DNA from: a virus
DNA length: 64,000 bases
Direction: 5' to 3' (one strand)
Virus genome (UHGV): UHGV-1378817
Shown here: positions 1 to 64,000 of the stretch, one piece after another
How positions within the stretch are numbered: position 1 is the first letter of the stretch
Layout of the letters: the number at the start of each line of letters is the position of its first letter
Notes under the pieces: model-generated
What the model was told of the DNA's origin: nothing
The model's database searches: none
What the model saw: only the letters and a program-made list of their open reading frames with translations
Program-made: the position numbers and the translations under genes

Positions 1-321
1 TGCAATAGTCATTACGACATCGGTATCAGCTGCGGCAGCAATACCTTTAAAATCTACAGTGGTCTTTTCTTTGGCCTGTCTGCCGATCATAACGTATTGT
101 GGAGGGAATACACCACCAAAAGCTTTTGCTGCAAACTCATACGCTGCAGAGCCTTGTGCGAAACCATCTTCCACCATCTGATCCAGCTCTGCATATACGC
201 GAGCTCGCTCAGTAAAGTTGTTGTGGATAGCGATGAACAGGGGAGTTTCGAAACCTACAGTGTCTATAGGCTGGGTTCCGAGGTTAACTGTAACATCTAC
301 CACTTTATCTAAATATGGCAT
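1..321 (-). CDS. virion structural protein, N-terminal part only (gene continues past window start); likely tail component by position
   Basis: ATG at 319-321 on minus strand preceded by AAGAGGA SD; frame stays open to the window edge; lies downstream of head/connector genes. Confidence 0.4.
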   Translation of the reverse strand, partial: MPYLDKVVDVTVNLGTQPIDTVGFETPLFIAIHNNFTERARVYAELDQMVEDGFAQGSAAYEFAAKAFGGVFPPQYVMIGRQAKEKTTVDFKGIAAAADTDVVMTIA

Positions 322-393
322 TTGTTTCCTCTTAATATCTGTGCACGGATATCAAACACGCAGTGTAATCATTACACTACACAATTATAACGA

Positions 394-945
394 TTACTGA
401 CCACTGTCTGTAACCGCTTTACCAGAATTGGGTGAAGGGAAGTGTGTGGTTATTTCAGCCTTAATTCCCTGAAGATCCTCAAAAGCCCCAATGTCTGTTT
501 CAACAAACCTTACGTTAAATGTCAGCATCACAGTGGCTCTATTTTCATACATCTGCTTATTCAACGGCACTCTTTGAGGTGAGATTGTTGAATTGTTAGA
601 GTAGGCAAAGCACGATCCCAGAGGGAAATACTTGTCATAAAACATTGGAAGGTTTATTGCTTGCAATACTCTGCTAAGTGCAGCATATGCCCTGCCACGA
701 TAAGCTGTTAACAGATAAGTAACAGTATAGCTGTGGGTGACGTAAGCATTACCCTCCGCGTCTTGAAACTCATTATCTTCCCAAGTGGTTGGATTGATCG
801 CCAAGGTTTGTAAAAGTACAAACTCACCTTCCGGCTTAGGTATGGTAGAGCTTTCTGCCAGAACTACAGTTCTTCCTGTGGCAACCTTGACGAGCTTGGC
901 AATGGTTGTTTCAAGATCAGAAAAAACTTTTTCGAAAGCTTCCAT
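394..945 (-). CDS. hypothetical virion protein (head-tail connector region)
   Basis: 183 aa ORF, co-oriented and tightly packed in morphogenesis block; stop/start overlap with next gene. Confidence 0.35.
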   Translation of the reverse strand: MEAFEKVFSDLETTIAKLVKVATGRTVVLAESSTIPKPEGEFVLLQTLAINPTTWEDNEFQDAEGNAYVTHSYTVTYLLTAYRGRAYAALSRVLQAINLPMFYDKYFPLGSCFAYSNNSTISPQRVPLNKQMYENRATVMLTFNVRFVETDIGAFEDLQGIKAEITTHFPSPNSGKAVTDSGQ

Positions 946-1370
946 CAGTTTTCTCCTTCAGGCTCTTCTACCACAAAAAATCTATATCTCCCACCACCAG
1001 AGGTAACATATGCATCGCATTTTAAAACAGTAAACCATTTCAAGTCACCACGGATGTCGGGCAGCTGAATTTGGTCAGCCATTGCATATGTTCCTTCATC
1101 CGGACTGTACAACTTGGTTGAGGAGTAAACTGTAAAAGCCTCGTACTGTCTGTCACCTTCAGGGTTTATTTGAGAGGAGTAATCTTTGGCTGCCCTTCCT
1201 GTCAACGGCTGCACAACACACTCTAAGACATCAAACTCTTCATACTCAAGTTCTAACCCCTCGTTGGCAAAAGGGCCACCAACTGTTTTGTTATACACTC
1301 TGTGGCGACCTTTGAATGTTTTACGAGGTATTAGTCTGTTCTTTCCTATCAGCTTATAACCTGCTGCCAC
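945..1370 (-). CDS. hypothetical virion protein (head-tail connector region)
   Basis: 141 aa ORF, co-oriented, packed between structural ORFs. Confidence 0.35.
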   Translation of the reverse strand: MAAGYKLIGKNRLIPRKTFKGRHRVYNKTVGGPFANEGLELEYEEFDVLECVVQPLTGRAAKDYSSQINPEGDRQYEAFTVYSSTKLYSPDEGTYAMADQIQLPDIRGDLKWFTVLKCDAYVTSGGGRYRFFVVEEPEGEN

Positions 1371-1385
1371 TCAACCCCCTTATTT

Positions 1386-1856
1386 TCACTGTCCGATTTT
1401 AAAGGTTGCAGATTCAAGCAGCACATCGTAATGCCGCATAGCCTCGTTGAAGCCCTTTTCTTGTGCCCACTGCTCACTAACAGTAGGATTACTAAACTGC
1501 CCAGCCTCAATAACAAACTGAATAGCTTTGGCCCCTGTGTCCCCCATCTGCTTAAGAATATCCTCTGCACTTGATCCTCTAGCCATAGCTCTCAACAATT
1601 TTTCTGTCAAGGTCTGTAGTTGAGTACTATGAAATGCAAAGGCTGTCTCCATGAAATTGCGAACAGGCAGCCCGTTCCAACCGAAGTTGTGAATGGCTGC
1701 CAATGTTGCCATATTTAAGCCTGACGGGTGAGGTTCGTCATAAAAGCCGTAGGTTATTGTTTTACTTTCAAGTCTCACAAGGTCTTTGTAGAAGCGATCT
1801 AAACGCTTTAGGTTGAACCTTGTTTGACATTTAACCTTTAGCATTATATCCCTCAC
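1386..1856 (-). CDS. hypothetical virion protein (head completion/neck region)
   Basis: 156 aa ORF in structural block. Confidence 0.35.
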   Translation of the reverse strand: MRDIMLKVKCQTRFNLKRLDRFYKDLVRLESKTITYGFYDEPHPSGLNMATLAAIHNFGWNGLPVRNFMETAFAFHSTQLQTLTEKLLRAMARGSSAEDILKQMGDTGAKAIQFVIEAGQFSNPTVSEQWAQEKGFNEAMRHYDVLLESATFKIGQ

Positions 1857-1897
1857 TAATGTATTTTACCACAAAGATACATCAAAAGCAACAATTT

Positions 1898-2518
1898 TTA
1901 AAAACTGCGTTTGCGTCTTGGGTGGCGAGGAGGTTGGTTATTTAGACCACTGATAGGTGTAATCCCCTGGACATCAAACGGTCCGTTGCTGTTTTCATTA
2001 AATTTAACCCGAATTCCTTCGTCTACACGAACACCACCAATGATAATCATTCTGCTGTAAGCATCCAGTTCAGAATCTACATAGTCAGGGTGTGCCAGCA
2101 GCCAATCAAGGAAATCTTTCCATTGGGCGTAGGAAGATCCACCACGAATCTCTATGGTCTCATCACCTATTTTTTCCAGACGGGAAGTTATACTTGCATT
2201 ACCGCTGGACACTTCCTGCATCATCAGCCACCTCACAAGCTGCACAAGCACATTGTACTTAAGCAGAGGTAGCTTATCAGGATCTGCCGGATAATTTAGT
2301 TTCAGCTTCTCCATGTCAAGGAATGTTTTAATTACCTCGTCAGGGAGGGTTTCCTCATCAACATTGCCAAGCAACAACCTCATAATATTAATAAGAGGTT
2401 GATCTGGATCAGGTTCCGGAGGTACAGGATCTTCTTTTGGTGGTTCTTCTGGGGTATCAACTACACCATCATGGTTAGGCGGGGACGGGATAATCTCTTC
2501 ATCTTCATACCATGCCAT
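1898..2518 (-). CDS. hypothetical virion protein
   Basis: ORF track 1898-2575 trimmed to internal ATG (MAWYEDEE...) that has a GAGGT SD and no longer overlaps the upstream gene. Confidence 0.35.
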   Translation of the reverse strand: MAWYEDEEIIPSPPNHDGVVDTPEEPPKEDPVPPEPDPDQPLINIMRLLLGNVDEETLPDEVIKTFLDMEKLKLNYPADPDKLPLLKYNVLVQLVRWLMMQEVSSGNASITSRLEKIGDETIEIRGGSSYAQWKDFLDWLLAHPDYVDSELDAYSRMIIIGGVRVDEGIRVKFNENSNGPFDVQGITPISGLNNQPPRHPRRKRSF

Positions 2519-2577
2519 TTGAAAATACCTCGTAAAAATAAAGCCCCATTCCTGATTTGGAAGGGGCCTTAACAAAA

Positions 2578-3426
2578 TTATGCCAGTGCAGCCTCAAAAT
2601 CTTTCATCATATTTTGGAAAGTTTTTGCCTTACTTAAGGTAACACCGTACTCTTTGGCGAAGGCTTGAAGTGCATCTTTTGAACCACTTTTGTCATCTTC
2701 GTTGTTAAGAGCTGCTGCCTGCTGTAGCAGGGCATCAACATCACTGCGAGAAGATCTTGATTCTTGTGCCTGTTCAGGATCCTGCTCAGTGCCTTCCTCC
2801 GGTACAGTCGGGCCTTGGGATTCTTCACCACCACCACCAGGTTCAGTAGGACCTACAGGCGGCTCCGGCTCTGGTTCAGGCGGTGGAGCTATCGTAGAGA
2901 CCAGTCCAAGATTTACAACCTGAGAACGTTTCTTAGGCCACTCAATGGTGAAAGTTTGGGTATCTTCTTCATAAACAATGCTGCATTGCTCATCGTTTAT
3001 GGTCACTTTTTTAGGCATCCCTACAGGGTCCCATAGATGGCCCTCTGCCACGGAAACTTGGAAAGCCGCATCTACCTCTTTAAACACTGACGGGGTGAGT
3101 GTGATATTGACATCCCCGCTTTGCAGTGTTAAAGTGCTTTCATCAAGGTTCTCTGTGAAGAACAGAAGAATAACACCCATACGGATAGTTGAAATACCAG
3201 TATCAATTGGCAGTCCTGTATGTTTTGCAATCTTCTCGAAGAAGTCTACAATCGTTCTGCACGGATAGTGAACACTGCCGATAACGAATTCTGTTGGTGG
3301 CAGCAGGGCTGATAAACCAACATTGATTTCTGGATTATATTGTGCTAAAAATTGATAAAAACTTAACTGATTGTTGAAAACTCTTAATAGAGGATCATAC
3401 TCAACTGGGTAGACGGTTCGCTTCAC
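2578..3426 (-). CDS. virion-associated protein with Pro/Glu-rich linker
   Basis: 282 aa; two domains separated by PPPEPEPEPPVGPTEPGGGGEE low-complexity linker; immediately downstream of capsid gene terminator. Confidence 0.35.
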   Translation of the reverse strand: MKRTVYPVEYDPLLRVFNNQLSFYQFLAQYNPEINVGLSALLPPTEFVIGSVHYPCRTIVDFFEKIAKHTGLPIDTGISTIRMGVILLFFTENLDESTLTLQSGDVNITLTPSVFKEVDAAFQVSVAEGHLWDPVGMPKKVTINDEQCSIVYEEDTQTFTIEWPKKRSQVVNLGLVSTIAPPPEPEPEPPVGPTEPGGGGEESQGPTVPEEGTEQDPEQAQESRSSRSDVDALLQQAAALNNEDDKSGSKDALQAFAKEYGVTLSKAKTFQNMMKDFEAALA

Positions 3427-3446
3427 GGGACACTCCTGTTAAACCC

Positions 3447-3484
3447 TAATAAATAAAAAGGGGAGGGGGAGAACCCCCTCCCCA
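3447..3484 (-). terminator. intrinsic terminator after major capsid gene
   Basis: GGGGAGGGGG-AGAA-CCCCCTCCCC hairpin followed on minus strand by TTTTTATTTATT. Confidence 0.7.
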
Positions 3485-3507
3485 TATGGGATGAATCACA
3501 TCAGTGA

Positions 3508-4518
3508 TTATTCACCACCTTTCAGAGTTGCTTTAACAACCAGCTCTGGACGGGTGTTAACTGCCAGCATGGAAGTTTCAGATTCAATCTTCTCTTCACG
3601 CAGGTATGCAGAGTGTTTATACCACATGTACAGTTCCTGTGCTGGAGTGTTTGCTTCGTTAACATCGTCTGCCGGAGCAAAGTGCAGCTGGAACATCTGA
3701 TCAATACCCATCGGCAGAATGCGAGCTTCTTTCTTAGGAATATTGCCAGAGATATCTTCAATAAAGGTGATACCTTTATGCTCAAACACACGGTATACGC
3801 TGTCTTGACCGCCAGCACCCAGACGGCGACGCAGAGGTTCCTGAGCAGAGCCGTAATAGGTGTATGCCAGTTCTACCAGCGGGTGATGAGTAACAGCACT
3901 GAAGAACTCCGGTGAGCACAGAGCTACAATGCGATAGCCAGCTGCGTTATCACCAGCTTGCAGTGCGATGTGCAGACGAGCTTCTTCCAGAACCTCCATA
4001 GGATCCTGATCTGCTTTTGCAGGGTCGATCTCAACAGACTTCTGAGACACACCCCACAGAGTGTAGTAATCATACTGGCAGGTAGCGTCACCAGGTGCAT
4101 AGGATTTACCAAGAATAGCCTGGAACAGCGCTTTCTCACGCAGTGCTTCATGGGAAACACGGATACGGCGAACAACGCGGGTTACTACGTCCTGAACAGT
4201 TTTCGGAGCATCAGGAGTGAAGTAACGACGGAAGTTCTGGACATCTGCAGCAGTGATACCTTTATCCAGAGGGAAGAACGGGATGTTCAGGTTTTTAACC
4301 TGAGCACGTTCATTACCAACGTAGTTACGCTCACCACCACGACGGCGTGCCGGAATGTCGGTTACAACTTCATCAACACGCTCAATCTGAGCAATTGTTG
4401 AGGTGCCAAGACGAGTTTCGAACAGATCCATGCCGGTAATCAGGCGAAATTGACGCGGAACAAGGTCCAGAGTAGCACCTAAATCGACAATGCCAAATTC
4501 ATCTTTACGAGTAATCAT
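3508..4518 (-). CDS. major capsid protein (putative)
   Basis: 336 aa ORF downstream of scaffold-like and decoration-like ORFs, followed by the strongest terminator in the block; position and size based. Confidence 0.5.
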   Translation of the reverse strand: MITRKDEFGIVDLGATLDLVPRQFRLITGMDLFETRLGTSTIAQIERVDEVVTDIPARRRGGERNYVGNERAQVKNLNIPFFPLDKGITAADVQNFRRYFTPDAPKTVQDVVTRVVRRIRVSHEALREKALFQAILGKSYAPGDATCQYDYYTLWGVSQKSVEIDPAKADQDPMEVLEEARLHIALQAGDNAAGYRIVALCSPEFFSAVTHHPLVELAYTYYGSAQEPLRRRLGAGGQDSVYRVFEHKGITFIEDISGNIPKKEARILPMGIDQMFQLHFAPADDVNEANTPAQELYMWYKHSAYLREEKIESETSMLAVNTRPELVVKATLKGGE

Positions 4519-4569
4519 TTATTTCTCCAAAGTAAAACTTAAATATTTTCCCGAACAATTTAGGGCTTA

Positions 4570-4956
4570 TTATTCACCAAGAGTCTGGACGTGAACTTTG
4601 TTACCTAAAGCTTCCAACTTATCCAGAATTCTTTGGTCTGCTTTAGCTCCATCTGCACCTAACAGCATGTCTTTTGCAAAGGTAACACCATGGACGGCAA
4701 CAACCAGGTTATAGGATTGGCCTACTTCTAACGGTTTTGCAAGATGGACCGTACCAGCATCTTTGACAAGAGCACGGTCAACAAGAACGCCGTACACATC
4801 AGAACCGTCTGCGTTAGCGATGGTACCAGTTTTTGTTACAACAGTGCCAGCGTGGTGATGCTCTGTCAGTGTTACCTTAATCTCTTTAAAATTGTAGCCA
4901 GCATCGCTAGAATCAACTTTGCCGAGCACGATATCAGAATATTGAGCGGTAATCAT
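4570..4956 (-). CDS. putative head decoration/auxiliary capsid protein
   Basis: 128 aa Gly/Val/Thr-rich ORF between scaffold-like and capsid genes. Confidence 0.3.
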   Translation of the reverse strand: MITAQYSDIVLGKVDSSDAGYNFKEIKVTLTEHHHAGTVVTKTGTIANADGSDVYGVLVDRALVKDAGTVHLAKPLEVGQSYNLVVAVHGVTFAKDMLLGADGAKADQRILDKLEALGNKVHVQTLGE

Positions 4957-4976
4957 TTATTTCCCCCGTTAATGTC

Positions 4977-5954
4977 TTATTTGGTAGATTCTGCACGTGC
5001 ACGAGCAAGTGCTTTTGCAACGTTTTCAGCAAGAATTTCTTCTGCGGATTTCGCAATATCATCCACAACAGGTTCGCCATCATTACCATGTTCAGTGGTG
5101 GCAAACTCTTCTTTGGTTTTATGCACCTCTGCTTCCAGCTCTTCAATTTTTGCTTGAGCTTTCTCCAGCATAGCTACGATAGGTTCGTTAGCTTTTTCCA
5201 GCATGAAGTCAACCAGGGTTGCATGATCTTCTTCACCAACAAAGCTTAAAGCTTGAGCCTTAGTCAGCATTTTAGCTTTTTCAACTTCAACCTGGGCCTT
5301 GATGATTTCTTCAGCTTTACTCTGGGTTGCTTTCAGCTCTTCTACTTGCTTCAGCAGATCCAGATACTCTTTAGTTTTGGTTACGTCCACCGGATTCTCC
5401 TCGGTATTTGCGGATTTTGCAACATCATCCACCTCGGCAGTTTTATCCACCTCAGCAGGTTCCTGTACCGCCTTGATCAGGTTCCCTTCTTTATCGAAGA
5501 GATCAGCGGTTACTTGTTCAAAAATCTGTTGTGTTTTTAACAGGCTGTACTGATCTACCACGCTAAGCTGCTTACCTTCTTTTGCAGCTTTATGAATGGT
5601 CACGTTATCACAACGCTCTTCCAGCCATGCAATACAAGACTCTGCGTCAGCTTGCGCCCATTCCCAATCAGGATGCTCTTTAGCCCAAGCCTCCTCTTCA
5701 ATCTCAAAACCAAGCATGTGTGCAAGTGCTTTAGCATCATCATACCACATATCAAAGAAACGACGCAGGTATTCTTCAAAACTAAGCTCCACAGTAACTT
5801 GGCGAAGTGCCTTAACAATATCGTCTGTTAACTGCTCAGGCTTAAGATCACTCTTCATCAAAAGAGATACAGGTCTGTTGTTAGCGCTATAGCCTTGCGC
5901 CTTATGGCACAGGGCAATCCCCTTCTCTTTAATAGTAATCGTTTTTTCAGACAT
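4977..5954 (-). CDS. putative head scaffolding protein
   Basis: 325 aa, highly charged with long predicted coiled-coil stretches (EELKATQSKAEEIIKAQVEVEKAK...); sits between portal-side genes and capsid. Confidence 0.45.
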   Translation of the reverse strand: MSEKTITIKEKGIALCHKAQGYSANNRPVSLLMKSDLKPEQLTDDIVKALRQVTVELSFEEYLRRFFDMWYDDAKALAHMLGFEIEEEAWAKEHPDWEWAQADAESCIAWLEERCDNVTIHKAAKEGKQLSVVDQYSLLKTQQIFEQVTADLFDKEGNLIKAVQEPAEVDKTAEVDDVAKSANTEENPVDVTKTKEYLDLLKQVEELKATQSKAEEIIKAQVEVEKAKMLTKAQALSFVGEEDHATLVDFMLEKANEPIVAMLEKAQAKIEELEAEVHKTKEEFATTEHGNDGEPVVDDIAKSAEEILAENVAKALARARAESTK

Positions 5955-6373
5955 TATTCATTGCCCTCTTCTACAACACTGATCCCGAAGTTTACGTTGG
6001 TAATTTCACCAGTTTCTTCATCAACATTACCTGTTGCCTGAATGCTTAGGCCACCAACAATGCCAGCCTTCTTAGCTTCCCATAATTCAGGATTATTGTA
6101 TTTAACTTTAGCAACCCAAGAGCCAGCCTTGATGACCTGCTCAGTGCCAATTACTACAACATCAAACTCTTCTTGAATCCACGTCTTTTCAATAGTGAAA
6201 GAATCTGTAGAGGTCAAGTGAAAAAGGTTTTCAGAAACTAGGCCTGCGGCGTATGCTGCGTCCCAGTTATCTTTAGCCTTTTTGATGGTGTCTTTACTCA
6301 TCCACTCACCGTGAGCATCTTTAGTGTCAGGTTCGTAGATGATTTCGTAGGAAATCATTTCTTCCTGTGGCAT
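5954..6373 (-). CDS. hypothetical head morphogenesis protein
   Basis: ORF track 5954-6529 overlaps portal; trimmed to ATG at 6373 (MPQEEM...); acidic 139 aa. Confidence 0.3.
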   Translation of the reverse strand: MPQEEMISYEIIYEPDTKDAHGEWMSKDTIKKAKDNWDAAYAAGLVSENLFHLTSTDSFTIEKTWIQEEFDVVVIGTEQVIKAGSWVAKVKYNNPELWEAKKAGIVGGLSIQATGNVDEETGEITNVNFGISVVEEGNE

Positions 6374-6440
6374 CTTATTCCCCATGTGGATTATTTTATC
6401 ACGCCAAAGGAGGTTTTGCAACCCCCTGTGTTGATAATTT

Positions 6441-7997
6441 TTAATTTTCCATGTTGGATATGGAATTATCTCTGGTTGATGACATCTTAGAAGTGCCGTT
6501 GCCAGTGGATCCTGCAGCCATTCCATCACCAGCCCTACTAATGTCCTGGCCCAAGAGCTTCATCAGCTCTTCCTGATCCATGTCCTCGTCAAATCTTTCA
6601 TCAAACCCGCCTACTTCAAGAATCTTATTAATTACTGCAGGAGTTTTTGGCAAGTAACCTACAGCACCGATCCTCTGGACAAACTTGGAGAAGCTCTCCA
6701 TATCCACTTCTTCAATCAGACCAGGTTTCAGTTTAGGCATATCATCATCTTCAAGGATGATACCATTCAATGCCAGAAGCTGTGGAATAAGATCTTTATT
6801 GAAGGCCTCAGTGATAATATCTATATCACGCTGAACAAAATGACCATGGATAGACTGTTTTGACTCAGACAGAGAGAAGGACCCAACGTTATCGTTACCG
6901 AGGTTAATAAAGCCAGCACCGAAACGGTCAAGAATCGCCTTCTTACGGGCATCAATCAAATCTTTAGTGGAATACTGCTTACCCATACCGTCAACCCCCT
7001 TCAGGGTCATGGAGTAAAGCTCTTTACCAGACTTATCTCTATCAGACGGAAGTATAAAGAAACTTTGCTCACCACTATGGGCGTTTGCTGCGTCAAGCAT
7101 AAGGTCTGCAACCATTCTCCCTTCCATTGAATTCGGGTCAATGCTGGCCTTGTTCAAAATATTGGAAGGAATTTTCAGCTCAAGCACACCACCAAGGTCT
7201 TTGGAACAGCCAACAACCTCAAGGTTTTCAATCAGAACTTTCTCACGGAAAGATCTGTAGCAACCTATCATCGGTGACACACCTGCAGGGTTAGATTCTG
7301 TTCCTGACAGGGTCATGAGCATAAGCTTTTTAGCAGGGATGAAAATTTCAGGCTCATTAAAGCCTTTTGAAGGCATTGCAGCAAGAGGTCCAGCCCAGCG
7401 TGCATTCTGAGTGTTTAGAAATGCATTAGGTGATTGATAAATACCTGTCAGTGTTCTACTATTCTTGTCAAAGACAAACGGCTCTGATCTGGACAAACTG
7501 GCCTGAGGTCGGAATGCAATTTTATCAATAAGAAGCATCCCGGTATATTTACCTTCTTTCTCTCTGCGGTATACTTTCTCAAACAGTGAAAAACCATACT
7601 CGTTAAAGGTAGCTGCGCTTCTTGCAATATCTCGAAGAGTTTGTTGGTTTGCCAAATTACGCAAAGAATACTCTATAAGCTCTGCAGCTTTCTTAGAGTC
7701 TTCACTTTTAACATTATAAAGGATCTTAAAATCATTGAATGCTTTCGTGATGAAAACATATTTTGTATCTAAGGCAGTAGCAACTGTGGAATCACATTTC
7801 ATAGTCTCCACTGTGGCAATCAGCTGAGGCCAACGCAATTCCTCAACCATCATAGATTGCGATTCTGCCATAATTTGGGAAAGTGCGCCAGAACCGATCT
7901 CACTCATACGAACATTATGAGTTGGTGCGCCTGCGTTCCCAGATTTATTCACAGTTTTGGCTGTGGCGTTGTGTTTCCTGCGGTTCTTTTTGGACAC
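6441..7997 (-). CDS. portal protein (putative)
   Basis: 518 aa ORF directly downstream of large terminase; size and position typical of portal. Confidence 0.55.
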   Translation of the reverse strand: MSKKNRRKHNATAKTVNKSGNAGAPTHNVRMSEIGSGALSQIMAESQSMMVEELRWPQLIATVETMKCDSTVATALDTKYVFITKAFNDFKILYNVKSEDSKKAAELIEYSLRNLANQQTLRDIARSAATFNEYGFSLFEKVYRREKEGKYTGMLLIDKIAFRPQASLSRSEPFVFDKNSRTLTGIYQSPNAFLNTQNARWAGPLAAMPSKGFNEPEIFIPAKKLMLMTLSGTESNPAGVSPMIGCYRSFREKVLIENLEVVGCSKDLGGVLELKIPSNILNKASIDPNSMEGRMVADLMLDAANAHSGEQSFFILPSDRDKSGKELYSMTLKGVDGMGKQYSTKDLIDARKKAILDRFGAGFINLGNDNVGSFSLSESKQSIHGHFVQRDIDIITEAFNKDLIPQLLALNGIILEDDDMPKLKPGLIEEVDMESFSKFVQRIGAVGYLPKTPAVINKILEVGGFDERFDEDMDQEELMKLLGQDISRAGDGMAAGSTGNGTSKMSSTRDNSISNMEN

Positions 7998-8099
7998 AAG
8001 CTTTACCCCTCAAAACAGTATAACAAAATAGCCCTCGTGTTAGAGGGCTAGTATCTCCGATTACTCTATTCTACCACATCTAATTAAGATTGGCAACAC

Positions 8100-9647
8100 T
8101 TAGATAAAACGCTTGAACATAGAAGGTGATGAGATTGATGGAATCACACAAGGAAGTGCTACCTCCTCTTTCTCCAGGAAATTAATCGCAGAAGCTACAC
8201 AGTCGGCCCAGTCGTCTTTTCTATTAAATGTTGATCTTTCCCCGTTGAATTTTTCAAGTTCAGTCAGAAATGCTTCCAGAGTATCAGGATGGAAACTGGA
8301 TTTTACAATCCTCACCATTCCTTGTTGGGCAAGATTGGCAAAAGGTGAGAACCTTGTCAGTTTAGATTTGTTGGAAGGCATTGGGTCTTCTTCAACCCTA
8401 AACCCTTCGGCGAGCAAGGATCTAGAGGAGGTTAAGAACTCACTCTTACCTGCCTGACCTGGGTCCACAGAGAAGACGATTATGCAATCATCACCATCAA
8501 ACTGCGCCTGTTTCCTGATGATCACATCTCGTTCACCAGCCTTTTTACAGAACTTGCCTTCCAGACCTGTGGAATACCTCCCGTCATCCACGTTCTCAGG
8601 ACAATAATCACCGGACAGGTAATAAAAGCCGTCGCTATCTTTACTTACCTTAACACTGGCGGTAAAGTCAGGAAACTTATTACCAGAAGTTCTCTCGGTT
8701 CCTGCCTTATCCCATGCCCTACAAGATACTGATCCAAGGGGCACTCTGTCGGCATCACGAAGGAAAGATCTTTGAAAATAGTTTGCACCCTCAGGCTTTG
8801 CAAACCAGTTACCATGGAGAAGCTGAGCTTTTTCAAGCTCGGGCAGACCTTCAAGGAAAGCAAGGTATTCTGGGTTGTCTCTTAAGCAGACAGGATTATC
8901 GAATATTGTTGCGCCTATAAACGAGAATGACAACGGTCTTGGCTTGATCTCCACACCCAGTCCGTTAACCGTGGTGTATTTCTCTATCAACTCTTCTTTA
9001 GAGTCTCCCCAGATAAATTCACCGTCGCGTCGGATAAAATATCTTTTCTTACCACATTTCTCCGGATCTGGATACCCTTCATCGTCCAACCACCATCTAA
9101 CCAGTTTGGCAAGCATGTGTTCTGAATCGGGGTTACAGCTGATAACCATTCTTGATGGATACTTTGACTGAGATCGCAGACGAGACATCAGATAGTCTAT
9201 CTGCTCCCATTCGAACTGCGTGCCCTCATCGAAGCAAACCATGGTATACTCAAGCCCTTGATGGTTAAGCTTATCTTGTACATACTCCATGTGGCAGTAT
9301 TTTACAACAGCTCCCTTTTTGCTTCTATCCCACTTGCCAGTGTTCGGATCAAACCGTGGAAAAATGAACTTATGATCCTTCTCTCTGAACTTTGGCTTAA
9401 TGTTTTCAGGCAGATCACTATAAATAGCTACTGCTTTAGGCCATAGTCCACCCTCACCTTCCAACTGTGGGGTTGTTCTTCGGAACATAACCACAGAGCT
9501 GTGGGGGTCATCAATAATTTTAAGTGGCATCAATTGCAAGAGGAACGACTTGCCAGACCCTGCGGCACCGCCGATTACCAAAATATCTGCATCGTTTTCG
9601 AGGATCATCTTCTGCTTTTCAGAACACGGTCCGTAAATCTTAGACAT
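8100..9647 (-). CDS. terL: terminase large subunit
   Basis: 515 aa; N-terminal Walker A VIGGAAGSGKS, central acidic motifs, C-terminal nuclease-like half; first gene of morphogenesis block. Confidence 0.8.
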   Translation of the reverse strand: MSKIYGPCSEKQKMILENDADILVIGGAAGSGKSFLLQLMPLKIIDDPHSSVVMFRRTTPQLEGEGGLWPKAVAIYSDLPENIKPKFREKDHKFIFPRFDPNTGKWDRSKKGAVVKYCHMEYVQDKLNHQGLEYTMVCFDEGTQFEWEQIDYLMSRLRSQSKYPSRMVISCNPDSEHMLAKLVRWWLDDEGYPDPEKCGKKRYFIRRDGEFIWGDSKEELIEKYTTVNGLGVEIKPRPLSFSFIGATIFDNPVCLRDNPEYLAFLEGLPELEKAQLLHGNWFAKPEGANYFQRSFLRDADRVPLGSVSCRAWDKAGTERTSGNKFPDFTASVKVSKDSDGFYYLSGDYCPENVDDGRYSTGLEGKFCKKAGERDVIIRKQAQFDGDDCIIVFSVDPGQAGKSEFLTSSRSLLAEGFRVEEDPMPSNKSKLTRFSPFANLAQQGMVRIVKSSFHPDTLEAFLTELEKFNGERSTFNRKDDWADCVASAINFLEKEEVALPCVIPSISSPSMFKRFI

Positions 9648-9934
9648 TAACCTCTCTCCTTTGGAAACAGTGTTCTAATATAGTCTTGCAAAATGATCAA
9701 TTTAGCTCTATCATTGCTACAAGACAGATTATTATCCCTCATAATGCCAGAATTCACTGCATCTGGAGCACCTTTCTTCAAAGGCATAGCTTTAGCAGGT
9801 GGTTTCATGGCACCTTCCGGGGGTTTAACAATCAACCTTCCTACATCCGGAGGGTCAATCTTGTATTCTCTCTCAACGCTGGTTGCACACCCACATAATA
9901 ACAAGCACACAATAAACAGTGTAGCAACTCTCAT
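9647..9934 (-). CDS. putative o-spanin (Rz1-like outer-membrane lipoprotein)
   Basis: 95 aa; signal peptide with Cys-containing lipobox-like LLLCGCATS, Pro-rich mature part; overlaps preceding gene by 4 nt. Confidence 0.5.
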   Translation of the reverse strand: MRVATLFIVCLLLCGCATSVEREYKIDPPDVGRLIVKPPEGAMKPPAKAMPLKKGAPDAVNSGIMRDNNLSCSNDRAKLIILQDYIRTLFPKERG

Positions 9935-10329
9935 CGATCCTCCTGATTGATACTCTCATTATAAATATCTATAAGCTGATCAGGGAGTGTTGACTTCTTG
10001 CCTTCAGGTGATTGGAGGTAGATAATCTGCTTTTCTTTACCTGCCCTCTCAGCCATATTTAATTTATCCTGCAGATCAGAAAGAGATTTTTCAAGGTTTT
10101 TAACCTCCTCTGCGTGGCCCATTTTAATTTTGTCGGCCTGCTTTTGTTGCTGATCAAGGATCCGTTCCCACTTTAACTCTGTTGCTGACACACCCTCTTG
10201 GTAGGCATCATTAAGCTTGGAGTTAAACCAATACACGGCCCCAAGATAAGCTGTACCTATCGCAGCTGCAAAAACTAAACCTTTTATGATCCCTCTATAC
10301 CTACTCAGCCATGTTAAAACTGAAATCAT
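9931..10329 (-). CDS. putative i-spanin (Rz-like)
   Basis: 132 aa; N-terminal TM helix (GLVFAAAIGTAYLGAVYWF) then charged coiled-coil; immediately upstream of o-spanin candidate. Confidence 0.5.
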   Translation of the reverse strand: MISVLTWLSRYRGIIKGLVFAAAIGTAYLGAVYWFNSKLNDAYQEGVSATELKWERILDQQQKQADKIKMGHAEEVKNLEKSLSDLQDKLNMAERAGKEKQIIYLQSPEGKKSTLPDQLIDIYNESINQEDR

Positions 10330-10434
10330 TTTAAGGCTCCAGAAACGAAAAAACCCCGCAGCTATACAGCTAACGGGGCGGGTTAAAATTGAGTAACCTA
10401 AATAGATCGAAACTAACTAAAAGGAGACTAATAC

Positions 10435-10704
10435 TTATCGAGGCACTCGGTGGATGATTCTAACAGTAACTGCATTTTCATTCATCAAGTATGCATCTAC
10501 ATCTCTGTAAATATAAAACTTCTGCTCACTATCAACAACACAAGCTACCGCCCCTTCAGAGTTGTCTTCAAAAAAGACCACCACTGCATCGCAGCTGAGT
10601 TCATGATATGACTCTCGAAGATTTACAGCCAGAGGATTGAAATCGTCACGAAAATCTACGGTATGGGTTGGATTTACACGCTCTACAATTTTAAGTGTAT
10701 ACAT
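10435..10704 (-). CDS. hypothetical protein
   Basis: ORF track 10435-10794 runs into tRNA-Pro; trimmed to ATG at 10704 (MYTLKIV...) with AAGGA SD. Confidence 0.4.
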   Translation of the reverse strand: MYTLKIVERVNPTHTVDFRDDFNPLAVNLRESYHELSCDAVVVFFEDNSEGAVACVVDSEQKFYIYRDVDAYLMNENAVTVRIIHRVPR

Positions 10705-10750
10705 TTTAAAGGTTCCTTTTGTTTGTATATGTTTAAAGTATAACTGAAAG

Positions 10751-10827
10751 TGGTCTCCACGGAGTGATTCGAACACTCGACCTCCTGATCCCAAATCAGG
10801 CGCTCTACCAAGCTGAGCTACGCGGAG
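10751..10827 (-). tRNA. tRNA-Pro (anticodon UGG)
   Basis: Cloverleaf read by hand: 7-bp acceptor, D arm GCTC/GAGC, anticodon arm CCTGA-TTTGGGA-TCAGG, T loop TTCGAAT, encoded CCA. Confidence 0.8.
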
Positions 10828-10838
10828 TATTTATTATT

Positions 10839-10913
10839 TGGTGGCCCTGGGTGGAATTGAACCACCGTCTGGCGATTATGAGTCGCTTGCTTGAACCTTC
10901 CAGCTACAGGGCC
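10839..10913 (-). tRNA. tRNA-Met or Ile2 (anticodon CAU)
   Basis: Acceptor GGCCCTG/CAGGGCC, anticodon arm GCGA-CTCATAA-TCGC, T loop TTCAATT, encoded CCA. Confidence 0.7.
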
Positions 10914-10914
10914 A

Positions 10915-10990
10915 TGGTGCTGATAGCAGGACTCGAACCTGCAACCTATTGATTACAAATCAATTGCACTACCAATTGTGCTACATCAGC
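10915..10990 (-). tRNA. tRNA-Thr (anticodon UGU)
   Basis: Acceptor GCTGATG, D arm GCAC/GTGC, anticodon arm ATTGA-TTTGTAA-TCAAT, T loop TTCGAGT, CCA. Confidence 0.75.
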
Positions 10991-10995
10991 AAAAA

Positions 10996-11094
10996 GGTGC
11001 TAGGTGATGGAATCGAACCACCTATGTATTCAACGACTACCTCGTCTATTTTCAGGATTAAAAATCCTCGCCCTTGCCAAAGGGCTTACCTAGC
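10996..11094 (-). tRNA. atypical long tRNA-like element (~99 nt; anticodon loop reads UUU with 4-bp stem; long extra arm)
   Basis: Acceptor GCTAGGT/ACCTAGC and canonical T arm GGTGG-TTCGATT-CCATC are clear; anticodon arm and a 30-nt variable region are non-canonical; 3' end ACC not CCA. Confidence 0.35.
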
Positions 11095-11192
11095 TCAGTA
11101 TGTTGACCATGTTGCTAGTCGGCGATGACGACTGTAACATTTGATAATCCGGTTCTGCTTCCGGCTTTCGCTTAATTACAAGGTCAACAATA

Positions 11193-11283
11193 TGGCTGAG
11201 GGTAATGGAATCGAACCATCATCGAGTCATCCTCAACGGGACGGTTTTCAAGACCGCTTGAGCACCATTGCTCCCTACCCTCA
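11193..11283 (-). tRNA. tRNA-Ser (anticodon UGA), type II
   Basis: Acceptor TGAGGGT/ACCCTCA, 3-bp D stem, anticodon arm GCGGT-CTTGAAA-ACCGT, long variable arm, T loop TTCGATT, CCA. Confidence 0.75.
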
Positions 11284-11397
11284 TTTATAAACAATACTGA
11301 TAATGACACTGATTTTCGAGCAGTTAGTGACTAGTATAAACGACGATAAATATCAATGCCATTATCTGTATGATTTATGCATTTAAAACTATAAATT

Positions 11398-11484
11398 TGG
11401 TGGGGAGTGGTGGAGTCGAACCACCCGAGTCGCAATGACAATAGATTTACAGTCTACACCGCTACCTCTACGGGATAACTCCCC
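11398..11484 (-). tRNA. tRNA-Tyr (anticodon GUA), type II
   Basis: Acceptor GGGGAGT/ACTCCCC, anticodon arm GTAGA-CTGTAAA-TCTAT, variable arm, T loop TTCGACT, CCA. Confidence 0.75.
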
Positions 11485-11488
11485 AATT

Positions 11489-11563
11489 TGGCACCCCGTA
11501 CTGGACTCGAACCAGTGTCAACGGCTTAGAAGGCCGCTGCTTTATCCACTAAGCTAACAGGGC
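11489..11563 (-). tRNA. tRNA-Arg (anticodon UCU)
   Basis: Acceptor GCCCTGT/ACGGGGT (two G-U pairs), D arm GCTT/AAGC, anticodon arm GCGGC-CTTCTAA-GCCGT, T arm ACTGG-TTCGAGT-CCAGT, CCA. Confidence 0.7.
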
Positions 11564-11659
11564 ACTGGGTGGCTTTCTTTTACACCTTAGCCGCCAGAAA
11601 AGGTGGGAGACCATGTTTACAATATTACACTGTTAAGCAAAGTTTGTCAAGAAAATATT

Positions 11660-11998
11660 TTAGCTATTGCCAACAGGTTGTATTTCTGTGGTAAATGGCA
11701 TAAAAGGTGCTGGTTTTTCAGCCTCTTCTACTACCACCTCTTCCTCTTCACCAAACATCTCATCATATTCTTCCTGCATTCGGTCTGCCTTATCAAGAAC
11801 ATACTCTGCAATGCTTTGACGAATATTTTGTTTGGTTTTCGGGTCCAACATCAGCTCTCTTAAAACTTTGTGAGCTTCTGGAACCATCGCTATAAAAGAT
11901 TCCTTCATATCAAGGATGTTCTTCTCTAGCTGAATGGCGTTGGACTCCTCTTTCAGAGGTCTGCCTCTACGGCGACGCTTTTTAGTTGTATCCGCCAT
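11660..11998 (-). CDS. small basic/acidic DNA-binding-like protein (AT-hook-like KKRRRRGRP motif)
   Basis: ORF track 11660-12151 trimmed to ATG at 11998 (MADTTKKRRRRGRPLKEES...) with GGAGG SD; acidic C-terminal tail. Confidence 0.45.
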   Translation of the reverse strand: MADTTKKRRRRGRPLKEESNAIQLEKNILDMKESFIAMVPEAHKVLRELMLDPKTKQNIRQSIAEYVLDKADRMQEEYDEMFGEEEEVVVEEAEKPAPFMPFTTEIQPVGNS

Positions 11999-12009
11999 GT
12001 TTCCTCCAT

Positions 12010-12021
12010 TATCACGTGATA
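12010..12021. promoter_or_regulatory. 12-bp perfect palindrome TATCACGTGATA just upstream of AT-hook-like gene
   Basis: Perfect dyad 12 nt upstream of the SD of the 11660-11998 gene. Confidence 0.35.
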
Positions 12022-12039
12022 GGTGGATTTTATCATAGC

Positions 12040-12260
12040 AAATACTGATTGTCAAGTTCGCCGCAGGGTGGTATTCCCTGCGACTTGCCCAGCGTCCTGG
12101 ACCAGCAAGACCCAACAAGTGGGTTTTCCAGCTATACCCATTACCGCACACAGGCTCGACCTTATTACAGGTTGGCTGGGGTCACATCGTCATGTGCTGG
12201 CTGCCCCTACCATTTTAAGTGTGGTGCACTATCAAGCCCTCTAAGGGGAACTCAGCCTTC
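12040..12260. other. GC-rich ORF-poor structured segment (candidate ncRNA)
   Basis: Local GC visibly well above flanks; several perfect hairpins (CGCAGGG-tggtatt-CCCTGCG; ACCCA-acaag-TGGGT; CACA-tcgtca-TGTG); only short multi-frame ORFs without SD. Confidence 0.3.
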
Positions 12261-12346
12261 TCCGAACCCTGTTTCAAAGCATCCGGAGATAAAGCCATCA
12301 AATTCATCTTTAAATTGGATATTCATCATAATACACGAAAACAACC

Positions 12347-12589
12347 TCATTGTAAAGCACAAATAAATAAAACATACTTAATTTGTTTGTTATCAGGCTC
12401 AGGGTAGAAGTAGAAGATCTTGCTATCACCGATCTGAACACCACCATCCCAACAGCATAGCCCATAACCCGTATTCATACAAGCTAAGTCGTTGGCAAAA
12501 TCTATTGCATCATCCAGTGCACGAAATTCACCTTCATCTTCTAAATAATCCTCATTCATGGAACGAAAAACGAGCTTAACCTTAAACAT
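12347..12589 (-). CDS. hypothetical protein
   Basis: 80 aa ORF, co-oriented with neighbours. Confidence 0.4.
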   Translation of the reverse strand: MFKVKLVFRSMNEDYLEDEGEFRALDDAIDFANDLACMNTGYGLCCWDGGVQIGDSKIFYFYPEPDNKQIKYVLFICALQ

Positions 12590-12665
12590 AGCATTACCTG
12601 TAGACCTCGTAAGTTAAAATTGTATCACATCATATTGCAGATCTTATCAGGTAACATTATTTTTG

Positions 12666-12875
12666 TCAACAGATTCCGGCCTTATCTCGCCTGTCTGCGT
12701 ATTCTTTAATCGCAACCTCCTCGGCATGGGTGACTAAATCTTCAAAGTAACTCTCAAGCTCCTCGTCAATGTCAGGAAACCAACTCTTTTTCCTGTCAGT
12801 GTGAATCGCAGACTTGTTGAATTTATTACAGTTCTTTGCTACCGGATTGTTCATTAATCGCCCCTCAGCGTTCAT
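12666..12875 (-). CDS. hypothetical protein
   Basis: 69 aa ORF; overlaps upstream gene by 11 nt. Confidence 0.35.
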   Translation of the reverse strand: MNAEGRLMNNPVAKNCNKFNKSAIHTDRKKSWFPDIDEELESYFEDLVTHAEEVAIKEYADRRDKAGIC

Positions 12876-13443
12876 AGTAAATCTTATTTAACATTACCTC
12901 ATCCTTTGCAGAGAGAATACCGAGATATGCATCACCGAACCTACCTGCAACAACCTCTACATGATACATAACTTCGTTAATATCGTCAAGAGTGATAACT
13001 GGATGACCGTATCTCTCTGAGTATTGTCTCAGAGTGCGATGTAGGGAATCATCATCGTAGGCAGACTTTTTAATATCACAAACACGACGAATAGCCTTGA
13101 TGTCGAAAAACCCTGTGCGATACCAACCAAGAAAAAGGTTTCGTACAGTGTCAACACCTACATCAACACCGTCAAGAACCTTATCTACAAGATAGCTGTC
13201 ATCCTTTGGACCTGCTTCCTTAGTTCGAATGTAGTTGCCATCTTTTCCAGGTGACAGCTCCTTCTCATCACCAACCTGAATGCCATCATTTGGCGGTGTT
13301 AACCACTTATCCGGATGCTTACGATCACGAGCGTTAGAATGATTACGCTGGAAACCTGGCTTCCACTTGAAAGTTTTCTCCATCTGTTCTTCATTCTGAT
13401 AACGTTTTGCAATCTTTTCACGGTCATCTTTGCGTGGACTCAT
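12865..13443 (-). CDS. hypothetical protein
   Basis: 192 aa ORF with complex composition; first gene downstream of GC-rich segment. Confidence 0.45.
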   Translation of the reverse strand: MSPRKDDREKIAKRYQNEEQMEKTFKWKPGFQRNHSNARDRKHPDKWLTPPNDGIQVGDEKELSPGKDGNYIRTKEAGPKDDSYLVDKVLDGVDVGVDTVRNLFLGWYRTGFFDIKAIRRVCDIKKSAYDDDSLHRTLRQYSERYGHPVITLDDINEVMYHVEVVAGRFGDAYLGILSAKDEVMLNKIYYER

Positions 13444-13559
13444 AACTACCTCCTCTTCAAGTTATAGAAAAACTCACTGTATCGCTTTGTAACGAGCTTT
13501 TCTATCAAACTGGTGCGATTGCCTTACCTGGTATAGTTTATATAGCTGTGGAGCGATTT

Positions 13560-13810
13560 AGGTGCCTTCTTGTCCGTTTCCACACATAAACTTCATCCAA
13601 GCTCGCGCGGGAGACTCTCAACCGACTCCTTACGGCGCTGGCAAGCTTTCGTCGGTGGTCCACATCAGTGCTCGGCCTTTGGCCTGCGCTATCGCTTCGC
13701 TCCCACACATGTTAACAGACCTGCATGTATGCACTTCTGTTATTGTGTGCACCAGGGAGGCCCGGCATCTCGCCCCTCGTAGGCGAGTGCCAATGAAGGG
13801 CCGACACTAC
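13560..13810. other. GC-rich ORF-poor structured segment (candidate ncRNA)
   Basis: About 250 bp of high GC in an AT-rich genome; hairpins such as GGCC-ttt-GGCC and CGCC-cctcgtag-GCG; the two ORFs called here overlap in different frames and lack SD. Confidence 0.3.
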
Positions 13811-13947
13811 CCATAGTAAGTAATAAATTTAAAACATGGTACTTAGGATCTAGTATATTCTACATAAGTTAAGTATATGTACTTAGTACCATAAGTACTA
13901 GATCTTTTATTTTTTATTATTTAGTTATTTTAGTTATATTCTTTATG

Positions 13948-14028
13948 TGTCCGTATCACGGACAGTTAGTGTCCGTATTACGGGCAGATGTGTCCGCGTG
14001 ACGGACAGTAGTGTCCGTATCACGGACA
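13948..14028. promoter_or_regulatory. array of four 17-bp palindromic operator-like sites (TGTCCGT-N3-ACGGACA)
   Basis: Sites at 13948-13964, 13970-13986, 13991-14007, 14012-14028; 21-22 bp centre-to-centre; sites 1 and 4 identical. Confidence 0.5.
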
Positions 14029-14103
14029 GTTACTAACCTCTGTTCCATAGCGAACATAAAACATACGAATCCTTATAGTACAGATATTTAAGTTTTTACT
14101 GGT

Positions 14104-14454
14104 CTAACCAGTTGTTGACATTCGAATAACCTCTTCTGGTGGCAAAACTTTGGAAAATGTGCATCTTTTACCTCTCCCTTGTGTGGATATTTCAACCACT
14201 CCTGCACATTCTAAAGTTTTAACGCACGCTGCTGCTTTTGTTTTCTTTATCCCAACATCTGCTGCAATTTTCCTTGTGCTGGGTGTGAAGCGTGAACTTC
14301 CTCCAAGCTTATACCAGTTGTGCAGGTAGCAGTATACGATCTTGTCATACAAGTCAAGAACAACAACCTCCCCAGTTGTGTCATTCAAAACTTTTGACAT
14401 AGACAGTATTTCAAGGGGGACTTTAAGATATAGCAGCTTATCCCCATCTTTCAT
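14104..14454 (-). CDS. hypothetical protein (possible DNA-binding protein)
   Basis: 116 aa basic ORF immediately upstream (on minus strand) of the palindrome array. Confidence 0.4.
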   Translation of the reverse strand: MKDGDKLLYLKVPLEILSMSKVLNDTTGEVVVLDLYDKIVYCYLHNWYKLGGSSRFTPSTRKIAADVGIKKTKAAACVKTLECAGVVEISTQGRGKRCTFSKVLPPEEVIRMSTTG

Positions 14455-14501
14455 ATCTCCTGATTCTCCTTGTGTGGCAATTTTCTTTAAAATAGCAGGG
14501 A

Positions 14502-15056
14502 TTACTCCCCGCTGTCAATAGCAAGACTCATTGCAATACTGTATGCCTCTTCTAATGGTAAGAGTCTACCCCACACATCCCAACCGACATCAAACTGCCT
14601 GCCAAACAACTGTTGTGTGGTTCCGTGAGCATGACCGAACAGTTGTACTGATCCGTGAGGCTTTCTGTTCCACTTTGCAAACTGGTAATGGCTCATACAG
14701 ATCAAATTCTTGTTGTGGCGAAGCTCGTAATAATCTACAACCTCATGATAGAACTCTTTCATAATTCTGACAGTCGTCCTTGTGTCATGGTTGCCACGAA
14801 CAAGAATAATATGTCCGTTCAACATATTTAGAATATCTGGAAGTAAGTTGTTGATATTTTTATCAGTAGTGCACGCAATATCTCCCAAGTGGAACACAGT
14901 GTCTGCAGGTGACACAACAGAGTTCCACTCGGCGATGATTCCCGCATTCATACTGTCAAGATTGTGATCATACTGAGATCTGTGTTTTTGACATGAATCA
15001 AACTCCATGACCCGCTGGTGGAGAAAGTGTGTGTCGCTTGTTACAAAGTATTTCAT
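14502..15056 (-). CDS. calcineurin-like metallophosphoesterase (candidate 2',3'-phosphatase/phosphoesterase)
   Basis: ORF track trimmed to ATG 15056 (MKYFVTSDTHF...) with GAGGA SD; motifs SDTHF (D-x-H), LGDIA (GD), GNHD, GHAHG. Confidence 0.7.
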   Translation of the reverse strand: MKYFVTSDTHFLHQRVMEFDSCQKHRSQYDHNLDSMNAGIIAEWNSVVSPADTVFHLGDIACTTDKNINNLLPDILNMLNGHIILVRGNHDTRTTVRIMKEFYHEVVDYYELRHNKNLICMSHYQFAKWNRKPHGSVQLFGHAHGTTQQLFGRQFDVGWDVWGRLLPLEEAYSIAMSLAIDSGE

Positions 15057-15063
15057 ACATTCC

Positions 15064-15474
15064 TCATTTAAGTTTAATGCAGTTTTTAAGCTGGCGTTCC
15101 ATACGATCCACAACCCTGTCTGGAACATCATGAATGCTTTTATTACCGTGTCGGTTTTCAACCACGATTACGGTATAATTATACCCATGGCTGATTGCCA
15201 TGTCAACATATTCTTGCACATGTTTTTCTTTTGTAAACGTATTACTTACCACGATACGGTCGTATCCCATACGCATCATATCTTCTACGTTATCTTTGCA
15301 CCATTTTGCTGCAAGTGTTACTTTACTTGCATCCCAGTTGTAATTGCCGTCATCGTCGTACCAGAACATGTCGTTCTCAAAATGTGGATACAGACCTTCT
15401 AAAGATAGCGCATTTGCCAGTGTTGATTTGCCAGACCCTGGTAGACCACGCACGATATATAGCATTTTAGACAT
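15064..15474 (-). CDS. polynucleotide kinase-like P-loop kinase
   Basis: Trimmed to ATG 15474 (MSKMLYIV...) with GGAGG SD; Walker A GLPGSGKST; layout resembles T4 Pnk kinase domain (IVVSNTF..., VPDRVVDRM). Confidence 0.6.
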   Translation of the reverse strand: MSKMLYIVRGLPGSGKSTLANALSLEGLYPHFENDMFWYDDDGNYNWDASKVTLAAKWCKDNVEDMMRMGYDRIVVSNTFTKEKHVQEYVDMAISHGYNYTVIVVENRHGNKSIHDVPDRVVDRMERQLKNCIKLK

Positions 15475-15592
15475 AGTAATCCTCCGTTTTAATTTCAAAG
15501 ATAGTATACCTAACTGTTTTGTTAATTTCAAGTGTTGACACTAGGTTATTTGTGTGGCAGGATAGACTGACAAAATGACAAATGAGGAACGT

Positions 15593-16510
15593 ATGATGAA
15601 GTATTTTAATGCAGACGACCTAGTTGACAAAGGTCTTGTAACCAGTAGATATTACCCAGATCTTGGGTTAAAGATCTATAAATACGCCAGAAAAGTATTT
15701 TACAACAATTTATGGCATTTGTCCCCTCGTTTACTGGAGTGCCGAGGCATTGTTGTCGGTAATGAAGGAAATGTTGTGGCATGGCCCTTCACAAAAGTGT
15801 TTAACTTGGGAGAAAACTCCACCAACCTGCCTGACAATAAGCTTGTGACGGCGGTAGAGAAAAAGAACGGATTCCTTGGTGTGGTATCATCTCATAAAGG
15901 TGAACTATTGTTCTCAACAACCGGATCTCTTGATTCTCCATATTGTAACCTTGCAAAGGAAACCATCCAGGAGCAATGCGGTAATTTAGATCTTATCAAG
16001 AAGGTTATGGGCAATGAAAACATGACATTCATGTTTGAAATTTGTCACCCTTCAGATCCGCATATTGTTCAGGAAGATCATGGCGCATATTTGATAGGTT
16101 GCAGGTATAATGATTCTGGAATAATGCTACCAGAGGCAGCTTTAGATGGGATTGCCAAATACCTTGGTGCAAAACGTCCTCACACTGTGCGTGAAATTCC
16201 GTTCAGCTATGCAAAAGAATTGGCTGCAGAAACAAGAGGTGAAGGGTATATGATTCGTAAGCCTTACTATCCTTATGATCTGCAGCTGAAGATCAAGTCT
16301 CCATACTATCTGGCACGGAAGGCCGTAATGAGGGGTAAAGCTTGGAAGATTTGGGATGATGATATCTTTAAACGTGTTGACGAAGAGTTTTACGGCATGG
16401 TAAACTTCATTCGCAACAACTACACAGAGGATGTATGGAACTGCCTCCTGGAGCAGGAACGCCGTGAGATACTTGACTACTATTTCCACAACGAGGACTA
16501 TATGCAATGA
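15593..16510 (+). CDS. RNA ligase-like nucleotidyltransferase
   Basis: Motif I K-x-N-G (EKKNGFLG), motif IV EGYMIRK, motif V LKIKSP; start moved to ATG 15593 with GAGGA SD; divergent from kinase/phosphatase pair. Confidence 0.55.
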   Translation: MMKYFNADDLVDKGLVTSRYYPDLGLKIYKYARKVFYNNLWHLSPRLLECRGIVVGNEGNVVAWPFTKVFNLGENSTNLPDNKLVTAVEKKNGFLGVVSSHKGELLFSTTGSLDSPYCNLAKETIQEQCGNLDLIKKVMGNENMTFMFEICHPSDPHIVQEDHGAYLIGCRYNDSGIMLPEAALDGIAKYLGAKRPHTVREIPFSYAKELAAETRGEGYMIRKPYYPYDLQLKIKSPYYLARKAVMRGKAWKIWDDDIFKRVDEEFYGMVNFIRNNYTEDVWNCLLEQERREILDYYFHNEDYMQ

Positions 16511-16857
16511 AGAAGTTGATTGTGTGGCTGGATGACTTGAGAGACCCGTCAAATTATGGGCTCCCAGACGCTATTTGGCTAAAGAATTCCTCCGAGTTTA
16601 TGGATTTTATTAACGATAATAGAAAGCTCTACAGACGCGTTTCTGAGTGGCATATGGACAACGACCTTGGAGAGGTATTAGAAGGGTACGATTGTCTATC
16701 TATGTTGGAGGAAAAATTTGTATTTGGTAAGCCTCCTGTAGTTGACAACGTGAAGATTTTCGTGCATACTTCTAACCCATCAGCTGCTCGTAAATTCATG
16801 CTTGCAGCTGACTCGTTTAAAAAGTTTGGAATAGAGATTAAACAAAACATCTACTGA
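16507..16857 (+). CDS. hypothetical protein
   Basis: 116 aa; ATGA start/stop overlap with RNA ligase gene; N-terminus MKKLIVWLDDLRDP. Confidence 0.45.
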   Translation: MKKLIVWLDDLRDPSNYGLPDAIWLKNSSEFMDFINDNRKLYRRVSEWHMDNDLGEVLEGYDCLSMLEEKFVFGKPPVVDNVKIFVHTSNPSAARKFMLAADSFKKFGIEIKQNIY

Positions 16858-16865
16858 GGACACTT

Positions 16866-17627
16866 ATGCGACGACTTATTATTATCTCCGGTGCTGGTTT
16901 GAGCGCTGAATCTGGTATTCCCACTTTCCGATCTGGTAGCACTGCAATGTGGGAGAATTTCAGCATCGATGAGGTGTGCAACATCCACACCTTTGCCAAG
17001 AACTACTATAAGGTGCATGACTTTTACAATGCACGTCGTGTAGCTCTAGGCAGTGTTGAGCCTAACCTTGCACATCTTCGGATCGCTGAGTGGTATTCCC
17101 GCTGGTCTGGTCGTGTGATCAACCTTACCACCAATGTAGATGATTTGCTGGAGCGTGCTGGTGTAAAACATGAAGATATTTTACATGTCCACGGGTATTT
17201 GCCAGAAATAGTCTATGAGGACGATGAAGGAAGTGACGTCATTAAGGACATTGGATACTCTGAGGTAGACGCAGGAAAGTATACCTGGGTTAAGCCTAAT
17301 GTGGTGTTCTTCGGAGAAGTAGCTCCGAAGTATACAGACATGTATGACCTGTTGACTTCTCTTACGAGCAATGATATGGTTATCCTTGTAGGGTGCTCCA
17401 ACACAGTTATCAATTTTAACTGGGAGCTATTCCCTGCCTGCAATAAGGGAACAAAACTGCTGATCGTTAACAAATACGACTCACAGCAGCTAGGGGAGAA
17501 TGGCATTTCACGTAGTGATATTTACCAATATGAGGATCGCGGCATCCCAGTTTGGTTTAACGGGGCGGTTGATGCTTTCTCTGATAAAACATTCATTGAG
17601 ACCGTAGAAAACTTTATGGAACTTTAA
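16866..17627 (+). CDS. Sir2-family NAD-dependent deacylase/ADP-ribosyltransferase
   Basis: Sirtuin motifs GAGLSAESGIPTFR, TTNVDDLLERAG, catalytic HG (LHVHGY), VILVGCSNTV; no CxxC zinc module seen. Confidence 0.75.
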   Translation: MRRLIIISGAGLSAESGIPTFRSGSTAMWENFSIDEVCNIHTFAKNYYKVHDFYNARRVALGSVEPNLAHLRIAEWYSRWSGRVINLTTNVDDLLERAGVKHEDILHVHGYLPEIVYEDDEGSDVIKDIGYSEVDAGKYTWVKPNVVFFGEVAPKYTDMYDLLTSLTSNDMVILVGCSNTVINFNWELFPACNKGTKLLIVNKYDSQQLGENGISRSDIYQYEDRGIPVWFNGAVDAFSDKTFIETVENFMEL

Positions 17628-17640
17628 AAGGAGACCTTTA

Positions 17641-18354
17641 ATGCTGAATACCAAATTAATTGACAACCTGGAAAAACTGTCCCAACCTGAAAACTACCTT
17701 TGGTCTGCCAACTGGGTGGAAAACTGGAACCGTGTGGCAGCTAAAGTGAAAAAATCATACACACCATTCGAATTACAGCTTAGCTTCATTGAGGAAGAGT
17801 TCAATGAAGTTTTGGAAGAGCTGGAGAAAGGTGATGGCGGAGATCACCTGCTAAAAGAGGCCTGCGATCTTCACGTTGTCACAAGTTATGCCGCTTATCT
17901 TGTTAATGATAATCACGAAAAGTGGTCAAACCTGTTTGATAATCCACAGGGTCTTAAGTTCAAGATCGGTGAGTTCTATGATACACTGATCGCTGCGAAA
18001 AACACCTCTAAGCAAAAAGCGTCCGCTTACCGCTTAGCAGAGTTGTCAACAGCTTTGCTGTTCCAGCTTCGCGGCGATGTGTGCGGGATGATGCGTAAGG
18101 TTCTCAAATCGAATGACAGCAAGTTTGCACGGGTCAACCATCTACGGTATTCACACGGTGCCAGTGCAGATATGCCTGCTGAACAACTCATCGAGTTGGA
18201 GATTAAAGATCTTGAGCGACGCTTTGATGGTCGATATGAAGGTTTTGTTGCTAAGGAAGAATTCTACAACGGTAATAAAGTTATCATATTCCTTGACAGC
18301 AAAGGTAAGATCATGAAGCCTTCGAGCTTCAAGGATGTAACAGAGTATATTTAA
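17641..18354 (+). CDS. MazG-like nucleotide pyrophosphohydrolase domain protein
   Basis: N-terminal EEEFNEVLEELEKGD...EACDL acidic motifs resembling MazG/HisE fold; 237 aa with an extra C-terminal domain. Confidence 0.4.
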   Translation: MLNTKLIDNLEKLSQPENYLWSANWVENWNRVAAKVKKSYTPFELQLSFIEEEFNEVLEELEKGDGGDHLLKEACDLHVVTSYAAYLVNDNHEKWSNLFDNPQGLKFKIGEFYDTLIAAKNTSKQKASAYRLAELSTALLFQLRGDVCGMMRKVLKSNDSKFARVNHLRYSHGASADMPAEQLIELEIKDLERRFDGRYEGFVAKEEFYNGNKVIIFLDSKGKIMKPSSFKDVTEYI

Positions 18355-18360
18355 CAACAT

Positions 18361-18387
18361 AGCCGGGATTACCCGGCTTTACTTGTT
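18361..18387 (+). terminator. intrinsic terminator-like hairpin
   Basis: AGCCGGG-att-ACCCGGCT followed by TTTACTTGTT, 7 nt after stop of 17641-18354. Confidence 0.45.
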
Positions 18388-18726
18388 GTGGAAAGTATGC
18401 AAGTGAGGAAGATAGTTATGTACAAGCACTCTAGAGATCTTGAAAACGATGCTGTGTTTGGGGATCAGATGAAAGAGTTGGTTAAACTCATAGGCAGGAT
18501 AGAGGATAAGTTTGACACTAAGATCTACATCGACAGCAAAGTATTCAACCACAAAATATGGACAAATCTGTGTGTTGGACTACATGGAGATAAAGATGTG
18601 GTAAATTTAGTTGTAATTAAGTTCATAGTGTGGCAGAATAAAACTATAAATTATTACGATCCACACCTGCTTGTTTACCCGATAAAAGACCTATTAGATA
18701 AGGAGGACTGCAGTGCCGTTATTTAA
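18388..18726 (+). CDS. hypothetical protein
   Basis: 112 aa ORF. Confidence 0.35.
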   Translation: MESMQVRKIVMYKHSRDLENDAVFGDQMKELVKLIGRIEDKFDTKIYIDSKVFNHKIWTNLCVGLHGDKDVVNLVVIKFIVWQNKTINYYDPHLLVYPIKDLLDKEDCSAVI

Positions 18727-18982
18727 TCTTGCTAAACCTGTAGAAGCACACCAGTTTGACGGAAGCTCTTCATCAGTATCTGATCTGCAACGGTGGATTG
18801 ATACAGGTGTGTTTACATCGTCACCTGTTCGTACCAGAGATCTTCGTCGCATGTGTGAGCTTGTCGAGCCGTTTGGTAACCTGGTCTTGTACCAGGGAGA
18901 TTGGTTAGTTGACTTTATGGGAGACTGGTTGGTAATGAGTAAAGAAGAGATGTTTAACATTTTTAAGGAAGAGGCCGAGTAA
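18713..18982 (+). CDS. hypothetical protein
   Basis: GTG start with AAGGAGG SD 6 nt upstream; 89 aa. Confidence 0.4.
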   Translation: MPLFNLAKPVEAHQFDGSSSSVSDLQRWIDTGVFTSSPVRTRDLRRMCELVEPFGNLVLYQGDWLVDFMGDWLVMSKEEMFNIFKEEAE

Positions 18983-20265
18983 TGCATCAGATCAAAACAA
19001 CACTGTACGCACTGAACAAAGATGGCAGCTACCAACAGTGGAAAGTATTCACGGATGGTGATAAGGTTATCGTAGAGTTTGGCAAGCTTGATGGTAAACT
19101 GCAATACAAAGAGACGGTATGCACGCCTAAGAACGTAGGTCGTGCCAACGAGACTACCGCTGAGCAACAGGCCGAGCTTGAGGCTATTAGCAAGTGGGAA
19201 AAACAAGTCCGTCTTGGGTATGTTGAGAATATGGAAGATTGCGAGCAGGGTGTTGACCTTTTACCCATGCTGGTGCATGACTACCTGAAGCGTGGCAAGG
19301 CTCTTAAATTACCTTGCTGGATCTTGCGTAAGTTAGATGGCCTTCGTCTACTTGTTGTTTTCCAGAATGGTGAGCCCAAATTTATTTCCCGTGGTAATAA
19401 GTCCTACCCTATTCAAGGAAAGCTTCTGGAGCAACTTCGCTCTTTCCACCTCACCACTGGGATTAAACAGCTCGACGGAGAGCTCTATATTCATGGTCTG
19501 CCTCTGCAGAAAATAGTTTCTCTTGCTAAACGATGGCGCACACAGGAAGAAATTCAGGCCGAGATCGATAAAGACTACAAGGCAGATAAAAAACGCCGTC
19601 AGGCTGCTATTAAGGCAGGTTTAGCAACATACAAAAACTTCAATAAGATGGACATTCCTGTTGATGTTGAGCCTGTTCGTGATGATTTGCGTTACGGAGG
19701 GTATTGCAGCTACGACTTAGAGTATCATATTTTCGATATCCCTAGCGATAAGGTGTGGTGGGATCCTGAAACAGAGTCTGGGCGCTGTAAGGATCTTATG
19801 GAGGCAAATGGTGCCATTTCTTCTTTGATGCTTGATCATATTAAGGTTGTTGATGCAGAGCTTGCATATACAGTTGATCGGTGCGAAGAGTCTGTTGGTA
19901 TATTTATGTCTGAGGGATATGAAGGTACCATTATGCGTAACTTCTGTGGTAAGTATGAGTATGGTCAGCGAACATCTGAAGCATTGAAATGGAAAAAGTT
20001 CAACGACGCAGAGGTGAAAGTTATTGACGTTGAGAAAGATAAGAATGATGAAGGTGTTCTTATCTGTGTTGACAAGGAGGGTGTTGTTGTTAAAATGAAG
20101 ATGAAAGGCACGCACGAGGAGCGTAGCTATGACAGGATGCAGGAAATGATCGGCAAGTTTGTCACCTTCAAATATCAAGCAAGGACAGAAGACAACAATT
20201 ACCAATTCCCTGTCGGTATCTGCGTCCGAAATGTTAACCCGGACACTTGGGAGGTGCTGGAATGA
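18982..20265 (+). CDS. ATP-dependent DNA ligase
   Basis: Motif I KLDGLR (K-x-D-G), EGTIMR motif IV-like, LKWKK motif V-like; 427 aa. Confidence 0.65.
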   Translation: MHQIKTTLYALNKDGSYQQWKVFTDGDKVIVEFGKLDGKLQYKETVCTPKNVGRANETTAEQQAELEAISKWEKQVRLGYVENMEDCEQGVDLLPMLVHDYLKRGKALKLPCWILRKLDGLRLLVVFQNGEPKFISRGNKSYPIQGKLLEQLRSFHLTTGIKQLDGELYIHGLPLQKIVSLAKRWRTQEEIQAEIDKDYKADKKRRQAAIKAGLATYKNFNKMDIPVDVEPVRDDLRYGGYCSYDLEYHIFDIPSDKVWWDPETESGRCKDLMEANGAISSLMLDHIKVVDAELAYTVDRCEESVGIFMSEGYEGTIMRNFCGKYEYGQRTSEALKWKKFNDAEVKVIDVEKDKNDEGVLICVDKEGVVVKMKMKGTHEERSYDRMQEMIGKFVTFKYQARTEDNNYQFPVGICVRNVNPDTWEVLE

Positions 20266-20389
20266 TGTAGTGAGGTTCAGTAGGTAACGGTAGCCAATTG
20301 AATGATGGTTTTTCAATTGGCACCTACATAACCACACTATGTAGTGTTGTTGATCGGGTTAGTTATGAGTAAACTGGAGAGTATGAAAG

Positions 20390-20860
20390 ATGAAACTTGA
20401 TAAAAATGTTCAACGAAAAGCTTTCTTGGATATGATCGCATATTCGGAAGGCACAGATAATGGTAGACAACCTACCAAGGATCGGGGGTACGATGTCATA
20501 GTCGGAGGCAAGCTGTTCAGCGATTACAGCAAGCATCCCGGTGTTTACGTTAAGCTAAATGCTAAGCTTACCTCCTCCGCTGCTGGGCGTTACCAGGTTT
20601 TGGAGAAGTTTGCTAAACACTACATGAAACAGTTAGGATTACCAGATTTTGGCCCTGCCAGTCAGGACAAGATTGCGTTGCAACTGATCCGTGAGTGCAA
20701 GGCTCTCGCCGACATTGACGAAGGGCGTATCCACGAAGCTATCCGCAAATGCCGTTCCCGCTGGGCTTCGTTACCCGGTGCCGGATATGGTCAGCATGAA
20801 CAGAAGATCGAGAAGTTGATCGAGGTGTTTAAAAAGGCAGGCGGCATTGTTCTGGATTGA
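20390..20860 (+). CDS. endolysin, lambda R-like lysozyme/lytic transglycosylase
   Basis: Near-colinear with lambda R as recalled (QRKAFLDM.A.SEGTDNGRQ...GYDVIVGG...AGRYQ...WASLPGAGYGQ). Confidence 0.8.
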   Translation: MKLDKNVQRKAFLDMIAYSEGTDNGRQPTKDRGYDVIVGGKLFSDYSKHPGVYVKLNAKLTSSAAGRYQVLEKFAKHYMKQLGLPDFGPASQDKIALQLIRECKALADIDEGRIHEAIRKCRSRWASLPGAGYGQHEQKIEKLIEVFKKAGGIVLD

Positions 20861-20923
20861 TCATTGACATAACCACACGGACGTGGTATTGTTACCTCAT
20901 AAGATGTTCAGGAGGGTTTAACC

Positions 20924-21130
20924 ATGAAAGATTTTCTGTTGGCAATTTTGTTCATGGCAGCATGTCTGTCCTGTGGTGTCGTGTTTGCAGGTGAAACAGC
21001 GTATCTTGTCGATGTGTATCGGGACAATGGTAAACGTATTTGCCTTTATGAGACAAGCCAAGGTGAGCTCTACGAGCTTGTGAAACAAGGCGAGGCAGGT
21101 TCCTGCCCTCGCACCCATTTCTTTGAATAA
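20924..21130 (+). CDS. small secreted protein
   Basis: 68 aa with N-terminal signal-peptide-like hydrophobic segment (LLAILFMAACLSCGVVFA). Confidence 0.4.
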   Translation: MKDFLLAILFMAACLSCGVVFAGETAYLVDVYRDNGKRICLYETSQGELYELVKQGEAGSCPRTHFFE

Positions 21131-21139
21131 GGGGGATAC

Positions 21140-21604
21140 GTGGAAGACGGACGTTTAATGAAGTCTGAACGCAGGCTTATTGTGCAACTGATCCCAGAAA
21201 CAGCTTGGTATAATAACCTCCGAAACGCTGTGAAGAAGAGTGAGTGGGATAAGATCCGTAAGAAGTGCTACAGAGAAGCCAACTACACTTGTGAGGTGTG
21301 CGGCGGTAAAGGCAGCAAACATCCAGTGGAATGTCATGAACTTTACACTTTCGAAGAGGGAGTGATCCGGCTTGTCGGACTGATAGCGTTGTGCCCAGAT
21401 TGTCACACATCTGTGCATCCTGGGTTAGCAAATATCCGTGGAAAGTATGCTCAGGCAGTTAGTCAGTTGGCTAAGGTGAATAAGATCACTAAGGGTATGG
21501 CAGAGGCGTATTACCGAGACTGCTTTGCAGAGTGGCGTGAGCTTAGTAAAGTTCCGGAATGGAAGACTGACTTTTCTTGGATACATCAGTATTTGGAGAG
21601 TTAA
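21140..21604 (+). CDS. HNH endonuclease
   Basis: CEVCG...HELY...CPDCH zinc-finger HNH pattern. Confidence 0.55.
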   Translation: MEDGRLMKSERRLIVQLIPETAWYNNLRNAVKKSEWDKIRKKCYREANYTCEVCGGKGSKHPVECHELYTFEEGVIRLVGLIALCPDCHTSVHPGLANIRGKYAQAVSQLAKVNKITKGMAEAYYRDCFAEWRELSKVPEWKTDFSWIHQYLES

Positions 21605-22461
21605 GTGTGGTATACTACAATGACAATGATAAAGATGCAGTTGCTTGGTTGAAGAATCTAATATCTTTAGGACTACTTCCTCAAGGCGAGGTGGATGATC
21701 GTTCTATTACAGAGGTTACTGTAGAAGATCTTAGAGGTTTCACTCAGTGGCACTTCTTCGCTGGCATAGGTGGATGGCCTTTGGCCTTGAAACTTGCTGG
21801 CATTCCAGAAACTTGGTCGGTATGCACAGGATCTCCGTGCTGCCAACCTTTCTCTCAGGCAGGTAAGCAACGTGGAAAATTTGACCCAAGACATCTTGCA
21901 CCAACATACCTCCGGCTCGTTAAACAGCTTAAACCTGAGTTCATGTTTGGAGAGCAGGTTGCAAAAGCGGTTGAATCTGGATGGCTCGACGATATGCAGA
22001 ATGAAATGGAAAACTCTGGTTACAGCTTCGGGGCTTCCATACTTAATGCTGCAATCCTCAACGCCCCGCACCGCCGCGAACGACTTTACTTCGGGGCAGT
22101 TAGCAACGTGGTTAACCCCTACGGTAACTCAGGTAGGGTGCAGATCTCAGGAAGCGATGGAAAGGCGCAAGCAACAACGCTTAGCAACTGGCAGGAAGTC
22201 ATTAAGTCCTGGGAATCTGTGGGAGCAGGTGAGGATGTATTACGGGTGTGGGAGCATACAAGACAGTATCTATGCCGAGACGGAAAATGGCGTAAACTTC
22301 CTGAACCCGGCATTCCCTTGTTGGTTGATGGGCTATCCACCCCAATGGGATTGTCTCGCCACAAAGGCTTCGGTAACGCTATAGTTCCGCAAATAGGGGC
22401 ACTTTGGGTGCAAGAGTTTATGAAGTCAGTGGATGATTGTGTAAGAGGTGAGTATGGCTAA
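21577..22461 (+). CDS. DNA (cytosine-5)-methyltransferase
   Basis: Motif I FFAGIGG, motif IV PCCQPFSQAG, ENV-like FGEQV, motif X GNAIVP; start uncertain (overlaps HNH gene by 28 nt). Confidence 0.75.
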   Translation: MDTSVFGELSVVYYNDNDKDAVAWLKNLISLGLLPQGEVDDRSITEVTVEDLRGFTQWHFFAGIGGWPLALKLAGIPETWSVCTGSPCCQPFSQAGKQRGKFDPRHLAPTYLRLVKQLKPEFMFGEQVAKAVESGWLDDMQNEMENSGYSFGASILNAAILNAPHRRERLYFGAVSNVVNPYGNSGRVQISGSDGKAQATTLSNWQEVIKSWESVGAGEDVLRVWEHTRQYLCRDGKWRKLPEPGIPLLVDGLSTPMGLSRHKGFGNAIVPQIGALWVQEFMKSVDDCVRGEYG

Positions 22462-22744
22462 GAAACCTGTAAAAGAGAAATTTGATAAGACAGCTTTTGT
22501 ATTCGATACACCTCTGGACGACATCATCAGAGGTATGCAATCCTTGTATCGGAAGGCTGAATCTGAGCAGTTGTCTGAATCAGAACTTTACTGGCTTGGT
22601 TGGTGGGAGTTAAACCTGCCTAAAGCTGAAAGTTCTTGTCTGAGAACTGTTAAAACGTGCGCCCAAGAAAACGCTGCACTTGGAATCTACCACAAAAGGA
22701 AAAGATCAACAAAAAGCTCTCCAAGAAAGACCAAAAAGTCTTGA
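22448..22744 (+). CDS. hypothetical protein
   Basis: 98 aa ORF with basic C-terminus. Confidence 0.4.
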   Translation: MSMAKKPVKEKFDKTAFVFDTPLDDIIRGMQSLYRKAESEQLSESELYWLGWWELNLPKAESSCLRTVKTCAQENAALGIYHKRKRSTKSSPRKTKKS

Positions 22745-22770
22745 CAAAAGTGTTATTAATCTGATATTAT
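22741..22770 (+). promoter_or_regulatory. sigma70-like promoter
   Basis: TTGACA, 17-18 nt spacer, ATATTA/TATTAT; upstream of 22804 gene. Confidence 0.55.
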
Positions 22771-22803
22771 CGGTCAGATATCTATAAACTAGGAGAACTA
22801 GAT

Positions 22804-23112
22804 ATGCTTAAAATTTTTATTGTTGAAGATAAAGATATTGTCCAGTTGTATGCAAACGAGAATCATAAAGGTATGATTCTGAAGAAGGCAAGCAACCTTC
22901 ATGAAAACACAATTCAACCTGGCGATGTAATTAAGATCTGTGGTTATATGATATCAGACTCCTTGATGAAAATAACCCACCACTGGGGGTCTAATCCGTT
23001 CCTTTTTGAAAAGTATTGGGATGTTGAGTCACTTATTGCAGAGAGTGATGATGCATTCCATTACAGCATCCAACCATCTTGCAGAATAACTAACAGGAGG
23101 GTCTTTGAGTAG
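22804..23112 (+). CDS. hypothetical protein
   Basis: 102 aa ORF after promoter and AGGAG SD. Confidence 0.4.
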   Translation: MLKIFIVEDKDIVQLYANENHKGMILKKASNLHENTIQPGDVIKICGYMISDSLMKITHHWGSNPFLFEKYWDVESLIAESDDAFHYSIQPSCRITNRRVFE

Positions 23113-24244
23113 AGAATATCCACTTATTGAGTCCATAGATTGTCTGGCTGATCTTCTTGAACCTGACGCTATAGTTTATTATGACTTCGATCAAGTTGCA
23201 TATCAAGCTGCAGCAAGTTGTGAAAAAAGGACAATTGAGGTAACACACAAAGCCTCCGGACGTAAGAAGATGTTTAAAACACGAACAGAGTTCTGGGGGC
23301 GGCAGAAGAACACCGTTGGTGGTTGGTTAAAAGCTGAGAATACCAACCGTGAAGCTGCATGTAAAAAGGCTGGCAAGGAGTTTATTCCGTGGACACGAGA
23401 AGATTTCGATGTCTTGGATATCCAAACCCCTGATCCTGTAGAGAACTGCTTGCACACAATTAAGTGTAAAGCTAATGCAGTCCTTAATTATCTCGGTATT
23501 CCGGAAGATCGGTGCGTGGGGGTACTTGGAGGCACAGGTAATTTCAGACTAGATCTTCCCATGCCGGAAAGATATAAAGCCAACCGTAACAATACTCTTC
23601 GACCACTGCTGCTTGGAGATGCAAGACAGTATCTCCAAAAGCAGTATAATGCTCAAGTGATCAACGGTATCGAGGCTGACGACTGGTTAGCTATCCAGCA
23701 ATTTGAAGGTTGGAACCACTACCAAAAAACAGGTAAGTTCAACAAGTTTATTATCTCTATTGATAAGGACCAAAGAACACTACCGGGGCTTGTGTTCGAT
23801 CCCATGCGAAACGATAAGGGAGATTTTGTAAGAGAAACCCCTATGCTGATCGATAACGGTATGGGAAACATCTTCATGAAGCCTAATGGAGAGGTTGGTG
23901 GTTACGGAATGCTGTTCTTCGGATACCAAATGCTGTGTGGTGATTCTGCTGACAACATCAAGCCGTATCAGGGACTTATCGGTAAGGGTAAGTTCGGAGA
24001 TGCCTCAGCATTCTACCTACTGTCTCAGTGCAGCACTCCAAAGGAGATGTGGATGGCTATTATTGATCAGTACAAGAAGTGGTTCCCGAAAGGTGTTGTT
24101 AAGTATACTGACTTCAATGGTATTGATCGTAGAATTTCCGTAGGTCAATGGATGAGTATAATTTTTGACTGTTTGTATATGAAGCGAACATTCAATGATC
24201 AAACAAAACTTGTTAACGTTCTTAGAAATGTTGGAGCAATTTGA
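23105..24244 (+). CDS. 5'-3' exonuclease / flap endonuclease (RNase H-like)
   Basis: Acidic metal-binding clusters (GIEADDW, IDKDQ) and H3TH-like GDSADNIKP. Confidence 0.6.
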   Translation: MSREYPLIESIDCLADLLEPDAIVYYDFDQVAYQAAASCEKRTIEVTHKASGRKKMFKTRTEFWGRQKNTVGGWLKAENTNREAACKKAGKEFIPWTREDFDVLDIQTPDPVENCLHTIKCKANAVLNYLGIPEDRCVGVLGGTGNFRLDLPMPERYKANRNNTLRPLLLGDARQYLQKQYNAQVINGIEADDWLAIQQFEGWNHYQKTGKFNKFIISIDKDQRTLPGLVFDPMRNDKGDFVRETPMLIDNGMGNIFMKPNGEVGGYGMLFFGYQMLCGDSADNIKPYQGLIGKGKFGDASAFYLLSQCSTPKEMWMAIIDQYKKWFPKGVVKYTDFNGIDRRISVGQWMSIIFDCLYMKRTFNDQTKLVNVLRNVGAI

Positions 24245-24576
24245 TGACTAAAAATTCTGTAGATAACGCAATTATGGAAGCTGTTTTTGAGGATGATCAC
24301 ACAACAGGGACACTTAAAACAAAAAATACATTCGTTGTTGCCACAGGTATGTGGCGGTTGTATGAAGATGACACCATTTCATACATCCTGTACACGGATG
24401 ATTACGCAGATGACCGTGTATGGTCTGCTGTTTTAAAAGAGGATTGTGAGCTGATTGAGGGCGAGCGGTTATGCATGTTCACCAGTGTGGAAACAGATGT
24501 TAAGCTTTGCTCTCTCGTATTGTTCAAAGATAAGGCTTATGCTCCTGATGAAGGAGAGGAGGATGAGGAAGCATGA
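24241..24576 (+). CDS. hypothetical protein
   Basis: 111 aa acidic ORF. Confidence 0.4.
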   Translation: MMTKNSVDNAIMEAVFEDDHTTGTLKTKNTFVVATGMWRLYEDDTISYILYTDDYADDRVWSAVLKEDCELIEGERLCMFTSVETDVKLCSLVLFKDKAYAPDEGEEDEEA

Positions 24577-25202
24577 GAGAGCGTCTATTATCCATAGACC
24601 AGTCGTTGACACACACAGCTTGCGTTGTATGGGACGATGGAAAGCCTGTTCATAAGGTTGTGTTACGAACTCAAAGCTCATCTGCAAAAGAGAAGAAACC
24701 AGGGACGGTTTCTTTTGCAACAGCTGCTGAGCGTATTGACTGGATCTGCAAACAGGTCAGATATTATATCCACACGCACGGCGTTGACACCGTAGTTATG
24801 GAAGGGCTTTCCTTTGGATCACGCGGGGATGCCACACGTGAACTGGCTGGGTTGTTTTACGGTCTTGAAGTTATGCTTTGGGATGCCTTAGCTGATTGTG
24901 AAAATGACGGCCTGTTTAAGGTCCACACAGTGACACCAACAACTGCCAAAAAGTTTGCTCGTAGTCATCTTCCTGAGGAACTGGCTTTCGAGGAGAAGAA
25001 AAAGCTTGACAAAAAGACAGGTAAAGAGCATACTGTGAAGAAACCTGTTACAATGGATAAAAAGTTGATGGTTAAGGCCTGCGAAGTATCTGAACCTGGG
25101 TTCCTAGATGGGATCAATTTGGTACAAGGTAAGGCCGATCTCGCAGATGCTTATTGGATAGGCAGGGCGCATCTGGAGGGATTATCGCAAAGCGTAAAAT
25201 AA
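24573..25202 (+). CDS. RuvC-like Holliday junction resolvase
   Basis: LSIDQSLTHTA (catalytic Asp), VVMEG (Glu), DLADAYWIG acidic motif. Confidence 0.55.
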   Translation: MRERLLSIDQSLTHTACVVWDDGKPVHKVVLRTQSSSAKEKKPGTVSFATAAERIDWICKQVRYYIHTHGVDTVVMEGLSFGSRGDATRELAGLFYGLEVMLWDALADCENDGLFKVHTVTPTTAKKFARSHLPEELAFEEKKKLDKKTGKEHTVKKPVTMDKKLMVKACEVSEPGFLDGINLVQGKADLADAYWIGRAHLEGLSQSVK

Positions 25203-25759
25203 GAAAGAAAGCTGTCAAAGCCCCCGTTCATAACGGGTGGTTAAAAGATTCTAAGGACATAGCCAACTTTCGAAAAGAATTGTCAGAGGAGCAGGATGGT
25301 CTTGATCCGATCTTGTGCGAGCCACTTCGTAAGCCTTGTTTGGATCATGACCATCTGACTGGTCGTTGCAGGGGTGTTTTGTCACAATGCACTAATACCT
25401 TTGAGGGGTATGTGCTTAAATACTGGATGAAATACTGTAACGAGTATACAGATTGCAGTTTATCAGAGGCGTTGCGCCGGATGGCTGACTATTTGGAGAA
25501 AGACTACAGCGACTTCCCGCTCCACAAAAACTACAGAGATGATATGACAAAGTTCTTGAGGAGATGCTCTAAAGCTACGATCATTGCACGAGCAGAATCA
25601 GATCTCAATCTTGTCATTAATCCAGAGTGCACCAAGCATGAGGCTATTGAGTTCTACATGCAGGAGTTTATAAAGAAAACTGAGGAGAGAGATTTCTATG
25701 GGGATGAAAAAGGTATTCAATCCTTGCGACTCAGTCCTGATCAGGATGAAATACCGTAA
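25154..25759 (+). CDS. endonuclease VII-like (HNH-type) nuclease
   Basis: C...CLDHDHLTGRCRGVL.QCTNTFEG matches T4 endo VII zinc/active-site pattern; start unresolved (track start is TTG overlapping upstream gene). Confidence 0.55.
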   Translation: MDRQGASGGIIAKRKIRKKAVKAPVHNGWLKDSKDIANFRKELSEEQDGLDPILCEPLRKPCLDHDHLTGRCRGVLSQCTNTFEGYVLKYWMKYCNEYTDCSLSEALRRMADYLEKDYSDFPLHKNYRDDMTKFLRRCSKATIIARAESDLNLVINPECTKHEAIEFYMQEFIKKTEERDFYGDEKGIQSLRLSPDQDEIP

Positions 25760-25919
25760 CTGGAAAGGTGTTGTTGCAGATCGCTGCGTTACTGAGCCTA
25801 ATTTATGGTTTGGCTCTACAGAGTATCATAAAGAAGAGCAGTGGTTGATGCGTGCCTTCGATGTAGACAAGGGCGAATATCGTGACTTCGCTTTAAAAGA
25901 CATTCTTCAGTTTTACTAA
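25698..25919 (+). CDS. hypothetical protein
   Basis: 73 aa ORF overlapping end of previous gene in another frame. Confidence 0.3.
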   Translation: MGMKKVFNPCDSVLIRMKYRNWKGVVADRCVTEPNLWFGSTEYHKEEQWLMRAFDVDKGEYRDFALKDILQFY

Positions 25920-25931
25920 GGAATCTTAACG

Positions 25932-26915
25932 ATGATGACAAAGTTAACTCTTGAGCAAATTTTAACACTAAAGCAACAGGGATACACTAATAGACAAATT
26001 GCTCGTGAATTTTTAGGCCGTGAGTCACGTGAGAGCTGGATCCGACTACAGCTTAAACGTGCACAAGAGAATATGTCAGAGATTGTAGGAGAAGCAACGG
26101 AGCGCTTCCTTGAAGAGCACAAAGGTGCTAAAGTTTGGGTGTATGATACAGAGACATCTCCAACAAACGGCTGGTTCTTTGGGCACTATAAGACCAACAT
26201 TCAAACCTGCGGTATTGAAATTATGCCCTACATGCTAACTTTCGCAGGTAAGTGGTTAGACAGTCCTAGTGTGGTTGACTGCGCTCTTCCTGATTACAAA
26301 ATGTGGGATGAGGATATTCACAATGATCTCGAATTGATTCAGGATTTGTGGTATTATCTGGATACATGTGATGTCGCAGTAGCCCACAATTCAGGTTTTG
26401 ACTGTGGGTGGGCCAACCAACGATTTGCATTTCACGGATTGCCTCCAACAAGCCCCTACAAAGAGGTTGACACCCTTAAAATGATCAAGAAGGCATTCCG
26501 TTTGAATGCAAACACTTTGGAGTATGCATGCAAATACTTCCAACTTGCCCGACAGAAACTGATTGACCACACATTTGAAATGTGGATCAAGTGTGTTCAC
26601 GGTGATCTTGAGGCGTTTAAACAGATGCGGGAGTACAATGTTGGCGATATCCTATCTCTGGAAGGCCTGTATTTGCTGGCTCGCCCGTTTGCTAAGCAGC
26701 ACCCCAACATGTCATTGTACTACCAGGATGAGGAGCCAAAAGTTCGTTGCCCACGCTGTGGTGGAGAACACCTTCACGAGGAAGAAGCTTTGGCGTATAC
26801 TCAACTGAGTGCATTTAAAACATACCGCTGCGAAGGTTGTGGATCTGTTGTTCGTGACCGTAACAACATCCGCACCAGAGAAGAAATGAAAAATACCCTG
26901 ATTCAGATAATCTAA
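25932..26915 (+). CDS. DnaQ-like 3'-5' exonuclease with C-terminal zinc ribbon
   Basis: Exo I VWVYDTETS, Exo II VAHNSGFDCGW, Exo III YNVGDILSLEGLY; C-terminal CPRCGG...CEGCG. Confidence 0.7.
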   Translation: MMTKLTLEQILTLKQQGYTNRQIAREFLGRESRESWIRLQLKRAQENMSEIVGEATERFLEEHKGAKVWVYDTETSPTNGWFFGHYKTNIQTCGIEIMPYMLTFAGKWLDSPSVVDCALPDYKMWDEDIHNDLELIQDLWYYLDTCDVAVAHNSGFDCGWANQRFAFHGLPPTSPYKEVDTLKMIKKAFRLNANTLEYACKYFQLARQKLIDHTFEMWIKCVHGDLEAFKQMREYNVGDILSLEGLYLLARPFAKQHPNMSLYYQDEEPKVRCPRCGGEHLHEEEALAYTQLSAFKTYRCEGCGSVVRDRNNIRTREEMKNTLIQII

Positions 26916-26923
26916 CAATTATA

Positions 26924-26951
26924 GGGAGGCTTGCGCCTCCCTTTTCCTTTT
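26924..26951 (+). terminator. intrinsic terminator
   Basis: GGGAGGC-ttgc-GCCTCCC followed by TTTTCCTTTT, 9 nt after exonuclease stop. Confidence 0.65.
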
Positions 26952-26960
26952 GGAGGCACT

Positions 26961-27779
26961 TTGAGCAAGAAAGAGTCCAACGACAAATACTACACAAACC
27001 CTGAGTATGCAGAATATCTTGTTGGTAAAGTAAAAGATAAGTATGGGAATTGTGCATACGTTGAGCCTTCTGCTGGAAGGGGTTCTTTTTCAAAACTATT
27101 TTCAGAGATACTGTCGTACGATTTAGTACCAGATCCTGAATTTGAAGGACCAACACCGTGCATTCAGGCAAACTTCTTGGAGGTGCATCCCAAGGCAGAT
27201 GTCTTCATAGGTAACCCACCATTTGGCAAGAATTCATCCTTAGCTTGCAAATTCTTTAACCATTGTGCATCATTGCTAGAGCTTGGAGGGGCTATAGCCT
27301 TCATCTTGCCACGGACATTTGAAAAAATATTTTTTGCAAACAAACTGGACATGTCGATGCACCTTGTCTACAGCGAAAGGTGCCCTAAGAATTCGTTTTT
27401 ACTTAATGGCAAACCTTATGACGTGCCATGTGTTTTCCAAATTTGGGAGAAAAAGGCGTGCAATAGGGATCCTGTAGAGATTGGAGAGAATAAGTTATTT
27501 TCTTTTAGCACACCAGATGACTACGACTTCTGTGTAAGACGTGTTGGGTATAATGCTGGAAAAGTATTGGGGGATGATGACCCAAAATCTGAAGAATCAA
27601 CATATTTCATAAAATCTTTAGTTAACGGTGTTGACAGAGTGTTTGCTGAATGCTATTCTTCTTTTCAAGAAGAAGCAGGTAAGACTGCTGGAATGAAGAG
27701 TATAGGTAAGAAAGAACTACAATACATTTTGGAGACCAGGTATGATCAAAAGCATAGACTTGACCAAAGAACTTACTGA
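26961..27779 (+). CDS. DNA N6-adenine (or N4-cytosine) methyltransferase
   Basis: SAM motif VEPSAGRGSF and catalytic NPPF; track start (TTG 26931) lies inside the terminator, moved to TTG 26961 with GGAGG SD. Confidence 0.65.
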   Translation: MSKKESNDKYYTNPEYAEYLVGKVKDKYGNCAYVEPSAGRGSFSKLFSEILSYDLVPDPEFEGPTPCIQANFLEVHPKADVFIGNPPFGKNSSLACKFFNHCASLLELGGAIAFILPRTFEKIFFANKLDMSMHLVYSERCPKNSFLLNGKPYDVPCVFQIWEKKACNRDPVEIGENKLFSFSTPDDYDFCVRRVGYNAGKVLGDDDPKSEESTYFIKSLVNGVDRVFAECYSSFQEEAGKTAGMKSIGKKELQYILETRYDQKHRLDQRTY

Positions 27780-28200
27780 TGCAAAAGCTTTTGGTGAGAC
27801 AGCGGTACAAAGAGGACAGGCGATGGGACTGGCACTACCTTTCGTCTTAAAAGAGCACTTTACAGATTTTCAACTTATCAAAGGTGATAAGGGAATGCTT
27901 ATCCTGGAGCATAAGTTGAGTAAGAAACGCTATAAAGTCGTTTTTAATTCTAAAGCTCCAACAAAACTGGGATTCAGAACTTACAATCTTAACCCTTCCT
28001 ACACTAAGGGTGTTGGAAGGGTAGAACAACAGCATTTCAGTGCCAGAGCTTCTTTAGCCCCTTTGATGCTAAATTTCTCAGGGGTGGCTTTAGGATACCT
28101 TGATAAGAAAAGGGTTCTTCATGTTCGTTTCACAGACTTTGTAACGCTTTTAGCTAACAACGAGGTTGATGAGAAGGGACGTGTAAAAACAAACTTCTAA
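27742..28200 (+). CDS. hypothetical protein
   Basis: 152 aa ORF. Confidence 0.4.
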   Translation: MIKSIDLTKELTDAKAFGETAVQRGQAMGLALPFVLKEHFTDFQLIKGDKGMLILEHKLSKKRYKVVFNSKAPTKLGFRTYNLNPSYTKGVGRVEQQHFSARASLAPLMLNFSGVALGYLDKKRVLHVRFTDFVTLLANNEVDEKGRVKTNF

Positions 28201-28215
28201 TAACGCATAGTATGA

Positions 28216-28419
28216 TTGGAGACCGAAATGACACTAGAGTTAACAATTCCAGACAGCTTTTCAGAAAACTTTATCCCAGAAATGATGAGTAAGATGCGAT
28301 CATTGCTTGATCAGATTGAGGAGGCTGTTTGGGAAGACGATGCTGTAGTGGCTAACGAGCTGGTAGATAAGTGTAAAAGTATTATTGATGCAGTTGAAGA
28401 ATACCACGGAGGTTTTTAA
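28216..28419 (+). CDS. hypothetical acidic protein
   Basis: 67 aa ORF. Confidence 0.4.
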   Translation: METEMTLELTIPDSFSENFIPEMMSKMRSLLDQIEEAVWEDDAVVANELVDKCKSIIDAVEEYHGGF

Positions 28420-29033
28420 TGGATATTATTGTTCTTAACGCCCCACCCAGCAGTGGTAAGGATCACATTGCAGATCTCTTGTTGGAAGCTATTCCTAACT
28501 CACACCACCGTGAGGTTAAGGAAATGCTCTTCAGTGTGGCAATTAAGGCAGCTGGTGTAACTCCTCAACTCTGGAATGCACTTTATGACCGCCACTACAA
28601 AGAAGAGCCTTGCCCTTTCTTAATGATAGACGGCAAGCATGTTTCTCCGCGAGAATGGATGATCCATTGTAGTGAAAATCTGATTAAACCTATCTTTGGT
28701 GAAGATGCTTTCGGTAAAGCCGCAGTCGCATCTTTGAAGAAAGATTTCCCTGAAGGTAAAGGGGTTATTGTTTACTCCGATGGGGGATTCAAAGAGGAGC
28801 TGGCATGCCTTAGCGAGTACGCATACAGCACAGGTGGAGATCTGTTGTTGTTCCGTATTCACCGTGTAGGATATGACTGGGGAAATGATTCCAGAACCTA
28901 TCTAAGTCTGGAAAAGAACGGAATAAAAGGGGTTGAGTTTGATGTTGTAAACCCTGAAGGTGCACCTTGGGAGTGTGCATCGGAGATTGTGTGCAAGTAT
29001 ATTGATGCTAAAGAGGCCCAAGAAGAATGTTAA
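28419..29033 (+). CDS. P-loop kinase, dNMP kinase-like
   Basis: Walker A-like NAPPSSGKDHIAD at N-terminus, as in phage deoxynucleotide monophosphate kinases. Confidence 0.45.
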   Translation: MDIIVLNAPPSSGKDHIADLLLEAIPNSHHREVKEMLFSVAIKAAGVTPQLWNALYDRHYKEEPCPFLMIDGKHVSPREWMIHCSENLIKPIFGEDAFGKAAVASLKKDFPEGKGVIVYSDGGFKEELACLSEYAYSTGGDLLLFRIHRVGYDWGNDSRTYLSLEKNGIKGVEFDVVNPEGAPWECASEIVCKYIDAKEAQEEC

Positions 29034-29620
29034 TCGGAATTGATGTAGATCTGACACTGGTAGATTCAGGAACAGCATGGTGGGAGTGGTTGGAGCGTTT
29101 GTATGGTCCAGCCAGTAAGACAGTAGCTAAACCTTCTAATGGGCTAATGTATTACGATTTGTCAAAGTATTGGCCTGATCGTCCCAAAGAAAACATCATA
29201 GGACCTTTTGATTTCTGGAGTGATCCGTTCCTCTACGACTTCCTTAAGCCTGAAGAGGGGGCTATTGAGGTTATGAAAGATTTGGTGGCTCGTGGTCACA
29301 AGCTTGCATTTATCTCGGTATGCAAGAAAGGTCACCTTGCATCTAAATCAAGGTTCTTAAAGCGTTGGACCAGTGATTTTATGGACCTGGACGATCACAC
29401 CCAGGGCCACGGCTTCTACGCCACACATTTCAAAGGGAATGTGGCTGTAGATGTTATAATTGACGACAGGCATGAATACCTGAACCAATTCGCTTCACGA
29501 CCTGAAGTTATTAAAATCCTAAAAGATACGCCTTATGAGCAATTCGAGGAGTTAAAGGTCAGTGTTGACTATACCGCTAATAGCTGGTATAAAATAGGAA
29601 AATTTTTAGAAGGTATTTGA
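29027..29620 (+). CDS. HAD-superfamily 5'(3')-deoxyribonucleotidase-like hydrolase
   Basis: Motif I GIDVDLTLVD (DxD), later IIDD. Confidence 0.55.
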   Translation: MLIGIDVDLTLVDSGTAWWEWLERLYGPASKTVAKPSNGLMYYDLSKYWPDRPKENIIGPFDFWSDPFLYDFLKPEEGAIEVMKDLVARGHKLAFISVCKKGHLASKSRFLKRWTSDFMDLDDHTQGHGFYATHFKGNVAVDVIIDDRHEYLNQFASRPEVIKILKDTPYEQFEELKVSVDYTANSWYKIGKFLEGI

Positions 29621-29621
29621 A

Positions 29622-29822
29622 ATGGGCAGATGTTCTAAAGGTGGCGATCCTGTAGTCAGATACGGTGACTGGCTAGAGGTGTATGATCTAGGAGGTAAGC
29701 TAGTGTATGCCTCTAGGATCACCCAAGATATGTGCTCTGACATGTTCAACAGATACCTTGCATTTAAGGCCAACATAAACCCAGACGAAATTTCCAAAAT
29801 TAAAACAAGGAGAGCTAAATAA
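29622..29822 (+). CDS. hypothetical protein
   Basis: 66 aa ORF. Confidence 0.4.
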   Translation: MGRCSKGGDPVVRYGDWLEVYDLGGKLVYASRITQDMCSDMFNRYLAFKANINPDEISKIKTRRAK

Positions 29823-30805
29823 TGCTAAAACTGTGCACTGCAAAGATTATTGCTGACAGCATTTCCGAGAAAGGTAAGCGTATCACCACTTTTGAACTAG
29901 AGTATCCTCGAATTATTCACTCAGAGCTTATGACGCACCGAGTGTTCAGCCGAAACGCCATGTCTTCCCGTGCAGTACCTGTCGGCAAGATGCTGCAACA
30001 GATTGTGGAGAATCCGGCAATGCCAGTTCGCTTCGGTGTAAATAAGCGAGGAATGGAAGATGGTGGGGAACACGATCAAAAGATCCGTGTAGAGTACACT
30101 GACATGGAGCTAACTCCTGAAGAGTTTTGGAAAGAAGCTGCAAAAAACGCCGCTTGGCATGCAGAGAAGTTCGCCCTTGCTGGTTACCATAAGCAAGTAT
30201 GTAACCGCTTAGTGGAGCCGTTCCAGCGCATGAAAACAGTTGTAACAAGCACCGAGTGGAATAATTTTTTCCACCTCCGTTGCTGGCACGATGCGGATCC
30301 TACGATTCAGATGTTAGCTAATTGTATGTGGGAGGCTCTTGAGAATAGCACTCCTGAAATCCTTAAACCGGGTCAATGGCACACCCCATATGTAGAGCAC
30401 GTTTATTTGGACGGAGAGTTTAACTACGCTGTACGTGACACAGAAGGAAAGCTCTGCATTCTCGATACTAAAGAAGCTCTGTCTATCAGTGCTAGTTGCT
30501 GTGCACAAGTATCTTATCGAAATATTGACAGCACGTTTGAAAAGGCAGATAGTGTGGCTAAAAAATTGATTGGTGGGGATCGTATTCATGCAAGCCCTTA
30601 CGAGCACCAGGCAACACCTATGGATCACGATAACGCAATGGAACGTTTAAACTACTACCTGTCTTCATGTGAAATCACACAAGACATCAGTACTTGGCAG
30701 GAAGGTGTAACCCATCAAGACCGTGATGGTAAATTCTGGTCTGCCAACTTTTGTGGGTGGGTTCAGCACAGACAACTGCTTAATAACCACTTCGTGAAAG
30801 GTTAA
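29822..30805 (+). CDS. thyX: flavin-dependent thymidylate synthase
   Basis: ThyX signature RHR-x7-S present as THRVFSRNAMSSR. Confidence 0.8.
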   Translation: MLKLCTAKIIADSISEKGKRITTFELEYPRIIHSELMTHRVFSRNAMSSRAVPVGKMLQQIVENPAMPVRFGVNKRGMEDGGEHDQKIRVEYTDMELTPEEFWKEAAKNAAWHAEKFALAGYHKQVCNRLVEPFQRMKTVVTSTEWNNFFHLRCWHDADPTIQMLANCMWEALENSTPEILKPGQWHTPYVEHVYLDGEFNYAVRDTEGKLCILDTKEALSISASCCAQVSYRNIDSTFEKADSVAKKLIGGDRIHASPYEHQATPMDHDNAMERLNYYLSSCEITQDISTWQEGVTHQDRDGKFWSANFCGWVQHRQLLNNHFVKG

Positions 30806-30834
30806 TCCTATCACAGTGATAGGTAACTTTTGTG

Positions 30835-30863
30835 TTGACTAATAGTATTAGATAATCTATAAT
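30835..30863 (+). promoter_or_regulatory. sigma70-like promoter (consensus)
   Basis: TTGACT, 17-nt spacer, TATAAT. Confidence 0.65.
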
Positions 30864-30891
30864 AATGGCTCACTTTGTTGGTGAGCCAGAA

Positions 30892-31365
30892 ATGGAGACA
30901 GATATGAGTAATGTTATGATTCCTAAAAAGACATTTATTTCAGTTACTTTAGATTTTCTATCTACCGTCCCCGGGTTTAACGTTCGCACACGAAACGGTC
31001 TCCGAGCTGCACTCTTTGCCGTAGGGTTTGATTTAAAAAGTATTGATGTTCTTCGTGGAAAAAACGTTCGATGCAAAAATAAGCCAACACATTATCGAAA
31101 GGCAGATGTATTTGCTGGTGTCATGCGTGCAGACTTTAGATACCCACAAATGTATAACGGTGTAGATATTTTAGATGTAGATAAAGCACCTGGTGAGGCA
31201 ATGCTTGTTCAAGATCTCCCGTATGATATCCCCGTAGAGGATCGTGTTAATGTAAGAAAGTATACAAAACAATCTGAAAAGGCTGAAGATATTCATATTG
31301 TTGATGAACCTTTCAATTTTGAAGATCTGCATCGCCTGGAAAAATTATTCGGTATTGAAAGCTAA
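30892..31365 (+). CDS. hypothetical protein
   Basis: Track start 30865 lies at or upstream of predicted TSS; start moved to ATG 30892 (alternative 30904). Confidence 0.4.
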   Translation: METDMSNVMIPKKTFISVTLDFLSTVPGFNVRTRNGLRAALFAVGFDLKSIDVLRGKNVRCKNKPTHYRKADVFAGVMRADFRYPQMYNGVDILDVDKAPGEAMLVQDLPYDIPVEDRVNVRKYTKQSEKAEDIHIVDEPFNFEDLHRLEKLFGIES

Positions 31366-31375
31366 GGTGGTGAAG

Positions 31376-31606
31376 ATGAATCATAACTCCAAGTGGAAGG
31401 ATCTTGGTTTTGCAAGTCGGGCAGAATATGTTGGTTGGCTTTGGTTCAACGGCCTGACAAACGATATTAAAATGTATGATGATGTTTATTATGACGAGTA
31501 TACAGGTAAAATTATAAATATCTCTGTAGAAGAGGATACCTTTATCCAGCAAGATACTGATACCTGCCTTGATAAATACGTTAATGAAGTGGAGGAAGCA
31601 AATTGA
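31376..31606 (+). CDS. hypothetical protein
   Basis: ATG 31376 with AAGGTGG SD; track 5' extension overlaps previous gene. Confidence 0.4.
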   Translation: MNHNSKWKDLGFASRAEYVGWLWFNGLTNDIKMYDDVYYDEYTGKIINISVEEDTFIQQDTDTCLDKYVNEVEEAN

Positions 31607-33918
31607 TCACCAAGGTAATTAAAAGCAACGGATGTGAAGTGGCATTCGATCCAGAACGTTTAAATAAGGCAGCTATTTTCGGTGACGACGGTAACGGCAA
31701 TTGGTCACACATTGCACTGGATGCATACAAACGACTGTATGATGGATGTACAACCAAAGAAGTTAACCAAGCTATCATAGACTCCTGTGTTAGCCGTAAA
31801 GACGAAGCACATTCCCGTATGGCTGGTCGTGTTCTTATTGGTCAGATTTATAAAGAGGCTTTTGGAGGGTTTACAAAGATCCCTTCCTTACCATCATTTT
31901 ACAATGACATGGTTGAGAAAGGTTATTGGGAGGATATGGGTTATAGCTTTACCGAGCTAAACACTTTAGACGCTGTTATTGACCACAGTAAAGATCTCGG
32001 TTATGGCTATGCAGTCCTTAAACAGTTTCGCGACAAATACGGGATCAAGGATACTCTTAAAGACACCTTGTTTGAATCTCCCCAGATGATGTTTATGGGG
32101 ATAGCAATGGCTGTCATGAAGAATATGCCGAAAGAACGTCGTATCAACGATGTTGTAAAATTATACACTTATCTGTCCGACTTAAAGATCAATGCCCCGA
32201 CACCGTACTTAAACGGGCTACGCACAGGTAAGACAGGGTATGCATCTTGTTGTGTAATAAAAGCTGACGATACAGCAAAATCTATCGGTGTGGCACGTGA
32301 AGTTGCGTACACAATGACGGTTAACCAAGCAGGTATCGGCTACTATTTATCATCAAGATCTGCAGGCGATGGTGTTCGTGGTAACACTATTAAACATATG
32401 GGTAAGATTCCATATTATCGAGGTATTGATGCTGGGGTTAAGGAGAACAGACAACAATCACGTGGCGGTTCTGCAACAGTATCATTCCTTGCACTGGACC
32501 CGCAGATTGATGAGCTAATCCGTTTGAGAAACCCTATGACTGTTGCTTCAAAAAGAATCAACACCATGGACTACTCCATCGGTATTAATAGGTCGTTTAT
32601 CAACCGTGTGGCTAAGAATTTAGATTGGATGCTTGTTTCTTATAAGCACGCGCCTCAACTGCATGAGGGTATCTTCACCATGTCTATGGAGGAGTTTGAT
32701 GCAGAGGTTGATCGTATTGCTAAAGATGACAGTATTCCTAAAACATGGATCCGAGCTAGAGATCTTGCTGTTGAACTGATCACGCAGCGCACTGAGGTGG
32801 GAAGGCTGTACGTATACTGGACAGATGAGATGAATAGACATACACCTTTTAAAGATGTGATCTATTCAAGCAACCTGTGTGCAGAAATAGCCCTCCCGAC
32901 AAAAGGCTATTCAGATATGCGTAATATCTTCAAGTACGATGCTGATGATGGAGAGGTTGCATTGTGCTTCCTGTCATCTCTTGTAGCTGGGAGGGTTACT
33001 CCAGAGGAGTATGAGGATGTTGCATACTATACGGTGCTTATGATTGACAATGTTATGGAAATCATGACATATCCGTATGAAAATATGGAAAGCACAGTTA
33101 AAAAACGCAGATCCATCGGGGTTGGCCTTACCAATGTTGCACATTTTATTGCCAGCCACAAGGTTACTTACGGGTCTCCTGAAAGTAAACAGCTCGTTCA
33201 CGATCTTGCAGAACTTCACAGCTATAGCTTGCATAAGGCAAGTTTACGGTTGGCAAAAGAGCGTGGTGTCTGCGAGTGGATGCATAAAACAAAATATCCA
33301 GAAGGTTGGTTACCAATCGACACCTATAACAAAGAGGTCGATAGCGTGGTGAAAGATCCTTCTCTTAAACAGAATTGGGAAGGGTTACGTAAAGAAATCA
33401 TTGAGAATGGTGGGCTACGTAATAGCGTTCTTGAAGCATATATGCCTAATGAAAGCTCTTCGCTGGCAACAAACACCACTAACGGGGTTTATCCTGTCCG
33501 TGAGCACATTATCTTTAAAAAGTCGCCACAAGGGCAGGTGCTGTTTATCGTTCCTGACTATGATGAGTTGAAAGAGTATTACACCTCGGCTTGGGACGTT
33601 GATACTAACGACATGATCGATATGTATGCCGTGATTCAAAAATTCACAGGTCAGGCAATCAGCGCGGATTTATACATAGACTACACCAAGTTGAAAGATG
33701 GTAAAATTTCAATGAAGGAGCAGTTAGGGTACCTTATCCGTGCCACTAAATTCGGGATGAAGACATGGTATTATTTAAACTCTAGGGTTGGTGCTGGTGA
33801 CTCCTTGGCAGAGGAACTTCATGCCAAGAAACAGGCTGAAGATGAAACCAGAAAGAACTATCCTTTGATTGCAGATAGTTCAGTTGAAGATCCGTATTGC
33901 GAAAGCTGTGCACTATAA
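31603..33918 (+). CDS. nrdA: ribonucleotide reductase class Ia alpha subunit
   Basis: 771 aa; active-site NLCAEIALPT, C-terminal Cys pair CESCAL. Confidence 0.9.
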   Translation: MITKVIKSNGCEVAFDPERLNKAAIFGDDGNGNWSHIALDAYKRLYDGCTTKEVNQAIIDSCVSRKDEAHSRMAGRVLIGQIYKEAFGGFTKIPSLPSFYNDMVEKGYWEDMGYSFTELNTLDAVIDHSKDLGYGYAVLKQFRDKYGIKDTLKDTLFESPQMMFMGIAMAVMKNMPKERRINDVVKLYTYLSDLKINAPTPYLNGLRTGKTGYASCCVIKADDTAKSIGVAREVAYTMTVNQAGIGYYLSSRSAGDGVRGNTIKHMGKIPYYRGIDAGVKENRQQSRGGSATVSFLALDPQIDELIRLRNPMTVASKRINTMDYSIGINRSFINRVAKNLDWMLVSYKHAPQLHEGIFTMSMEEFDAEVDRIAKDDSIPKTWIRARDLAVELITQRTEVGRLYVYWTDEMNRHTPFKDVIYSSNLCAEIALPTKGYSDMRNIFKYDADDGEVALCFLSSLVAGRVTPEEYEDVAYYTVLMIDNVMEIMTYPYENMESTVKKRRSIGVGLTNVAHFIASHKVTYGSPESKQLVHDLAELHSYSLHKASLRLAKERGVCEWMHKTKYPEGWLPIDTYNKEVDSVVKDPSLKQNWEGLRKEIIENGGLRNSVLEAYMPNESSSLATNTTNGVYPVREHIIFKKSPQGQVLFIVPDYDELKEYYTSAWDVDTNDMIDMYAVIQKFTGQAISADLYIDYTKLKDGKISMKEQLGYLIRATKFGMKTWYYLNSRVGAGDSLAEELHAKKQAEDETRKNYPLIADSSVEDPYCESCAL

Positions 33919-33925
33919 TTTTAAA

Positions 33926-33946
33926 GGGGCTTCGGCCCCATTTTAG
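33926..33946 (+). terminator. hairpin between nrdA and nrdB (possible attenuator/partial terminator)
   Basis: GGGGC-ttcg-GCCCC followed by ATTTTAG. Confidence 0.35.
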
Positions 33947-33956
33947 AGGTAGAATA

Positions 33957-35045
33957 ATGGCTGTATTTAATGCTGAGAACACCGCTCATAAAACTGGTGA
34001 CTATCCGCTGTTTCTGGGACAGCAAATGGGTATGTACGATTCTATCAACAAAAAATATCCACAACTGTTTGAACTATACAAAAAACAAAAAGAGCAAGAT
34101 TGGGCAGAGGATGAAGTGGATTTGTCGCAATCTATTTCAGATTTTGTAACATGCTCAAAGTCAACTTATGACGTGATGGTGCAGACCTTGATGTGGCAAT
34201 GGGAGGCTGATAGCGTTGCGGCAAGATCGATCATCTGCCTCTTTTCACCATTCATCACTAATAGTGAGCTTTTCACTCTATTGATGAAACAGTCGGAGAT
34301 TGAAGTTCTTCACGCACTAACTTACTCAGAGATTGTTAGACAATGCCTCCCCAATGCCCGTGAGATTATAGAAGAGATTCAGGAAAACCAAAACGTTCTG
34401 AGCAGATCCGGCGTTATTGTCAAATACATGCAAGAGCTTGAGGTTATTGGTGCAAAATACCGACTGGATCCTTCTAGTGTTGAAGAAGATGTTGTGCGGA
34501 AATGCATTCTTAGAGCGCTTTTTGCACTTTTAGCTCTGGAAAGTATTGAGTTTATTGCAAGTTTTGCATGCACTTTTGCAGTAGCTGAACAGGGTATCTT
34601 TGTTCAGGTGGCGCAGCTTGTTCAAAAAATCATGCTTGACGAAATGCTACATTCGAAAGGGGATTTTGCCATCATTGATATCCTGCTTAATGATCCCGCA
34701 TGGGAGAAAAGCTTCCTTGAGATAAAGGGGGAGTTAAAAGAGATTCTTGATGAAGTACGAACCAAAGAGTACGGTTGGAGTGACTATATTTTCAGCGAAG
34801 GAAGAGCGATTATAGGTCTTAACTCCCCGTTGCTTAAAGAGTGGGTTGACTATAACTGCTCACCGATTTATGATTACTACGACATCGACAAAGACTTTGT
34901 GCCGCCAACAAAGGACCCGCTACCGTTTATGCAGGTGTGGATGAAACCTTCATTGCAACAGACGGCGAACCAAGAAATGTCGAACACTGACTACCGCGTC
35001 AACACAACTGTTAACGACGCTGAAGAAGAAATTTGGGAGTTTTAA
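33957..35045 (+). CDS. nrdB: ribonucleotide reductase class Ia beta subunit
   Basis: Di-iron ligand motifs (EVLHALTYSEIV, EFIASFACTFAV...E, MLDEMLH); start set to ATG 33957 with GAGGT SD. Confidence 0.85.
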   Translation: MAVFNAENTAHKTGDYPLFLGQQMGMYDSINKKYPQLFELYKKQKEQDWAEDEVDLSQSISDFVTCSKSTYDVMVQTLMWQWEADSVAARSIICLFSPFITNSELFTLLMKQSEIEVLHALTYSEIVRQCLPNAREIIEEIQENQNVLSRSGVIVKYMQELEVIGAKYRLDPSSVEEDVVRKCILRALFALLALESIEFIASFACTFAVAEQGIFVQVAQLVQKIMLDEMLHSKGDFAIIDILLNDPAWEKSFLEIKGELKEILDEVRTKEYGWSDYIFSEGRAIIGLNSPLLKEWVDYNCSPIYDYYDIDKDFVPPTKDPLPFMQVWMKPSLQQTANQEMSNTDYRVNTTVNDAEEEIWEF

Positions 35046-35048
35046 TAT

Positions 35049-35327
35049 ATGAGCTGCGAAAAATCTTTTTTCATCATCATTTACGGTAAGGATAACTGCC
35101 CACATTGTGTCAGAGCAAAAGAATTTGCAATCAGCAAAGGTCTGCCTTTTGTATATAAGACACTTGGCGAGGGCTACACAAAAGAAGAGCTTATTGAGAA
35201 GTGCAGTCCAATTGTCCCTAGAACGTTGCCGCAGATCTTCTTAGAAAGCGATCTTGACAGTGTCCATATAGGCGGTGCCGACGATTTCATCTCTTTTGTT
35301 AAGAATGGTTTTGGAGAGAAAAAGTGA
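35049..35327 (+). CDS. glutaredoxin-like protein (NrdH/NrdC-type redoxin)
   Basis: CPHC active site in KDNCPHCVRAKEF; 92 aa; between nrdB and nrdD. Confidence 0.7.
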   Translation: MSCEKSFFIIIYGKDNCPHCVRAKEFAISKGLPFVYKTLGEGYTKEELIEKCSPIVPRTLPQIFLESDLDSVHIGGADDFISFVKNGFGEKK

Positions 35328-37447
35328 AAGTTGTAAAACGGGACGGTAGAGAAGAGTTCTATAACGGAATTAAGGTGATCAAGGCGGCAGAGTCCGCCTT
35401 ACTTGAGTCTGGGCATACTGAAGAAGAAGCTTACCGGATCGCCTGCGCGGTTAATGAAGTTGTTGCTAACAATCTACCAACCGACCAGTGCACGATCTCT
35501 GTAAAAAATATCCATATCCTTGTTGAAGATGCTCTTATGGATATGGGTTTAAAATGTGCAGCCAGAGAATACATCCAGTATAGACAGACAAGAGATAATA
35601 ACAGAGAGGCAGGTGGAAAACTGCTTGCAGATATTAGTGGCTTCTTGGATCGAACTTGTGATGAATTTACAAAAGAAAACGCAAATAAGCCTACTAATCA
35701 TGTACACACTCATCGCGACCTGCTTGCGGGTATTCTTAGCAAACACCTTGCATCAACACAGATCCTGCCAGACCGTGTCTCCGAAGAGCACAATAAGGGC
35801 TTCATCCATGTGCATGATCTTGACTACTTGATCAGTCCGTTAACAAACTGTTGTTTGGTAAACTATCCAGATATGTTGGAAAACGGATTCAACATTGGTA
35901 ACGCCCATGTCAGTAAGCCGAAGTCAATAGGGGTTGCAACAACAATCCTTAGCCAAATCTCTAGTGCGGTAGCTAGTGCTCAATATGGTGGTCAGACTAT
36001 GAGCCATATTGATCATTATCTGGCACAGTATGCTGAAGCAACCTATGAGAAGAACCTTAAATTTTGCCAGGAACATTGGTTGCCAGATGCTGAGAGTGTT
36101 GCAATGCAAATGACAGATAAAGACGTATTTGACAGCATGCAGACTTTGCTCTATCAAATCAATACGTTAACTTCTGTCAACGGGCAAACTCCATTCATCA
36201 CATTGAGTTTAGGACTGGATACCTCGGTCTTTGGTAGAATGATTACCAAAAACTACCTGAAAGTCCACAAAATGGGTCTTGGTGAAGAACGTATTACACC
36301 TGTGTTTCCTAAAGTGCTGTTCTTCCTAGAAGAGGGTGTCAACATGAACCCTGGGGATCCTAACTATGATTTGAAACGATTAGCTCTGGAATGCTGTGCA
36401 GAACGTATCTACCCTGACTTCGTGTCTGTACCACTAAATAGAAAAGTGACAGGCTCGACAGATGGCAAAGTAACGAGCATGGGTTGCCGGAGTTTTCTTA
36501 GCAAATACAATGACTTGGAAACAGGCGAGGAGAAATATCTTGGCAGATTTAACTTAGGCGTTGTTAGCCTTAACCTGCCAATGATTGCGGCAAAAGCTAA
36601 GACGGAAGGTGTTGATTTCTTTGCAGTTCTTGACGAATACTTGGATCTTGCATACGAGGCTCACCTTGTAAGGGTTAATCGTCTAAAAGGAACAAAGGCA
36701 GGGCAGAACCCCATCATGTGGTGTGAAGGCGCTCTTGCTCGCCTGGATCCTGAAGAGAGTATTGATAAACTCTTCTATGACGGGTACGCTTCCATCAGTA
36801 TTGGGTATATCGGTGTGTATGAAACCTGTCAGATTTTGGGTAGAGAGGGTGACAAGGCTTTAGCTCTTGGAATCCTTCAGCACATGAGAGATGCTTGTGA
36901 GCGATACAAGAAGGAAAGTAGACTAGCATTTAGCTTGTACGGCACTCCTTCTGAGAGTCTATGCTATAAAGCTGCAACCTGTCTGGATCGTGAATATCCG
37001 GAAGTGTTAAAGCACGATCATGAATATCTCACCAACAGTTTCCATCAGCCAGTATGGATAAATAGCTCTCCTTTTGATAAGTGGGAGTATGAGGAAGGTT
37101 TTGCTATGATCTCCTCTGGTGGCAACATCGGATACGTAGAGACACCTAACCTGAAAAACAACCTGGATGCTTTAGAGGCTCTTGTTGACTTCGGGTATAA
37201 ACACATTATGTATTTTGGTATTAACCAACCTGTGGATAAATGTCTCAAGTGCGGTTTCTCTGGTGAGTTCAGTGCAACAGCTAAAGGCTTTGTATGCCCA
37301 GAGTGTGGAAACCATGAAGAGGGAACGATCAGTGTAATTCGACGTGTGTCTGGATACCTTTCCAGTCCTAACTCCCGTCCTTACAATAAAGGTAAGCAAG
37401 CGGAAGTTATCGAGCGAGTTAAGCACTACGGAAGTTGTGGTTGCTGA
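35324..37447 (+). CDS. nrdD: anaerobic ribonucleoside-triphosphate reductase
   Basis: 707 aa; C-terminal zinc ribbon CLKCG...CPECG and glycyl-radical motif RVSGYL. Confidence 0.9.
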   Translation: MKVVKRDGREEFYNGIKVIKAAESALLESGHTEEEAYRIACAVNEVVANNLPTDQCTISVKNIHILVEDALMDMGLKCAAREYIQYRQTRDNNREAGGKLLADISGFLDRTCDEFTKENANKPTNHVHTHRDLLAGILSKHLASTQILPDRVSEEHNKGFIHVHDLDYLISPLTNCCLVNYPDMLENGFNIGNAHVSKPKSIGVATTILSQISSAVASAQYGGQTMSHIDHYLAQYAEATYEKNLKFCQEHWLPDAESVAMQMTDKDVFDSMQTLLYQINTLTSVNGQTPFITLSLGLDTSVFGRMITKNYLKVHKMGLGEERITPVFPKVLFFLEEGVNMNPGDPNYDLKRLALECCAERIYPDFVSVPLNRKVTGSTDGKVTSMGCRSFLSKYNDLETGEEKYLGRFNLGVVSLNLPMIAAKAKTEGVDFFAVLDEYLDLAYEAHLVRVNRLKGTKAGQNPIMWCEGALARLDPEESIDKLFYDGYASISIGYIGVYETCQILGREGDKALALGILQHMRDACERYKKESRLAFSLYGTPSESLCYKAATCLDREYPEVLKHDHEYLTNSFHQPVWINSSPFDKWEYEEGFAMISSGGNIGYVETPNLKNNLDALEALVDFGYKHIMYFGINQPVDKCLKCGFSGEFSATAKGFVCPECGNHEEGTISVIRRVSGYLSSPNSRPYNKGKQAEVIERVKHYGSCGC

Positions 37448-37510
37448 TTCTTGACAAAAGCCACAAGGATGTGGCATATTATTGACACACAGTGAGCTAG
37501 GAGGTGCAGT

Positions 37511-37627
37511 ATGTCATCAGGTATTTATAAAATTTGCAAGTGCGGCTGTAGTTGCAATCTTCGTTGGTGCAAGGCACTAGACGATTTTATTTGGCATTGC
37601 CCTAAATGTGATGCGGAGTATCTATGA
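37511..37627 (+). CDS. small Cys-rich zinc-ribbon-like protein (38 aa)
   Basis: MSSGIYKICKCGCSCNLRWCKALDDFIWHCPKCDAEYL; GGAGGTG SD 6 nt upstream; ATGA overlap with nrdG; below ORF-track size cutoff. Confidence 0.4.
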   Translation: MSSGIYKICKCGCSCNLRWCKALDDFIWHCPKCDAEYL

Positions 37628-38097
37628 ACATTGTCGGATACACAGAAATATCTTACACCGAAGGGCCAGGTATTAGAACTGCCTTGTGGGTATCTGGGTG
37701 CCCACACGCTTGCCCTGGTTGCTTTAATCAGGCATTTTGGTCAAAAGATAAGGGGAGGGAGTTCACTGAAGAAGACTTGCAAAAAATCTTGTCAGATTTA
37801 GATAACCCGTCTGTGTGCGGTATCTCTCTACTGGGTGGAGAACCCTTAGCATACTATAATGAGCCAGATATTATTAGCCTGATGGAGAAAATTAAGGAAA
37901 AATTTGGTGACAAGAAAACTATTCTTGTATATACTGGGTTCACATTTGACCATATCTCTAGTGATGTTCTTAAACTGGCTGATATCATCATTGACGGTAA
38001 GTATGTAAAAGATTTACCAACCAAGAAACCGTTCAGAGGCAGTGATAACCAAAGAATGTTTAAAAAAGTATCAGGCGGTTGGGTTCAGGTAGACTAG
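37624..38097 (+). CDS. nrdG: anaerobic ribonucleotide reductase activating protein (radical SAM)
   Basis: Cys cluster GCPHACPGCFN near N-terminus. Confidence 0.85.
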   Translation: MNIVGYTEISYTEGPGIRTALWVSGCPHACPGCFNQAFWSKDKGREFTEEDLQKILSDLDNPSVCGISLLGGEPLAYYNEPDIISLMEKIKEKFGDKKTILVYTGFTFDHISSDVLKLADIIIDGKYVKDLPTKKPFRGSDNQRMFKKVSGGWVQVD

Positions 38098-38100
38098 TTG

Positions 38101-38130
38101 TTGACAAAGCTTTGTTGAGTTGGTTATAAT
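38101..38130 (+). promoter_or_regulatory. sigma70-like promoter
   Basis: TTGACA, 18-nt spacer, TATAAT. Confidence 0.6.
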
Positions 38131-38159
38131 TGCCGTAATGAAAGCAGAGGAGGTGCAAA

Positions 38160-38273
38160 ATGGCTAAAAAAGCCTTGAAGAAGGCGTACAAGAAAGAGAT
38201 TGCGCTTGAGCTTAAGAAAAAACACAAGCGTGAAAAGAAACATCATGAAGATGAAGAGGGGGTGCAACAGTGA
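38160..38273 (+). CDS. small highly basic protein (37 aa)
   Basis: MAKKALKKAYKKEIALELKKKHKREKKHHEDEEGVQQ; AGAGGAGGTG SD; below ORF-track cutoff. Confidence 0.35.
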   Translation: MAKKALKKAYKKEIALELKKKHKREKKHHEDEEGVQQ

Positions 38274-38620
38274 CACAAGAACGTATCGATTTGGCTAATA
38301 AGTTTGTAGACCTCATTTTGCCACGGTTAGTTACTCAACATGCAGATGCTATTTCTACTAATCTTGATGGCTTACGCCTAATGCTGAATCGCACAGATGA
38401 CCCTCGTATTCGGGCTGATTTAGAAGCCTCTGCCAACAAACTGGAAAAGTTCTTGCAAGTAGACACGCAAGAAGCCTTGCACAAGATTATGGTGGAAGGT
38501 TTCTCTAAAGAATTTACCATTAAAGAGCTTAAGGAGCTGATCCACCAAGAAGAGATGAATATCCGAGTTCAGGCTGTTGCAAGCAGCATGGAAGCGGCTA
38601 TTGAAAAACTGTTGCAGTAA
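38270..38620 (+). CDS. hypothetical protein
   Basis: GTG start overlapping stop of previous small ORF; 116 aa helical. Confidence 0.4.
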   Translation: MTQERIDLANKFVDLILPRLVTQHADAISTNLDGLRLMLNRTDDPRIRADLEASANKLEKFLQVDTQEALHKIMVEGFSKEFTIKELKELIHQEEMNIRVQAVASSMEAAIEKLLQ

Positions 38621-38658
38621 AAGTACTTGGCACATCTCAATCTGAAAGGAGTCCCAAC

Positions 38659-39447
38659 ATGGGTCGAGCTAAAGAAACAAAACGCATGCGTGATGAAGCT
38701 AGAGAGGCTCGCAAATCTGATCGCCTGCGTAAGGCTGCTGAGAAATTTGCTGACGAACGAGAGCACACTGCTCCAGCTCTCCGACCAATGAATAAGAAGC
38801 AGCAAAAGTATCTTGATTATCTAGGGTCACGTAAGATTATTATTGTAAACGGTGTGTTTGGATCCGGTAAGACATTCATGGCATCTGCATATGCAGGTGA
38901 TCTTCTGCGTAAGAACGAGATTGATAAGATCATTGTTGCACGTCCTTACGTTCAGACAGGAAAGACTTCAGGATTTAAACCTGGAAATGCAATGCAGAAA
39001 TTGTGGCCCTATCTTCGAAGCATGATGGACACGATTTGTCGTCGTGTTGGCAAAGGTGCTTTTGCCGCAATGCTGGGAGACGGTCAGAACAGCCGTATCG
39101 AGATTTGTGAAGTTGAAAGCATTCGTGGTCGTAGTTTCGATGAGCGATGCTTTGTCCTGATTGACGAGGCACAGCAAACTAACCCTGAAGAAATGTTGTC
39201 AATTATCACAAGGATCTCTGATCAAGCCACCCTTGTAATTATGGGTGATAATAGCCAACGTGACATCCCTGGTAAATCTGGCCTTGCATGGGTGACGGAT
39301 TTCTTTACTCGTCATCCAGATCCTGAGGTTGGAATGATCAGCTTTGATAGTCCAGACGATGTCGTTCGTTCCGGGTTGGGTCGTCAGATCGCACTCAATC
39401 TTATTGAGGATCGTGCAAATCATATTTGGACCCCTGTTTCCGAGTAA
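38659..39447 (+). CDS. phoH: PhoH-like ATPase
   Basis: Walker A GVFGSGKTF, Walker B VLIDEAQ, PhoH-type C-terminal region. Confidence 0.8.
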   Translation: MGRAKETKRMRDEAREARKSDRLRKAAEKFADEREHTAPALRPMNKKQQKYLDYLGSRKIIIVNGVFGSGKTFMASAYAGDLLRKNEIDKIIVARPYVQTGKTSGFKPGNAMQKLWPYLRSMMDTICRRVGKGAFAAMLGDGQNSRIEICEVESIRGRSFDERCFVLIDEAQQTNPEEMLSIITRISDQATLVIMGDNSQRDIPGKSGLAWVTDFFTRHPDPEVGMISFDSPDDVVRSGLGRQIALNLIEDRANHIWTPVSE

Positions 39448-39492
39448 TACAGAAGGGTGGTTATTCCACCCTTAAAATGTCTAAAACGGTTG

Positions 39493-39521
39493 TTGACAAA
39501 TAGGTAAGCTTTAGATATTAT
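39493..39521 (+). promoter_or_regulatory. sigma70-like promoter
   Basis: TTGACA, 17-nt spacer, TATTAT. Confidence 0.6.
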
Positions 39522-39549
39522 TATCGGACAAAACAGAGAGAAGGACAGT

Positions 39550-39861
39550 ATGGCTACAATACAAGAGAAACTGAATAAAATATACTGCCTGTTTGTCTAT
39601 AACGGCGAGACAATTTTGGCAAATAAAGGATCCAAGAATGTGTGGATCAAGGACAGCGGTGGTAACATAATTAACTTAGCGTTGCTACGTGAGCGCCGAC
39701 ACAGATTCTTTATCGAGTCTCGAATTATTGAAAGCAGCACTTGCTACAGAACAGGCGATAAAGTAATTGTTGACAATGATACGTGGTATGTGGTAGACTG
39801 GCAATCATTGAGTTGTGATGCTTCTGACAATCGTAAGTATTCCATAGTGATTGCTAAATAA
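39550..39861 (+). CDS. hypothetical protein
   Basis: 103 aa ORF after promoter. Confidence 0.4.
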   Translation: MATIQEKLNKIYCLFVYNGETILANKGSKNVWIKDSGGNIINLALLRERRHRFFIESRIIESSTCYRTGDKVIVDNDTWYVVDWQSLSCDASDNRKYSIVIAK

Positions 39862-39921
39862 AGGTAAATGTGAATCAGGTTTAAATAAATAGCTTTCAAC
39901 TTCCAATATTAAGGATTTCTC

Positions 39922-40971
39922 ATGAATTTAACACCTCGCAGCACCATGGTACACGGCATGAAAGAAAAACAGAACGGTTTCGAACCTATGAGTAATAAAA
40001 TGTTTGGTATGCCGGGCGGTATTATGGAAACATACAGCTACCCAACACCTGTTGTTGACCACGTTCTTTATATCGACGATTTGGAGGACCTGCAGGATCA
40101 TATGTCTCGTCTGCAGACGATTCGTATGGCTCAGCCGGAAGAAAGCATTCGCGTGATCATCAATAGCCCCGGGGGTTGCGTGCACATTGCAATGGCTTAT
40201 CTGCAGGCATTCCGCGAGTCTCAGGCAAGCGTTGTTGCACATGCTGAAGGGATGTGCTGCTCTGCTGGAACAATCTTATGGCTTGGTTGCAAAGAACGTA
40301 CTGTGGCTCCGGACACAGAATTTATGTTCCACTACTATCAAGGTGGCACTTATGGTAACGGTGTTAACATGAATATTCAGGTCAGCTACTGGAAAAAACG
40401 TTTTGAACACCTGATCGAAAAATACTACGGTGGGGTGCTGACAGAAGATGAGATCGCATCCATCACAGCTGGTGGCGAAGTGTGGTTGGACGGAGAAGAG
40501 TTGGCAGCACGTACTGGAGCTATTATTCTGGATGAAGGTAACATACAACGCATCCAGAATGGACAAAAACCGAAAAAGCTTCTGGCAAAAGGGGATGAAG
40601 AAGGCGTGTTAGGTGAAGCAGGTCTTCCGGAGATTCACCAGTGCACCTCTTTAGATGAGTTAGTTCATGCTGTTGAATCTGCAAAAGCGGGTGGTTCGAA
40701 AGGTGATGTTCACACTGTGTTCCTGAACCTGCAGATGGAAAGTGGTGAGACCGTTAAGATTGCCTTAGGTGAGATCACCTCAGAAGATTTGCAGCGATTC
40801 TCTGTTGTTGAACTTCAAGACATTCTGTCCCAATTGAAGACAACCCTGAACGGCGGTGAAGAGGTTAAGGTAAAAGATAAGACTCGTAAGCGTCTGGTGG
40901 ACAATATTATTAAAACAGCAAAAGAGCTTAATGAAAAAATCCTGGGTGCAGGAATTGTCGAAGAAGCTTAA
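39922..40971 (+). CDS. ClpP-like serine peptidase with C-terminal extension
   Basis: INSPGG and catalytic-Ser context GMCCSAGT resemble ClpP/S14; about 150 aa extra C-terminal region. Confidence 0.6.
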   Translation: MNLTPRSTMVHGMKEKQNGFEPMSNKMFGMPGGIMETYSYPTPVVDHVLYIDDLEDLQDHMSRLQTIRMAQPEESIRVIINSPGGCVHIAMAYLQAFRESQASVVAHAEGMCCSAGTILWLGCKERTVAPDTEFMFHYYQGGTYGNGVNMNIQVSYWKKRFEHLIEKYYGGVLTEDEIASITAGGEVWLDGEELAARTGAIILDEGNIQRIQNGQKPKKLLAKGDEEGVLGEAGLPEIHQCTSLDELVHAVESAKAGGSKGDVHTVFLNLQMESGETVKIALGEITSEDLQRFSVVELQDILSQLKTTLNGGEEVKVKDKTRKRLVDNIIKTAKELNEKILGAGIVEEA

Positions 40972-40983
40972 ACATTAATTCTA

Positions 40984-41006
40984 AAGCCCTCTTCGGAGGG
41001 CTTTTA
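40984..41006 (+). terminator. intrinsic terminator
   Basis: AGCCCTC-ttcg-GAGGGCT followed by TTTATGAT, 13 nt after ClpP-like stop. Confidence 0.55.
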
Positions 41007-41022
41007 TGATCTGGAGATTTGC

Positions 41023-41556
41023 ATGACTTGTGCTAGAAAACCTGATGAACAACGTAACGCCTACGACGAGTATGTGACACCGGAGTGGTGTGCAGAAGGG
41101 CTGTATGACCTTATTCCGTTCCCAGAAGACTGGACCTACTTAGAGCCTTGCAGGAATAGTGCCTCAGGTGTGTTTTACTCCCGTATGCCGTTAGGATCTG
41201 CATGGGGAGAAATCCAAGAAGGTGTTGACTATCTGAATACAGAATACAACCATGTTGACTGTATTATCACCAACCCACCATACAGCCTAGCTCGTGAGTT
41301 TGTAGACAAGGCGTTGAAAGATGCTGACGTAGTTATTATGCTTTTGCGTCTTAATTTTCTGGAAAGCAAAGCCAGATTTGAATGGTGGCTTGATAATGCA
41401 CCCACTACTGTGATCACAATATCTAAGCGTCCATCATTTCAATCAAATGGTAGAACTGACGGGCAAGCATATGCGTATTTTGTGTGGGATAAGAAAAACC
41501 GTTTAGGCTTGCCGCCATTTATGTGGTTGGCACCACCAGAGGTGGACCTGAAATGA
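41023..41556 (+). CDS. small N6-adenine methyltransferase-like protein
   Basis: Catalytic-type motif IITNPPY; 177 aa. Confidence 0.5.
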   Translation: MTCARKPDEQRNAYDEYVTPEWCAEGLYDLIPFPEDWTYLEPCRNSASGVFYSRMPLGSAWGEIQEGVDYLNTEYNHVDCIITNPPYSLAREFVDKALKDADVVIMLLRLNFLESKARFEWWLDNAPTTVITISKRPSFQSNGRTDGQAYAYFVWDKKNRLGLPPFMWLAPPEVDLK

Positions 41557-41837
41557 AAATGAGTGCTAAGGACAAATTACACCAGTTAGCGCTAAAACGT
41601 CCTGTAACGCTCCCTGACGAGCTTAACTCCATTTATGATGCGATTGTAGGGGAGATACAAAATAAAGCGTTAGCAGGCTTTCTGGGATGCGGATTTTCGA
41701 TAAATCTACCCTCGCATCTCTCAGACTACTTCCCGCACATTGTTGGAGATTTAAGGGCAGGAGGTCTGCAGGTAGATGTTGTTGGCATCTCCCCAGAGAA
41801 AAATAATACGGTTGCCTACTTGACAGTAACCTGGTAG
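41553..41837 (+). CDS. hypothetical protein
   Basis: Start set to ATG 41553 (ATGA overlap; GAGGTGG SD). Confidence 0.4.
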   Translation: MKMSAKDKLHQLALKRPVTLPDELNSIYDAIVGEIQNKALAGFLGCGFSINLPSHLSDYFPHIVGDLRAGGLQVDVVGISPEKNNTVAYLTVTW

Positions 41838-41873
41838 TTGTGTATTGTTGTTTTCAACAAGAGGGGGTCATTT

Positions 41874-42113
41874 ATGTACAAGTCATTTTCAATCTACTCA
41901 AGACAGGCGAAACACTACACAGAGATCCTGATCACTCAGAAAAAATCTGTGGAAGGTGAGTGGGAATATCACCATAAAATGTTGCGTCCAGACTGGGTTT
42001 TTGATAGACTTATTGCTATGATCCCTCTCGGAGAAGTATACCCTCTGACAGCCCATCGCGATGCTTGGGATTTAATTGATTACATAGATTCATTTAAGGA
42101 GCCTAGATTATGA
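41874..42113 (+). CDS. hypothetical protein
   Basis: Start set to ATG 41874 with AGAGGGGG SD. Confidence 0.4.
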   Translation: MYKSFSIYSRQAKHYTEILITQKKSVEGEWEYHHKMLRPDWVFDRLIAMIPLGEVYPLTAHRDAWDLIDYIDSFKEPRL

Positions 42114-42508
42114 AGATTGAGATTACTAAAGAAGGTAATAAAGTGTCCGGCAACTATGCAACAGTAATTCGGGATTTAATGTTTGAAGCCACCAAGATCG
42201 GTACATCTAAAGTTGGTCAAACTGTTAGTGTGAAAAGTAATATCGCCACAGGAGAGAAGGTATTCATTGTGGTCAAAGGGCAGGATCCCGTGGAAGGAAC
42301 AGTGGGCCGAGGTGGCTACCTGTGCATTTCTGAAGAGCCGCGTATGTTAGTGGCTGACGCTACTATGGGTGGGAAACGTGTGTGCGAGGCGGATGAGGTA
42401 ATGATTATCCAACCTGTTGATCCAGATGACCCAGCAACTTGGGTGGTAGGAAATGAAATCTTCTCTTTAGAAGAGTTATCCTTCCCAGCACCGCGCTCTG
42501 TTCAGTAA
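42110..42508 (+). CDS. hypothetical protein
   Basis: 132 aa; ATGA overlap with previous gene. Confidence 0.4.
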   Translation: MKIEITKEGNKVSGNYATVIRDLMFEATKIGTSKVGQTVSVKSNIATGEKVFIVVKGQDPVEGTVGRGGYLCISEEPRMLVADATMGGKRVCEADEVMIIQPVDPDDPATWVVGNEIFSLEELSFPAPRSVQ

Positions 42509-42545
42509 TAATTTATCTTACCAGGGACGGTAGGTAGGAGGTAGC

Positions 42546-42779
42546 ATGAAAGTTAAATTTCTTACAGATTTAGGGTACCCTTCCTTGGTTGACTGTGTTG
42601 GTAAAATTGTGGAAGCAAAACGGCTATCTGCAAACGAGAATGTTGTCCTGGTTAAAGGGAAGGATTTACTAGCTGCAGGTGCAGAGTCTGGCAGGATCTC
42701 TCCTGATTATATGTATTACCTATCTTTAAGTAATCTGCCAGAGCGAGGCGGTAAAGGCCTTGAAGTTGTGGAGGAGTGA
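42546..42779 (+). CDS. small protein, paralog family A (MKVK...G.DL[IL]AAGA...VEE)
   Basis: Shares N-terminal MKVKFL, central KGKDLLAAGAESG and C-terminal EVVEE with 46201 and 46418 ORFs. Confidence 0.45.
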   Translation: MKVKFLTDLGYPSLVDCVGKIVEAKRLSANENVVLVKGKDLLAAGAESGRISPDYMYYLSLSNLPERGGKGLEVVEE

Positions 42780-42784
42780 CAGGT

Positions 42785-43309
42785 ATGCTTCTGATTAACT
42801 GGGAAGACCTCTATGGGGACAAAGACCCTGTTGCGTTTGTTGATCGTAGGTGGAGATACACTGAAGAACAACTGGCGGCAAAAAATTTAACTGCAAAACG
42901 CAGAAAGATCATCCAGTGCAAGTACAAATACGCACAGTTTGCTGCAAAAGTGTCTCCACAAATCGAGAGCTTTGTGCTTAAATTGTATGACGAGTACCTC
43001 AAATTCCAATTGGATTTTGTGCAGGTGTACCGTGCACAGGTACGACCAGATACCAACATATGTAGATGGAAGGTTGTTTGTGAAGGTAAAGATTTGCCGC
43101 TCAGCTTGACAATTGAGTGGCGTTATGGGTATCATGAGTGTGGTCTGTATGATATTTGGGATGTCATTGTAGATCCTGCTAAGCATCTGAACACAGAGGA
43201 GCTGGAATATATCAATAAGGTTATTCTCGATATGTTTTTCAGCTACACACATGAAAACTCTGAGAAAGAACGGGATAATTTTCTTGACACCCTCAGCGAC
43301 CATTTGTAG
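42785..43309 (+). CDS. hypothetical protein
   Basis: Start at ATG 42785 with GGAGGAG SD; 174 aa. Confidence 0.45.
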   Translation: MLLINWEDLYGDKDPVAFVDRRWRYTEEQLAAKNLTAKRRKIIQCKYKYAQFAAKVSPQIESFVLKLYDEYLKFQLDFVQVYRAQVRPDTNICRWKVVCEGKDLPLSLTIEWRYGYHECGLYDIWDVIVDPAKHLNTEELEYINKVILDMFFSYTHENSEKERDNFLDTLSDHL

Positions 43310-43339
43310 TATACAATTTAACCTACAAAGGGAGGACCA

Positions 43340-43567
43340 ATGAGTATAAATGTTGTGCTAATAGGTTACCTGGTAATGTCCGTTATAACAGCGGTATTCT
43401 TGACAGGTGTATGCATCGTGTCCAGACGAAGGGTGAAGTTTGATGATTTTATCACCATCATCACTGCTGCACCTTTTTGGCCTGTTGTTATCTTCATCGT
43501 AATAATGTGCCTAGTTGATTACTACAAGAATATCAGGAAGGAGAGTAGGGATGGAGGCCGCACCTAA
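43340..43567 (+). CDS. small membrane protein (two predicted TM helices)
   Basis: 75 aa; hydrophobic segments VVLIGYLVMSVITAVFLTGVCIV and ITAAPFWPVVIFIVIMCLV. Confidence 0.45.
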   Translation: MSINVVLIGYLVMSVITAVFLTGVCIVSRRRVKFDDFITIITAAPFWPVVIFIVIMCLVDYYKNIRKESRDGGRT

Positions 43568-43786
43568 AACTATCTATACTGTTCTTAAAGAGATTGCGTT
43601 CTACGCAGATCTTAGCCAGGCACCTTTATGGGAAAAGAGCATGTATTTAAAATGGTGCGTTAATTTAGGGAGACCTTCCAGTGTTTCAAGCCATGTTTAT
43701 TGAGATGCTATCTGGGATATTGTTACTGGTAGCCATCTTAGGTGGTGCAGTTCTGATGTATAACTATCTTGAAAAAGGAGACAGCA

Positions 43787-43972
43787 ATGGTAAAAAATAA
43801 ATCTTTAGAGCAGGCTGAAAACCTTCTCCACGAGCTGGTAAAGGAGTGGAAAGTTGAATACTCAGATTTTAATGCACGAGAGGGTGAAGATTATTGGCCT
43901 ACGGAGCGCTCAGAGGGCGAATGGTATCAAGATTTTATAGAGTGGTTATATCAGACGTGCGATGAGGGGTGA
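43787..43972 (+). CDS. hypothetical protein
   Basis: ATG 43787 with AAGGAG SD (track start is upstream TTG). Confidence 0.35.
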   Translation: MVKNKSLEQAENLLHELVKEWKVEYSDFNAREGEDYWPTERSEGEWYQDFIEWLYQTCDEG

Positions 43973-43974
43973 CG

Positions 43975-44439
43975 ATGTTTGTTAAATATGTAAAAACGTG
44001 CCTCAACAGTCTTGGCAGAGAGCATTGGTACACCTTGCTTGAAAAAGGGGAAATTTTAACAAAATCTGGAAAGATAACTTTGATACCTCTTGATAGTAAA
44101 GGTAAAGACCCGTCACGACTTGTTATAGATGATTACGTTACAGGTGTGACGTTCGAGGTCTCTGTGGAGAGGTTAATACGCAGAGCTGGCGGCCCTTATG
44201 ACCGAAGAGAGTATGTTTTCGATTCCGTTACAGAGATGGGGGAGCATCCGTCTTTAATGTTCAGGATGGTAATCAGAGATATGAGGTCATCTATAGATAG
44301 GATCGTAAAGGACATTAAGGAACCTTTTAGAGTAAAAGTTAAGAAGTTTTTCGATTCTAAGATTAACATACTCGCCGTTGCACTAGGTGTAGTTCAACTT
44401 CTGTTAATTTTGCACTATTTTGAACTACTATTTAAGTAG
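43975..44439 (+). CDS. hypothetical protein
   Basis: ATG 43975 with GAGGGG SD; C-terminal hydrophobic segment. Confidence 0.4.
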   Translation: MFVKYVKTCLNSLGREHWYTLLEKGEILTKSGKITLIPLDSKGKDPSRLVIDDYVTGVTFEVSVERLIRRAGGPYDRREYVFDSVTEMGEHPSLMFRMVIRDMRSSIDRIVKDIKEPFRVKVKKFFDSKINILAVALGVVQLLLILHYFELLFK

Positions 44440-44501
44440 TAGTTGAGATATGGCACAAAGGATGTGCCATAGTGAAATAAACTAAGAAAGAGGTAGAGAG
44501 A

Positions 44502-44849
44502 ATGCCAAAGATTAAAACGTTATTACTGTGGGTAGCTGTTTTAGCTTTTATAGGGTACTGGACTTGGGAAACTGAATTAAAAGATATCGGATATACCAGT
44601 CTTGAGAGCAAGGCGTGCATTGGCATAACCGATGCGTTCAGGCAAAATGCTATGGATCACGAATGTGTTGATGCAGATATAGATGAGAAACTGTCTAAGG
44701 ACAAAGATTTTTACCATGGGCATGCTTTACTTGATAGTGGTGACACTGTAGAGTTCTGGTCGTGGTTTCGTGAAGATGGAACAATAAAAACAGCAGTAAA
44801 GATCTCTAACAAAGAGTTAATGCTGTTGCAGCAAAAGGAGGCTCAATGA
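44502..44849 (+). CDS. membrane-anchored hypothetical protein
   Basis: N-terminal TM (LLLWVAVLAFIGYW); 115 aa. Confidence 0.4.
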   Translation: MPKIKTLLLWVAVLAFIGYWTWETELKDIGYTSLESKACIGITDAFRQNAMDHECVDADIDEKLSKDKDFYHGHALLDSGDTVEFWSWFREDGTIKTAVKISNKELMLLQQKEAQ

Positions 44850-45133
44850 TCTGGATATCCTATGCTGATGGCACCATGCTGTATACTGCAGGTACCAGAT
44901 ATGAAGTTCAGGAGAACGATAAAAAATTTATCGTAAAAACATTTGACAAGGACGACAACCTTTTGCTAGAATTGACTTACAAGGTTGGAGAGGTATCCAA
45001 TATCCAATTGGATTGTGGTCATAAAGATAATCCACTCAAAAAACCTGGAATAGGCAAGGCTTCAGAAGAACGTTTGTCTCGTATTGCAGAAAGCGTTTCT
45101 ACACAAAAATCTAAGAAGGGGACTAGAAAATGA
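44846..45133 (+). CDS. hypothetical protein
   Basis: 95 aa; ATGA overlap. Confidence 0.4.
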   Translation: MIWISYADGTMLYTAGTRYEVQENDKKFIVKTFDKDDNLLLELTYKVGEVSNIQLDCGHKDNPLKKPGIGKASEERLSRIAESVSTQKSKKGTRK

Positions 45134-45324
45134 AAAACTTACGTTTTAACACTTATTACTACAACACATTAAATGATTTGTACTATATTGTTCGAAGTAA
45201 AAGTCCTGAAACAGTCCTATTCTGCCGTGAACCCTTCAAAGGGGAGGAAGTAGAGTCTGAGATGAATGTTAGCCAAATCACCTCTTTGTTGCTCTCAGGC
45301 GCAATGGAAGAAGTAATATTCTAA
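45130..45324 (+). CDS. hypothetical protein
   Basis: 64 aa; ATGA overlap. Confidence 0.35.
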   Translation: MKNLRFNTYYYNTLNDLYYIVRSKSPETVLFCREPFKGEEVESEMNVSQITSLLLSGAMEEVIF

Positions 45325-45342
45325 ACCAGGCGGGAGGGTTTT

Positions 45343-45528
45343 ATGAAGCACTATTGCCTGTCTGGTAGAATGGGTGCAGATTGTGATTGGGTTTTCTTAA
45401 AACTTGTCAGCATTCGAGAGTTCATCCCAGAGGAAGAGCAAGAAAGTGAGCTGATGTCATGGATCAACCATTACGGTAACACTTTTCGACATGTTAAGGT
45501 AGAAGAGTTGCCAAGCGAGGCTGATTGA
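45343..45528 (+). CDS. hypothetical protein
   Basis: 61 aa ORF. Confidence 0.35.
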   Translation: MKHYCLSGRMGADCDWVFLKLVSIREFIPEEEQESELMSWINHYGNTFRHVKVEELPSEAD

Positions 45529-45530
45529 CT

Positions 45531-45620
45531 ATGATTGCATCAATATTAACGTTTATGGGTGGCGTGGCATTCGGATTCATTGTTTGCCTGTTTATAGTGA
45601 TTATGTCTATGCGAGGCTGA
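45531..45620 (+). CDS. small hydrophobic peptide (29 aa, single TM)
   Basis: MIASILTFMGGVAFGFIVCLFIVIMSMRG; starts 3 nt after previous stop; below ORF-track cutoff. Confidence 0.3.
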   Translation: MIASILTFMGGVAFGFIVCLFIVIMSMRG

Positions 45621-45623
45621 ATT

Positions 45624-45920
45624 ATGAAACTTTTTGAGTGGTTTAAAAAGTTTAAATATAAAGCTGTAGCCATCGTGCCGTGGTCAATTCAGTGGGTTGA
45701 TGAAGGTGGTCTACCAATACCTGGTGACAAAGATACTGGGTACTGGATTATGATGGAGAACGGGTTTGGAAAGCGAAAGTATACGTGCACAAACTCTACT
45801 CGATCTGCACTTAATAGAGTGCCTGGTTACAAACTTATGGTTGTGTGGAAAATGTCAGGCGTCCCTCCAGCCAATGCTCAATTTCTTACTGACAATCCTA
45901 CCACGGTAGAGGGAGATTGA
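45624..45920 (+). CDS. hypothetical protein
   Basis: 98 aa ORF. Confidence 0.4.
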   Translation: MKLFEWFKKFKYKAVAIVPWSIQWVDEGGLPIPGDKDTGYWIMMENGFGKRKYTCTNSTRSALNRVPGYKLMVVWKMSGVPPANAQFLTDNPTTVEGD

Positions 45921-46204
45921 TAATGAAAAAGATTAACAGTAGTGAAGTCGAGTTTAAACTTGTCGGAAAAGGCACTTACTGGGAAGTTCGTCAAAAGGTA
46001 TATTTGTTCGGTCTTATTCCTTACTGGTCTAAATTCTACTGGGGAGCTAACGAGTGGGGAAGATACGCCACCAAATCAATGGCACTTATTGGTATAGCAG
46101 AGTACATTGCAGCCAGAGATAGGGTTGGAGACACTTATTACTATACTGCGGACGATATTCGTAACAGTGTTTACGTCCCACAACCACCTGATGGAGACCG
46201 TTGA
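45917..46204 (+). CDS. hypothetical protein
   Basis: 95 aa; ATGA overlap. Confidence 0.4.
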   Translation: MIMKKINSSEVEFKLVGKGTYWEVRQKVYLFGLIPYWSKFYWGANEWGRYATKSMALIGIAEYIAARDRVGDTYYYTADDIRNSVYVPQPPDGDR

Positions 46205-46428
46205 TGAAAGTTAAAGTTTTAGATTCAAGCTTCTATATTGGTCAGGAGCCCTTAGTGGGGAAAGTGTTTACTGCTGTCCCTAACGAAGATTACCCCGACC
46301 TTTTAAAAATAAAAGGGGCAGATCTTATTGCCGCTGGTGCATCTCAGGAATGCTTTGACAGTCAGTGGACCTACAACTTTGCCCTAGGTGAGGATGTAGA
46401 GATAGTGGAGGACAATCATGAAGGTTAA
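46201..46428 (+). CDS. small protein, paralog family A
   Basis: MMKVKVL...KGADLIAAGASQE...VEIVED; paralog of 42546 and 46418. Confidence 0.45.
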   Translation: MMKVKVLDSSFYIGQEPLVGKVFTAVPNEDYPDLLKIKGADLIAAGASQECFDSQWTYNFALGEDVEIVEDNHEG

Positions 46429-46672
46429 AATTCTTGATTCTAACGTCTACTTGGGACAATCCTTCCTGAAGGGAAAAGTCGTTCCTGCGGTATACTTTGA
46501 AGGGTTGCCGTGGGATGATCCTGTTCGGCAACATCACAGTTATGTAGGCCACAACGTAGTGTTTATCTTAGGAGCAGACCTGATCACCGCTGGTGCACCT
46601 GAATATTATTTCGGGGAAGAGTCCTATTATGCCTTTGGGGTAGGGTCAGATGCAGATATTGTAGAGCTGTGA
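46418..46672 (+). CDS. small protein, paralog family A
   Basis: MKVKIL...LGADLITAGAPEY...DIVEL. Confidence 0.45.
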   Translation: MKVKILDSNVYLGQSFLKGKVVPAVYFEGLPWDDPVRQHHSYVGHNVVFILGADLITAGAPEYYFGEESYYAFGVGSDADIVEL

Positions 46673-46684
46673 TGGGTAACCGTT

Positions 46685-47083
46685 GTGAAAAATAAACTGT
46701 TCAAAGTTACAATGAAAATTCGCGGAGCTTGGAGCGTAAAGCAAGGGCGTATTCCAGAATTTGAGAAAGACTTCTACGTAGTCTCCACCTCGGAGGAGGC
46801 TGCATGCTGGCAAGCTGGCTATGCCTATGCAAGAACCTGGTACGAAGGATACCAGACTGGGGGCTATGACGGAGAAATTATCAGCAAGAGTGTAGAAGAA
46901 ATTAATGTGTTGACAAGTGAAAAAGTTTTTGTTATAGTGCATCCAGATTCCAGAGTGAAGCATTACTGGAATGCCAGAACAAAAACTTGGACACCGTTTG
47001 CAGATTCTGCTACGCCACTTTTAAACCAGAAAGCTCTTGACTCTGCCCCAAGTTATGGGGTTGTTGAAGAAAAGCTAAACTGA
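46685..47083 (+). CDS. hypothetical protein, paralog family B
   Basis: Paralogous to 48894-49289 (FVIVHPDSRVKHYWNARTKTWTP vs FVMRHPHSNIAYYWDVLNNEWTP); GTG start. Confidence 0.45.
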   Translation: MKNKLFKVTMKIRGAWSVKQGRIPEFEKDFYVVSTSEEAACWQAGYAYARTWYEGYQTGGYDGEIISKSVEEINVLTSEKVFVIVHPDSRVKHYWNARTKTWTPFADSATPLLNQKALDSAPSYGVVEEKLN

Positions 47084-47100
47084 AACAGTGAGGTGCCACT

Positions 47101-47391
47101 ATGATGGATTTAGTTCTGAATATTGATAACGCAGGAGAGCTTAAAGACGATGGTGTAACAAGTATGGACAAACCCTGCTCTGCCGAGGTTGACTCAAAAT
47201 GGACCTACAAGTTTGACGGAGAGATCTTCGCAAATGATGAGAAGGTTGTAGATGCTGCAGCCATTTTGAACGCTTTAGGGTACGACCCTGTGAATTCTTT
47301 GATCAAGGATCCTGTTGAGTTTGCAGAGTATGTTCGAAAAATGGCAGATCTTGCTGTAGATATTTTAAGAACTATCGACAACAAGCTATAA
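47101..47391 (+). CDS. hypothetical protein
   Basis: 96 aa acidic ORF. Confidence 0.4.
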   Translation: MMDLVLNIDNAGELKDDGVTSMDKPCSAEVDSKWTYKFDGEIFANDEKVVDAAAILNALGYDPVNSLIKDPVEFAEYVRKMADLAVDILRTIDNKL

Positions 47392-47396
47392 AACTG

Positions 47397-47425
47397 TTGA
47401 CACAACGCTTCGGCTATAGTATTAT
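47397..47425 (+). promoter_or_regulatory. sigma70-like promoter upstream of hpf-like gene
   Basis: TTGACA, 17-nt spacer, TATTAT. Confidence 0.6.
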
Positions 47426-47474
47426 TGTTTTCAAAGAGAGATAGTTATTCCCTCTTCCTTAAAAGGAACACGTT

Positions 47475-47795
47475 ATGCAAATTGAAATCACTGGCAACAA
47501 TGTAGAAATCACAGAAGGTATGGTATCTTTTATTTCCCGCAAAATGTCCAAGCTGGAGCGTTTACATCCCTCTGTTAACTATGCACGTGTGAGTGTAAAA
47601 GTTGAAAATGATCACCAGGAAGTTATGGCGTTCATTTTTGACAATTCTGGAAAAGAAGTTATTGCCAAGGCTAAAGGCAGTGATGCTTACGAGGCAACTG
47701 ACCGTATGGTAGATGTTGCAGCACGTCAGCTGGCTAAATGCGGTGGAAAGAAAGGTAAGGGGAAAGGCAAAGTAAAGATTGACTTTGGAGAATGA
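47475..47795 (+). CDS. hpf: ribosome hibernation promoting factor / RaiA-like protein
   Basis: N-terminus MQIEITGNNVEITEGM...KLERL...VKVE close to E. coli HPF/RaiA as recalled; Lys/Gly-rich C-terminal tail. Confidence 0.7.
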   Translation: MQIEITGNNVEITEGMVSFISRKMSKLERLHPSVNYARVSVKVENDHQEVMAFIFDNSGKEVIAKAKGSDAYEATDRMVDVAARQLAKCGGKKGKGKGKVKIDFGE

Positions 47796-47804
47796 GGTGC
47801 TACA

Positions 47805-47906
47805 ATGGGTGTGATTAAGAAATTAGTCCCAAATGTAGAGATTGCATGCTTTGAAATTATGTTTGCAATCGCAGTTGTAGTTAATGTGTTAGGTTACGGC
47901 TATTAA
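47805..47906 (+). CDS. small hydrophobic peptide (33 aa)
   Basis: MGVIKKLVPNVEIACFEIMFAIAVVVNVLGYGY; GAGGTG SD; below ORF-track cutoff. Confidence 0.3.
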   Translation: MGVIKKLVPNVEIACFEIMFAIAVVVNVLGYGY

Positions 47907-47932
47907 TATCAAATAATTGAGGAGACCTCTAA

Positions 47933-48202
47933 ATGAAAATTAAATTATTCAAAACTGAGCTGGCAGACAAAAACTGTGGACTGGTTGAAGGCATGATTGT
48001 TGAAGCACAACCAGTGGACTATATGAAGGTGGTTCGTGATGCCCTGGGTGAAGGTTTTGATCTGATGGAGCCAGCTCTGCGAGAAGATGTTATCGAGATG
48101 GCTAAAAAGCACACACCTGAAGGTTTGGTGGTGTTTGTTGCACCGGGTAACGGAGAAGAGTTGATTGTAACTCCTGATGTGTATGAGATTGTAGAGGAAT
48201 AA
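47933..48202 (+). CDS. small protein, paralog family A-like (C-terminal EIVEE)
   Basis: MKIKLFK... N-terminus and ...YEIVEE C-terminus. Confidence 0.4.
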   Translation: MKIKLFKTELADKNCGLVEGMIVEAQPVDYMKVVRDALGEGFDLMEPALREDVIEMAKKHTPEGLVVFVAPGNGEELIVTPDVYEIVEE

Positions 48203-48293
48203 TCCTACTTGGATTAGCATACTTCCTCGATAAGGAAGATCTGTAATTATTTGTGGGAAAGGAATCCCAATCTCTTACCAGAGGTGATACTAT

Positions 48294-48557
48294 ATGATTG
48301 TTTATTTTAAAACTTCAGGTGGATACCCTGATTCTCAAAGTTTGATCGGAAAAACGTGCACAGCATACTCACCTCTTGATGAGGAGGTAAGCGATATTCT
48401 ACGAAATATGTATCGGATTGACCCACAAGAAGCCTTTGATCAAAACCTTGTATTTGTCAAGGGCTCAGACATGAAGTCTTTGGGAGCATTCCCTGAAGCA
48501 GATGATGATGCCGTTTATTCGTTCATGACCCCTTTTGAAGCTATGGTTGTTGGGTGA
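48294..48557 (+). CDS. small protein, family A-like
   Basis: 87 aa; VFVKGSDMKSLGAFPE resembles the family A central motif. Confidence 0.4.
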   Translation: MIVYFKTSGGYPDSQSLIGKTCTAYSPLDEEVSDILRNMYRIDPQEAFDQNLVFVKGSDMKSLGAFPEADDDAVYSFMTPFEAMVVG

Positions 48558-48561
48558 TAAT

Positions 48562-48894
48562 ATGAAAGTACGCTTTATTGGTGAAACAATTCCTGTGCAT
48601 CTCCGGTCTCCTGAGGATTCTGCAGATCTTGCATCTCAAAAGGCGAGAGGTTATGATAAGAAAGTAACCTCAACCGATGTAGTGCTTGAGGCTACCAGTC
48701 TACCTGACCCTGCTGCATTCTTTAATCATTATGGGTACTATTTCAGCAATCTGATGAATATCGGTGAGCTTGTGTTTATCAGTGGTGGAGAGATTGTTAG
48801 CAAGCTTGGCGGCGATCCGGATGTCTTTCATGAAACCTGTCCTTTTGCATTTGTGGTAGGTTCAGATGTGGAAGTTATTGAGGAGGTGCGGTAA
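48562..48894 (+). CDS. hypothetical protein (C-terminal VEVIEE)
   Basis: Start at ATG 48562 (MKVRFIGE...); track 5' extension overlaps upstream gene. Confidence 0.4.
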   Translation: MKVRFIGETIPVHLRSPEDSADLASQKARGYDKKVTSTDVVLEATSLPDPAAFFNHYGYYFSNLMNIGELVFISGGEIVSKLGGDPDVFHETCPFAFVVGSDVEVIEEVR

Positions 48895-49289
48895 TGGTAA
48901 GCCTATACCGTGTTGAGTATAGCTCAGATACTGTATACAACGTAAGAAGCAAAGATCGCAGCGACAGAGTGCAAGAAATGTATGTTCTTGCCGACAGTCC
49001 GTTATCTGCAGCGTTCAAGGCAGGGGCTCTTGCATCTCGTTGGAAATTCGAAGGTGGATCTTTCTATGAAGAAACCCTTGAAGATTCTGTTGTTATTTCT
49101 TCTGTAGAGGTTTCAGATGACTACGAAGGGAAAAAGTTCGTAATGCGGCACCCACACAGCAACATTGCGTACTACTGGGATGTTCTGAACAACGAGTGGA
49201 CCCCAGATCTTCAGAAGGCTACTGTGCTAACACCGTTTTTGGCAGATAAGTTCCCACCAGAAGGTAATTTATCCGCACTGTTTCAGTAA
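48894..49289 (+). CDS. hypothetical protein, paralog family B
   Basis: Paralog of 46685-47083; GAGGAGGTG SD. Confidence 0.45.
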   Translation: MVSLYRVEYSSDTVYNVRSKDRSDRVQEMYVLADSPLSAAFKAGALASRWKFEGGSFYEETLEDSVVISSVEVSDDYEGKKFVMRHPHSNIAYYWDVLNNEWTPDLQKATVLTPFLADKFPPEGNLSALFQ

Positions 49290-49308
49290 TTTTCTTGCAC
49301 ACAGGTGT

Positions 49309-49337
49309 TGACAACGCCAACCCTGTGTGAAATAATA
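49309..49337 (+). promoter_or_regulatory. sigma70-like promoter
   Basis: TTGACA, 17-nt spacer, AATAAT; embedded in inverted repeat CACAGG...CCTGTG. Confidence 0.45.
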
Positions 49338-49365
49338 CCTTCATCTTAACAAGACAGGAGACCGA

Positions 49366-49626
49366 TTGATGAAGATTAAATTGAAAAACCTTGAAACGGC
49401 AGAGATTCAGGACGGTGTTGATTTCCGTTCTAAAGATGGTGACATCTTAGAGGTAAATATTCCAACCTACGAGCTGATTAAAGGTTTTGGCAACGTCCCA
49501 GAGGAAGGTATCGCAGACGTTCTTCTAATGTTAATCGTTAGTGGGACAGTGTTCTTGGGTGAAGGTGAGAACGCTATTGCAATCCCAAGCCATTTTTATG
49601 AAGTAGTTGACGAAGAGGTGCTGTAA
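49366..49626 (+). CDS. small protein, family A-like
   Basis: MMKIKLKNL... N-terminus and ...YEVVDEEVL C-terminus. Confidence 0.4.
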   Translation: MMKIKLKNLETAEIQDGVDFRSKDGDILEVNIPTYELIKGFGNVPEEGIADVLLMLIVSGTVFLGEGENAIAIPSHFYEVVDEEVL

Positions 49627-49977
49627 ATGAAAGTAGAAATTACCGGTTTTGATATTAATATGGTTCCGGAAGATATTTTAGCTAAATTGCCGGAAGGTTT
49701 TGGTAACGGTGTTGTGGTGGATGCTGTTCCTCCTACCAAAGACATTCTGCTGCAGTATGGTGTAGCAGAGGAAGATGTCGATAAAGTTCTTACAATGATG
49801 GCAATCGATCGTGTTGTCGTTGTTAAAGGTCTCGATAATTTTGAGAGTGATCCCCTGATTATTCGTGGAGATGACTACAAAATCATCGATAATGAAGGCC
49901 AAGAGTTCTATGAGCCTTGTGCAGAAGATATTCTTAACTTATTACTGGAAGCAGGTACCGAAGAGGAGGACGAATAA
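49627..49977 (+). CDS. hypothetical acidic protein
   Basis: 116 aa, MKVEITG N-terminus, acidic tail. Confidence 0.4.
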   Translation: MKVEITGFDINMVPEDILAKLPEGFGNGVVVDAVPPTKDILLQYGVAEEDVDKVLTMMAIDRVVVVKGLDNFESDPLIIRGDDYKIIDNEGQEFYEPCAEDILNLLLEAGTEEEDE

Positions 49978-50306
49978 TGAAGATTGACCCGTTACTGAAG
50001 GCTCGTGCAGAAAAAGCGTACACCATTAAGCTGACCAACCTGGTTCCTACTTGTCATCCAGATGTAGGTTGGCCTGAAGGTCTGGTAGAGGGGACTGTAA
50101 CAGCTGCATACCTCCCTAACATCAAATACCTCATGGAGATCTTAGAGATGGATGAGGAAACTGCAGAACAGTTCCAGTTGGACATGAAACAAAGTGGGAC
50201 TCTGGTTATTCACGGGTGGTACAATACTAAAGATGCAGAAGACCCTCTTGTAACTTCTAATCTGGCATATGAAATCTTAGGACCTTTGAACCTGGGGGAA
50301 GACTAA
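49977..50306 (+). CDS. hypothetical protein
   Basis: 109 aa; ATGA overlap. Confidence 0.4.
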   Translation: MKIDPLLKARAEKAYTIKLTNLVPTCHPDVGWPEGLVEGTVTAAYLPNIKYLMEILEMDEETAEQFQLDMKQSGTLVIHGWYNTKDAEDPLVTSNLAYEILGPLNLGED

Positions 50307-50593
50307 TGAAAGATCTGGTTAAGATTAAGATTAAAGATACCAACGGCGAACTCAGCCATTTTGGAATTAATGATGGTGACGAGCTGATCGCACACCTACC
50401 TACCAAGGAAGTTGTAAGCAAAGCAGTTGCCGGAGAAGAAGATGCAATGCAGGCTGCAGGTGTGGATGAAAACTATGTAGCCATGTGTATGTGCCGAGAT
50501 CAGGTTGTTCTGTATAAAGCGTATCGACCAAACGGAGCCACGGAGTGGCTTGTATTCCGACCTGAAGGATATGAAATCCTAGAGGCACTATGA
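50306..50593 (+). CDS. hypothetical protein
   Basis: 95 aa; ATGA overlap. Confidence 0.4.
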   Translation: MKDLVKIKIKDTNGELSHFGINDGDELIAHLPTKEVVSKAVAGEEDAMQAAGVDENYVAMCMCRDQVVLYKAYRPNGATEWLVFRPEGYEILEAL

Positions 50594-50682
50594 TAAATCT
50601 TGCCAAGGTTGCAATGGTCCTGCTAATTATTTGCTGGTCAGTAACCTTAACACTGTGTCTTGTATTTCAGTAAGGTGCTTAT

Positions 50683-50946
50683 ATGAACATCCTGATGTGG
50701 GTTGTAGCAGTGGCGTTTGTTGCATGTTTTTGCTGCTGGGTTGCGGTGAGGATTTCTGTAGCTACCCTTCGGAAGTTGGGGTTCTCAGAGTGGGATATTA
50801 ATATTCTTTCTTTTCGCAATGAAACAATCTCAGCCGCCCTGCTCTGTAAGAAATTCAAGTGGGAACCTTGTGAGGTCATGAGCTATCTAAGAACAGGTGA
50901 TATCCCTGAAAGATTTAAAAAAGTTCTTGACGGCGATGATAAATGA
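50683..50946 (+). CDS. membrane protein (N-terminal TM)
   Basis: 87 aa; MNILMWVVAVAFVACFCCWVAV hydrophobic N-terminus. Confidence 0.4.
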   Translation: MNILMWVVAVAFVACFCCWVAVRISVATLRKLGFSEWDINILSFRNETISAALLCKKFKWEPCEVMSYLRTGDIPERFKKVLDGDDK

Positions 50947-51101
50947 CAGTATAGTGACTAACAAGAGGTGGTGAGTGATTGATTTTACTGAAGCTTTAAT
51001 GATGGCCTTGTCTGTTTTAGCGCTATCGGTGTGTTTTGGGGCGTTATTCACATCTCTGGTTAAAGTTTTACATACAGTATTATTACCCAAGGAGCGCAGT
51101 A

Positions 51102-51353
51102 ATGACGAAGATTGACTTGAATGCTGGCGACCATGTTGTTGTCAAATGCATTGGAGATTATCTTGGATTCACAATCGGCAATACTTACGAAGCGGTAGTG
51201 GCGAAGGTTTATCATGATAAAGTCCTCAGTCTTGTATTTGACTGCGATGATGATGGGGATGACCGATACGTCTGTGAGGTGCTGGCACGAGACGATAGTG
51301 AAGACCAGAAATTCCTGGTTATTGAACTGAACGGTATTTTTGTAGAACGTTAA
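51102..51353 (+). CDS. hypothetical protein
   Basis: ATG 51102 with AAGGAG SD (track start is further upstream). Confidence 0.4.
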   Translation: MTKIDLNAGDHVVVKCIGDYLGFTIGNTYEAVVAKVYHDKVLSLVFDCDDDGDDRYVCEVLARDDSEDQKFLVIELNGIFVER

Positions 51354-51381
51354 TTTAAAACAACATAAGGAGACTCTTACT

Positions 51382-51687
51382 ATGGCTAAATCTAAAGTTG
51401 AACTGTTCACCTCTCTTCCTTCTGACACTGCAGAACGTGATCGCCTTCGCAAAACAATCGAAGAGCTGGTGGAACTCCAGCTTCAGATTAAAGATCTGAA
51501 AGATGCCATCAAGGATATCATTCTCGTTGAGAAGCAGGATCATCTGTATTCTCCTAAATTCATCAAATCTCTGGTGGCTACAGAGTTCGATATTCGCTAT
51601 GAGGCTGAAAAACGTCGCGCTAAAATCGAAGAAGAGGTTGAGCACATGTCTGAGGCAGACATTCTGTTCAAACGCTCTGTAGAATAA
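51382..51687 (+). CDS. hypothetical protein
   Basis: 101 aa helical ORF. Confidence 0.4.
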   Translation: MAKSKVELFTSLPSDTAERDRLRKTIEELVELQLQIKDLKDAIKDIILVEKQDHLYSPKFIKSLVATEFDIRYEAEKRRAKIEEEVEHMSEADILFKRSVE

Positions 51688-51692
51688 TGACA

Positions 51693-51725
51693 AAGAGAGG
51701 GGCCTGGGCCCCTCTTTCACTATTT
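51693..51725 (+). terminator. intrinsic terminator-like hairpin
   Basis: AGAGGGGCC-tgg-GCCCCTCT followed by TTCACTATTT, directly after 51687 stop. Confidence 0.5.
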
Positions 51726-51741
51726 GCAAAAGGAACCAGCT

Positions 51742-52068
51742 ATGAGAATGCCAATCACTGTGAAAGAGCTAAATGAACGTGATGCAGGTGGTCTATGGCC
51801 TGCACGAAAAATCCGCTGCGTCTATATGAAAGAGAATCTTGAACATCTTGATCAACAGATCAAGGTCGGTGATATTTTTGAGGTCTTCTATTCCAATCGT
51901 CGTAACTGGGAAACCATTCAGCCTTCTGGTTTTGTTCTTGCCAAACTTGACACTGGAGAAGTGATTATCCCTGGGTTGGATATTGTCTTCGAAATTATCC
52001 AGGAGTGGGATCCGGATAAGATTAGATACGAAGAATTATTCGGTAAAGGTATTATCAAACCTGTGTGA
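51742..52068 (+). CDS. hypothetical protein
   Basis: ATG 51742 with AAGGA SD. Confidence 0.4.
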   Translation: MRMPITVKELNERDAGGLWPARKIRCVYMKENLEHLDQQIKVGDIFEVFYSNRRNWETIQPSGFVLAKLDTGEVIIPGLDIVFEIIQEWDPDKIRYEELFGKGIIKPV

Positions 52069-52076
52069 GGTGGATT

Positions 52077-52376
52077 ATGTCTACAAAGGCGGCTAAATAC
52101 TCCTACATGCCATCAACCTCTGCAGAGGTAGACTTTAGTTTCGATGTGTTTCCACTGTTTGAGGCGGTTCTGGCATACCCAACAATACTATCTACTCCTG
52201 AATCACTTGTGCCTGTTAAGTTGCAGAACGCTATGCATTCTATGCACTACAACAATAAATGTAGGCACAGATGGTGTCAGGACGAGGAAAAAGATTTGGA
52301 CAGTTTGAGAGATTTTGACAGTCACCTTTTGACACCTTTCAGCTACTCCAACCTTGATAAGCCCTCATGGGTATAG
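52077..52376 (+). CDS. hypothetical protein
   Basis: ATG 52077 with GAGGTGG SD. Confidence 0.4.
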   Translation: MSTKAAKYSYMPSTSAEVDFSFDVFPLFEAVLAYPTILSTPESLVPVKLQNAMHSMHYNNKCRHRWCQDEEKDLDSLRDFDSHLLTPFSYSNLDKPSWV

Positions 52377-52531
52377 CAAAATATCAAATTTAAGACACCT
52401 AGGACGCTCTGTGGCGTCCTTTTCTTTATCTGGTGCACGATTGCATACCTTGGACAGGTAATCTCATTATAGAGCGCTTTAGAAAGAATTTGACTGTTTT
52501 CCTAAACCACCAACATCTTGAGGTATCATTT

Positions 52532-52753
52532 ATGAAAATTGTTCTATACGACGATAACGATATTGCTCTCAGTACTGTATATTTTGAAGATGATGATCTG
52601 CCAGATTTTCTACGTGTCTCCACATTTGCTGCAGAATACGGTGTGAGCCGTCAGGCAATGCATAAGTACCGAGAGTATCAGAATTGCTCATGGGCTGAGA
52701 CCTTTATGCACTTTATCCAACGTAAGCAGGCTCTGGACCGCAAAAAGCTTTAA
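52532..52753 (+). CDS. hypothetical protein
   Basis: ATG 52532 with GAGGT SD (track start is far upstream). Confidence 0.4.
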   Translation: MKIVLYDDNDIALSTVYFEDDDLPDFLRVSTFAAEYGVSRQAMHKYREYQNCSWAETFMHFIQRKQALDRKKL

Positions 52754-52853
52754 GTGTATATACTTTTTATTTCGAGCGTAGCGAGAACGCACGTCCGTTT
52801 TGACCCAAATCACCATACGCTCGGATTTTAACCAAACCCTCGCGGCGTTTCTG

Positions 52854-52882
52854 TTGACACATTACCGCTCTCGTGATAGTAT
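52854..52882 (+). promoter_or_regulatory. sigma70-like promoter
   Basis: TTGACA, 17-nt spacer, TAGTAT. Confidence 0.5.
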
Positions 52883-52902
52883 CCACACATCGTTTGGAGA
52901 AT

Positions 52903-53004
52903 ATGGGATACACAATGAGAACATTGTCCGAAGTTTTAGTGGTGATCCTGATGATCATTACGTCCATAGCGGCTGTTGCCGGAATACTCACGGGTGGAAC
53001 ATGA
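52903..53004 (+). CDS. small membrane peptide (33 aa)
   Basis: MGYTMRTLSEVLVVILMIITSIAAVAGILTGGT; GGAGA SD; ATGA overlap with next ORF; below ORF-track cutoff. Confidence 0.35.
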   Translation: MGYTMRTLSEVLVVILMIITSIAAVAGILTGGT

Positions 53005-53213
53005 TCAACACGCATGCATCTGAAGAGACATCTGAAGGAGTGACCATATGTCCATTGGCTGATCCAGTGAAAGGGGAAAACTTCGATTCTGAAGATTCTC
53101 CATCTTCGCTCCAGATAGATCCTGAGGCTGATGACTTGACGTGGGGAGACATCGTAGATATCTGGTTCTCTATTATGCCTGAGCACGAAGAGTTCAGAGG
53201 TGGTAGACTATGA
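53001..53213 (+). CDS. hypothetical acidic protein
   Basis: ATG 53001 overlapping stop of the small TM ORF; the track ORF 52800-53213 begins upstream of the promoter so was trimmed. Confidence 0.35.
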   Translation: MINTHASEETSEGVTICPLADPVKGENFDSEDSPSSLQIDPEADDLTWGDIVDIWFSIMPEHEEFRGGRL

Positions 53214-53334
53214 AGCACCGAGCCCACACAGGTTCCTCATGCTAAAGCATGGCCTGAAGAGGCAAACGTGCATAATTCCCGTGCATTGGAACGTATAAAA
53301 CCCTGTTCACACTCTCATTTCCAGAGGAGATTTC

Positions 53335-53550
53335 ATGAAGATAGAAATATTTGGTGGGGCTGACAACACTCGTGGCCTGATTTACCTTGAATTTGATGAA
53401 TCATACCTGCCAGAGGTGTTAAATATAGACTCTGTTGCTGAGGCTTTGGGAGTAAACCCTAAAGAACTCCACTCTTGTGCTGAGATCGATGGTTGGGAAG
53501 AGACCATGAACATTGATTTCAGTGAAGTAGAGGACGAACCGCTGGACTGA
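53335..53550 (+). CDS. hypothetical acidic protein
   Basis: 71 aa; MKIEIFGG N-terminus; last plus-strand gene before non-coding region. Confidence 0.4.
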   Translation: MKIEIFGGADNTRGLIYLEFDESYLPEVLNIDSVAEALGVNPKELHSCAEIDGWEETMNIDFSEVEDEPLD

Positions 53551-53679
53551 CACACAATTAGCTGCCCGGCTAAAGTGCTGGAAGCGCACCTATAACACAT
53601 CTTTCAACTAAATTTCCTACCACCACAATCACTTACCTCCAACACATGACTGTTTGCTTGTTTAGTGAGCAGTCATGCC

Positions 53680-53707
53680 TTGACATTCTTGCCTATCCTG
53701 ATAAAAT
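53680..53707 (+). promoter_or_regulatory. sigma70-like promoter firing into ORF-poor region
   Basis: TTGACA, 16-nt spacer, TAAAAT; no convincing ORF downstream. Confidence 0.4.
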
Positions 53708-55021
53708 TAAGTTCTTCTCTTTTCTTTTACCGAGTAATTCGGGTTTTCTGTTCTCTTCGGTTTGAAGGGGTATGGAGATACACCTGAGTGAACAGGGTGA
53801 ACAACCGAACCATTGGCTATGGCATTAGCATGGCGAAGCGGACGGGTGACGAAAGAGGGGCCGGAGGACACCAGTCACTGCCATATGATATATGGGTGAT
53901 AACCTGAAGAGTCTGAATAAGTGTTTAAGTACCAGTCAGAGGAAAAGGTGAATGGTAGCCGAAGGGGGAGGGGGGTTTCTTGTATCTTTAATTTGTATAT
54001 TATGTATACACTTGTAAACCAATATCATCTAGATCTGTTTACCACACAAAGTGGATAGAGACAAATATTACCTATTAAACTTGAATTATTTATAGAAAAT
54101 ACCACAACACCACTTAAGTCTTTGATTTTACACACAAATCTTACAGATATTCAACCTCCATATTTAACATACCTGTAACATATTCCATACTCTACCTGCC
54201 TGATCAATTTCCCCAACTACATCCCTCATATTTCCCCTGTCTGTACTACCCTGCCCCACCGGGAGTCCCGTCATATCTGGCTTTCCAGCAAATATCACAC
54301 CCACAAATATCATGCCTGAAGAGGGTTTCATCCCATAATACCTGCCTTGCCTGAAGAGCGCTTCATACACCACGTAAATTTTTTAATTGACCTCCCCTGC
54401 CCCGCCGGAGAGGTTGGCTTTTCCCACACAGACCTGAAGAGTCAGCCAGAAATATCTGAATAGGCCCAGTTCTACCACGATTTTGACCTGACCTACAGGA
54501 GCGCTGCCAGGCGGACGAAATGGGAATACTTCTCATTCTTATAACAATTCTCAAATATCGAGGCAGTGAGGCAAATTAATAGGCCAGGCCGTTCACACAG
54601 TGGCACAACATTTGCAACCTATCTTGTGGGGGTGAATGAGAATACCTATCATTGTGAGAACCATTATCATTACGGGCAATTTAACATAATACCCATTATG
54701 CGCACCACTGGTGATACATACAGGGATTGATAACACGAGTTACAGTTTACGCATATAACAATCATATTTCTTACTATTTGTGTGGGATATAGTTAGCAGC
54801 CGATAGATTAGATATTGACCTGTGGACTTCCAACCGTCTAGACGTCTAAGCGCCCACACAACAAGGCTTATACATACATTACTGAATGTAAACAGGGCCG
54901 CAAAAATGCTACCATACCAGTTTGTAAATTTTCATGCAGCACTTGACAAAGAGGAGGAAAACTTGTCTGACACAATGTCACACAATATGACACAATAACG
55001 GCTGTTACCATTCCATATCTC

Positions 55022-55077
55022 ACTGTTTACGCATAGACTGTTTACGCCTGGATAGTTTACACCTTGACAGTTTACAC
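55022..55077. repeat. four direct iteron-like repeats with exact 15-bp periodicity (ACTGTTTACGC x2, ATAGTTTACAC, ACAGTTTACAC)
   Basis: Repeat starts at 55022, 55037, 55052, 55067; further copies of the core at 54742-54752 and 55493-55502. Confidence 0.7.
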
Positions 55078-55150
55078 AGATATGATAAGCCATGACATTC
55101 GTTTGCATGAAAACAATTAGCAAGTTAACAATTAACAAGTTAATAATATA

Positions 55151-55303
55151 TGACATAATATAAAAGCAGGGCAACTATTAGAAGATCTATAGTTGCCTTG
55201 CTTGTTATGTCATGATTAACTAAATACAAGGCAACTATGATCTGATTAATAGTTTGCAGACAAACTATCACGGGGGTGATGGTTACTGCTTTTATATTAT
55301 GTC
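55151..55303. repeat. ~150-bp element bounded by perfect 18-bp inverted repeats, containing internal GGCAACTAT palindromes
   Basis: Left arm GACATAATATAAAAGCAG (55152-55169), right arm CTGCTTTTATATTATGTC (55286-55303); inside, GGCAACTAT-N10-ATAGTTGCC. Confidence 0.6.
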
Positions 55304-55946
55304 GCGACTCCGTCGCGCCATGCCATTCGTTTGCATAGTTGCCTTATTGTTACAGATAAAATAATTGTATTGTTAATTATTTCTTATCTTTCTATTAGTC
55401 ATCTAATGATTCCGGTTAGTATAGTAACGTACAGTAAACATTAGACGACTAAATATTTCTATGTTTATGATAACCTATCGTGACAATTCCGGACTGTTTA
55501 CGAAAAATGTTGACACCTGAGCTGATTTATGTTATGCAATTTAAACGAATAATTATTTTATGCAGGTATTGACTATTCCGTTATTCTATGGTTGGAATAA
55601 ATACTTAGCAAGCTATAGAATGGTGAGCGTACGTAAATTCTGAGATTTGTCGGCTATAGTTATACTCGATTTTTCACGTAGAACACGCTTTTTGGTTTGT
55701 GTAAGTGTATGACTTATAAAGATTTTTAGTTGTTGACAAGATATTGAAGATGTGCATCAGGTTAAATTTTGTGCAATAGCTGCATTACGTGCAATTTTGG
55801 AAGGAAAACTGGTAAAAATAGCACCGATACCACACAATGAAAGGTTATGCAATAGCTATTTTATATGTATATTTGTACAGTGTGCAGGATTGATGGCTCG
55901 TCAATTATTCCACTTGCCAGGTAGGGCCGTTTATGGTAGGGGAAGA

Positions 55947-55977
55947 GCAGACAAAAAGAAAGGGGCCTAAGCCCCTT
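55947..55977 (-). terminator. intrinsic terminator closing the minus-strand gene block
   Basis: AGGGGC-ctaa-GCCCCT hairpin followed on minus strand by TCTTTTTGT, about 20 nt after stop of 55996-56415. Confidence 0.6.
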
Positions 55978-55995
55978 GATAATTCAGTTAAAAAA

Positions 55996-56415
55996 TTATA
56001 ATGATTCGTATATTTCAAAAATCCGATTTGCCAGGTCGTTACGGTAGCGGAATTTTTCCTCACGTTTGATCATCAGATCTTTAAAGCCGTATTCTTTAAG
56101 CACTTCATTAACTTTATGGCGGCATACCTTCATATTATCTTGAGCGTCACCAATAAACTTGTTGCTGTGGTGCATTGCTTTAATTTCTTCTTCCAGGACC
56201 AGGGCAACTACCCGTACCGGATCAAGCTGGTAGGCGGTAACATCGATGCGGCATTGTAGACGGCTTTTAACGTCTGCCACCGGATATACTGCAACCTCTT
56301 CCCCGTCAACATTGACAATAATTAGTTTACCATCGATTTCGAATCCTTTCGCCGCCGGACCGTGACAAAAAGCGTTATCAAAGCTATATGCCGGATTATT
56401 AGATTTAATGTTCAT
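55996..56415 (-). CDS. hypothetical protein
   Basis: 139 aa ORF with own promoter and terminator. Confidence 0.45.
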   Translation of the reverse strand: MNIKSNNPAYSFDNAFCHGPAAKGFEIDGKLIIVNVDGEEVAVYPVADVKSRLQCRIDVTAYQLDPVRVVALVLEEEIKAMHHSNKFIGDAQDNMKVCRHKVNEVLKEYGFKDLMIKREEKFRYRNDLANRIFEIYESL

Positions 56416-56464
56416 GGTGTTTTTACCTCTTAGTTAATTTTCTTACAACTTCCCTTCAAAAAAG

Positions 56465-56493
56465 AATATAGCAAAACTGCCGATCCCTGTCAA
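56465..56493 (-). promoter_or_regulatory. sigma70-like promoter (minus strand)
   Basis: On minus strand TTGACA, 17-nt spacer, TATATT; upstream of 55996-56415. Confidence 0.55.
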
Positions 56494-56559
56494 CCAAGGA
56501 TGGCATAATTTTTATGTGATCAAGGGGCTTTATTGCCCCTGACCATGTAACTTGTTGTA

Positions 56560-56823
56560 TTATTTGTTATTCATCCAGTTTTCCCAAGCTGCCTGATAAT
56601 CTGCCTCACTGCGGCGGATCTCTTCTTGCTCTTCAAGCCGGATCTCTTCTTCTAGGTACCCCAAGATATCGGCTTTTTTGGTCTGGCGTAACATCCAATC
56701 ATCTTTTTTACGGGTAAAGATCTTATATGCTTTCTCGCAAACCTCTTTTTTGCTACCTTTTTGGACTTCAAGAACTTTGTAGGCCATGTACTGAACTAGT
56801 TTGAGCTGATCAAGACGTTTCAT
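56560..56823 (-). CDS. hypothetical protein
   Basis: 87 aa charged ORF. Confidence 0.4.
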   Translation of the reverse strand: MKRLDQLKLVQYMAYKVLEVQKGSKKEVCEKAYKIFTRKKDDWMLRQTKKADILGYLEEEIRLEEQEEIRRSEADYQAAWENWMNNK

Positions 56824-56886
56824 GATGTTTACCTCTTTATGGGGTTCTGGTTTGGTGTGGGCCTTTTGGCCCGTGTCATTATCTTA

Positions 56887-57159
56887 TTACTTACGGCGGC
56901 AAAATTCAAGTGTTTTTAATTGATAATCTTCCTCAGCTTGGAGTACAACCGCCTCGATCATTTCGTTGGCATTGGTGAAGCCATACCCTTGAGCGAACTC
57001 ATCCGCGCCACCTTCGTGATCATGTTCTGCGTTCATCGCTTCCACAAAATGGAATTCAAGATTATTGAGGTAAGGGCTTGATGTTCCGTCCTCTTTTTCG
57101 ATGAGATCCCAGATAGCATTAAAACGTGATTCGACTTCTTGATTAATCCAGCTTGACAT
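56887..57159 (-). CDS. hypothetical acidic protein
   Basis: 90 aa ORF. Confidence 0.4.
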   Translation of the reverse strand: MSSWINQEVESRFNAIWDLIEKEDGTSSPYLNNLEFHFVEAMNAEHDHEGGADEFAQGYGFTNANEMIEAVVLQAEEDYQLKTLEFCRRK

Positions 57160-57321
57160 AATGTTTTCCTCTCTTCTGGTTGTTGTGTGGGCACTTTTGC
57201 CCCTTCAAGATAAATGATACCCCCACCACCTGGCAGATGTCAACGGTTTTTATAGTTTTTTATATAACAGGCACCCCCGGTGATTGTCTCCCCCCGTCGC
57301 CAGGTGCCTGCCGTGAAACAA

Positions 57322-57356
57322 GTATAACAAAAAACAGGACCATTGCAAGCCCTGTT
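57322..57356 (-). terminator. intrinsic terminator
   Basis: AACAGGGC-ttgcaatgg-TCCTGTT hairpin followed on minus strand by TTTTTGTTAT, after stop of 57373-57564. Confidence 0.55.
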
Positions 57357-57372
57357 TTGTAGTTTATAAATA

Positions 57373-57564
57373 TTATATTTTTTCGCCTATGTAGTCCGGT
57401 CGGTTTTTCTCTGTCATGCGCTTTAGCAATTCTTGCATGTTGCTTATGGCTTGTAGTGTATCCCCTTCCAGGCTTGAATCGACATAATCAGGATCGTCTA
57501 TGACCTTTCTATGATTATGATAACGCAGTACCGCCAATACCTTTCTAACTTGTTCGATATTCAT
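57373..57564 (-). CDS. hypothetical protein
   Basis: 63 aa ORF. Confidence 0.4.
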   Translation of the reverse strand: MNIEQVRKVLAVLRYHNHRKVIDDPDYVDSSLEGDTLQAISNMQELLKRMTEKNRPDYIGEKI

Positions 57565-57713
57565 TTTTACCGCTCTTTAAAACAAGGTGCCAACCGTTTC
57601 CAATAGATCACTAACTATCAGGACAATACTGATCAGCACATATCTAACCATAAGGGGAAAGAGCGCCAGCGATCCCGCCACAATCCCCAAGGTGATGATT
57701 ATCTTTCTCATGG

Positions 57714-57998
57714 TTAACGGTTTACGTAAGTTTTCCCGTTCACGGTTATGGGCAGATCCTCCAGGTCTGGATCTTCCTTAAGGTCGCGAGCAAGCTCACC
57801 GCACCGGATACCCTCGAATCCGTAGTACTCTGTCGTGCCGTCCTTAAAAGTTTTAGCGGCAAGGCATAAGCGATAAGTAACCCCGATTCGATTGACGGCA
57901 TGAATATCCGTTAGATTAACCTCTTTTGCCAGCTCTTTAGCCATTACAGGCGCATTAAGTCCAACAACCAGGGCAACCACTGCGATCATCTTTTTCAT
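57714..57998 (-). CDS. secreted/periplasmic small protein
   Basis: 94 aa; signal-peptide-like N-terminus MKKMIAVVALVVGLNAPVMA. Confidence 0.45.
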   Translation of the reverse strand: MKKMIAVVALVVGLNAPVMAKELAKEVNLTDIHAVNRIGVTYRLCLAAKTFKDGTTEYYGFEGIRCGELARDLKEDPDLEDLPITVNGKTYVNR

Positions 57999-58089
57999 TG
58001 TGTCTATCCTCTTTCTGCTACGTTTAAGGCGGAGGTAACCGCCTGTTTATGCTTTGTTGGTTAATTTTCGGGTATCGGTATAAATTAAA

Positions 58090-58305
58090 CTATGCTGTAC
58101 GTTCAACTATAACAACGGTTTGGGGGATCTCACCTTCCACCACTAATAAGGCCTTTTTCTGCGTGATGGATATCTTTACCCGTTGCAGCGTGGCGGTGAA
58201 GTCTTTCATTTCGTCACGTGGTGTTTTAGTGCAATACCAGATCTCAGGCTTGCCGATCTGTAAGTTGCGTAAAAATTCCGTTTTGCCTGTTTTGTTAGTG
58301 ATCAT
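58090..58305 (-). CDS. hypothetical protein
   Basis: 71 aa ORF. Confidence 0.4.
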   Translation of the reverse strand: MITNKTGKTEFLRNLQIGKPEIWYCTKTPRDEMKDFTATLQRVKISITQKKALLVVEGEIPQTVVIVERTA

Positions 58306-58314
58306 TTGCCAACC

Positions 58315-58419
58315 TCACCCGATACCGTTGGAAGACAAGATCACATTAGCCATGGTTGCAATCAGGCCAATACCCAGGGCAATAACCAGGATCACCGCAT
58401 CAATTAATTTCTGTTTCAT
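58315..58419 (-). CDS. small membrane peptide (34 aa)
   Basis: MKQKLIDAVILVIALGIGLIATMANVILSSNGIG; below ORF-track cutoff. Confidence 0.3.
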   Translation of the reverse strand: MKQKLIDAVILVIALGIGLIATMANVILSSNGIG

Positions 58420-58496
58420 GGTGTTTATTCTCTTCTGTTAGTAACCTTATTCATGGGGCCGCTACTACAGCCCCAGGGTAAGGCGGCTATGTGCTT

Positions 58497-58742
58497 TTAG
58501 TGTTTCATTCCAACCATCGCGGCACGGATCGCCGTAGTGCTGTACTTGAAGCCGTCCGGGGTCTTATCTTGTCCGGTTAGCTCCAGAAAAAGCATCATAT
58601 CCCGCGCCGCATCATTACGATTAGCATTAGCGTTAATAAAGCCTTGGGCCAACCGGTACAATGACTCATCGTTATTAATCCAAAGGCTTACATTCCAATG
58701 AGTTTTGTTTTTGTAACCGTTATAACCTTTATTGCTTTTCAT
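58497..58742 (-). CDS. hypothetical protein
   Basis: Start set to ATG 58742 (MKSNKGYNGYKNKTHW...) with AGAGGT SD. Confidence 0.4.
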   Translation of the reverse strand: MKSNKGYNGYKNKTHWNVSLWINNDESLYRLAQGFINANANRNDAARDMMLFLELTGQDKTPDGFKYSTTAIRAAMVGMKH

Positions 58743-58833
58743 GGTGTTTACCTCTTCTTTGTTCCAGGTGGCGGACCATTCCACCGCCTTATGTATTATG
58801 CTTTGTTAGATGGTTGTTTGTTGTCAAACTATT

Positions 58834-59013
58834 TTAACGATAATCATCGTACGCTTTATTAACCTGGCGAATATAACATTCAAAAGCCAGATCAATAGAT
58901 TTATATTCACGGATATATTCACCATAGGAAACCACATACATTTCTATAGCTTCCTCATATGCGAGGAGAATAGAATCTAAGCCTACGATCTCAGTCTTTG
59001 CAATAATAGCCAT
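58834..59013 (-). CDS. hypothetical small protein (59 aa)
   Basis: MAIIAKTEIVGLDSILLAYEEAIEMYVVSYGEYIREYKSIDLAFECYIRQVNKAYDDYR; GAGGATAAAAATC-ATG; below ORF-track cutoff. Confidence 0.35.
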   Translation of the reverse strand: MAIIAKTEIVGLDSILLAYEEAIEMYVVSYGEYIREYKSIDLAFECYIRQVNKAYDDYR

Positions 59014-59088
59014 GATTTTTATCCTCTTTGTGGTTGGTGGGGCTTGTTGCCCCCTTTGATTTATATACTACAGTCTTATATGGTCATG

Positions 59089-59322
59089 TCAACTATTTTC
59101 AAAAAATTTTTCTGCTGTAATATTTTTCCCGGTAGGGTTCGCTACTTTCAAAATTTTATCATGCACTGGACGCCCAAAAGAATAAGCGCCGTACACAGTG
59201 CACCAATAATCGCCGTCAGGCTGTACTATTACCGCCGCATAGGGTACGCCTTTTTCGTTTTTGCTGACAAAATAGATCACGTTGCCATTAATAGCCTCGG
59301 CGCGTTTAATTTGTTCCATCAT
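59089..59322 (-). CDS. hypothetical protein
   Basis: 77 aa ORF. Confidence 0.4.
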   Translation of the reverse strand: MMEQIKRAEAINGNVIYFVSKNEKGVPYAAVIVQPDGDYWCTVYGAYSFGRPVHDKILKVANPTGKNITAEKFFENS

Positions 59323-59378
59323 GATGATTTGCCTCTCTTTATTTTCATAATTGGGGGGCCTTTTCGGCCCAGCCAGGT

Positions 59379-59663
59379 TTATTTATTGATAGCGTGCAGC
59401 GGGAAAGGTACGCCAGGTTGATAGATAACTTTTACAACCTCATCAGGACAAAAGAAGTTGCAGAACTCACCGCAATAGGCCTCATCCTCTTTCAACTCTT
59501 CATCAATATACTCAAAAAAGTAGTCGATGCTTGGATAATCTTGCCCTGGGTTATAGTCAACCATTGTCAGGACCAGTTCAAGATCGTTGCGTAGGATATG
59601 CATACCCGCTTTTAAGTATTTTGCTTCCATTTCTACTACATCGCCAGCGGTAACAATAGCCAT
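59379..59663 (-). CDS. hypothetical protein
   Basis: 94 aa ORF; promoter-like TTGCAT/GATAAT plus G-rich hairpin upstream. Confidence 0.4.
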   Translation of the reverse strand: MAIVTAGDVVEMEAKYLKAGMHILRNDLELVLTMVDYNPGQDYPSIDYFFEYIDEELKEDEAYCGEFCNFFCPDEVVKVIYQPGVPFPLHAINK

Positions 59664-59890
59664 GGTTTTAACTCCTATCTATCCGGTTAATGATTGGGGG
59701 CCGCCCCCCTGATGAGTCCTATTATCCATATTGTAGGGCTTGATGCAAGTACTTATTTAAAAAATTTTTTAAGCGCTCCGTATGCCGTTGTAACGCCAAA
59801 ATAATAAAGGCCATGCAACCGCATAGCCTTTATGTGATTATATCGCTGCAGGCCCTGCCAGGGGCCTTATTTTGCATCATTTTACCGGAA

Positions 59891-60199
59891 CTATACAGAG
59901 AAAACATCGTTCACAATAGCGATCACAATGCCGCCCACCTTGTCACGGTCAACAATGCACAAATCACCATAAATCATGTGGTAGTCTGGATGATCTTTCA
60001 CGGAATAGTCAATGAGTGTTTTCTTGTCGTCCAGCTTTGTAACTTCCATTCTCATAACGATATGAGAATCATCAAAGGCATTATTCCGAAAAGTCATAGC
60101 CTGACCACCAGGGCACCCAGTGATCTCAACTTCCACACCGTCTACGATCTGACCATCAAAGAAATAAAGATTATTAGCCGGGATAAACATGTTTATCAC
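59891..60199 (-). CDS. hypothetical protein
   Basis: 102 aa ORF with AAGGAG SD; preceded by conserved 40-bp intergenic element. Confidence 0.4.
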   Translation of the reverse strand: MINMFIPANNLYFFDGQIVDGVEVEITGCPGGQAMTFRNNAFDDSHIVMRMEVTKLDDKKTLIDYSVKDHPDYHMIYGDLCIVDRDKVGGIVIAIVNDVFSV

Positions 60200-60240
60200 T
60201 CCTTGTTAACTGCGTGTTATTTTACCACGATTAAAATTTA

Positions 60241-60280
60241 CTTTACCGATGGCCCTGAAGTCAAGGCCATCTAAAAATAA
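60241..60280. repeat. conserved intergenic element, copy 1 (hairpin GATGGCC...GGCCATC with TTGACT in loop)
   Basis: 37/40 identical to 63961-64000; perfect 7-bp stem GATGGCC/GGCCATC enclosing TTGACTTCAG on minus strand. Confidence 0.6.
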
Positions 60281-60282
60281 AT

Positions 60283-60483
60283 TTACAGGCCTACAATCTC
60301 TTTGATTCGTTTTACTGCTGCCTCAGCGCCTTGGGGGTAGAAATTATGGTAACCGATCACGCGAGTGATACTAATCGCCGTTTGATGATCTTCATAATCG
60401 CCCTTGAAGATTTCTTGACCGTCAATCAGCACGGCAATTTTTTCTTCTTTTTTGAAGTTAATAACGCGGATATTGTTGCTCAT
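60283..60483 (-). CDS. hypothetical protein
   Basis: 66 aa ORF. Confidence 0.4.
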   Translation of the reverse strand: MSNNIRVINFKKEEKIAVLIDGQEIFKGDYEDHQTAISITRVIGYHNFYPQGAEAAVKRIKEIVGL

Positions 60484-60621
60484 TTTGTTTCTCCTTTCTG
60501 GTTTTTGTGTTGGTGGGGATTAGCTCCCCGTTGATTGTCATTATCCACATTCTGGACCGGATTGCAACACCCCGGAAGAAAAATTTTTTAAAAAGATAGG
60601 CCCCATGATCGGGGGCTGTTC

Positions 60622-60741
60622 TTAGTTACTTACTGCGATAAAGTACATCCCTACGCCTAGCAATATTTCAAGGGCGATGATCTCAAGCCATACCATAACC
60701 CGGCGCGCCTTATCGGTGCGGGGCTTATCCTTGGTTGTCAT
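60622..60741 (-). CDS. small membrane peptide (39 aa)
   Basis: MTTKDKPRTDKARRVMVWLEIIALEILLGVGMYFIAVSN; strong SD AGGAGGAAAGGGGGAG; below ORF-track cutoff. Confidence 0.35.
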   Translation of the reverse strand: MTTKDKPRTDKARRVMVWLEIIALEILLGVGMYFIAVSN

Positions 60742-60910
60742 CGTCTCCCCCTTTCCTCCTGGTAGTAGTGACGCGATCTACAATGACCCCCAGGAGTCCT
60801 ATCACGACACACATCACGAGAAAAATTATCTCCGCTGTTGTTCGGTCCATTATTATAAAAGTCCTCAAGATCAGGCCTGAAAATAAAGCTTTCGTTATTG
60901 AATCCATCAC
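60725..60910 (-). CDS. small membrane protein
   Basis: 61 aa with hydrophobic core (IIFLVMCVVIGLLGVIV). Confidence 0.3.
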   Translation of the reverse strand: MMDSITKALFSGLILRTFIIMDRTTAEIIFLVMCVVIGLLGVIVDRVTTTRRKGGDDDNQG

Positions 60911-60960
60911 GCCAGGCGGCTGGCTTCAAATCTTCATTAAAGGGATTAATTAACGTGGTA

Positions 60961-61332
60961 TTATTTAAACGGCTGGCCCACATATTTTCTATTCCTCTCA
61001 AATAGGCGATCCGCCTCAGTTAAACATATCTCATGGGCTTGATCTCTGGTTTTAGCTTCATCAAAAACCTGTTGCGCCAGGCTGCAACGTAGGGAGACTG
61101 GAAGATCACTATAATAGGCGTTGACAAACGTTTGAGCGTCGTACAGGTCTGAAAATACTTTACCCTTTCTATTATCGCCTTTGTCAACAATTGCAAGGAT
61201 AACAAGTACAATAGTTGCAACCACCCCCAGGAAAATAGATATAATAAACCATAAAAAGGCGGATCTACCTATCTTGCCAGCGATCCAGGCGTTGAACAAG
61301 GCAACTACTACAGCCAAAATAATAAATTCCAT
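60961..61332 (-). CDS. membrane protein
   Basis: Start set to ATG 61332 (MEFIILAVVVALF...) with AAAGAGG SD; two hydrophobic segments. Confidence 0.4.
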   Translation of the reverse strand: MEFIILAVVVALFNAWIAGKIGRSAFLWFIISIFLGVVATIVLVILAIVDKGDNRKGKVFSDLYDAQTFVNAYYSDLPVSLRCSLAQQVFDEAKTRDQAHEICLTEADRLFERNRKYVGQPFK

Positions 61333-61396
61333 TCTATGTACCTCTTTTGTAGTTCTGTTTAACAATAAGGCGGCAAATATGCCGCCTGTTACCTGA

Positions 61397-61777
61397 TTAA
61401 AAATTATCGCCGTAAATCTTTCCGCTTTCTACCCATACCACCACGCGAGGCATACTATCCCACACGTCTTGTTTTAGATTGAGCGCGTGCAATTCTTCGG
61501 TGGTGCTCATACCGGGCACGGGCTGATTGTATACTGCAAAACGACCGCCTGCATAATCATAGGCCAGGGTTAAATCACACTGGATCATCTTTTTGATCAT
61601 GGCATTAAGCATGGCGTTAGCCGCATATTGATCACGTTTTAAAGGCAACTCTTTGATTAGTTTGCGATAGTTTTCGATATGGTCGCACACTGTTTCACGA
61701 GGAAGATCTTTCATATCTTCACGGAATGTAACCAGGTTAAACATAACGGTGTCAATAGCCTTGGTAGTGTTTTTCAT
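61397..61777 (-). CDS. hypothetical protein
   Basis: 126 aa ORF; promoter TTGCAA/TATATT and 5' hairpin upstream. Confidence 0.4.
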   Translation of the reverse strand: MKNTTKAIDTVMFNLVTFREDMKDLPRETVCDHIENYRKLIKELPLKRDQYAANAMLNAMIKKMIQCDLTLAYDYAGGRFAVYNQPVPGMSTTEELHALNLKQDVWDSMPRVVVWVESGKIYGDNF

Positions 61778-61867
61778 GATGTTATCCTCTTTGTTTTGTG
61801 TTGGGGCAAACGTCTTGCCCCCTTGAGTTTTAATATAGCAGGTTTTTAGGTTATTGCAACACTTTAT

Positions 61868-62491
61868 TTATGAAAAAGTCATCTCACCATATTCATCGAC
61901 ATCAAACCGCCAATCATTGGCCTCGATAAGGCCGATCAGGTTTTCTGCGGTGAACTGTTCTAGATAGGCCTCCTTCAGGTCTACGTAAACCTTGCGGGAT
62001 AGCTCCCGTACCGTCTCGGTGATCAGTTCTTCCAGGTCTTCCACTTTGTTTTCTTGTTTGGCGGTCAGATCTAGCCAAGTGGTATCAATGTACCCGCTTA
62101 CAGTGTTTTCATGGCTGTAATGGCTGTACTTGTCGCGTTCAACACTGGCTGATAACTCGCCATCGTGCATTGTGCCGAACAAGTGACGAATTGATCGGAA
62201 CTTGGTCAGGGCCTTTACTTTACGCAAAAATTTTTCTAAATCCACGTTTTCAGCACTGATTGACGCGCCGTCACCCTGGCACCAAAAGCCGGACCAATGT
62301 ACTTCGGTATCTTCAAGGCCGTACTCTGGAAAGATATATTCTTTGTAGTGTTCAATTACACTTTCTGCAAAAAAGTTATCCCCGCTGTGTTCTTCTCTTT
62401 CGCGGACCATTTCAATAGCTTTTTCTTTTTGTTCGTCGGTCAGCACGTCGAAAGATAAATTGTAACCTGTGGTAATGTTAACGGTGGTCAT
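61868..62491 (-). CDS. hypothetical protein (207 aa)
   Basis: Largest gene of the block; conserved-looking HWSGFWCQGDGASI motif; own promoter. Confidence 0.45.
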   Translation of the reverse strand: MTTVNITTGYNLSFDVLTDEQKEKAIEMVREREEHSGDNFFAESVIEHYKEYIFPEYGLEDTEVHWSGFWCQGDGASISAENVDLEKFLRKVKALTKFRSIRHLFGTMHDGELSASVERDKYSHYSHENTVSGYIDTTWLDLTAKQENKVEDLEELITETVRELSRKVYVDLKEAYLEQFTAENLIGLIEANDWRFDVDEYGEMTFS

Positions 62492-62548
62492 GATATTTTC
62501 TCCTATTTTCTTTGTTAGTGGCGGGAAAACTTCCCGCCTGTGTGCTTA

Positions 62549-62576
62549 AGTATACTTATTGAGATTTACTTGTCAA
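62549..62576 (-). promoter_or_regulatory. sigma70-like promoter (minus strand) with 5' leader hairpin
   Basis: On minus strand TTGACA, 16-nt spacer, TATACT, then GGCGGGAA-gttt-TCCCGCC hairpin before SD. Confidence 0.55.
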
Positions 62577-62826
62577 CACTATTTTTTAAATTATTGTGGC
62601 GTAAAATATTCAAGATCTCTTCAACGTCATCAACACGGCGGCAATTTTTAAACGCTACCAATTGCCCCAGGATTTTAATCACTGGACGGCCTTGCCAGTG
62701 CCCTTGGAGAAAGCGCGCTTTAACTTTATCGGTGGAACTATCACGCCACCAAATAGCCTTGTTGTTGCAGTAGTAAAAATTATTCAGGATAACATCAACT
62801 TTATCAAAATTTTTTAATTTACGCAT
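62566..62826 (-). CDS. hypothetical protein
   Basis: 86 aa basic ORF. Confidence 0.4.
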   Translation of the reverse strand: MRKLKNFDKVDVILNNFYYCNNKAIWWRDSSTDKVKARFLQGHWQGRPVIKILGQLVAFKNCRRVDDVEEILNILRHNNLKNSVDK

Positions 62827-62858
62827 GGCGTTTACTCCTTTCTCTCTTTGATGTGGTT

Positions 62859-62886
62859 AGTATAGCTAACCTGTTGACGATGTCAA
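62859..62886 (-). promoter_or_regulatory. sigma70-like promoter (minus strand)
   Basis: On minus strand TTGACA, 16-nt spacer, TATACT; upstream of 62566-62826. Confidence 0.55.
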
Positions 62887-63002
62887 TGATATTTTTAACG
62901 CCATGAAACGGCCCTGGGCGATGTTTTCAGGTTAAAGGGGGCGATTGCATAGGTGGGGCCTTTTTGGCGCTTACAGGGCCAACCAGGGGCGCTATTCGTA
63001 GG

Positions 63003-63036
63003 ATAGAAATAAAAAGCCCCGCACAATGGCGGGGCG
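63003..63036 (-). terminator. intrinsic terminator
   Basis: GCCCCGC-acaatg-GCGGGGC hairpin followed on minus strand by TTTTTATTTC, just after stop of 63044-63265. Confidence 0.65.
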
Positions 63037-63043
63037 TTGGTTG

Positions 63044-63265
63044 TTATTTGCCTTTGTGGCGGTATCGTTCCGCCTGTCGTTCACGTTCCAAAAGCAGGCC
63101 CGGTAATTTGCGATCATAATGATTCCGCCAGATCTTCCCAAATCTTTTTGGCTTATTCAGTTTATTGTTGCGCTGGCGGCGTTCCGGCAGCTCTTCGGAA
63201 GCATGAGATCGCTTTACAATCTTCTCAAAATTAATCTTCATATATTCCCCCCTTGCTAACTTCAA
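63044..63265 (-). CDS. hypothetical basic protein
   Basis: 73 aa, Arg/Lys-rich. Confidence 0.35.
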   Translation of the reverse strand: MKLARGEYMKINFEKIVKRSHASEELPERRQRNNKLNKPKRFGKIWRNHYDRKLPGLLLERERQAERYRHKGK

Positions 63266-63584
63266 TATTGGCCTGAATAGCCCGGATACGGCGCTTTATA
63301 ACTTCCTGATCTGTGTGATCGTATCCCCAAAAGTCTACGATTTTTGCGCCTCCAGCCTTTAGGCGGTATAGTGTTTCTTGCATCTTGTAAGCCGGGATCG
63401 GTCGCGGTGTTACCTGGTCGCCCTTCTCATTCTTGTACTTGATAATGTAGTCTTCATTGTCGTTGAATACCCAAAATGGGTATTCTGTGAGCGCGTTGCT
63501 CTCTTTTTCGTTTTTAGATTGGATCTTGTTTACAATTAAAGCCGTAGCAATAGCGCCAATAATAAAACTTGCCCCGCTGATCAT
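63231..63584 (-). CDS. membrane-anchored hypothetical protein
   Basis: Start set to ATG 63584 (MISGASFIIGAIATALIV...) with AAGGAG SD. Confidence 0.4.
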   Translation of the reverse strand: MISGASFIIGAIATALIVNKIQSKNEKESNALTEYPFWVFNDNEDYIIKYKNEKGDQVTPRPIPAYKMQETLYRLKAGGAKIVDFWGYDHTDQEVIKRRIRAIQANIEVSKGGIYED

Positions 63585-63659
63585 GTACTTTCTCCTTTCA
63601 TTGTGTTGATAAACTGTCTTTATAGATGGCCCTGCTACCAGGACCACCGAAAAAACAGC

Positions 63660-63905
63660 TTATTTGACGATACCGACAAAACAGATCCCGCCTTCCCCTA
63701 TATAGGCAATATCGGTAATTTTATAATTTGTCAAGATCCGCGTGTTCAGATCATTAATAAAATCGGTCATCGCGTTGGTGTAGTTGTCTTCCGTGTCTAA
63801 GGCATAATCCCAGGTGTAAACCTTTTTACGTCCGAAGCCTTTTACCATGATACGGGCGCTTTTGGTGTTGGTAGGGGCATAATATTTAGTGATTAGTGCT
63901 GCCAT
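63660..63905 (-). CDS. hypothetical protein
   Basis: 81 aa ORF preceded by copy 2 of the conserved intergenic element. Confidence 0.4.
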   Translation of the reverse strand: MAALITKYYAPTNTKSARIMVKGFGRKKVYTWDYALDTEDNYTNAMTDFINDLNTRILTNYKITDIAYIGEGGICFVGIVK

Positions 63906-63960
63906 GGTTTTAACTCCTATGCATTAGTTCAGTGTTAACAGTATAAAGTTTACTTTATTG

Positions 63961-64000
63961 ATGGCCCTAAAGTCAAGGCCATCTAAAAATAATCTTACTC
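63961..64000. repeat. conserved intergenic element, copy 2
   Basis: 37/40 identical to 60241-60280, including GATGGCC/GGCCATC hairpin and TTGACT. Confidence 0.6.

What the first reader, a model, noticed from the sequence alone, without database searches (positions are those of the whole stretch)
60221..60280. Conserved ~40-50 bp intergenic element present twice (60241-60280 and 63961-64000), a hairpin enclosing a TTGACT box
The two copies are 37/40 identical, with further similarity in the preceding 20 nt. Each has a perfect 7-bp stem GATGGCC/GGCCATC whose loop carries TTGACT in the sense of the downstream minus-strand gene, preceded by a T-run. Placing a -35-like hexamer inside a hairpin suggests a structure-gated promoter, a binding site for a phage factor, or a processing site.
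Basis: seen in the sequence. Interest (0 to 1): 0.55.

Follow-up and report, generated by a model that had tools for sequence, protein, structure and literature searches.

The report
Promoter-plus-hairpin repeat cassette in rV5-like phage
The repeat is a small family of intergenic cassettes in an rV5-like coliphage that combine a likely early promoter with an RNA hairpin and act as crossover points for losing or swapping small genes, much like the "PeSL" cassettes known from T4-like phages.

Summary
GATGGCCTTGACTTYAGGGCCATC occurs twice on the minus strand (0 expected by chance). The window is a Vequintavirus (rV5-like phage).

The family has four direct copies within about 4.4 kb of the early block of small genes:
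- B, C and D lie in the window. C is diverged.
- A lies about 630 nt beyond the window's end.

Each copy starts at the upstream gene's stop codon. Each folds, in the sense RNA only, into a 51-nt hairpin: an 11-bp A/U helix, an internal loop, a 10-bp helix and a tetraloop. The fold is kept by G·U and compensatory changes.

Copies A, B and D also carry an AT-rich tract followed by TTGAC(N)-N18-TAAAYT, a plausible sigma-70 promoter. Copy C has lost both boxes but keeps the hairpin.

Recombination between A and B deleted the two genes between them at least three separate times. One cassette, bounded by a -35 box and by this element's -10 box, moved into a phi92-like phage.

Closest known: PeSL promoter/stem-loop cassettes of T4-like phages. 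This is a sequence-unrelated analogue in another phage subfamily. The "structure-gated promoter" reading is not supported, and the hairpin's RNA role is unresolved: an RNase III-type processing or stabilising site, or an attenuator. Moderate interest.

The parts
60232..60287 (-). Copy D, whole element (alignment columns 1-56). It runs from the stop codon of the 66-aa gene (TAA, 60285-60283) through the -10 hexamer.
   Evidence: Conserved at 83-96% in 121 phage records.
60234..60284 (-). Copy D RNA hairpin, 51 nt. Lower helix 60284-60274 with 60244-60234; upper helix 60271-60262 with 60257-60248; tetraloop 60261-60258.
   Evidence: Sense RNA -23.8 kcal/mol, z=-7.3; antisense -14.8. Pair counts.
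60235..60264 (-). Copy D sigma-70-like promoter: TTGACT (60264-60259), 18-nt spacer, TAAATT (60240-60235). The AT-rich tract AAATTTATTTTT lies at 60284-60273.
   Evidence: Promoter scan. PhagePromoter annotation of the orthologue in phage Gotham.
60218..60227 (-). TGGTAAAATA, 7 nt downstream of copy D's -10 hexamer. It reads as an extended -10 and equals the late-like motif reported for rV5. It may be a second promoter for the 99-aa gene.
   Evidence: two exact copies in the window. Motif TggTAaAAtA in PMC3606486.
59891..60190 (-). 99-aa gene downstream of copy D (phrog_7366, function unknown).
60283..60483 (-). 66-aa gene upstream of copy D. Its stop codon lies in the base of the hairpin.
63944..63999 (-). 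Copy B, whole element. The stop codon of the upstream 342-nt gene (which runs off the window) is at 63997-63995. Hairpin 63996-63946; TTGACT 63976-63971; TAAACT 63952-63947.
   Evidence: sense -18.6 kcal/mol, z=-5.2.
63660..63905 (-). 81-aa gene flanked by copies B and C (phrog_3199, function unknown).
63609..63664 (-). Copy C, a diverged copy with no promoter boxes. Hairpin 63661-63611 (upper helix 63648-63639 with 63634-63625; loop GUAG 63638-63635). CTGGTA replaces the -35 box and ACAGTT replaces the -10 box.
   Evidence: sense -27.7 kcal/mol, z=-7.4; antisense -11.5. No promoter-like site is called here.
63044..63584 (-). 117-aa and 65-aa genes downstream of copy C. No promoter-like site precedes them, so they are presumably transcribed through the C hairpin.
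63016..63035 (-). Canonical intrinsic terminator (GCCCCGC...GCGGGGC followed by TTTTTATTT) that closes the B-to-65-aa transcription unit. It contrasts with the element's hairpin, which has no U-tract.

Best explanation
The element is a composite regulatory cassette of the PeSL type (promoter-early stem-loop). About 56 nt begin at the stop codon of the upstream gene and do three jobs.

1. In DNA, three of the four copies (A, B, D) form a sigma-70 early promoter: an AT-rich UP-like tract, TTGAC(N), an 18-nt spacer and TAAAYT. It drives the next small gene. This step is inferred from sequence and comparative evidence.

2. In RNA, transcripts reading through from upstream fold the same sequence into a 51-nt two-helix hairpin placed right after the stop codon. 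Selection for the fold is shown. Its role is inferred: an intercistronic 3'-end structure that either is cut by RNase III to leave a protective 3' hairpin, or partly attenuates read-through. It is not a full terminator.

3. Because the copies are near-identical direct repeats, they and their promoter boxes serve as crossover points for homologous recombination. That recombination deletes, converts or exchanges the small gene cassettes between them. This step is shown.
For: Family and context:
- There are four direct copies within about 4.4 kb of the block of small unknown-function genes, and none elsewhere in the 64-kb window.
- About 3 BLAST places per genome are found in 121 records.
- The flanking genes are unrelated.

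RNA fold:
- 97.2% of cells are paired, against 35-56% in slid controls.
- The upper helix is 100% paired. Four of its pairs vary, and only through G.U.
- Four lower-helix pairs show compensatory double changes.
- Sense RNA folds at -18.5 to -27 kcal/mol against -8 to -17 for antisense. Copy C is 98% paired in sense and 78% in antisense.

Promoter:
- The scanner calls TTGACT-18-TAAAYT at both intact window copies.
- TTGAC is invariant in every intact A, B and D copy sampled (one divergent metagenome copy A reads TTGAT), while the next base takes all four values.
- HMD-6 copy D has a 1-nt deletion and a 1-nt insertion that together keep the 18-nt spacer.
- Copy C lost the -35 and -10 boxes together.
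- In phi92-like phages the same TAAACT plus leader is served by TTGACA-N16 or TTGCAA-N16.

Recombination:
- A-left/B-right chimeras with loss of the 572 bp between A and B occur in IMG/VR contig L010, ECP32 and ime; magaca matches the junction in a single BLAST piece and so appears to carry the same deletion.
- Each is closest to a different undeleted genome. ime is 100% identical to EdH4 on both flanks.
- Minority loop variants are shared between copies within a genome (4 pairs against 1.25 expected, p=0.02).
- The cassette in KKE7M is bounded by a -35 box and by this element's -10 box.

Not a full terminator:
- There is no U-tract.
- Copy C sits inside a unit with no downstream promoter, and that unit ends at a canonical terminator.

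The anatomy matches published PeSLs (PMC2839356; PMC4122927).
Against: - No transcription start, processing site or termination has been measured for any Vequintavirus. No transcriptome was found.
- The promoter is only a 9/12 consensus match with a slightly long spacer. The rV5 reference annotation does not list it.
- Part of the conservation of TTG is explained by the stem alone.
- Sequences are closely related (about 90-95% identical). The covariation therefore rests on few independent events, mostly the split between copy C and the others plus five haplotypes of copy C.
- Other indels in the same block do not end at this element, so it is one route to rearrangement among several.
- Two aberrant copies break the pattern and may be assembly errors: Gotham copy A lacks GGGCC, and C9 copy D lacks the -10 region.
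Confidence: 0.65

Rival explanations
1. The hairpin is specifically an RNase III processing signal of the T7 early-region type. Read-through polycistronic RNA would be cut once in the internal loop. That would leave the upstream cistron with a protective 3' hairpin and would separate the cassettes. This is a sub-mechanism compatible with the best explanation.
For: - The shape fits: 21 bp in two coaxial helices (about two helical turns), split by an asymmetric 2x3 internal loop, placed between cistrons directly after a stop codon.
- PMC1540722 states that E. coli RNase III substrates typically span two helical turns. It also states that internal loops restrict cleavage to one bond, which yields protective 3' hairpins.
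- Copy C sits inside an operon, where processing makes more sense than termination.
Against: - The proximal-box and distal-box sequence rules were not evaluated.
- The lower helix is weak (A/U-rich), and in A, B and D it could partly be a by-product of the AT-rich tract and the -10 region.
- There are no cleavage data.
- Only four sites exist per genome, whereas most neighbouring intergenic hairpins are plain GC stems.
Confidence: 0.3
2. The element is simply a rho-independent terminator, as annotated in phage Murica, and the TTGACT inside it is incidental.
For: - Murica's record marks 45-nt 'terminator' features at copies C and D.
- The stable hairpin lies immediately after a stop codon.
- PeSL stem-loops reduced downstream reporter expression in RB49 (PMC2839356).
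Against: - No U-tract follows either helix; the 3' flank is A-rich. The terminator scan does not call it, although it calls a canonical terminator 600 nt away.
- The two genes downstream of copy C have no promoter-like site of their own.
- TTGAC, the 18-nt spacer and TAAAYT are conserved together and lost together.
- The same -10 box serves ordinary promoters in phi92-like phages.
Confidence: 0.1
3. DNA-level reading. The inverted repeat would be an operator for a dimeric phage or host DNA-binding protein. Alternatively it would be an extruded hairpin that gates the promoter (the first reader's idea, comparable to N4 virion-RNA-polymerase hairpin promoters).
For: - GATGGCC/GGCCATC is a perfect palindrome spanning the -35 box and the spacer in copies A, B and D.
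- That position is typical of repressor operators.
Against: - Pairing beyond the 7 bp, and all variation in copy C, is kept by G.U pairs. These are mismatches in duplex-symmetric or cruciform DNA and on the other strand (84.6% Watson-Crick against 97.2% RNA pairs).
- Copy C keeps the structure without any promoter.
- The lower helix covaries.
Confidence: 0.08
4. The repeat has no function of its own. It would be a neutral remnant of old duplications that happens to recombine.
For: The family is small (four copies) and restricted to one lineage.
Against: - There is strand-specific compensatory variation.
- All four copies are placed precisely at a stop codon.
- The element is retained in almost all of the 121 genomes.
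- It was retained intact on transfer to another subfamily.
Confidence: 0.05

Closest known systems
PeSL (promoter-early stem-loop) cassettes of T4-like phages RB49/phi1, PST/T4 and nt-1/KVP40 (Arbiol et al. 2010, PMC2839356; Comeau et al. 2014, PMC4122927)
   Same: - It starts at the upstream stop codon in an AT-rich tract.
- It has a sigma-70-like -35 and -10 pair.
- Its stem-loop can overlap the -35 box and contains G.T pairs.
- It is followed by an SD and an ATG.
- It is clustered in a region rich in small genes of unknown function.
- Recombination between neighbouring direct copies deletes the intervening ORFs.
- Degraded forms occur that keep the stem-loop but have lost promoter boxes, like copy C.
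   Different: - The host phage is a Vequintavirus, not a T4-like phage, and there is no sequence similarity to published PeSL consensus stems (G-run, loop, C-run).
- This is a tight family of only four near-identical copies, not dozens of loosely similar ones.
- The hairpin is a two-helix structure of 21 bp in total with an internal loop, and it shows covariation specific to the sense RNA.
- Promoter activity, terminator activity and mini-circles have not been tested here.
RNase III processing signals of the phage T7 early region (for example R1.1; Pertzev and Nicholson 2006, PMC1540722)
   Same: An intercistronic hairpin of about two helical turns, interrupted by an asymmetric internal loop, in a phage early operon. 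In T7, single cleavage leaves a protective 3' hairpin.
   Different: There is no sequence similarity, the box rules were not checked and no cleavage is shown. T7 sites do not enclose a host-type promoter within the hairpin.
Rho-independent (intrinsic) terminators
   Same: A stable GC-rich hairpin directly after a stop codon. It is annotated as a terminator in the Murica record.
   Different: It lacks the 3' U-tract. A U-run precedes the hairpin and an A-run follows it on both strands. One copy lies inside an operon.
Sigma-70 promoters with an UP element (general knowledge of E. coli promoters; T4 and RB49 early promoters)
   Same: TTGAC(N), an 18-nt spacer, TAAAYT (T, A and final T present), and an upstream AAATTTATTTTT tract resembling the distal UP subsite (recalled from general knowledge, not checked against a paper here).
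   Different: The -10 box matches only 4 of 6 positions, the spacer is 1 nt longer than optimal, and activity is untested.

Membership tests
PeSL-type composite promoter/stem-loop cassette | Intergenic, beginning at the stop codon of the upstream gene within an AT-rich tract, and ending before the SD and ATG of the next gene | tested here: met
   The stop codon falls at alignment columns 3-6 in all four copies. SD and ATG lie 35-55 nt downstream.
PeSL-type composite promoter/stem-loop cassette | A sigma-70-like -35 and -10 pair at promoter spacing | tested here: met
   TTGACT-N18-TAAAYT, 9/12 matches, in copies B and D and in copy A of relatives. Copy C lacks both boxes, like the degraded PeSLs in PMC4122927. 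This is sequence evidence only.
PeSL-type composite promoter/stem-loop cassette | A stable stem-loop adjacent to or overlapping the promoter boxes | tested here: met
   The 10-bp upper helix encloses the -35 box, and the 11-bp lower helix pairs the AT-rich tract with the -10 region. z = -5.2 to -7.4.
PeSL-type composite promoter/stem-loop cassette | Repeated copies concentrated in a variable region rich in small genes of unknown function | tested here: met
   Four copies within 4.4 kb of the early block, and none elsewhere in the 64-kb window.
PeSL-type composite promoter/stem-loop cassette | Indels or replacements between close relatives whose end points lie in the copies | tested here: met
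   The A x B deletion of 572 bp was junction-mapped in three lineages (IMG/VR contig L010, ECP32, ime); a fourth, magaca, matches the junction in one BLAST piece. The KKE7M cassette junction lies at the -10 box. Other indels nearby do not use the element.
PeSL-type composite promoter/stem-loop cassette | Demonstrated promoter and attenuator activity; formation of mini-circles | not testable with these tools
   This needs reporter assays and inverse PCR, as in PMC2839356.
PeSL-type composite promoter/stem-loop cassette | Occurs in T4-like phages and resembles their PeSL consensus stems | tested here: not met
   The window is a Vequintavirus and the stem GATGGCC/GGCCATC is unrelated to a G-run/C-run stem. 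It is therefore an analogue, not a homologue.
Intrinsic terminator | A GC-rich hairpin immediately followed by a U-tract | tested here: not met
   The hairpin is present, but the 3' flank is AAUAAAG or GGUAAAG. The terminator scan does not call it, though it finds a canonical terminator at 63035-63016.
E. coli RNase III substrate (T7 R1.1 type) | About two helical turns of duplex with an internal loop that restricts cleavage to one bond | tested here: met
   11 + 10 bp with a 2x3 internal loop. Criteria taken from PMC1540722.
E. coli RNase III substrate (T7 R1.1 type) | Permissive proximal-box and distal-box base pairs, and actual cleavage | not tested
   The box positions depend on the unknown cleavage site. 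In vitro cleavage or a comparison with an rnc mutant is needed.
Any Rfam RNA family | A covariance-model match at or near the gathering score | tested here: not met
   There are only two chance-level hits (24 and 30 bits against gathering scores of 80 and 94) in 55000-64000.

The most novel reading that the evidence does not exclude
The hairpin would be a structure-specific recombination site and not merely a patch of homology. On this reading, a phage or host enzyme recognises the folded single strand, as an integron integrase recognises attC. It would then excise and insert promoter-equipped gene cassettes, which would explain the recurrent A x B excisions and the precise transfer into a phi92-like phage. 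The same 51 nt would thus encode a promoter, an RNA processing signal and a cassette attachment site.
Probability: 0.05. Interest if true: 0.8.

Novelty: new member of a known kind. Interest (0 to 1): 0.4.

Why it matters
- **Reach of the mechanism.** Cassette shuffling mediated by promoter/stem-loop elements has been described only in T4-like phages. Here it appears in an unrelated myovirus subfamily (Vequintavirinae), with recurrent deletions and one documented exchange into a different subfamily (Justusliebigvirus). That exchange has both junctions inside promoter boxes.
- **Annotation.** The same element is called "terminator" in one GenBank record, "promoter" in another, and is left unmarked in the reference genome. 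This analysis explains why.
- **Dual coding.** The same bases are constrained as promoter DNA and as an RNA helix.
- **Practical use.** rV5-like phages are used for therapy and biocontrol. These elements mark natural sites that tolerate cassette insertion or deletion.

Tried and rejected
- **Gene duplication as the source of the repeat.** Rejected. The downstream and upstream proteins are unrelated and belong to different PHROG families.
- **A genome-wide or widespread repeat.** Rejected. There are only 3 copies in the 64-kb window and 4 per genome. True copies occur only in Vequintavirus contigs, plus one Justusliebigvirus.
- **The 15-base pattern AGGGCCATCNATAAAG.** It was too loose. The viral scan and the single metagenome scan returned almost only chance matches, and only L041/L052/L163 and L200 were real. 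The metagenome scan was effectively wasted.
- **A known RNA family.** There is no Rfam match.
- **Alternative -10 choices.**
  - TAAAGT gives a 13-nt spacer, which is too short.
  - TATACT in copy B gives a 25-nt spacer.
  - TGGTAAAAT downstream of copy D is a possible extra promoter for that copy only.
- **Whether all indels in the block end at the element.** They do not. The two rV5_ev146 deletions and the extra 351-nt gene of Murica, EdH4 and ECP32 have other end points.
- **Literature.** No Vequintavirus transcriptome was found, and no report of PeSLs outside T4-like phages. The rV5 genome paper does not mention the repeat.

Full report
**1. The observation**

The pattern GATGGCCTTGACTTYAGGGCCATC occurs exactly twice in the window, at 60248-60271 and 63960-63983. 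Both are on the minus strand, and none is expected by chance. The 37/40 identity is right once the copies are put in register (60240-60279 with 63952-63991). All genes in this part of the window run on the minus strand.

Each copy begins at the stop codon of an upstream gene and ends 35-55 nt before the SD and ATG of the next gene. The proteins on either side of the copies are unrelated and belong to different PHROG families of unknown function. The repeat is therefore not a by-product of gene duplication.

**2. Source and family size**

The window is a Vequintavirus, an rV5-like E. coli myovirus of about 137 kb. It is 94-95% identical to phages A51.2, EdH4, Gotham and others.

A repeat search and a profile search both found a third, diverged copy at 63609-63663 (64% identity). 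Relatives carry a fourth copy about 630 nt beyond the window's end.

I call the copies A, B, C and D in the direction of transcription.

| Copy | Window coordinates | Status |
|---|---|---|
| A | beyond the window's end | seen in relatives only |
| B | 63944-63999 | intact |
| C | 63609-63664 | diverged, no promoter boxes |
| D | 60232-60287 | intact |

The four copies are direct repeats within about 4.4 kb of the early block of small genes. BLAST finds about 3 places per genome in 121 phage records.

Looser pattern scans of viral and metagenome collections found true copies only in Vequintavirus-type contigs. One copy also occurs in the Justusliebigvirus KKE7M.

**3. Structure**

Folding shows more than a 7-bp stem. 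There is a 10-bp upper helix (GAUGGCCUUG/CAGGGCCAUC, with a U.G pair) closed by a tetraloop. A 2x3 internal loop follows, then an 11-bp A/U-rich lower helix that pairs the upstream T-run with AAAGUAAAYUU.

I made a gapless alignment of 31 distinct copies from 15 genomes and counted pairs on it:
- 97.2% of cells form standard pairs, against 35-56% when the partners are slid by 1-3 columns.
- The upper helix is 100% paired. Four of its pairs vary, and only through G.U.
- Four lower-helix pairs show changes on both sides.

Copy C alone has five haplotypes of its lower helix: CUGU/ACAG, CUGU/AUAG, UUAU/AUAA, UUGU/AUAA and UUAU/AUAG. All of them pair.

The pairing is strand-specific:

| Measure | Sense RNA | Antisense RNA |
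|---|---|---|
| Cells paired, all copies | 97% | 85% |
| Cells paired, copy C | 98% | 78% |
| Folding energy across the 31 aligned copies (kcal/mol) | -18.5 to -27 | -8 to -17 |
| z-scores, window copies D, B, C | -7.3, -5.2, -7.4 | -4.9, -2.8, -2.7 |

As a DNA cruciform (Watson-Crick pairs only), 84.6% of cells pair. The selected structure is therefore an RNA hairpin in the gene sense. It is not a DNA cruciform and not a symmetric protein-binding site.

The sequences are closely related, so these counts rest on few independent events. The slid controls and the strand asymmetry do not depend on that.

No Rfam family matches.

**4. Promoter**

Copies A, B and D carry TTGAC(N), an 18-nt spacer and TAAAYT. 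An AT-rich tract (AAATTTATTTTT in copy D) precedes them. From my own knowledge of E. coli promoters, and not checked against a paper here, this tract resembles the distal UP-element subsite.

- The consensus scanner calls both window copies promoter-like, with 9/12 matches.
- PhagePromoter predictions are annotated at the orthologous sites in phage Gotham.
- TTGAC is invariant in every intact A, B and D copy sampled (one divergent metagenome copy A reads TTGAT). The sixth base takes all four values and the next loop base varies. The two loop bases A and C are thus conserved only where they belong to the -35 box.
- Copy C has lost the -35 box (CTGGTA) and the -10 box (ACAGTT or ATAATT) together, yet it keeps the hairpin.
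- In HMD-6 copy D, a 1-nt deletion in the loop is matched by a 1-nt insertion after the stem, which preserves the 18-nt spacer.

The strongest support comes from phi92-like phages. At one locus, the same -10 box (TAAACT) and the same leader are served by three different upstream halves:
- TTGACA-N16 in phage muut;
- TTGCAA-N16 in phage UAB_1;
- this element's TTGACT-N18 in phage KKE7M.

Promoter activity itself has not been tested. The rV5 reference annotation does not list these sites, and the rV5 genome paper does not mention the repeat.

**5. What the hairpin is not**

It has no U-tract. The 3' flank is A-rich, and on both strands a T-run precedes the hairpin while an A-run follows it. The terminator scan does not call it.

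Copy C lies inside a transcription unit. In order, that unit runs:
1. the promoter in copy B;
2. the 81-aa gene;
3. the C hairpin;
4. the 117-aa and 65-aa genes, with no promoter-like site before them;
5. a canonical terminator at 63035-63016 (a GC stem followed by TTTTTATTT);
6. a strong TTGACA-16-TATACT promoter.

A full terminator at copy C would silence two genes. The Murica record nevertheless labels copies C and D as "terminator".

Transcripts started at the embedded promoter begin downstream of the hairpin. Only read-through RNA from upstream contains it.

**6. What the hairpin may be**

[quoted passage not shown] It has about two helical turns, split by an internal loop, and it sits between cistrons. 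In such substrates an internal loop limits cleavage to one bond, and the remaining 3' hairpin protects the upstream RNA (PMC1540722).

I rate this at about 0.3, and partial attenuation as the main alternative. Neither can be decided from sequence.

**7. Recombination**

*Deletions between copies A and B.* Three genomes carry a single chimeric copy with A's left flank and B's right flank: IMG/VR contig L010, ECP32 and ime. They lack the 572 bp, and the two small genes, between A and B. In L010 the two homology blocks overlap by exactly the 49-nt element. Phage magaca matches the junction query in a single BLAST piece and so appears to carry the same deletion; its flanks were not examined.

The three deletion genomes whose flanks were compared are each closest to a different undeleted genome:
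- ime is 100% identical to EdH4 over 400 nt on both sides.
- L010 is closest to L200 and JES2013.
- ECP32 is closest to rV5.

They are distant from one another, so the event has recurred.

*Gene conversion.* Minority loop variants tend to be shared by different copies within one genome (4 pairs against 1.25 expected, p about 0.02 on a small sample). This suggests gene conversion between copies.

*Transfer into a phi92-like phage.* KKE7M, a phi92-like phage of another subfamily, carries a 474-bp Vequintavirus segment at 93% identity.
- The segment starts exactly at the -35 box (TTGACA) of the promoter annotated as P192 in rV5.
- It ends exactly at the -10 box (TAAATT) of copy B.
- It is inserted inside the resident promoter seen in muut. 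That promoter is itself about 82% identical to P192.

Both junctions thus lie in promoter boxes.

*Limits.* Other indels in the block do not use this element.

**8. Comparison with known systems**

The closest known kind is the PeSL, the promoter-early stem-loop of T4-like phages. A PeSL has a stop codon in an AT-rich tract and a sigma-70 promoter. Its stem-loop may overlap the -35 box and contains G.T pairs. PeSLs cluster in variable regions, and recombination between copies deletes or exchanges ORFs. Degraded forms keep only the stem-loop (PMC2839356; PMC4122927).

All sequence-testable features are met here. Reporter activity and mini-circles could not be tested. The host lineage and the stem sequence differ, so this is an analogue in a new phage group and not a homologue.

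I found no report of such elements outside T4-like phages and no Vequintavirus transcriptome.

**9. Verdict**

The "structure-gated promoter" part is not supported. The processing-site option remains open.

The element is a new member of a known kind of phage regulatory and recombination cassette. Interest is moderate (0.4). The recurrent deletions and the inter-subfamily cassette transfer with promoter-box junctions are the most useful results.

Noticed in passing
window 13947-14032: Four head-to-tail 21-22-nt units, each a small palindrome (GTGTCCGTATCACGGACAGTTA; 8-bp stem, 3-nt loop). They lie in an AT-rich intergenic region between minus-strand genes. This could be an array of protein-binding sites or stacked hairpins. 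Unexplained.
   Followed up: partly
window 10751-11563, minus strand: A cluster of seven tRNA genes (Pro, Met, Thr, Ser, Tyr, Arg). The seventh is a 99-nt tRNA-like gene at 10996-11094 for which ARAGORN reports a four-base anticodon (atcc).
   Followed up: partly
window 60218-60227 and 1862-1871, minus strand: Exact TGGTAAAATA. This equals the 'TggTAaAAtA' motif that the rV5 genome paper found upstream of late genes and compared with T4 late promoters (PMC3606486). One copy lies 7 nt downstream of copy D's -10 hexamer. There are 16 matches with at most 1 mismatch in the window, against 6.6 expected.
   Followed up: partly
window 55900-63050, minus-strand intergenic regions (for example 61859-61803, 62576-62510, 59092-59039): The usual layout of the other intergenic regions is a sigma-70-like promoter, then a short GC-rich hairpin without a U-tract, then a C/A-rich stretch, then SD and ATG. 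The hairpin would thus sit at the 5' end of the transcript, possibly as a leader that stabilises the mRNA. EdH4 and Murica annotate several of these hairpins as terminators.
   Followed up: no
window 56818-56837, 58737-58756, 61772-61791: A near-identical 20-nt stretch covering the ribosome-binding site and start codon (AAGAGGTAAACATCATGAAA on the gene strand) is shared by three unrelated small genes (family D6).
   Followed up: no
L004 3835-3862 (rV5 promoter P192) and L207 about 1472-1499 (phage muut): A Vequintavirus promoter and a Justusliebigvirus promoter are about 82% identical over 28 nt (TTGACAAGCTAACTTAAATCAGTATAAT against TTGACAAGATAACTAAAATCAGTAAACT). This gave the left crossover for the KKE7M cassette.
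   Followed up: yes
L001 7095-7140 (Gotham copy A); L018 6001-6048 (C9 copy D): Two aberrant copies. Gotham copy A lacks GGGCC of the right arm, which removes the hairpin and leaves a 13-nt spacer. C9 copy D lacks the AATAAAGTAAAT segment that includes the -10 box. These are either decayed copies or assembly errors at a hairpin; C9 is an UNVERIFIED record.
   Followed up: no
Phage records MG0656xx: About 17-21 records named 'Campylobacter phage' with host C. jejuni are about 94% identical to E. coli Vequintaviruses. They are classified as Vequintavirus in their own taxonomy lines, so the host label is doubtful.
   Followed up: no
L017 (rV5_ev146) against L004 (rV5): rV5_ev146 lacks about 0.5 kb (ORF194, copy A and the start of ORF193) and about 5.5 kb (from within ORF189 to upstream of ORF168, including copy D). 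The end points are not at copies of the element.
   Followed up: partly

Follow-up and report, generated by a model that had tools for sequence, protein, structure and literature searches.

Several described groups of proteins come close, in one respect or another, to the gene considered here, which lies in a 64,000-nucleotide stretch of viral DNA (the window) belonging to an rV5-like coliphage (Vequintavirus). ArdA and Ocr are small, strongly acidic proteins with their acidic residues arrayed along helices, and they are encoded by plasmids and phages in the DNA that enters or is expressed first, from host-type promoters. The window protein (207 aa, 24.2 kDa, pI 4.56, net charge -23) is alike in these respects, with early timing predicted for its gene; however, it has neither a match to PF07275 nor an ArdA fold, and an invariant Gly-rich loop together with a His/Tyr signature belongs to its own family. 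ArdA and Ocr are not, to our knowledge, defined by a motif of this kind.

KlcA/ArdB (PF03230), a typical establishment gene of plasmids and islands, resembles the family in the company it keeps, being found three genes upstream of a family member in the same E. coli island module, but there is no sequence similarity (none appeared in Pfam or when the window was searched by tblastn with the island KlcA) and no fold match. With CbeA/YeeU (PF06154), the likeness is one of position and name: the island relative is encoded immediately upstream of cbeA and shares its database name. Here again there is no detectable homology, the family proteins are 207–215 aa as opposed to 122 aa for CbeA, and the phage members are without a toxin partner. 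The modules of polyvalent proteins offer another parallel, in that the family domain can occur as a cassette between junction motifs of a Fic-headed protein of 1,479 aa, whereas the window gene stands alone and shows no consistent LPD or polyvalent-associated domain. Finally, Tad1, Tad2, Acb1, Acb2, and Apyc1 are small proteins that phages make early, and a few of their pocket residues, aromatic or polar, are invariant, as is predicted for the window protein; they share neither sequence nor fold with it, however, and its family is also spread widely on plasmids and islands.

The gene and the parts of its product that the reader should keep in mind are as follows.

61868..62491, minus strand: coding sequence of 207 aa with an ATG start, from the ORF listing
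Residues 15–35, minus strand: acidic N-terminal peptide DVLTDEQKEKAIEMVREREEH, read from the translation
62321..62449, minus strand: two predicted N-terminal helices, residues 15–57, from the AlphaFold model and the alignment columns
62258-62299, minus strand: core HWSGFWCQGDGASI, residues 65–78, a Gly-rich loop predicted by the AlphaFold model to join strands 2 and 3
62108..62119, minus strand: YSHE, the second signature, residues 125–128, in a loop that joins strands 4 and 5 of the model
61955..62062, minus strand: long helix, residues 144–179, carrying the invariant Y169, from the model and the alignment columns

The reading frame and core that an earlier note on this DNA had quoted were thus found in place, on the minus strand. 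The 1.5 kb around the gene shows 98% identity to Escherichia phages ime and EdH4; the same 1.5 kb matches 123 phage records, nearly all of them Vequintavirus. Values of dN/dS between the window gene and its counterparts in JEP1 and rV5_ev158 were 0.09–0.10; the gene is real and is under purifying selection. Its surroundings are less informative. The ten ORFs that flank it match only PHROGs of unknown function and have no significant Pfam match, and DUF932, RadC, KlcA, and SSB were all sought in the window (with a tblastn of the island KlcA included) and none was found. As every neighbor in the window is of unknown function, any guilt by association has to be borrowed from distant relatives.

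The gene has its own control region, with the following elements.

62580..62592, minus strand: A/T-rich tract (TTTAAAAAATA...) directly 5' of the -35 hexamer, read from the sequence
62549..62576, minus strand: predicted sigma-70-type promoter with TTGACA (62576-62571), a 16-nt spacer, and TATACT (62554-62549), matching the consensus at 11 of 12 positions
62520-62538, minus strand: G+C-rich hairpin of 8 bp, GGCGGGAA-GUU-UUCCCGCC, from the RNA fold of the leader
62500..62504, minus strand: Shine–Dalgarno sequence AGGAG, 8 nt before the ATG, read from the sequence

A promoter-like site and a leader hairpin, as had been claimed for the gene, are both there, and both are conserved in relatives. The preceding ORF (62566..62826) has its stop codon at 62566-62568, just downstream of the -35 hexamer, and the promoter therefore overlaps the end of this ORF. 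Relatives keep both hexamers in their aligned upstream regions, and the A/T-rich tract, a possible UP element, is found in all five upstream regions of Vequintavirinae that were aligned, including that of a diverged Avunavirus. Promoter, tract, and a hairpin in the same position are retained in JEP1, rV5_ev158, and JLBYU08, and all three can be recognized in the Avunavirus, where the protein is only ~61% identical and the flanks have otherwise diverged.

The leader as a whole folds at -20.5 kcal/mol (z = -2.45), and its hairpin begins ~4 nt from the predicted transcript start (62542 ± 2). Among relatives the loop differs but the stem does not; the Avunavirus has a shorter GGCG/CGCC hairpin in the same place. 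In the Alma record, the equivalent hairpin is annotated as a terminator. What follows it is, however, a stretch rich in A with no run of U, and for this reason we read the structure as a 5' stem-loop that probably stabilizes the mRNA, rather than as a terminator.

The earlier note had called the product the largest orphan of an early block. Among the minus-strand ORFs of the small-gene block at ~53–64 kb it is indeed the longest, but an orphan it is not. Residues 4–205 match positions 2–200 of the 201-position profile of PHROG 5162 (unknown function) with E = 1.2e-88, and a word-indexed search returned 41 relatives, down to 28% identity. When 17 of these 41 were built into a profile and searched against 1.84 billion cluster representatives (50%-identity clusters), there were 7,328 matches at E ≤ 1e-3, of which 4,631 reached E ≤ 1e-10 and 591 reached E ≤ 1e-30, and nearly all among the matches listed were 185–215 aa long. 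This is a very large, uncharacterized family that is restricted to mobile genetic elements, and a search of the literature by PHROG id, labels, motifs, accessions, and island gene set found no paper on it.

Conservation was assessed in an alignment of 70 members that are 24–63% identical to the query and with which the window protein aligns from end to end. Ten residues are invariant (G58, G68, F69, Q72, G73, G75, A76, Y125, H127, and Y169), and at least 90% conservation is seen at D74 (99%), L172, N192, F196, and G202; R119, E128, and R162 are kept in 83%, 76%, and 69% of the sequences, respectively. The window protein possesses all of the invariant signature residues, together with D74 and N192. 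The signatures of the family are SGF-x-S-QGDGA, followed by YxHE. A Trp/Gly/Cys-rich core had been proposed as an active or binding site: it is the functional signature of the protein and the most conserved segment of the family, but the Trp and the Cys themselves are not conserved, the consensus being W or another residue at position 70 and Ser at 71.

Acidity is as much a family trait as the signatures. All 70 sampled members are acidic, with a pI of 4.1–5.5 and a net charge of -9 to -31; members are ~190–215 aa, and the window protein falls inside the range for both length and pI. At least 60% D/E is found in 24 alignment columns, often with i/i+4 spacing along helices. The acidic N-terminal region that had been pointed out from the translation is residues 15–35; positions 16, 27, 31, 35, 43, 47, and 51 of the N-terminal helices are kept as D/E across the family. 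The long helix has a conserved acidic face (152, 154, 159, 163, 171, 173, 175, and 177) and also conserves R162, L172, and Y176, besides the invariant Y169.

Neither Pfam nor NCBIfam gave a significant match for the 207-aa protein, and PADLOC-DB, which holds known defense and anti-defense components, gave none at E ≤ 1. Across the 70 members there was no consistent match to Pfam, LPD or polyvalent-associated domains included; one of the 70 matches LPD39 at E = 0.008. Sequence and profile searches of the PDB with the single protein and with the 17- and 70-sequence profiles returned nothing significant. The structure-based check that the earlier note had proposed (AlphaFold and Foldseek) was run, and the AlphaFold2 model made from the 17-sequence alignment is a confident one (pLDDT 85.9, pTM 0.78). 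It predicts an alpha/beta protein with the order b-a-a-b-b-a-a-b-b-long a-a-b-b. Foldseek matched it to no solved fold in the PDB (best E-value 0.39), and in BFVD it matched only uncharacterized phage proteins. Assignment to a housekeeping family, which had been named as the outcome that would speak against an anti-defense role, did not come out of the sequence or structure searches.

In the model, both signature loops come after two consecutive beta-hairpins, and Y169 is on the long helix. This probably places the two loops together on one edge of the sheet, with the helix that carries Y169 facing them. Fold matches of the Aha1-N and SRPBCC type were set aside as too weak. The fold of the GNAT acetyltransferases, with its Q/R-x-x-G-x-G/A loop before helix 3, was not present.

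Relatives occur in 209 phage records, which represent phages of Escherichia, Klebsiella, Salmonella, Erwinia, Bacillus, Acinetobacter, and Caulobacter. Among the groups concerned are Vequintavirus, the jumbo phages of E. coli and Klebsiella (121Q, PBECO4, K64-1, and Muenster), the jumbo phages of Erwinia, the Bastillevirinae of Bacillus, and the Acinetobacter and Caulobacter phages; at least 335 further relatives are found in IMG/VR, on contigs from ~5 kb to >400 kb. The position in some of these genomes is close to an end, a kind of place associated with the DNA that is first to enter the cell. In Klebsiella phage Muenster an annotated 20-kb terminal repeat contains the relative, which is gene 6 and lies 3 kb in from the left end; in fENko-Kae01 it is inside annotated direct terminal repeats; and in Bacillus phage Kioshi, whose record has two matching places, the relative is gene 9, at a distance of 3.2 kb from the end.

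The choice of query matters when one looks for plasmid relatives. A metagenomic member searched against plasmids by tblastn had a single match, a 137-kb "plasmid" that we take, from its size and host, to be an rV5-like phage genome, and the plasmid branch appeared only with an alphaproteobacterial member as query: a Rhodobacteraceae protein had matches on 109 plasmids, and 41 of these are typed as conjugative. The Rhodobacteraceae module comprises H-NS, ssb, DUF932, RadC, DUF6878, three small ORFs, the family gene, a SAM-methyltransferase/strawberry-notch-type (Sbno) helicase, toprim, and DUF2493, and, judged only from this gene content, may be a leading region. Among the best 80 GTDB loci, many of which are related alphaproteobacterial plasmids and not independent observations, 63 have at least one plasmid or ICE module marker within 6 kb (methyltransferase-helicase in 54, DUF6878 in 34, DUF932 in 30, and RadC in 28). 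In three loci that come from other phyla, the gene has integrases, a terminase, or a transposase beside it.

In E. coli, the family is found on CP4-44-type islands, with the gene order DUF932, antirestriction protein, RadC (yeeS), DUF987 (yeeT), family gene, cbeA, and cbtA. The island member (WP_000094919, 215 aa) shares 23% identity with the phage protein across 200 residues, in an alignment that matches up both motifs. Of 5,426 complete E. coli genomes, 1,943 (~36%) carry it at ≥80% coverage, with as many as eight copies per genome. DUF932 recurs near the family gene in three types of element, namely Erwinia-type jumbo phages, Rhodobacteraceae plasmids, and E. coli islands. A partner gene common to phage, plasmid, and island was looked for by all-against-all phmmer of the neighbors and rejected: only RadC was shared, between island and plasmid, and nothing was shared with the window. 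On an Acinetobacter plasmid the family gene has a type I-F cas operon on one side and a small HTH gene on the other; an acr-aca-like arrangement was likewise rejected, jackhmmer with the HTH protein of that plasmid finding no recurrence in 160 loci.

The family also exists as a domain of larger proteins. In a metagenomic polyvalent protein of 1,479 aa with an N-terminal Fic domain, it occupies residues 777–958 and is bracketed exactly by junction motifs at 766 and 969, two of the seven K-x-S-F-x-[DE]-[EP]-P repeats. Three proteins of 614–775 aa contain a circularly permuted form that keeps both halves and both motifs. The cassette and the permuted forms show that the domain is an autonomous module, and they suggest that its N- and C-termini are close together. 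Polyvalent architecture was reportedly described by Iyer et al. in 2017 for effectors delivered by phages and conjugative elements.

What, then, might the protein do? The reading that we favor, tentatively and as something short of probable, is that it belongs to a new family of early establishment or counter-defense factors, which would act by stoichiometric binding of a host DNA-binding protein of defense or DNA processing. Given its sigma-70 promoter of the host type, its 5' hairpin, and a strong ribosome binding site, the gene would be expressed early, its product being made by unmodified host machinery once the DNA is inside. It would then bind a nucleic-acid-binding defense or DNA-processing protein of the host and block it stoichiometrically, through the conserved acidic faces of its helices and the pocket or loop formed by SGFxSQGDGA, YxHE, and Y169. 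The acidity of the whole family fits a surface for a basic, nucleic-acid-binding partner, by analogy with DNA-mimic inhibitors. The places in which relatives are found (phage terminal repeats, plasmid modules, an island with an antirestriction neighbor, and a polyvalent protein with Fic) are circumstantial evidence that fits an anti-defense role. The regions of plasmids that enter first concentrate anti-defense genes, ssb, methyltransferases, and many uncharacterized families (PMC11541004), though the main text of that paper makes no mention of DUF932, RadC, DUF987, or YeeU. We also counted the size of the family and its confinement to mobile elements, the sigma-70 promoter conserved in Vequintavirinae, purifying selection, and the splitting of the gene in a few phages in favor of an establishment or counter-defense factor; at the same time, a dN/dS of ~0.09 is below what one would expect of an arms-race protein with a variable target, and this counts against counter-defense. 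It also counts against this reading that the Pfam, PADLOC, and PDB fold searches showed no likeness, in sequence or in fold, to ArdA, Ocr, KlcA, or other characterized anti-defense proteins.

Two other readings are serious rivals. With Q72, D74, Y125, H127, and Y169 invariant or nearly so in Gly-rich loops, the protein has the look of something with a ligand-binding or catalytic site rather than of a pure DNA mimic, and it is conceivable, if on balance unlikely, that the pocket made by SGFxSQGDGA, Y125-x-H127, and Y169 binds or converts a nucleotide-like ligand, the protein being a sponge or hydrolase instead of a protein inhibitor. Four polar or aromatic residues (Q72, Y125, H127, and Y169) never vary and D74 hardly does (99%), all of them set amid invariant glycines; this speaks for such a site, as do the mostly conserved R119 and R162, the probable placing of the signature loops at one sheet edge in the model, and the retention of both halves and both motifs in the circularly permuted form; strong purifying selection would suit an invariant ligand. 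An immune second messenger, NAD/ADP-ribose, or a modified base would be candidate ligands. Low dN/dS would also suit a conserved host target, and the remaining rival, which we regard as a little less probable again, is that the protein modulates a host protein of DNA metabolism or transcription as foreign DNA arrives, without any part in immunity, in the manner of PsiB or plasmid SSB. Examples of targets would be replication restart, recombination, the SOS response, or nucleoid proteins. The ssb, H-NS, RadC, toprim, and DUF932 neighbors of the relatives, the last of them in three types of element, point in this direction, but they indicate no particular process, and the virulent phages, plasmids, and islands that carry the family have very different replication strategies.

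An antitoxin role is the least of these candidates, and it deserves discussion chiefly on account of the databases. One Vequintavirus record, K64-1, and Muenster name the protein "YeeU-like antitoxin", the RefSeq name for the plasmid and island members is "antitoxin of toxin-antitoxin stability system", and antitoxin names appear in UniRef as well. Position lends these names some support, given that the E. coli island gene is immediately upstream of cbeA-cbtA and that on one plasmid the gene is upstream of an MbcA/RES pair. However, according to the note in the Muenster record its label came from a BLAST match to an E. coli "antitoxin of the YeeV-YeeU toxin-antitoxin system", that is, to a protein already so named, and this name is also among those given to the cbeA-adjacent island member. 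Homology to CbeA/YeeU was largely refuted: the family profile aligned to K-12 CbeA with an hhalign probability of 0.3%, BLASTP of the island member against the neighboring CbeA produced no alignment, and PF06154 matched neither the window protein nor any of the 70 members. NCBIfam gave no match for the four relatives scanned (two plasmid-type and two metagenomic), and a YeeU-like fold was not what the model of the window protein displayed. Moreover, K-12 has a functional cbeA-cbtA pair without the family gene, no toxin partner accompanies the gene in the phages or in most of the plasmids, and no adjacent toxin of the CbtA family was found among the ten ORFs flanking the window gene. The label is most probably an artefact of annotation transfer from the neighboring cbeA, and we consider it very unlikely that the protein acts as a YeeU/CbeA-type antitoxin or neutralizes host toxins from toxin-antitoxin or abortive-infection systems.

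Returning to the establishment or counter-defense factor, a bolder version of it, which we regard as doubtful, would see in the family a class that is new at the level of fold and common to virulent phages, conjugative plasmids, and integrative islands across many phyla, one that neutralizes a conserved host barrier through the SGFxSQGDGA/YxHE site and has been hidden under a wrong antitoxin label. Should a role in establishment or counter-defense be true, the family would rank among the most widely distributed factors of this kind, given its thousands of sequence clusters, its spread over several groups of phages and over plasmids, and its presence in roughly one complete E. coli genome in three. 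It has neither a solved structural relative nor a RefSeq name that does not mislead. Correcting "YeeU-like antitoxin" and "antitoxin of toxin-antitoxin stability system" would be useful even without a function. The function can be tested directly, as the gene is carried by tractable Vequintaviruses of the BASEL collection and by E. coli islands, and the invariant site offers clear point mutants. The gene is already frameshifted or split in a few otherwise intact phages (Alma, magaca, and V18), as is expected of an accessory gene, and in these phages it is dispensable.

Small genes that neighbor the family gene in the window repeat its layout, in which a sigma-70-like promoter is followed by a G+C hairpin without a U-tail and then by a Shine–Dalgarno sequence. 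Because this arrangement recurs, one is led to suggest that every small gene of the block constitutes a separate transcription unit bearing a 5' stem-loop. The elements found around the neighboring genes are as follows.

62886..62859, minus strand: sigma-70-like promoter of a neighboring gene (TTGACA-16-TATACT)
61859..61832, minus strand: sigma-70-like promoter of a neighboring gene (TTGCAA-16-TATATT), with an extended TG
Within 61803-61859, minus strand, after the promoter at 61859..61832: hairpin GGGGCAAGACGUUUGCCCC, with a G+C stem and no U-tail
63016-63035: perfect 7-bp G+C hairpin (GCCCCGC...GCGGGGC), with the T-run TTTTTATTTC on the minus strand

The last of these is probably a terminator, predicted to end the upstream minus-strand transcription unit (63231..63647). 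Its plus-strand tail is only a weaker T-rich stretch, and the predicted terminator may be active in both directions.

Relatives of the family gene product also occur in rearranged and composite forms. In three proteins of 614–775 aa (P0100, P0123, and P0174), the two halves of the domain stand in reverse order, the C-terminal one (R..YxHE..long helix..NEYxF) preceding the N-terminal one (..SGFWSQGDGASF), which is a circular permutation. The permuted domain is followed by a conserved C-terminal region of several hundred residues, to which no function has been assigned. The polyvalent protein P0073 (1,479 aa; L088, 1155-5594) begins with a Fic domain, and its cassettes are bounded by seven repeated K-x-S-F-x-[DE]-[EP]-P junction motifs, which may be protease processing sites; the product of the following gene is 1,096 aa long and shows a weak LAGLIDADG match.

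The company kept by the relatives varies. On the Acinetobacter indicus plasmid pB18-3 (L087, 8004-8982), the family member has a type I-F cas3f-csy1-4-cas6f operon on one side and a 62-aa helix-turn-helix gene on the other, an arrangement reminiscent of acr-aca pairs; the helix-turn-helix partner did not recur in 160 other loci. In ten Erwinia-type jumbo-phage contigs (L101-L110), a DUF932 gene lies 0.5–2 kb downstream of the family gene, at least one ORF away, and in another phage group (L118, L126, L140, L142, L146, and L147) the genes nearby encode a DUF2201 protein (VWA plus metallopeptidase) and a MoxR-like AAA+ protein.

Split or residual copies also occur. In phages Alma (L002, 3469-4093), magaca, and V18, and in a few assemblies, a frameshift divides the family gene into two ORFs of about 115–125 aa (split proteins P0021, P0022, P0031, and P0032), so that either an accessory gene has truly been inactivated or the sequences contain an error. 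The E. coli island homologue is reduced to its final 107–113 nt in many E. coli genomes, O157:H7 strains included, where the remnant carries no annotation.

Some database records should be treated with caution. Seventeen unannotated GenBank "Campylobacter phage" records match the family-gene region of rV5-like coliphages, with MG065635, MG065653, MG065682, and MG065677 showing 91–98% identity across it; Campylobacter looks doubtful as the host. CP057073.1, submitted as a plasmid of E. coli from cattle feces, contains a relative of the family gene (38% identity to a metagenomic family member) and is probably a phage genome, since its 137,565 bp fits a Vequintavirus genome.
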